Below are positions 1-23,596 of a stretch of DNA of 23,596 nucleotides, piece after piece (the first letter of the stretch is position 1; each line of letters starts with the position of its first letter). This DNA comes from Calditrichia bacterium (GTDB lineage: Bacteria > Calditrichota > Calditrichia > RBG-13-44-9). The notes beneath the pieces were generated by a model. That model had not been told where the DNA came from. It did not search any database and saw only the letters and a list, made by a program, of their open reading frames with translations. A program made the position numbers and the translations under genes. The DNA lies in NCBI GenBank assembly GCA_037381445.1, contig JARRQT010000013.1:1-23596 (forward strand), read 5' to 3'.

Positions 1-273
1 TTGCCCATTATCTACGGAATCGTTGGGTTCGGATGGTATAACACCACCTTTGATTTTTCTAGCCAACTGAATGATGCGGGATTCGCCGATGAGACAAAGC
101 AGGAAGTCGGATGGCATTTCGGGGCCGGCGTCGAGCTGCCGGTGGGCTCCAATGTGCGGCTGGCCGGCGACATACGGTACGTCTTTCTGAATTATGATTT
201 TAAAAGCGTTCCGGGGGTGGGAACCAAGAACAATTTCTACCTGATCGCCGGCAGTTTGCTGTTTGGCCTGTAA
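1..273 (+). CDS. Outer-membrane beta-barrel (porin/OmpA-like) protein, C-terminal part only; the 5' end lies outside the window
   Basis: Alternating hydrophobic/Gly beta-strands (YGIVGFGWY, GWHFGAGVELP, LAGDIRYVF, YLIAGSLLFGL*) typical of small beta-barrels. The frame is open from base 1 to TAA at 271-273. Confidence 0.75.
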   Translation: MPIIYGIVGFGWYNTTFDFSSQLNDAGFADETKQEVGWHFGAGVELPVGSNVRLAGDIRYVFLNYDFKSVPGVGTKNNFYLIAGSLLFGL

Positions 274-314
274 TCGTTTCGTCCTCTCTCCTTCGCTGCC
301 AAACAAAATTATTC

Positions 315-353
315 GGCCGGGCGGTTTCCCGTCAGCGGCGAAATTGCCCGGCT
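315..353. other. GC-rich stem-loop between the OMP gene and the antiporter gene
   Basis: GCCGGGCGGTTTC pairs with GAAATTGCCCGGC (13 bp with two G-U pairs), with an inner CCG/CGG pairing. No U-tract follows, so the function is unclear. Confidence 0.4.
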
Positions 354-452
354 GCGACTCATATACATTTCACCGGTCTTCCTGCGAAACCGGGCTCTTT
401 GCCTGGTATATTAATTTGATATTGAATGTTAATCAGAAAAACAGGTGATGTT

Positions 453-2318
453 TTGGCTGAAAATTATTTGGTACAATTGGCAGTCATAATTGTTTTCGGG
501 GTCGTGTCCCAGATGATCGCCTGGCGGTTGAGGCTGCCCTCAATTCTGCTGCTGCTGATCGCCGGTTTTGTGGCCGGCCCGCTAACGGGTTGGGTCCATC
601 CCGATGAAGTCTTCGGAAAGCTGCTGTTCCCGCTGGTCTCGATTTCAGTGGCGGTGATCCTGTACGAAGGCGGCCTGAATTTACGTCTGTCAGAATTGAA
701 AGCGGTCGGAAAAGTGATCCGCAATCTGATATCCATCGGCATCCTGGTTACCTGGATTCTCAGCACCGCTGCCGCATTGCTGATTCTGGGTTTGAGCCTG
801 CCGCTTTCCATGCTTCTGGGTGCGATTCTGGTTGTCACCGGACCCACGGTTATTCTTCCCCTGCTGCGCCAGATCCGGCCCTCGGGCCAGATGAATTCAA
901 TCCTTAAGTGGGAAGGAATGATCAACGATCCCATCGGGGCGCTGCTGGCGGTGCTGGTTTTCGAAGGCACCCTTGCTAGCGGTCTGGGGGAGGCCACCGC
1001 AGCGATATTGGGCGGGCTCCTGAAGACCATATTTTTTGGAAGTCTGATTGGCATTTTGGGTGCCTATACATTCATTTTCCTTTTGAAACGTCAGTTGATT
1101 CCCGACTATCTACAAAACCCGGTTTCCCTGATGATGGTATTCATCGTCTTTGCCTCCTCCAATGTCATACAGCCGGAGAGCGGGCTTTTTTCGGTAACCC
1201 TGCTGGGAATATTCCTGGCCAATCAGAAGAAGGTGACAGTCCATCATATCATCGAATTTAAAGAAAACCTGCGGGTACTGCTCATTTCCGTGCTTTTCAT
1301 TGTTCTGGCTGCCCGCATCAATATTGCCGACCTGAAGATGCTCGACTGGAGAAGCTTTGTGTTCCTGGCCAGTCTGATCTTCCTGATCAGGCCGGCAGCG
1401 GTCTATTCATCGACAATCGGATCGTCCCTCAGCCGCAGGGAAAAATCTTTTTTATGCTGGATGGCTCCCCGCGGCATTGTGGCGGCTGCCGTTTCTTCTC
1501 TCTTCGCTCTGGAAATGGAACGCGCCGGAATTCCTGAAGCTGGTATTCTGGTTCCCCTCACCTTTTTGGTCATTATCGGGACAATTGCCATTTACGGATT
1601 TACCGCCATGCCGGTCGCAAAATGGCTGGGGATAGCCAAACCCAATCCGCAGGGTTGTCTGATCCTGGGTGCCTATCCCTTTGCCCGGGCCATCGCCAGG
1701 AGTTTGAAAAGCAATGGTATCAGGGTGCTGCTGATCGACACCAACTGGCAAAATATTTCGGCCGCCCGGATGGAAGGTCTGCCGACCTATTACGGCAGTA
1801 TTCTTTCCGAATATATTTTCGATGACATCGATCTGACCGGCATCGGAAAGCTGCTGGCACTGAGCGCCAACGAGGAAGTGAATTCCCTTGCTGCGCTGTA
1901 TTTTTCAAAAACTTTCGGCACTAATGAGGTCTTTCAATTGTCTGTTGAGGAGAACGAAGAACAACAGAGTAAGGTGCTATCGAAGGATTTGAGGGGAAAT
2001 ATTCTTTTTGGATTAAATCACACCTATTCGTATTTGTTTGAACGGTTTGGTACGGACAGCACGGTGAAGGCTATGAACATAACCGACCGCTTCCGGGAAG
2101 ACATATTCAGAAAACATGCTGAATCACATAATATTATACCGCTGTTTTTAATTACCGACAATAAAAAACTGGTCATTTATACCAGTGAATCCGGACCGGT
2201 GCCCAAACCCGGACAGAAATTAATCAGCCTGGTAAATGAGAAGGTCAAAGTGGATTTGCATCAAAGCGAGCGAATTGAGCCCGGGCCGGATGTAGCGATC
2301 GAAGACGAGGCAAACTGA
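453..2318 (+). CDS. CPA1-family (NhaP-like) Na+(K+)/H+ antiporter with a C-terminal TrkA-N/RCK domain
   Basis: Many TM helices and the motifs ILYEGGL, VVTGPTVI, WEGMINDPIG and MAPRGIVAAAV. The C-terminal Rossmann-like domain reads LILGAYPFAR...VLLIDTN. The ORF opens at 426; TTG at 453 after AGGTG is the more likely start. Confidence 0.9.
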   Translation: MAENYLVQLAVIIVFGVVSQMIAWRLRLPSILLLLIAGFVAGPLTGWVHPDEVFGKLLFPLVSISVAVILYEGGLNLRLSELKAVGKVIRNLISIGILVTWILSTAAALLILGLSLPLSMLLGAILVVTGPTVILPLLRQIRPSGQMNSILKWEGMINDPIGALLAVLVFEGTLASGLGEATAAILGGLLKTIFFGSLIGILGAYTFIFLLKRQLIPDYLQNPVSLMMVFIVFASSNVIQPESGLFSVTLLGIFLANQKKVTVHHIIEFKENLRVLLISVLFIVLAARINIADLKMLDWRSFVFLASLIFLIRPAAVYSSTIGSSLSRREKSFLCWMAPRGIVAAAVSSLFALEMERAGIPEAGILVPLTFLVIIGTIAIYGFTAMPVAKWLGIAKPNPQGCLILGAYPFARAIARSLKSNGIRVLLIDTNWQNISAARMEGLPTYYGSILSEYIFDDIDLTGIGKLLALSANEEVNSLAALYFSKTFGTNEVFQLSVEENEEQQSKVLSKDLRGNILFGLNHTYSYLFERFGTDSTVKAMNITDRFREDIFRKHAESHNIIPLFLITDNKKLVIYTSESGPVPKPGQKLISLVNEKVKVDLHQSERIEPGPDVAIEDEAN

Positions 2319-2482
2319 TTCAAAATGGCAGTCCCCCCAGAAAAACAATCATGAATTTCAGTGCGGTGCCATGAAAAAAGTTGCCTTTTCAGATCTTCAT
2401 GGGTATTTTTTGATCGGAAGTATAATTGGGATTTGGCGGAGTTATCCATTCACACTCATCAAAAAGAAGAGGGAGTATCGAT

Positions 2483-3487
2483 ATGAAACACAAAGTCACA
2501 TTAATCCCCGGGGACGGGATTGGACCGGAAGTCATCCAATCGGCACAGCGTTTTCTCGAGGCTGCCGGCGCGAAAATTGAGTGGGAGACTGTCGAAGCGG
2601 GAACTGCGGCCCTGGAGAAATACGGTACTCCGCTTCCTGATAACGTGCTGGAATCCATTCGCCGCAACAAAGTGGCGCTCAAGGGGCCGGTGACAACGCC
2701 GATTGGCGAAGGCTTCACCAGCGTGAATGTGACGCTCCGCAAACAGTTGAATCTATACGCCAATGTCCGGCCGATCACCAGTAAATATGGGATTAGCAAT
2801 AAATTTCTGAATGTGGATATGGTAATTGTCCGGGAGAACACCGAAGATGTATATGCCGGGCTGGAACAGGATATTGCGCCCGGTGTGGCACAAACCCTGA
2901 AGATAATTACCCGCGCCGCATCGGAGAGAATTGCCCGGTTTGCATTTGAATACGCCCGGAATAATGATCGTAAAAAAGTCCATGCGGTTCACAAAGCTAA
3001 TATTATGAAGAAGAGTGACGGGCTTTTCCTGAATAGCTGCCGGACCATCGCCGAGAATTACAAAGAGATAGAGTATAAAGAAATTATTGTGGACAATTGC
3101 GCCATGCAGATGGTGATGCACCCCGAACAGTTTGATGTGCTGGTCTTGACGAATCTGTATGGGGATATTATCAGTGATCTGGGATCCGGTTTGGTGGGAG
3201 GACTGGGATTGGTCCCCGGTGTGAATTACGGCGAAGATCTGGCCGTATTTGAAGCCGTTCACGGCAGTGCGCCGGACATCGCCGGTAAAAATATTGCCAA
3301 TCCGCTGGCGGTTATTCTCTCAGCCGAGCAGATGATGCGTTACCTGGGTGAAGAACAGGTTGCCAATCATATCAAGCATTCCGTCATCGTCCTGCTGACC
3401 GAACGGGACCATCTGACTCCGGACATGGGCGGAACCGCCACAACGACCGAATTGACAGATGCGCTTATTAATGAAATCGTTCGATGA
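2483..3487 (+). CDS. Isocitrate/isopropylmalate dehydrogenase family protein, most like NAD-dependent isocitrate dehydrogenase
   Basis: Motifs TLIPGDGIGPEV, SVNVTLRK, IVRENTE, VHKANIMK, NLYGDIISD and FEAVHGSAPDIAGKNIANP. ATG at 2483 follows GAGGGAG; the ORF track start at 2426 is probably too early. Confidence 0.9.
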   Translation: MKHKVTLIPGDGIGPEVIQSAQRFLEAAGAKIEWETVEAGTAALEKYGTPLPDNVLESIRRNKVALKGPVTTPIGEGFTSVNVTLRKQLNLYANVRPITSKYGISNKFLNVDMVIVRENTEDVYAGLEQDIAPGVAQTLKIITRAASERIARFAFEYARNNDRKKVHAVHKANIMKKSDGLFLNSCRTIAENYKEIEYKEIIVDNCAMQMVMHPEQFDVLVLTNLYGDIISDLGSGLVGGLGLVPGVNYGEDLAVFEAVHGSAPDIAGKNIANPLAVILSAEQMMRYLGEEQVANHIKHSVIVLLTERDHLTPDMGGTATTTELTDALINEIVR

Positions 3488-3733
3488 TGCGAAAGTCGCA
3501 ATATGAATAGAATGCTTGTGGTGCATTCTGTCCGCCTTTTTAAATTCTGTGAAGCAGATTGATACCGATAAGAAATAGCAGAAACACCGGGAATTCAAAT
3601 CATTTGTGTCAGATCCCCATGGTGCGGTTACTTTTCCAGAAAATTTTCGGCCCACAGGTTCGCCCTGGGCGGTAGCTATAAAATGAGCCTAATTGATCGG
3701 CACTCTTCTCCATCTGTAAAATGACAGAACAAT

Positions 3734-4651
3734 ATGATCGAAGATTATCCCGTCTATCTCCACACTTTAAAAAGCGGAAAATTTGAACAGAAATTGAAAA
3801 AGGCGCGGTCAGTCCTATCCTCCTGCCGGGTTTGCCCCCGTAACTGTGGGGCGAACCGGCTCAAAGGTGAGAAAGGAGAATGCGGCACTGCTTACGAACC
3901 GGTCGTTTCCAGCCATTTCCCGCATTTTGGGGAAGAAGCGCCCCTGGTGGGACGCCGCGGTTCCGGCACCATATTCATTGGCGGATGTAACCTCCGTTGT
4001 CTGTTCTGCCAGAACTATTCAATCAGCCATTTGCTGAACGGCAGTCCGGTATCCATCCGGCACTTTGCGGAAATTATGCTGGAAGTGCAGGCGATGGGCT
4101 GTCACAATATCAATATCGTGACCCCCAGCCATATTGTGCCCCAACTGATTGAGGCGGTAAAAATCGCTGCCGAGGGCGGACTGCGCATTCCGCTGGTATA
4201 CAATTCCGGCGGGTACGACAGTCTGCTTAGCCTGCGTCTGCTGGAGGGGATTGTTGATATTTACATGCCGGATTTTAAGTTTTACAGTGATCAGTTGGGT
4301 GAACGCTACACTGCCGTGAGCGATTATGGCGCAGTGGCGAGGGATGCTGTCAGGGAAATGTTCCGGCAGGCGGGAGATCTCGTGGTAAAAAATGGCATTG
4401 CCGTCAGGGGACTGCTGGTTCGCCATCTGGTAATGCCCGGCATGCTGGAGGATTCCGGAAAAATTTTTCATTTTCTAGCGGATGAGATATCTGCGAATAC
4501 CTATCTGAATGTCATGTCACAGTACCGCCCGGCTGGGGAGGCCTGGTTGCGCCCCGAGATAGATATGCGGCTGGGCTGGGATGAATATCAGCAGGCCAGG
4601 CAGGCGGCCAGGGATGCGGGTCTGCGCCGATTAGATAATCGCCTGCTATAG
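3734..4651 (+). CDS. PflX-like radical SAM protein
   Basis: N-terminal CRVCPRNC, then HFGEEAPLVG, GSGTIF, the radical SAM motif CNLRCLFC(QN), YNSGGY, DIYMPDFKF and GLLVRHLVMPG. Confidence 0.88.
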   Translation: MIEDYPVYLHTLKSGKFEQKLKKARSVLSSCRVCPRNCGANRLKGEKGECGTAYEPVVSSHFPHFGEEAPLVGRRGSGTIFIGGCNLRCLFCQNYSISHLLNGSPVSIRHFAEIMLEVQAMGCHNINIVTPSHIVPQLIEAVKIAAEGGLRIPLVYNSGGYDSLLSLRLLEGIVDIYMPDFKFYSDQLGERYTAVSDYGAVARDAVREMFRQAGDLVVKNGIAVRGLLVRHLVMPGMLEDSGKIFHFLADEISANTYLNVMSQYRPAGEAWLRPEIDMRLGWDEYQQARQAARDAGLRRLDNRLL

Positions 4652-4675
4652 TCTGGAAGAGTGGAGATATGAATA

Positions 4676-5566
4676 TTATCTCAGGAAGATGATTGCGACG
4701 CCTGCCACCGCCACCGCGGCGCCGATCACCGCCCGCAGGGTGGGCTTTTCCTTTTCAATTAATATAACAAGCGGCAGCATGACCACCGGCACCGTTGCCA
4801 TGAGGGTGGCGGCGATGCCGGTATTGGTATACTTCACGGATACCAGAGAGAGCGTGACGCCCAGAAACGGTCCGAAAACCACACCGACTAACATCAGTTT
4901 TAAGGCGGCGCTGTCCGTTCCGAATAAGCGGCGCGGCTTTTTCACTCTTCCCAGCAGAAGAGAAATCGGCCAGAGCACGATGAGCGCGCTGAACATTCTG
5001 ACCAACGTTGCGAATATGGAATTCATCTCGGGGATCAGGCCTTTCTTGGCGAAAATCAGACCCACCGCCTGTCCGACTGCCGCCATAAAACCGAAGAACA
5101 CGCCGGTCAGCGAGATTCTTTTTCGTATCCCCGATGGGTCTGGTGTTCGTTCCGCCACCACCCACATAACGCCCGCCACCGTGATGCCTATTCCCACAAT
5201 GCCCAGAAAATTGATGGATTCACCAAGAAAGAGAAACGCCAGCAAGGCGGTAATGGGCGGTACCAGCGCCAGCAATACCATACTGAGACGGGCGCCCACC
5301 AATATCATCGATTGAAAAAGAAAGGTGTCCCCGATTGCCAGGCCGATAATACCGCTGATTCCCAGCCACACCACCGAACTGACCGGGGCGTGCAGATCGC
5401 CCCAAAAGCTGAAATAGGTGACCGCCAGCAGCAGCACCGCCAGCGGCAGGCGATAAAGGTTGACCTGCAGGGCCCCGATTCTCTTGCCGGCAGCCGTAAA
5501 AATAATAGATGTCAGAGACCAGCACATCGCAGTGGCTAAGGCCGCGATTTCTCCCGTGTATGGCAA
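4676..5566 (-). CDS. DMT/EamA family transporter
   Basis: About 10 TM helices in two EamA-like halves (GEIAALATAMCWS, LAIGDTFLF, LAFLFLGE, GPFLGVTLS, IEKEKPT). Confidence 0.88.
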   Translation of the reverse strand: MPYTGEIAALATAMCWSLTSIIFTAAGKRIGALQVNLYRLPLAVLLLAVTYFSFWGDLHAPVSSVVWLGISGIIGLAIGDTFLFQSMILVGARLSMVLLALVPPITALLAFLFLGESINFLGIVGIGITVAGVMWVVAERTPDPSGIRKRISLTGVFFGFMAAVGQAVGLIFAKKGLIPEMNSIFATLVRMFSALIVLWPISLLLGRVKKPRRLFGTDSAALKLMLVGVVFGPFLGVTLSLVSVKYTNTGIAATLMATVPVVMLPLVILIEKEKPTLRAVIGAAVAVAGVAIIFLR

Positions 5567-5716
5567 TTCAGACCTTCCCTAAACTCATTGCGTCCCACAT
5601 CAATTCTGAAATCAGAACAAACCGAAATTTAATACAATCATTTCACGAACAGGCAGGGAAAATAAATAATTCCCCAGGACGGCAGCGGAAGGAGAGACAA
5701 TTAATGCCACTGGAGA

Positions 5717-6070
5717 TTAATAGTCCTGATAATGAGCCATTCCCTGCGTCACCATCAGATCATTGATGTTGATCCATTTCGTTCCCTGTTCCAGCCACAC
5801 TTCCGCCAGGTAGCGCCCGTATTTCCCCTGCCGGTCCCTAATGGTCTGCAGAACAATCTCCTTATCCAGAATCTGGCTTCGCAGAAAATCCCGCGACTTT
5901 AATCCCTCCTCCCTCTCCGAACCTCTTACTTCCGGGGCATTGATCCGATACAATCTTATTTTCTCTTTCTTCAGCCACGCTCGGAATCCCAAATCGATGT
6001 CTACCGTTATAGTATCGCCGTCATAAACCGAGACAACCTCTGCCTTGTAATAATAGAGATTATCGGTCAT
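5717..6070 (-). CDS. Thermonuclease (SNase-like) family protein
   Basis: SNase motifs VVSVYDGDT, IRLYRINAPE, GKYGRYLA and INDLMVTQGMA. RBS AGGA lies upstream and there is no signal peptide. Confidence 0.85.
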   Translation of the reverse strand: MTDNLYYYKAEVVSVYDGDTITVDIDLGFRAWLKKEKIRLYRINAPEVRGSEREEGLKSRDFLRSQILDKEIVLQTIRDRQGKYGRYLAEVWLEQGTKWININDLMVTQGMAHYQDY

Positions 6071-6183
6071 TGATGGATCCTTTCCTGTTGGTGAAAATTT
6101 CGTTTATCCAGTTTACGCAATCAGGCGGATTTTAGCAAATTTACGGATCAACAAATCTGGTAATTATTTGTACCGATCTCCCC

Positions 6184-6207
6184 AATAACAATGCATTTAT
6201 TGTTATT
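6184..6207. promoter_or_regulatory. Perfect 9-bp inverted repeat, a candidate transcription-factor operator in a divergent promoter region
   Basis: AATAACAAT-GCATTT-ATTGTTATT lies between the divergent nuclease gene (6070) and cNMP-protein gene (6292). Confidence 0.45.
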
Positions 6208-6291
6208 ATACAATTTGAGACGAGAGAACCGCTAAATATTTCTTGAATCATGTCGATTACGATTCTATATTGATTAAAAATTGAGGCATTC

Positions 6292-6822
6292 ATGAAGAGT
6301 CTTTGGGAGAATATTTTTAGGGATAAAAATCAAACCGAAGAGAGCATCAGTGCCATTCTTAAGAAAATACCCATCTTCCAGGAACTGAAAGACAAAGAGC
6401 TTGAAGCGGTTGAGCGAATTTTGCACCGGCGATTTTATAAGCAGGAAGAAATCGTTTTCCGGCAGGGAGACGCCGGCGTGGGAATGTATATCATAGAAAA
6501 GGGCCGGGTGAAGATACGGCTGGAACCGGCCGGACAAATCGTCGCCCATTTGAAGGAAGGTGAGTTCTTCGGTGAACTCGCTCTTCTGGATGATTCTCCG
6601 CGTTCCGCTACTGCCATTGCCGAAAGCGACTGTAAAATGCTTGGTTTTTTCCAGCCGGATCTGTTTGGTTTGATTGACCGCAATCCGCGATTAGGCGTGA
6701 AAATTGTCTCCATGCTGGCGAAAAGTATCGGAGACCGTCTCAAAGCGGCCAACGAGGAAAATCAGGAAATGCGAAATCAATTGATGCTCCTGCAGGAAAG
6801 TGAAGGGCAGCCCGTAAAATGA
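6292..6822 (+). CDS. Stand-alone cyclic-nucleotide-binding domain protein
   Basis: IPIFQEL, VFRQGDAG, MYIIEKGRVKI and the phosphate-binding cassette FFGELALLDDSPRSATAIA. There is no C-terminal Crp HTH; the protein ends in a short coiled-coil-like tail. Confidence 0.9.
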   Translation: MKSLWENIFRDKNQTEESISAILKKIPIFQELKDKELEAVERILHRRFYKQEEIVFRQGDAGVGMYIIEKGRVKIRLEPAGQIVAHLKEGEFFGELALLDDSPRSATAIAESDCKMLGFFQPDLFGLIDRNPRLGVKIVSMLAKSIGDRLKAANEENQEMRNQLMLLQESEGQPVK

Positions 6823-7841
6823 ACCGCTACCTGAAAATGCTGTTTGTATTCATTGTTTTTGTGCTTGTTCTTTTCCTGCTCAAAGCGCTGGCCCCGCTGG
6901 TCAGGATTCTGATTATCTCCGCCCTGTTAGCATACATACTGGATCCGGTGGCCAGCTCCATGGAATCGCGGGGCTTGAACCGCACTCTTTCCACCCTGGT
7001 GGTGTTTTTGGCCATTATGACTATCATGGCCGGATTTATCCTGTTGCTTTTACCCGTCATCAGCACCGAGACCCGGGCGATTCAGGAAGGGCTGGCTGCC
7101 GGAAAAGCACAGGAATTTTTCTCAGGACTGGAAAACGTGTTGAAATCCAAACTGCAATTTCTGGGCATGGCGGATATTAACCTGACCGAAAGGCTTCAAT
7201 CCGTCTTCGGCAGTTTGGGCCAGCAGTTTTTCAGCTATCTGCTAAATGTTTTTTCGCTGGTCACCAATCTGGTCATTATTCCTTTCATCATTTTTTTCCT
7301 GCTGAAAGACGGCCGGGAAATCAACAAGCGGATTATCAGCCTGGTACCCAACCGTTACTTTGAATTCAGCCTAAATCTGCAATACAAAATGGACCAGCAG
7401 CTCGGGAATTACCTGCGAGGTCAGTTTATGGATGCGCTTATTATCGGTATTCTCTCCATTCTGGCCCTGTGGATTATCGGCGTCAAATATTTCATCGTGA
7501 TCGGCATTTTTGCGGGGCTGGCCAATCTTATTCCGTATATCGGTCCCATTGCCGGGGCCATACCCGCCATCATCGTTTCCGTCATGCAGACCGGCGATTT
7601 TTCCCAGGTACTGTGGATCGCCGTGGCGTTCATACTGGTCCAATTGGTGGATAACGTGCTGGTGCAGCCGCTGGTAGTGGCAAAAACTGTAAATCTTCAC
7701 CCGCTGCTGGTTCTTCTGGTGGTGATTGTCGGCGGTCAGTTCTTTGGTATCCTCGGCATGCTGCTGGCAGTTCCCGCAACCGGCGTCATAAAAGTGGTGG
7801 CACAGGAAAGTTACCAGAGCTATAAGCAATATAATTTTTGA
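6819..7841 (+). CDS. AI-2E (PerM/UPF0118) family permease
   Basis: LLAYILDP, FFLLKDG, YLRGQ, NLIPYIGP, QLVDNVLVQP, LHPLLV and GILGMLLAVP. The start overlaps the upstream stop (ATGA), implying translational coupling. Confidence 0.92.
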   Translation: MNRYLKMLFVFIVFVLVLFLLKALAPLVRILIISALLAYILDPVASSMESRGLNRTLSTLVVFLAIMTIMAGFILLLLPVISTETRAIQEGLAAGKAQEFFSGLENVLKSKLQFLGMADINLTERLQSVFGSLGQQFFSYLLNVFSLVTNLVIIPFIIFFLLKDGREINKRIISLVPNRYFEFSLNLQYKMDQQLGNYLRGQFMDALIIGILSILALWIIGVKYFIVIGIFAGLANLIPYIGPIAGAIPAIIVSVMQTGDFSQVLWIAVAFILVQLVDNVLVQPLVVAKTVNLHPLLVLLVVIVGGQFFGILGMLLAVPATGVIKVVAQESYQSYKQYNF

Positions 7842-8018
7842 TCCCCCGTTTTTTTAAACCATCTCTTAAATGCAAACGCCCTGCAGATAAGAATCATTAT
7901 CCTAGATTTTCCTTCCATTTCCTGAAATACACTCCAGCAGTGAGTTTTGAATAAAATATTTTAAATGCTTTTATTCCGCGATTCGATAAATTAACATTCA
8001 TAAAAACATGAATGCATC

Positions 8019-8990
8019 ATGGATATAAGGCCCGTCTCGCCTCAGGACTTAATAAAAGCAGATTTCTTCTCCTGGCATTACAATGTTTCAATCCCGTTTT
8101 TAAGCCGGTCTGTCCGGGAACGGGGCGTGCTTGTGCCCATCCGGATAATAGATGCGGAAACACCGCTCGTTATTGACGGCCAGCGGCGTCTGCTGGCCGC
8201 GCAGGAAGCCGGGCTGACGCAGATCCCGGCAATCTTCTTTAGGGAAAGCAATAGAAGCGATGCCTTTCTTTCCGCCCTTCATCTGAACATCTTTTCCGGC
8301 AGGCTGAGCATGATGGAAAAATTGCGGATCATCCATCATGCTGCGAGGTTTCTGCCAATGCCGGATATCGGGGAAATTGAAAATCTGCTTGAAATCGGAC
8401 GTTTTCCTTCCCTCTCTTCTTTGACACAAAAACTGATGAAATTGCCGGAATGGGTGCAAGAATATTTTCACAGGACGGATATTCAGTTGCGCCGGCTGGA
8501 ACGCCTGGTCAGCTATCCGTTCCGGGCATACGAGCCATGGTTCATCGTGGCGGAGGAGTTAAATTTCAAGGCGGCAGAACTCATGGTCCTTCTTGAACAG
8601 GTTCAGGATATCTGTTTGCGGGACGGAATTGACCCGGCGGAGCTGTTTTCCTCGCTTTCATTGAATTCCATCCGGAAAGGCCCGATGACTCCCCAGCAAA
8701 AGGTGCAGGAAATCAAGAACAGGGTGAATGAAAAAAGATTCCCGGTATTGATATCCATTCGAAGAACAGTGCAGCAAAACACCCGGGAGATAGAGAAGCG
8801 CTTTTCCGGAAACCTTCATATTGAGTGGGACAATTCACTGGAGCGCCCGGGAGTGTCCCTGAATTTGCGGCTTCGGAATCAGGATATGGTAAAACAGCTA
8901 ATTAATATATTTCAGGAAGAGGACGTCCGCTCCGGACTTAATTCTTTGCTGGATAAAATGAATCATTTACCTGAGGAGGAAGATAAGTAA
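8019..8990 (+). CDS. ParB/Srx N-terminal domain protein
   Basis: LSRSVRERGVLVPI and the arginine patch VIDGQRRLLAA, followed by a helical region of unknown function. Confidence 0.75.
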   Translation: MDIRPVSPQDLIKADFFSWHYNVSIPFLSRSVRERGVLVPIRIIDAETPLVIDGQRRLLAAQEAGLTQIPAIFFRESNRSDAFLSALHLNIFSGRLSMMEKLRIIHHAARFLPMPDIGEIENLLEIGRFPSLSSLTQKLMKLPEWVQEYFHRTDIQLRRLERLVSYPFRAYEPWFIVAEELNFKAAELMVLLEQVQDICLRDGIDPAELFSSLSLNSIRKGPMTPQQKVQEIKNRVNEKRFPVLISIRRTVQQNTREIEKRFSGNLHIEWDNSLERPGVSLNLRLRNQDMVKQLINIFQEEDVRSGLNSLLDKMNHLPEEEDK

Positions 8991-8991
8991 A

Positions 8992-10044
8992 ATGGATCGC
9001 AGAAAATTTTTGAAGAAGTCTCTTCTGGCAGGCACGGGCATGACAATTGTCCCGTCCTTTTTCAGAAATTTGAAAGGGCAGACTGTCAAATCGCCGGGAA
9101 AGCCTGACCACCCCGTTGTAATATCAAGTTCCAATGGCGAGCGGGCCACCGCCCGGGCCGTGGAATTGCTCCAAAACGGCGCCGATCCCCTGGACGCTGT
9201 GATTTCGGGCGTGAATATTATAGAGGATGATCCGGAAGACATTACGGTTGGTTACGGAGGACTGCCCAATGAGGAAGGCGTTGTGCAGCTGGATGCTTCG
9301 GTCATGCACGGTCCCACCCATAACGCAGGCGCCGTTGGCGCGCTGGAGGGAATTAAGAATCCTTCCAAGGTGGCCAAACTGGTGATGGAACGCACGGACC
9401 ACGTTCTTTTGGTCGGGGCGGGAGCCCAGAAATTTGCCCGCGCCCATGGATTCAAGGTAGAAGACTTGCTCACCGACAAGGCCAGGGAGATTTGGTTGTA
9501 TTGGAAGGAAACGCTGAATGACAAGGATGACTGGTTCCCGCCGCCCCCCGATAAAGTAAATGCCGAACTCAGAAAATATTTTGATGTGCATGGGACGATC
9601 AATTGTTGCGCAGTGGATGCCAACGGGAATCTGGGCGGTGTGACCACCACCAGCGGCCTGGCATTTAAGATCCCGGGAAGGGTGGGAGATTCACCCATTA
9701 TCGGTGCCGGGCTTTATGTTGACAATGAGGTTGGTGCGGCTGGCTCCACCGGACGGGGCGAGGCCAATATGAAAAATCTGTGCAGTTTCATGGTAGTGGA
9801 ATTCATGCGGCAGGGGAAATCGCCCACCGATGCCTGCCTGGCCGCCTGCGAGCGGATTGCCAGCCATACCAAATTGCCTTATCTGCTGGACAAAAAGAAC
9901 AGACCGAATTTTAATGTCAATTTCTATGCGGTGAACAAGAACGGTGAATTCGGCGGCGCTTCCATTTACGGGAAGCGGACCATGTGGGTCTCCGATGCAA
10001 AAGGAAACCGGGAAGTTGAAATGGCATATCTCTTTGACAAATAG
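8992..10044 (+). CDS. Ntn-hydrolase of the glycosylasparaginase / isoaspartyl peptidase (Asparaginase_2) family with a Tat signal
   Basis: Twin-arginine leader MDRRKFLK; motifs VGYGGLP, LDASVM, VMERTDHVLLVG, TTTSGL, GRVGDSPIIGAG and GSTGRGE. The putative nucleophile is Thr202 in HG-TINC. Confidence 0.9.
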   Translation: MDRRKFLKKSLLAGTGMTIVPSFFRNLKGQTVKSPGKPDHPVVISSSNGERATARAVELLQNGADPLDAVISGVNIIEDDPEDITVGYGGLPNEEGVVQLDASVMHGPTHNAGAVGALEGIKNPSKVAKLVMERTDHVLLVGAGAQKFARAHGFKVEDLLTDKAREIWLYWKETLNDKDDWFPPPPDKVNAELRKYFDVHGTINCCAVDANGNLGGVTTTSGLAFKIPGRVGDSPIIGAGLYVDNEVGAAGSTGRGEANMKNLCSFMVVEFMRQGKSPTDACLAACERIASHTKLPYLLDKKNRPNFNVNFYAVNKNGEFGGASIYGKRTMWVSDAKGNREVEMAYLFDK

Positions 10045-10075
10045 AAAAGGGGCGCTTTTTTCTGCGCCCCTTTTT
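10045..10075. terminator. Bidirectional rho-independent terminator
   Basis: AAAAGGGGCGC-ttttttct-GCGCCCCTTTTT between convergent genes, with an A-tract and a T-tract on either side of the stem. Confidence 0.85.
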
Positions 10076-10099
10076 GCACTAATGCTCTAAATTCAATTA

Positions 10100-12244
10100 T
10101 CAATTATTTTCCGGCAGATCGAGCCCATAATCGTTGCTGATGTCCAGAGGCGGCAGAGGCCCGTTGAGCGGTTTGGCATCCTTCACATACCAGTCAAACC
10201 ACTGCAGGGTCCGGTATAAAACGTCGATCCGGCCCGGCTGCATGCGGTTGCCGTGTCCCTCGCCCGGATACCGTACCAGCCGCACGGCCTTTTTGCCATT
10301 CATTTTCAGGCGTGTGTAAAGCTCCAGGCTTTGCGAAGGACTTACCCGGGTATCCGACGCGCCGCCCATTATCAGGGTGGCTGTTTCGCTCTGGTGCGCG
10401 TAATAGATCGGGCTTCGTTTCAGACTAATATCCCACATCTCTTCCAGTTTCTTGCCGGAATGCACATAGAGCTCTTCCCAGGGGATGTCCGTGGTGCCGC
10501 GCTTGCTGATCAGGTCGCTGATCCCGACAAACATGCAGACCGCCCTGACGTATTTTGTGTAATAGGTGGCAAACCAGGCCGCCGCGTACCCGCCGTAGGA
10601 ACCCCCGCCAAGCCCTACTCTTTCTTTATCGGCAATACCCTGTGCAACCAGGTAATCGAGGCCGTCCGCGACGTCGTCAAATTCGGTGCCTGCGGCATTT
10701 CCCAGATGTTTCTGCATGGCGAAATCGACCCCGTATCCGGTGCTGGCCCGATAGTTCGGATAGAATACCGCATATTCCTTTCCCGCCAAAACCTGGCCGG
10801 GGGTGGAATAGCGGGTGAGCCATCCATTGGAATAATGGGATTCCGGTCCCCCGTGCACATACATGATCAGCGGATATTTTTGACCTTGCTGATAATCGAC
10901 CGGATAGATGAGCATGCCTTCAATCTCAACGCCGTCCCGGGCTTTATATTGAATGACTTCCTGTTTCCCGAGCGATTTTTCGGCGAGGGAGGGATTCACT
11001 GAGGTCAGCCGTTTGACTTCCTTGCCTCCATTCCAGTAAAACAGATCGTCGGGGAATTTCGGAGAATTTCCCACAAAGGCAAAATTTCTGAAATTTTTAG
11101 TGTAGCTGGGCGCCTCAAAAATTATTCCGTCATCTTTTGAATTTAAAATAATGCTGCGATCTCCGCCTGTTATCTTGACCGTGCTCAGTGTCGGCCAGAC
11201 GCCTTCGCCGGCCCGGTACAAAATGGTGCTGTTGTCTTTCCAGCCAACCCATTCCACATGGCCGCGAAAATCCGGAATAGTAAGGTTCCTGGGCTCTCCG
11301 CCCCCGGCCGGCATCACATAAACCTGACTGACGGCATGATCGCTCTGCGATCCGGCCGCCGTATATGCCAGGTGCTTGCCGTCGGGACTGAAAGCAAAAT
11401 TGCCCAGTTTACCGGGATTGTTCGTCAGCAGCGAGAGTTCGCCGGTTTCCAGGTTCAGCAGCCGGATTTTCTGGAACATGTAGCGGTAGTCGATGAGATT
11501 CTTTTCAGAGCTGCCGGCGGCGATATATTTTCCGTCCGGGGAAAAAACGAATGACCAGATGGTGATATCCTGGGTGACTTGACGGGGTTCGCCGTTCCCG
11601 CCGTCGCTACTTACATCCATCAAATAGAGATTGCGGTGTTCCCATTCCTCATCGTAAAAAATAAAATCAAACCCCTTTTCCGCCAGCTCCTTTTCACGCA
11701 TTGTCCGGGGATTGGTCGCAATATAGGCAATCTGTTTGCCGGACGGGCTCCAGTGAAAATCGAGGACGCCGGTTGGGGAGGCAGTGAGGGCCCTGGCCTC
11801 GCCGCCATTAAAGGGAATGAGCCAGACCTGCGTCTTCGACTGCCCGTTCATTCTGCTTCGGAAAGCAATGACGGATCCGTCCGGGCGCCACTCGATTGAG
11901 TAGACAGCAACTTTGCCGGTAATAAAAGGGCGGATTTCTCCTGTTTTTACGGAGACGACATAAAGCTCACTGTAGGCGCTGCCCGGCTCATCCTGGGCCT
12001 CGCGGGGAACCCGTACCGTATAGGCGATCCAGTTGCCATCGGGACTAATCTCCGCGCTGGTAACGTATTTCATGTGAAGGAGATCGCTGGCCGTGAAGGC
12101 ATTGGGCGTATCCGCCTGACTCGCAGTAAGCAGAAGCGGAAGCGCCAGAAACGCCAGGAGCAGCATTTTCGAATGTAGCCGCCATAAATATCTGGTTAGG
12201 CAATCCTGAGTTTGCCTGGGATTAAGTGGAAACAATCTCATCAA
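10100..12244 (-). CDS. Exported S9 family serine peptidase (dipeptidyl/acylaminoacyl peptidase-like)
   Basis: Hydrophobic leader LLLAFLALPLLLTASQA, PD40-like propeller repeats (ISPDG, WRPDG, FSPDG), VHGGPE, nucleophile elbow GGSYGG, Asp in SDTRV and His in GEGHG. RBS GGAGG at 12250-12254 fits a start at 12244 (TTG) or 12241 (ATG). Confidence 0.92.
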   Translation of the reverse strand: MMRLFPLNPRQTQDCLTRYLWRLHSKMLLLAFLALPLLLTASQADTPNAFTASDLLHMKYVTSAEISPDGNWIAYTVRVPREAQDEPGSAYSELYVVSVKTGEIRPFITGKVAVYSIEWRPDGSVIAFRSRMNGQSKTQVWLIPFNGGEARALTASPTGVLDFHWSPSGKQIAYIATNPRTMREKELAEKGFDFIFYDEEWEHRNLYLMDVSSDGGNGEPRQVTQDITIWSFVFSPDGKYIAAGSSEKNLIDYRYMFQKIRLLNLETGELSLLTNNPGKLGNFAFSPDGKHLAYTAAGSQSDHAVSQVYVMPAGGGEPRNLTIPDFRGHVEWVGWKDNSTILYRAGEGVWPTLSTVKITGGDRSIILNSKDDGIIFEAPSYTKNFRNFAFVGNSPKFPDDLFYWNGGKEVKRLTSVNPSLAEKSLGKQEVIQYKARDGVEIEGMLIYPVDYQQGQKYPLIMYVHGGPESHYSNGWLTRYSTPGQVLAGKEYAVFYPNYRASTGYGVDFAMQKHLGNAAGTEFDDVADGLDYLVAQGIADKERVGLGGGSYGGYAAAWFATYYTKYVRAVCMFVGISDLISKRGTTDIPWEELYVHSGKKLEEMWDISLKRSPIYYAHQSETATLIMGGASDTRVSPSQSLELYTRLKMNGKKAVRLVRYPGEGHGNRMQPGRIDVLYRTLQWFDWYVKDAKPLNGPLPPLDISNDYGLDLPENN

Positions 12245-12521
12245 AAAGTCCTCCGGTTAGGTGAATCCAGGTGCGAATTATGAATTGGTAATGAACTTGC
12301 CGCTCTTGCTGTTGACTTCGGGATTCTTATTCCATCTGAAATTATAAAATATTTTTCCGCGAAAATCTAACACAGAAATATTTTAAGGAAATTCTAATGT
12401 TGATTTATGATTTTTTTCGAATATTCGTGTTTTTGAAGCCGATTATTTTTGGAAGTCGGGCGGGTTGATTAAAAAAATTATTTCAGAAATTTAGTTCAGT
12501 GTCGATGATAAGATCATTAGA

Positions 12522-15500
12522 ATGTTTATTCGGGAAGACAGAAAGGAAAAAAAGGAATTAATGTCAGGAAGAATGCCTCAATTTGAAATGATATATCCCT
12601 GCGTCAGGCGCTTTTCGTCGGTTCAGTATTCCATGCTGCAAAAAGGTTTGATGATTACCTTTTTGAGAGCAGCCGCATTTTTGCTTGTGCTCTTTCCGAT
12701 ATTTGTCTATTCACAATCCCATCAGCAAATATCTTTTGAACACATTTCCCTGAATGAAGGGCTCAGCCAGAGTTCGGTTCTCTCCGTTATTCAGGATTCG
12801 CACGGCTTCATGTGGTTTGCCACCCAGGAAGGACTGAACAAATTTGACGGATATACTTTCACCATATATAAACACCAACTCAATGATCCCTATTCGCTGT
12901 CCGATGACTGGATAAATGTCATTTTTGAAGACAGGGAAGGCAATTTGTGGGTTGGAACAGCGGGCGGCGGCCTTAACAAGTATGAGTGGGAAAAAGACCG
13001 TTTTATTCAATACCAGCATGTGGAGAATGATCCGCATAGTCTGAGCAACAACTCCATTGTCGCTATTTTTGAAGACAGCAGAGGAAATCTCTGGATCGGG
13101 ACCAACGGGGGCGGGTTGGATCAATTTGTGAAAGATTCGGGACAGTTCATCGCCTATAAATTTGATCCGGAAAATCCCGCCAGTTTGAGCAGCAACCAGG
13201 TATCCTCCATTTGCGAAGATATGAACGGCAATCTCTGGATTGGTACCGCGGATAACGGCTTGAATAAATTTAATCCTGAAACAGGTGTTTTCACTCGGAT
13301 TCAGCATGCCCCGCAGAACCGCAGTTCGCTGGCTGATAACCGCATATTGAGCCTTTATGCCGGAGATGACGGATATTTGTGGGTGGGCACCAACGGCAGC
13401 GGGGCGGATAAACTCTTTGTCGGAGGGGAAGAGGAGAATCAACATGAAAGCAACAATTTCAAACACTACCGTTGGAATATAGATGATTCCAGCAGCTTAA
13501 GCGATGACCGGATCTACAAAATTTACCGGGATCCTGCTGGCACCCTCTGGTTCGGAACGGACAGGGGATTGAATAAATATTTACCCGCCGAGGACGGATT
13601 TATTGCCTATGTATACGATCCCACCAATTCCTCCAGTTTGAGCAACGATTTCGTGCGAGACATTTATGAGGATAATTCGGGCATTCTTTGGGTGGCAACC
13701 TTTGGTGGAGCCCTGAATAAATTTGACAAGAAGAGGGCCGCGTTTATCAATTTTGTAAAGAATCCCGCCAACGCTGGCGGGCTGAGCGACAATAATATCT
13801 GGTGTATCACGAAGGACATCCGGGGGAATATCTGGGTCGGCACAAACAACGGATTGAACCGGATCAACCTGAGGGAAGCGAAAAGAGGCAATATACTAAA
13901 AGCAAAAGTCACACAGTTCTTCCATCAGCCTGAAAATGAACAGAGCAGCCTGAGCCATAATGTGATCCGAGCAATTTTGCAGGACCATTCCGGAAATATA
14001 TGGATTGGCACCGACGGCGGCGGAGTCGATGTCATCTCCGTCAACCAGATTGCCAGGGACAACATAAAATTTATCCATTACCAGAATGATCCCGAAGACT
14101 CAACCAGCCTGTGCGATGACCGCATCCGCCATATTTTCGAAGATGAAAACAATATGATCTGGATCTGTACCTGGGACGGATTGAATATGTTCGACCGTTC
14201 AACCGGGCGGTTTTCCCGTTTCCAGCACCACCCCGAGGATCCGGCCAGTATAAGTGATAACCGGGTGCGGACAATTTTCGAAGATCATTTCGGCGCTTTA
14301 TGGGTGGGAACCTACGGCGGCTTGAATTTATTTGAAAGGAAAACAGGTCGGTTTATCAGTTTTAAAAATGATCCCGGATTTCCATTCAGCATCAGCAATG
14401 ACCGGGTACTCTGTGTTCAAGAAGACAAAGCCGGACGGTTATGGATCGGCACCTATGGTGGCGGACTTAATCAGTTTAACAGGGATGAAATGACCTTTAC
14501 CCGCTATACAGTGGAAGACGGCCTGCCCAATAATGCGGTCTATGGAATTCTGGAAGACGGCAAGGGGAACCTGTGGCTAAGTACCAACAAGGGGATCTCA
14601 AAATTCAATCCCGATACAGGCACCTTCAAGAATTATGATGAAAACGACGGTTTGCAGAGTAATGAATTTAATGGGGGTGCTTATTATAAAAGTAAATCCG
14701 GAATGATGTTTTTTGGCGGAATTAACGGTTTCACCATGTTTTATCCGGACGAAGTTAAAGAAAATCAGCATATCCCCGCCATTGTCTTAACAGATTTCAA
14801 AATGTATGGCAAGTCCGCCAATTTCAACCGGGCGGTTTCGGAGATCAAACAAATTGATCTTTCCTATAAGGAAGATTTTTTCTCCTTTGAGTTTGCGGCC
14901 CTCGATTTTACCAATCCGGAAAAAAATCAATACGCCTATAAACTGGAAGGATTTGATAAAGACTGGATCTATTCAGGGAATCGCCATTATGCCAGCTATA
15001 CAAACCTGGACGGCGGAGATTATACTTTCCGGGTGAAAGGAACCAACAACGATGGCAAATGGAATGAGAAAGGCATCGCCATAAAGCTGCTGATTGAACC
15101 GCCCTTCTGGCAGACCTGGTGGTTCAGAATTCTGTTTGTGTTATTCTTTATTTTACTGGGCTATCTCATTTACCGGATACGGGTGCGCAGTATTCATGCC
15201 CAGAAAAGAAAACTGGAGGTAGAGGTAACGGAAAGGACGCGGGAGCTGAACCAGCGGAATGTTGAATTGGTGCGGGCCAAGAAAGAGACGGATGATATTC
15301 TCAATAATGTGGAAGAAGGGTTGTTTCTGTTGAATTCCGATTATGAAATCGGGGAGCAGTACTCCGCCGCGCTGGAAGAAGTCTTCCGGCAGACCAGCCT
15401 GGATCTGCAGAACATCATTAAGCTGCTGGAAGAAAAGGTCCCGGAAAATATCGTCCGAAATACCCGGGAATATCTTGAATTGATGTTCCGCGACGATGTG

Positions 15501-16727
15501 GATGAACAGGCACTTGTTGATCTGAATCCGCTTACCGAAACCGAATTTCAGTTCACGGATGAAAAAGGAGATTGGCTCAATTCCAAATATCTGACCTTCC
15601 ATTTCAGAAGAATCACAGAGCAGGACCGGATTGTGAATCTTATTGTCACGGTTGAAGATACCACCGAGCAGGTGCTGCTTTCCAAAAAACTGAAGCAGAC
15701 CGAGGAGAACACCAAGAAGCAGATGGAGTGGTTGGTTAACATCCTGCACATCGAACCCCCGCTGCTCAATGAATTCATTGAGGGTGTGCAGGAAGAACTG
15801 GATTATATCGATGGCATCCTCCGACGCCCCGAAGGCAATTATCATGAACTGCTGGAAGAAATGTATCGCTCCATGCACATTATAAAGGGAAATGCCGCCT
15901 TGCTGGATTTGAAGTTTTTTGCCAATAAAGCCCATGATTTTGAGGAGAAAATTATTGAAATCCGGCAAAACCGGGAAATCACCGGCATCGATTTTGTGCC
16001 GCTGGTGCTGCAGTTTGGAAATATCCGCAGCAGTCTGAATGAGATTAAAAAGTTCATTGAAAGGATCACCCAATTCCATGAGCATTTCCGGCCCAAGCGC
16101 AGTTACGAAAGCGAGCTGCTCATCAAATCGCTGAAAAATCTCATCGATAATCTGTCACAGGATCTGGGCAAGGAAGTAAATTTTGTCTTCAACGATTTTG
16201 AAGCGATATCCATCCCCTACCGTTATCGCCTGCTGATAAAGGAGACGTTGATCCAACTGGTGAGGAATTCGATGTACCATGGGATCGAGAGCCGGGATGA
16301 GCGGTTGAGGTCAGCTAAAAATCCAAAGGGGACCGTTTCCGTGATCTCCCAAATAGTCGATGATAATTTTGTTATCAGGTTCAGGGATGATGGCCGGGGG
16401 ATTCAACAAAATGAACTGAGAAAAAGAGCGATGGAATTAGGGATCGCCTCAGAGGCAGAAGTTAATGGCTGGGATGAGGATAAACTGACTGAACTGATTT
16501 TCATGCACGGCGTCAGCACCGCGCATAAAAGCAGTCTGGCAGCTGGCCGGGGAGTGGGGATGGATGCGATTCGGAAAAAATTGGGGAAATTCAGCGGCAG
16601 TATTACCGTCGAGTCGGAAGCCGGAAAATTTTGCGAATTCACCATTACACTGCCCATGAATGGAAAAAAAGAGGCAGAAGCTGCTGAGCCGGCTGAGCTG
16701 GAGGTCAGCGAGGAAATGGGGAATTAA
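12522..16727 (+). CDS. Membrane sensor kinase: Reg_prop beta-propellers, Y_Y_Y, TM, PAS-like, Hpt and CheA-type HATPase, with no CheW domain (class III histidine kinase-like)
   Basis: Signal peptide (true start probably 12633 or 12651); repeated D-x-x-G-x-LW-x-GT-x-x-GL blades; Y_Y_Y (YAYKLEGFDKDW...YTNLDGGDYTFRVKG); PPFWQTWWF followed by a TM helix; ILNNVEEGLFLL (PAS-like); Hpt YRSMHIIKGNA (His1119 of the ORF, CAC at 15876); N-box QLVRNSMYHGIE, G1 DDGRGI, F-box IFMHGVSTA and G2 GRGVGMD. The protein ends shortly after FTITLP. Confidence 0.88.
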   Translation: MFIREDRKEKKELMSGRMPQFEMIYPCVRRFSSVQYSMLQKGLMITFLRAAAFLLVLFPIFVYSQSHQQISFEHISLNEGLSQSSVLSVIQDSHGFMWFATQEGLNKFDGYTFTIYKHQLNDPYSLSDDWINVIFEDREGNLWVGTAGGGLNKYEWEKDRFIQYQHVENDPHSLSNNSIVAIFEDSRGNLWIGTNGGGLDQFVKDSGQFIAYKFDPENPASLSSNQVSSICEDMNGNLWIGTADNGLNKFNPETGVFTRIQHAPQNRSSLADNRILSLYAGDDGYLWVGTNGSGADKLFVGGEEENQHESNNFKHYRWNIDDSSSLSDDRIYKIYRDPAGTLWFGTDRGLNKYLPAEDGFIAYVYDPTNSSSLSNDFVRDIYEDNSGILWVATFGGALNKFDKKRAAFINFVKNPANAGGLSDNNIWCITKDIRGNIWVGTNNGLNRINLREAKRGNILKAKVTQFFHQPENEQSSLSHNVIRAILQDHSGNIWIGTDGGGVDVISVNQIARDNIKFIHYQNDPEDSTSLCDDRIRHIFEDENNMIWICTWDGLNMFDRSTGRFSRFQHHPEDPASISDNRVRTIFEDHFGALWVGTYGGLNLFERKTGRFISFKNDPGFPFSISNDRVLCVQEDKAGRLWIGTYGGGLNQFNRDEMTFTRYTVEDGLPNNAVYGILEDGKGNLWLSTNKGISKFNPDTGTFKNYDENDGLQSNEFNGGAYYKSKSGMMFFGGINGFTMFYPDEVKENQHIPAIVLTDFKMYGKSANFNRAVSEIKQIDLSYKEDFFSFEFAALDFTNPEKNQYAYKLEGFDKDWIYSGNRHYASYTNLDGGDYTFRVKGTNNDGKWNEKGIAIKLLIEPPFWQTWWFRILFVLFFILLGYLIYRIRVRSIHAQKRKLEVEVTERTRELNQRNVELVRAKKETDDILNNVEEGLFLLNSDYEIGEQYSAALEEVFRQTSLDLQNIIKLLEEKVPENIVRNTREYLELMFRDDVDEQALVDLNPLTETEFQFTDEKGDWLNSKYLTFHFRRITEQDRIVNLIVTVEDTTEQVLLSKKLKQTEENTKKQMEWLVNILHIEPPLLNEFIEGVQEELDYIDGILRRPEGNYHELLEEMYRSMHIIKGNAALLDLKFFANKAHDFEEKIIEIRQNREITGIDFVPLVLQFGNIRSSLNEIKKFIERITQFHEHFRPKRSYESELLIKSLKNLIDNLSQDLGKEVNFVFNDFEAISIPYRYRLLIKETLIQLVRNSMYHGIESRDERLRSAKNPKGTVSVISQIVDDNFVIRFRDDGRGIQQNELRKRAMELGIASEAEVNGWDEDKLTELIFMHGVSTAHKSSLAAGRGVGMDAIRKKLGKFSGSITVESEAGKFCEFTITLPMNGKKEAEAAEPAELEVSEEMGN

Positions 16728-16815
16728 AACAACACCGTTTTCTTTCGAACCTCATCAAGCCGGAGTTTCAACCGATAATGAGTGAAGGATAAACAGAATA
16801 TATTAATATGGAGAG

Positions 16816-17196
16816 TTGGACATGGAATCAAAAGTGAAAGTTTTAATCGTTGACGATTCCCTCATCATCAGGCAGGCGATCGAAAAGAACCTGAATGGTT
16901 TTCCTATTGAGATTGTCGGGACGGCAGGGGATGGAAAGAATGCGCTTGAATTATTCACCCAGCACCAGCCGGATGTTGTTACACTGGACATTACCATGCC
17001 GGAAATGGATGGAATCGCTGTACTGGAGCAGATGATGGGACAAAATCCCGCAGTGAAAGTGATGGTGATTACCGCGCTCAAGGATAAGGCAACCGGCCTG
17101 AAAGCCATTCAACTGGGTGCAAAAAGTTATATTACTAAACCGTTTACCCCGGAAAAACTGAAAACTGCATTCGGCAGAATGCTGGAAAAGAATTAA
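16816..17196 (+). CDS. Single-domain CheY-like response regulator
   Basis: VLIVDDS, the phosphoacceptor in VTLDITMPEMDG, VITAL and YITKPF. No output domain. ATG at 16822 is an alternative start. Confidence 0.93.
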   Translation: MDMESKVKVLIVDDSLIIRQAIEKNLNGFPIEIVGTAGDGKNALELFTQHQPDVVTLDITMPEMDGIAVLEQMMGQNPAVKVMVITALKDKATGLKAIQLGAKSYITKPFTPEKLKTAFGRMLEKN

Positions 17197-17219
17197 TAAT
17201 TGATATAGGAGTTATCTTT

Positions 17220-17666
17220 ATGAATGAGACTGATCTGCATTTTTTTATCGATAGCACAATAAATTATTTTGAAGAGGTTACCGGGGAAAAAGCGTTGACA
17301 GGCATTCCATATATTAAGGGAAAAGAGCCTGTCATCCTGGAGTATTCGGGAATTATTGGAATTTCGGGCAAGAGAAAGGGTTGCGTGTATTTCACGACAA
17401 CGCAGGCAATGCTGGAGTCGCTGGCCCACGAGATACTGGGAATTACCGATGCCGCCACCGAGACTGTCAAGGATCTGGCCGGTGAGCTGGCCAATACCAT
17501 CTCGGGTAATGTGCGGGAGGCTTATGGCAGCAGCTTTATGATTTCGGTGCCGGTAGTTGTCGAAGGAAAAGCAAAAGATATCCGGCTTCCCGAAAACGTA
17601 CAGTCTTTTGTCATTCCCATTACCTGGAAGGATTTTAAATCGTTTCTGGTGGTATGTCTGGAGTAA
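17220..17666 (+). CDS. cheX: CheX-family CheY-P phosphatase
   Basis: YSGIIGISG-x-x-KG, the catalytic E-x-x-N motif in DLAGELANTISGN, and ISVPVVVEG; 148 aa; RBS AGGAG. Confidence 0.88.
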   Translation: MNETDLHFFIDSTINYFEEVTGEKALTGIPYIKGKEPVILEYSGIIGISGKRKGCVYFTTTQAMLESLAHEILGITDAATETVKDLAGELANTISGNVREAYGSSFMISVPVVVEGKAKDIRLPENVQSFVIPITWKDFKSFLVVCLE

Positions 17667-17763
17667 CAGGCATTGATTTTCTCGGAGCGGGCTGCCGGAA
17701 TGGGACCGGCAGGTAACAGGAGCATACGGCAGATAAAAACTTGTATATTCAGGTTTGGTTTGA

Positions 17764-19242
17764 ATGAATCACAGGGATGAAAACATTAACAGCACAGAGT
17801 CAAATGGCGAGCTCCGCGGTGTTCACACCGACGGAAATGGTTCTCCGGCAAATATGACGAAGGTTATTCTTCGCTATATTGAAGAAGGAGCATTCTTCCT
17901 GGATTCACAATTTAATTTCGGCGAATCATTTTCAGCTGCCCTTGAAGAAATCCTTTGTGTGAAGGAATTGAAAGGGACAAATTTTCTCTCTCTACTTGAA
18001 AACCGGGTACCGGAAGATATTATCACGAATACCCGGGAGTTTTTGGAAATCATGTTCCGTCCGGATTTGGAGGAAGAGGAGATCTATGAATTAAATCCCC
18101 TGGCTGAGACTGAATTCTTCTATGAAGATGAATGGGGAATGTGGACTTCCTCAAAAACCTTGTCCTTCAGGTTTAAGCGGGTCGTGGAGGGTGGAAAAAT
18201 TGTTGCGCTTTTTTCAACTGTCAGGGATTTGTCCGAAGAGAGACGGCTGAATCAAAAGCTCAAGCAGATTGAAGATCACACCCAAAAACAGATGGAATGG
18301 CTTGTCAACATCCTGCATGTGGAGCCGGACCTGCTGCGGGATTTTTTCGTTGGCGTCGAGCATGAAATGGAAAATGTCGATAACGTCCTAAAGAATACAA
18401 GAGAAACCAAAAAATATTTTGAGGTGCTGGAAAATATCTACCGCTCCCTGTATATCATTAAAGGCAATGCTTCCCTGCTGGATTTGAAATTTTTCAGCGA
18501 TAAAGCCAGTCACTTTCTGGAAAAGATTGTAAAAATCAAAGATGAATCTGAAATTGACGGAAATGATTTCGTTCCTATTGTAATTGAACTTGGGGAACTG
18601 CGCAGCACACTGGAAGAGATTAAGACTATATTTCAGAGGATCAGCCAGTTTCATAATCACTTTCGCGCCAAACGGAGTTACGAAAGCGAACTGCTGGTCA
18701 ATTCCCTGAAAAACCTGACCCAGAGTCTCAGCCGGCAGCTGAAAAAGCCGGTGTCATTTGATTATAAAGATTTTGATGCGCTTTCTATTCCCTATACCTA
18801 TCGCCAGATGGTCCGGGATGTGCTGTTTCTCCTGATCCGGAATGCACTGCTGTACGGAATTGAGACTCGGGAGGAACGCAGGTCTGCAAACAAAAGCAAT
18901 ATCGCCACCATCAAGATTATCACTTTTACTGATGAACGCTTTCTGGGATTGGTGCTGCGTCACGATGGCAGAATTGAGAGGATAGAGAGGCTGCTGCAAA
19001 AAATGATTACCGCAGATTATGAATCTGAAGAGGAACGCCGCAACTGGGAGGGAATTTCTGTGAGCCAGTTGCTGTTCATGCCTAATATGTCTGTGGGGGA
19101 CGAGCAGGAAATACTGGCAAATTCTGCCATGGACATTGAAATCCTGAAGCGAAAATTGAAGGAAAAAGGCGGTCGCCTGAAAATAACCTTCACCAGCGAA
19201 GAATTCTGTGAATTTATTGTTTTCCTGCCATTAAGGGCCTGA
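17764..19242 (+). CDS. Soluble PAS-like/Hpt/HATPase paralogue of the upstream kinase with degenerate catalytic motifs (predicted pseudokinase)
   Basis: Collinear with the kinase's cytoplasmic half (ELNPLAETEF vs DLNPLTETEF, QMEWLVNILHVEP vs ...HIEP, identical KRSYESELL). The phospho-His is replaced by Tyr (YRSLYIIKGNA), G1 reads HDGRIE and G2 reads NSAMDI. The frame is an intact 492 aa. Confidence 0.85.
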   Translation: MNHRDENINSTESNGELRGVHTDGNGSPANMTKVILRYIEEGAFFLDSQFNFGESFSAALEEILCVKELKGTNFLSLLENRVPEDIITNTREFLEIMFRPDLEEEEIYELNPLAETEFFYEDEWGMWTSSKTLSFRFKRVVEGGKIVALFSTVRDLSEERRLNQKLKQIEDHTQKQMEWLVNILHVEPDLLRDFFVGVEHEMENVDNVLKNTRETKKYFEVLENIYRSLYIIKGNASLLDLKFFSDKASHFLEKIVKIKDESEIDGNDFVPIVIELGELRSTLEEIKTIFQRISQFHNHFRAKRSYESELLVNSLKNLTQSLSRQLKKPVSFDYKDFDALSIPYTYRQMVRDVLFLLIRNALLYGIETREERRSANKSNIATIKIITFTDERFLGLVLRHDGRIERIERLLQKMITADYESEEERRNWEGISVSQLLFMPNMSVGDEQEILANSAMDIEILKRKLKEKGGRLKITFTSEEFCEFIVFLPLRA

Positions 19243-19276
19243 AATCCGTCTAGCTACCGATTGGTAGAATGTCAGC

Positions 19277-20437
19277 CTAAATTTTCTGCAGGGTTCTCTC
19301 CAGATCGTAAATCAGATCATCTGTGTTTTCAATCCCCACTGACACCCGGACTAAACTATCCGACAATCCAATTTTTTTCCTTTCCTTTTCGGGAACAGAA
19401 GCGTGCGTCATGAGTGCCGGGAGTTCGATCAGGGATTCCACGCCGCCCAGGCTTTCCGCGAGGGCGAAGAATTCCAGGTTTTCCACAAAGTATTTTGCCG
19501 ATTTTAGATCCGTATCCAGTTCGAAGGAAAGCATGCCGCCGAAGCCGGTCATTTGACGCTTCGCCAGTTCATGCTGCGGATGGCTTTCCAAACCCGGGTA
19601 GATTACTTTCTTTATTTTGGGATGTGCCTCGAGATATTTAGCGATGGCAGCCGCGTTGGTCTGGTGCGCCTGCATGCGAACGGCAAGGGTTTTGGTGCCG
19701 CGCAGCACCAGAAAACTATCAAAAGGCGACATAATTGCTCCGGCTGCATTCTGCGTAAATTTAAGTCTTTCATACAGCGACTGGTCATTCAGCATGAGAG
19801 CGCCGCCCACTGAATCGCTGTGGCCGTTCATATATTTGGTCGTGCTGTGCATTACAATGTCGGCTCCCAGCGATAACGGCTGCTGAAAGTATGAACTGGC
19901 GAATGTATTATCCACTGCCACAATGTGGTTGTGGCGGTGTGCAATCTGAGATATTTTCCGAATATCGCACAATTTGAGAAGCGGGTTGGTGGGCGTCTCC
20001 AGCCAGACAAGGCGGGTATTACCCCGGATAGCCTCCTCCACTCTTTCCGGCTCACGGGCGTCCACAAAGCTGATTTCGATCCGGAAATTTTCATGAAAAA
20101 TACGGTCAAATAGCCGGCGGCTGCCGCCGTACAGGTCATCAGAGGCAATCACATGATCGCCGGACTTCAACAATGACAGAAAAACATTTGTTTCGGCGGC
20201 CAGTCCGGAAGAGAAGGCCAGACCGTATCCGGCATTTTCCAGCGCCGCCAGGCGTTTTTCCACTGCATCACGCGTGGGATTCGCGGACCTGGAATATTCG
20301 TATCCGGCAGTTGGCTCCTCCAGTATCTTTCGGGCAAAAGTGCTGGACAGGTGGATGGGTGAATTCACATCGCCGCTTCCGCCTTCTTTCAAATTAGGCT
20401 CCTCACCGGCATGAATGGCAGCAGTCTCGAATTTCAT
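19277..20437 (-). CDS. Cystathionine gamma-lyase/gamma-synthase family PLP enzyme (probably the gamma-lyase)
   Basis: ETAAIHAG, YEYSRSANPTR, FSSGLAA, DDLYGG, ETPTNP, VDNTF, the PLP-Lys motif HSTTKYMNGHSD, LAESLGGVESL and VRVSVGIE. Confidence 0.92.
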   Translation of the reverse strand: MKFETAAIHAGEEPNLKEGGSGDVNSPIHLSSTFARKILEEPTAGYEYSRSANPTRDAVEKRLAALENAGYGLAFSSGLAAETNVFLSLLKSGDHVIASDDLYGGSRRLFDRIFHENFRIEISFVDAREPERVEEAIRGNTRLVWLETPTNPLLKLCDIRKISQIAHRHNHIVAVDNTFASSYFQQPLSLGADIVMHSTTKYMNGHSDSVGGALMLNDQSLYERLKFTQNAAGAIMSPFDSFLVLRGTKTLAVRMQAHQTNAAAIAKYLEAHPKIKKVIYPGLESHPQHELAKRQMTGFGGMLSFELDTDLKSAKYFVENLEFFALAESLGGVESLIELPALMTHASVPEKERKKIGLSDSLVRVSVGIENTDDLIYDLERTLQKI

Positions 20438-20585
20438 GTTAGTCTCCTGTTTTGAGTCAGATTGAAAATGAAATTTGATTTATATTACCTGAAATACTTC
20501 ATCGAAAATTATAATATTATTGTGATGCTAGTTTGATAAATCCTGACGGCCTCAAATTATTTAAATAGAAAGGGACATGACGCGA

Positions 20586-21557
20586 TTATAGAATTTTCTG
20601 TTCTTTCATCCACTCATCATTATAGATCTTGCTCAGGTAGCGGGAGCCTGAATCGGGAAGAATCACCACTATATTTGCTGAAGGCTCAAAGCGGGGAGCG
20701 ATTTGGAGAGCAGCCCATACTGCGCTCCCGCTGGAACCGCCGGCAAAAACACCTTCTTCCCGGGCCAGCCGCCGGGCTGTCAAAAATGAATTCTTATCAT
20801 CTACCTGCACCATATCATCGATGATGCTAAAATCCACCGCTTTTACAAGATAGTCTTCCCCGATACCTTCCACCTTATAAACATGCGGCTCGGATAGTTT
20901 TCCCGTTTTGAAATAGTTGTAAAAAACCGATCCCTCCGGATCGACCGCAATAACCTTGATATTGGAATTCTTCTCTTTGAGATAGCGGCCGGCGCCGCTG
21001 AGGGTGCCGCCGGTCCCGATCCCGGCCACAAAAATATCAATTTCACCCTCCGTTTGCCTCCAGATTTCCGGTCCGGTGGTTTCATAATGGGCTTCAATAT
21101 TCATGGGATTGTTATATTGATCCGGATAAAATGAGCCAGGTATTTCAGACGCAATTCTTCTGGCCACGCTATAATAACTCTCCTCGGAGTCGGCAGGGAC
21201 ATCCGTAGGCGTAACAACAACCTCAGCTCCAAAAGCTTTTATCAGATCCTTCTTTTCATCACTCATTTTGTCGGGCATGGTGATAATGCAGCGATATCCC
21301 TTTACAGCTGAAATGATTGCCAGCGCAGCGCCTGTATTTCCCGAGGAATTCTCCACGATGGTGCCGCCAGGTTTCAGCAATCCCTTTTTCTCCGCATCTT
21401 CAATAATGAATTTTGCCATCCGATCCTTGACGCTTCCGGCGGGATTCAAATATTCCAGTTTCGCATAAATGCTTGCATGTCCATCATGGGTTATTTTCTG
21501 CAACCGGACCAGCGGTGTGTTTCCGATTGCCTGACAAATACTTTTATTTTTAAACAT
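20586..21557 (-). CDS. Cystathionine beta-synthase / cysteine synthase family PLP enzyme (CBS-like, without a regulatory domain)
   Basis: IGNTPLVRL, KLEYLNPAGSVKDR, SSGNTG, PDKMSDEK, PDQYNNP, GIGTGGT, YKVEGIGED (CBS-type rather than the CysK HKIQGIG) and PDSGSRYLSK. Confidence 0.9.
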   Translation of the reverse strand: MFKNKSICQAIGNTPLVRLQKITHDGHASIYAKLEYLNPAGSVKDRMAKFIIEDAEKKGLLKPGGTIVENSSGNTGAALAIISAVKGYRCIITMPDKMSDEKKDLIKAFGAEVVVTPTDVPADSEESYYSVARRIASEIPGSFYPDQYNNPMNIEAHYETTGPEIWRQTEGEIDIFVAGIGTGGTLSGAGRYLKEKNSNIKVIAVDPEGSVFYNYFKTGKLSEPHVYKVEGIGEDYLVKAVDFSIIDDMVQVDDKNSFLTARRLAREEGVFAGGSSGSAVWAALQIAPRFEPSANIVVILPDSGSRYLSKIYNDEWMKEQKIL

Positions 21558-21837
21558 GGGTGTGATATCCTGTGTTTTCTGTTTGTTACAAATTCGAAAA
21601 GTTTAAGTTCCTGCGGTATGAGGAACCGAAAGGGCACCGGGGAGATTGTCGCTGCTGGGGCAGAAGAGTGTTATCTGCTCAAATAGCACTGGTTGGAAGA
21701 TACAATTAAGGGGGATCGGGAAGCGTCATTTCAGTAATTGGCAGAAAGCGATTGAGATAACAATGGAAGGAAGGAATCTTATTCACGAAAATGCCCGGGC
21801 ATGTCATTATTGTTGAGCGGAGGCGGAGAACCGCATC

Positions 21838-22572
21838 TTAATTTATTGATCTTCCTCCGTCCACATTTATCACTGTGCCGGTAATAAAATCACTTCCTTC
21901 GATCAGGAATCTGACGGCGTTGGCAATATCCTCCGGTGATCCTATTCTCTTTAACGGTGTGCGTTCGATTAGGTAGTTCTCTTCTTCTTCATCATATTCT
22001 TCCGCCAGCAGCACGGTGCCCGGAGCAACAGCATTTATAGTGACATGGGGCGCGAGTGCTTTTGCCAGACCTCTGGTCAATGCCACGACTCCTGCCTTTG
22101 ATGTGCAATAGGGGATGTATCCTGCCCAGACATGGTCGGCAGAGACATCAGCTATATTGATTATTTTTCCGCTTTTATTTTTGGTCATGAATTCTCCTAT
22201 CACCTGGCAACCCCAGAAGGTTCCTTTCAGGTTGACATCCAGAAAATGATTCCAGTCCTTCTCGGAAATATCAAATAAAGGGGTTCTGTAGAATATCGCA
22301 GCATTGTTAACCAATACATCAATTCTCCCCCATTTTTCCAGCACGTTATTCCGCATTGCCATCCAGTCATTCTTTTTGCTGATGTCGCCCTTCACGATCA
22401 GCACATCTTTCCCAAAAGACCGAATCTCTTTGGCAGTCTGTACGGCTTCCTTTTCCTGGGTATGATAATGAATGACAATTCGCGCCCCTGCGCGGGCGAG
22501 GGTAATGGCGATAACCTTGCCAACTCGCTGCGAACTTCCTGTAATCAAGACGGTCTTATCTTTTAAATTCAT
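21838..22572 (-). CDS. SDR oxidoreductase, pteridine reductase/FolM-like
   Basis: TGSSQRVG (TGxxxRxG variant), IHYH, LVNNAAIF, NIAD, catalytic YCTSK, NAVAPG and VDGG. ATG at 22572 follows AGGGGGG; the ORF track start is 22614. Confidence 0.85.
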   Translation of the reverse strand: MNLKDKTVLITGSSQRVGKVIAITLARAGARIVIHYHTQEKEAVQTAKEIRSFGKDVLIVKGDISKKNDWMAMRNNVLEKWGRIDVLVNNAAIFYRTPLFDISEKDWNHFLDVNLKGTFWGCQVIGEFMTKNKSGKIINIADVSADHVWAGYIPYCTSKAGVVALTRGLAKALAPHVTINAVAPGTVLLAEEYDEEEENYLIERTPLKRIGSPEDIANAVRFLIEGSDFITGTVINVDGGRSIN

Positions 22573-22726
22573 AGAAGTGCCCCCCTTTTTCATGTAAATA
22601 AATGAATTTGTCATCGGATTTCAATTGGAATTTTCAATTGCAATTATTACAATATGCTACTAATAGTAGTCTTGAACATGATTATTTGCGATTCCATTGT
22701 GCCATAAAATAAATTGGGCAAGAATA

Positions 22727-23161
22727 ATGGTTGGAAAAATTAATAATTATATTCAGCGGCGAATGCAAAGAGAACTCCTAGATGATATTTCCCTTACCGA
22801 AGCTGCAAGATGGTTGGATGGAGCGGGTATTCTGAAAGACTCTGCGACCAGTCCCGGATATCCGCTGCGGCGGCATGTCCATAAAGGGAATGTGATGGGG
22901 GCCTATCGAAAAAACAATTATTATTGGCGGATTCGCAGGATTGAGGATTACGAGGAAGTTTTGACAGTTGCCGAACTGACCAGAATATTCGGACTAAAGA
23001 GCCGTACCAGTCTGTATCGCAAAATCCGCCGGGAGCATATACCGTTTCAGCGTCACCGCCAGAAGGGCATTTACTTTCCGGTTTCAGAAATATTGCGCTG
23101 GGCGGTAGAACAGAATAAAACTGAATTATTTGAAAAGATTCAGGAAAGAACCACTCATTAA
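22727..23161 (+). CDS. Putative DNA-binding protein with two excisionase/AlpA-like (winged) HTH modules
   Basis: C-terminal LTVAELTRIFGLKSRTSLYRKIRREHIPF...IYFPVSEILRW resembles HTH_17/AlpA. N-terminal ISLTEAARWL...LRRHVHKGNVMGA...WRI looks like a second, divergent module. The start is uncertain (TTG 22697 or ATG 22727). Confidence 0.7.
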   Translation: MVGKINNYIQRRMQRELLDDISLTEAARWLDGAGILKDSATSPGYPLRRHVHKGNVMGAYRKNNYYWRIRRIEDYEEVLTVAELTRIFGLKSRTSLYRKIRREHIPFQRHRQKGIYFPVSEILRWAVEQNKTELFEKIQERTTH

Positions 23162-23256
23162 ATCAACAGATGATATTCCTCTGGGGTGCATTGTTCTGAG
23201 AGAAACAAATATAATATAGATCGACCGGCATTTGAAAAATAACGAGGAGGAGTGGT

Positions 23257-23596
23257 ATGCGAAAATTAGCAGCAGTTGTTTTGGTATTGTGCCTGATGCT
23301 GAGCATGAGTGTTTTTGGTAGCAATAGTTCAAATGCAGCTCATCTCGAAAAATCGGTAGTAGAACAGATTTCTAAAATTTCCACTTGGAGCCCGGTAGTA
23401 CCGCCGCACATTCCGAAGTTGGCTACCTGGAGCCCGGTAGTACCGCCGCATATTCCGAAGCTGGCCACCTGGAGCCCGGTAGTACCGCCGCACATCCCGA
23501 AGCTGGCCACCTGGAGTCCGGTAGTACCGCCGCACATTCCGAAGTTGGCCACCTGGAGCCCGGTAGTACCGCCGCACATTCCGAAGTTGGCTACTT
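23257..23596 (+). CDS. Secreted tandem-repeat peptide precursor, 3'-truncated by the window edge and absent from the ORF track
   Basis: RBS GAGGAGG at 23244-23250 and ATG at 23257. Translation: MRKLAAVVLVLCLMLSMSVFGSNSSNAAHLEKSVVEQISKIS-(TWSPVVPPHIPKLA)x5-T..., with no stop codon in the window. All differences between repeats are synonymous in this frame. Confidence 0.88.
   Translation, partial: MRKLAAVVLVLCLMLSMSVFGSNSSNAAHLEKSVVEQISKISTWSPVVPPHIPKLATWSPVVPPHIPKLATWSPVVPPHIPKLATWSPVVPPHIPKLATWSPVVPPHIPKLAT
23383..23596 (+). repeat. 42-bp coding tandem repeat, five complete units plus the start of a sixth
   Basis: Units start at 23383, 23425, 23467, 23509, 23551 and 23593. Consensus ACYTGGAGYCCGGTAGTACCGCCGCAYATYCCGAAGYTGGCY, with no spacers. 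Confidence 0.97.

Follow-up and report, generated by a model that had tools for sequence, protein, structure and literature searches.

The fourth and last gene of an operon in the window (the whole stretch of DNA that was analysed, 23,596 nt) encodes a soluble relative of a CheA-like histidine kinase, which is predicted to be catalytically dead because its phospho-histidine and most of its ATP-binding residues have been lost. The gene is old, real and under selection, and we are nearly certain that its product is a functional pseudokinase of some kind. Its likely partner is the CheX phosphatase encoded at 17220..17666, and the proposal that this pseudokinase of a class III system binds CheX and tunes the dephosphorylation of CheY has, in our estimate, about an even chance of being correct.

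The pseudokinase gene and its operon

The four genes lie on the same strand, a sensor kinase being followed by a single-domain CheY, CheX and, at the end, the pseudokinase. The genes and the domains of the pseudokinase are as follows.

12522..16727, + strand: membrane sensor kinase, 1401 aa, with Reg_prop propellers, Y_Y_Y, TM, PAS-like domain, Hpt (His1119) and CheA-type ATPase; catalytic motifs intact
16822..17196, + strand: CheY-like response regulator, single domain; receiver motifs intact (DD, phospho-Asp in LDITMP, Thr, Lys)
17220..17666, + strand: CheX phosphatase with the E-x-x-N motif (Glu89, Asn92), both residues invariant in 31 of 31 aligned sequences
17764..19242, + strand: pseudokinase, 492 aa, soluble; ORF with an intact frame
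17857..18228, + strand: PAS-like domain of the pseudokinase (residues 32-155), assigned from predicted secondary structure, without a Pfam match
18232..18312, + strand: linker helix (residues 157-183), inside the region most similar to its own kinase (0.59 over residues 159-186)
18325..18654, + strand: Hpt-like helical bundle (residues 188-297), with Tyr230 (TAT, 18451-18453) at the phospho-His site
18673..19230, + strand: degenerate CheA-P4-like ATPase domain (residues 304-489), which holds most of the family-specific conserved residues

The start codon of the kinase is the first one given by the ORF finder, and the true start may be further in. The domain matches of this protein comprise Reg_prop, Y_Y_Y, HATPase_c and a weak Hpt (E 6e-4, below the cut-off), with no CheW match, and by its sequence it fits the class III histidine kinases, which reportedly combine a sensor, an Hpt placed before a CheA-type ATPase and the lack of a CheW domain. 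Promoter and terminator scans gave counts near chance (7 versus 4.6 and 4 versus 3.0, respectively). A second copy of the pseudokinase was not found in the source genome. On contig C39 of the same genome (G000), cheY and cheX genes of the same subfamily form a further pair that lacks an upstream kinase (positions 78-885, minus strand); only a few dozen bases of contig remain past this second cheX, and another pseudokinase could follow there unseen. Elsewhere in the window, a protein with a ParB N-terminal domain, the rest of which matches no assigned domain, is encoded at 8019-8990 (+), and an ORF at 23257-23596 (+) has a signal-peptide-like start, contains five tandem 42-nt repeats (a 14-residue Pro/Trp-rich unit, 93% matches, no Pfam match) and runs off the contig end; it looks like a repeated-core peptide precursor or a repeat surface protein.

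The earlier note on this DNA had described the gene as a duplicate of the cytoplasmic half of the kinase, and the comparison bears this out: within an intact frame, residues 32-492 of the pseudokinase match residues 923-1381 of the kinase with 209 of 462 positions identical (45%; BLASTP, E 3e-134), and the sensor kinase at 12522..16727 is, as judged from this similarity, the parent of the duplication. The sensor and the membrane-spanning region are absent from the copy, as the note had it; the best 19-residue hydropathy in the pseudokinase is 1.2, with no TM segment, whereas the kinase exceeds 2.0 at positions 42-45 and 865-870. All the motif pairs quoted in the note are present in the sequence, as are the two codons of the phosphorylation site, His1119 being encoded in the kinase by CAC at 15876 and its counterpart Tyr230 by TAT at 18451. 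The near identity of the non-catalytic blocks, also claimed there, holds for short blocks but not for whole regions: the mean identity to the own kinase over 9 genomes is 0.43 in the PAS-like domain, 0.59 in the linker, 0.41 in the Hpt and 0.29 in the ATPase-like domain, and since these regional averages are only 0.29-0.59, the duplication is an old one.

As for the loss of the ATP-binding boxes, it is extensive, though one element has been spared. The G1 Asp is replaced by His400 (CAC, 18961-18963), the second G1 Gly by Ile404 and the His at N+4 by Tyr364, and all three G2 glycines are gone, a remnant of G2 being left at 19114-19143; the N-box Asn, however, is retained as Asn360. Two further Hpt residues that are conserved in kinases have disappeared from the pseudokinase (AHDFEE in the kinase versus ASHFLE), and we take them to correspond to His64 and Glu67 of CheA. 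A Pfam search of the pseudokinase recovered no real family (best E 0.049), with neither a HisKA match nor a CheW domain. In its AlphaFold model (pLDDT 78.7, pTM 0.44), a PAS-like domain comes first, followed by a long helix and a helical bundle, and an ATPase-like domain ends the chain; the lid of this last domain (residues 445-454) is of low confidence. The fold C-terminal to the helical Hpt bundle is of the CheA-P4 type, as Foldseek matched it to CheA P4 chains with E about 1e-8 and a TM score by target of 0.66-0.71; CheA family matches were also found.

Family, selection and conservation

The family was collected by a protein search, which gave 85 matches, and by a representative search, which added more (the best 150 were listed). 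His at G1 was present in 99 of the 262 rows of the alignment, and 90 family rows remained once short and identical ones had been dropped. Out of six ATP-site positions, these 90 distinct rows keep none (47 rows), one (40) or two (3), with the reservation that for one of the positions the result is circular, the family having been chosen by His at G1; among the other rows, five or six positions are retained in 149 of 154. Of the 90 rows, 42 still have the N-box Asn. All 99 rows with the family G1 motif (first count) are shorter than 520 aa, and no sensor-fused longer forms were present among 490 candidates retrieved with query residues 330-492 at E 1e-8, which is weak evidence. In a tree built without the motif columns, the pseudokinases form one clade with an SH-like support of 100 (95 of 251 rows, 11 short ones having been set aside), and a second tree without these columns recovered the same clade (20 of 40 chosen rows, SH-aLRT 100). 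The taxon-labelled copies all belong to Calditrichota; in a GTDB scan, the pseudokinase was present in 20 of 22 loci, 19 of them titled as Calditrichota group and one without a taxon, the other two loci being of the kinase type. Several degenerate members without the His and with an incomplete ATP site (L043:11472-15434 in G039, L046:6033-9035 in G020, P0112, P0125, P0156 and P0191), some of them still fused to a sensor, fall outside this clade, and inactivation therefore seems to have happened several times.

The replacement of His by Tyr, which the earlier note pointed out in this copy, did not hold as a trait of the family. The phospho-His site is occupied by His in 36 of the 90 family rows, by Tyr in 25, by Phe in 17 and by other residues in 12, and since many members have His or Phe there, Tyr is not a family signature and a DivL-like Tyr does not define the group. 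The orthologues gave a divided answer on the two losses whose conservation the note had proposed to check: His, whose retention the note had counted against its reading, is kept in about 40% of the family, but the G boxes are kept in none. In the subclade to which this gene belongs (43 rows), the site is Tyr in 23 rows, Phe in 17, His in 2 and Leu in 1, Lys/Arg at +3 and Gly at +4 are retained in 43 of 43, and the Asn360 position in 42. The second subclade (47 rows) was split off on the position of the N-box Asn, which is lost in all 47; it has His at the site in 34 rows, mostly Ser (30 rows) or Asn at +4, a nearby Glu in 40 and Lys/Arg at +3 in only 14. Near the old pocket, Tyr364, His400, Arg406 and Arg409 are 91-100% conserved in the family (His400 by definition). 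One member (L039 / L063:3136-5123, genome G003) has His at the site though it is nested among Tyr/Phe relatives; the CheX of G003 has altered residues around E-x-x-N, and both peculiarities coincide with a missing kinase and CheY.

The pseudokinase is present in 15 of 41 related genomes, and its frame is intact in 13 of the 15. In the 17 printed pairs out of 66, pS is 0.69-0.87 (saturated) versus a pN of 0.11-0.39; dN/dS could be estimated for only two of these 17 pairs (0.057 and 0.298), and because the remaining pairs are saturated, the comparison is given as pN and pS. Across 8 genomes of one family, the pseudokinases resemble each other more closely than the kinases do in 28 of 28 pairs (0.66 versus 0.54), which are not mutually independent. 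In the same 8 genomes, the dead ATPase domain reaches an identity of 0.69 versus 0.49 in the kinase and the preceding helix 0.78 versus 0.54, while the PAS-like part shows no such gap (11 of 28 pairs). Of the 35 family-specific conserved positions, 19 fall in the dead ATPase domain; family-specific residues there include Tyr364, His400, Arg406, Arg409, Gly430 and Thr477-Ser478-Glu479. The conservation of a dead domain above that of its live parent suggests that it has acquired a new binding surface.

The view of the earlier note that this is a dedicated pseudokinase kept by selection is well founded in the intact frames, the saturated pS with low pN and the clade-wide loss of the ATP site. That the gene is merely a decaying duplicate is hardly credible. 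Three copies are indeed interrupted, by a stop in G016 (L035:5594-5596) and by frameshifts in G039 and L066, but the decay of a useless gene agrees poorly with 13 intact frames out of 15, with low pN at saturated pS, with conservation above that of the active kinase and with the descent of all copies from one old clade; moreover, in L066 the adjacent kinase is also in pieces, which suggests an assembly error there. The frameshifted pseudokinases of L065 and L066 come from two bins, and these frameshifts, as well as the in-frame stops in the pseudokinase of G016 and in cheX of G012 (L057:6755-6757), may be either real or assembly errors.

Linkage to CheX and possible roles

The gene cheX lies directly upstream of the pseudokinase in 15 of 15 genomes and in all 50 loci with at least 300 nt of upstream sequence (52 examined), a count that includes redundant loci, three truncated ORFs taken by position and one locus with a CheX tail only, and that covers neither loci truncated at their 5' end nor loci with a kinase only. 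The cognate kinase adjoins the pseudokinase in 12 of the 15 genomes; it was not found in G003, G026 and G030, whose assemblies are 90-95% complete, and a search of G003 at E 1e-24 gave no cognate CheY either. G026 and G030 retain cheY-cheX-pseudokinase, while in G003 (95% complete) cheX and the pseudokinase stand in the middle of a contig, preceded by a DAHP synthase gene that is read from the opposite strand. The partners proposed by the earlier note, the kinase and CheY, are each missing from some pseudokinase-bearing genomes; CheX, which the note did not put forward as a partner, is never missing.

In evolutionary distances over 22 four-gene loci, the pseudokinase correlates best with CheX, at r 0.95 (partial 0.70, jackknife 0.65-0.74), with CheY at r 0.89 (partial 0.28) and with the kinase at r 0.72 (partial 0.12), the loci being kin and not independent of each other. 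Both the linkage and the correlation could arise without contact, since adjacent genes are inherited and deleted together, and turnover alone may have lowered the value for the kinase, because G037 and G039 carry two kinases with different sensors. The second operon kinase of these genomes (L042:8132-11365 in G037, L043:7597-11412 in G039) has an input part composed of a ROK-family domain, PAS and GAF, and by its domains is probably a cytoplasmic sugar-sensing CheA-like kinase. Kinases of the family also occur without a pseudokinase (G020, G022, G029, G031 and G038). In G029 one locus (L044:3469-7771) contains the kinase, cheY and two tandem cheX genes, and no pseudokinase was found in the genome; as CheX of the same type occurs there without it, CheX does not need the pseudokinase.

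One complex was modelled, namely two CheX chains with residues 28-492 of the pseudokinase, CheX having been picked beforehand from the genomic evidence. The ipSAE was 0.51 (0.50, 0.55, 0.51) versus 0.05 for the best of three controls, at least 87% of the contacts recur between runs, and the pLDDT of the partners is at least 73. Of the calibration pairs, 116 of 157 solved ones and 2 of 215 mismatched ones attain the ipSAE mark, counts that are only rough for a job unlike those of the calibration; at values up to 0.60, it is attained by only 18 of the 157 solved pairs plus both mismatches. A value of 0.51, here reported with no interface, belongs to a band in which models are wrong more often than they are right, except where the guess was already a likely one, and the model gives weak support to the binding of a CheX dimer by the pseudokinase. 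The entries of five solved CheX relatives name no partners, and a similar complex may be present in the PDB.

In the mechanism that we propose, the kinase would phosphorylate CheY and CheX would remove the phosphate, as expected from knowledge of these families and from the intact motifs. The pseudokinase would contact the CheX dimer, to which the genomic evidence and the weak model point, and would serve as a scaffold or regulatory subunit setting the rate of CheY dephosphorylation; its effect on CheX may be stimulation, inhibition or mere localisation. The His-less Hpt surface with its Lys/Arg at +3 and Gly at +4 could hold CheY for CheX while taking no phosphate, and a contact with the kinase via the shared linker helix may add to CheX binding. 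In G003, tuning of CheY cannot be the whole story, since the cognate CheY was not found there. A bolder version of this scheme, which we put forward tentatively and which is rather less probable than not, is that CheX has acquired a dedicated subunit for docking and regulation in the form of a dead ATPase domain, and that the CheX-pseudokinase module, so far seen only in Calditrichota, persists after both the kinase and CheY are lost and delivers the output of a CheY pathway in cells that have neither flagella nor retractile pili. Class III histidine kinase systems reportedly co-occur with type IV pilus motility. PilT (TIGR01420, E 1e-100; a marker other than that of the original class III paper) is present in 5 of the 15 pseudokinase genomes, and neither FliG nor PilT was found in 9 of them, the single-contig G012 included, so motility need not be what the pathway controls. 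A flagellar or a pilus output was among the possibilities weighed, and the distribution of the genes requires neither. The pseudokinase itself is a candidate for the pathway output.

Other roles have been weighed against the binding of CheX. The pseudokinase might act mainly on the kinase, forming with it a mixed dimer via the PAS-like domain and the linker and damping or relaying its activity. The linker is the region in which the pseudokinase is most alike to its own kinase (0.59), 12 of 15 genomes have a kinase gene in the operon of the pseudokinase, and for DivL an action on a second kinase, CckA, has been proposed (PMC4211667); nevertheless, an intact pseudokinase persists in 3 of the 15 genomes where the cognate kinase was not found, the partial distance correlation is 0.12, and conservation peaks in the dead ATPase domain, which is the least kinase-like part (0.29), so that we consider a role centred on the kinase unlikely. 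Similarly doubtful is that the pseudokinase works like DivL as a reader or sink of CheY~P and is the output of the pathway, with CheY docking on the His-less Hpt. Such docking would agree with Tyr or Phe in 40 of the 43 rows of the subclade and with the invariable +3 and +4 residues (43 of 43), with the presence of G003, a genome that yielded no cognate CheY, among the two His rows, and with a CheY that has no output domain and no evident motor target (9 of 15 genomes without FliG and PilT). However, G003 retains the pseudokinase without the cognate CheY, the +3 and +4 residues are changed in the other subclade, and the partial correlation is 0.28 with CheY versus 0.70 with CheX.

Phosphotransfer in trans from the kinase or from CheY~P, in the manner of CheA3 with CheA4, could concern the His-bearing subclade but not the present copy, which has Tyr230. 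In the second subclade, His (34 of 47), Ser at +4 (30) and the nearby Glu (40) speak for it, Ser at +4 having kept 81% of relay activity in Ypd1 (PMC6341664), and CheA3 pairing a functional Hpt with a kinase domain that is dead (PMC10782961); still, with 13 of 47 rows lacking His and only 14 of 47 carrying Lys/Arg at +3, the Hpt of this subclade looks like a drifting site, and we regard such transfer as quite improbable. Even less probable is a non-standard enzyme, either phosphorylated on Tyr230 or binding a nucleotide or another ligand in a remodelled pocket. The strong conservation of His400, Tyr364, Arg406 and Arg409 near the old pocket (91-100%, His400 by definition) and of Asn360 in 42 of 43 rows of the subclade would suit a ligand, but the G1 Asp and the G2 glycines are gone and none of the 47 rows of the other subclade (which was split on that position) has the N-box Asn; phosphorylation of the Tyr was rejected, as Phe replaces it in 17 of 43 rows. 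Regulation of the kinase, reading or sequestering of CheY~P and phosphotransfer in trans can all be true together.

Comparison with known systems

To our knowledge, few bacterial pseudo-histidine kinases have been characterised, and those known have either a response regulator or a different kinase as their target; among them the present family is notable for belonging to the CheW-less CheA-like class and for its link to CheX. Look-alikes with Hpt and HATPase_c occur in several phyla. No description of the pseudokinase family was found in the literature searched, outside which lie most subscription journals, and we provisionally regard the family as undescribed. A contact between CheX and CheA has reportedly been noted in Treponema; it was not found in the literature searched and is given no weight here. 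If the pseudokinase is tied to CheX, a kinase fold has been reused for control of the phosphatase arm, and CheX has gained a dedicated regulatory subunit. The parts are small and, the sensor apart, soluble, and could be rebuilt in vitro, which would make the little-studied CheW-less CheA-like kinases and their output directly testable; the interest is limited by the narrow taxonomic range, the uncultured hosts and the putative nature of the partner.

RcsD, a membrane-bound protein of the DHp type in which a dead kinase core is joined to a working Hpt of a phosphorelay, and AHP6, a plant pseudo-Hpt consisting of the Hpt alone, resemble the pseudokinase in being partly dead two-component proteins with dedicated roles; we know of no tie between either of them and CheX. 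The class III histidine kinases of Adebali et al. (2017, J Bacteriol 199:e00218-17), as cited in PMC6501615, share the layout of the parent kinase, while the pseudokinase differs from them in having neither the membrane sensor nor the catalytic residues.

DivL of Caulobacter crescentus, the only pseudokinase named in the available part of a two-component review (PMC12471899), likewise has a kinase fold without kinase activity, a Tyr at the site (as in this copy) and PAS upstream; it binds TNP-ATP weakly, and its Y550H variant regains DivK~P-stimulated labelling (all from PMC4211667). DivL is, however, of the conventional DHp type according to the same source, whereas our protein is of the Hpt/CheA type without HisKA; in addition, its G boxes are gone, Tyr is found in only 25 of 90 family rows, and its constant neighbour is a phosphatase. 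Another counterpart is CheA3 of Cereibacter (Rhodobacter) sphaeroides, which, as described in PMC10782961 and PMC6829392, is also a CheA duplicate with a dead ATPase domain and His-less Hpts, is kept beside an active paralogue and is tied to the dephosphorylation of CheY. Unlike the pseudokinase, CheA3 has one working Hpt and a CheW domain, resides in receptor arrays and is itself the phosphatase (same sources), while the pseudokinase has a single Hpt with Tyr230, no CheW domain and a separate CheX.
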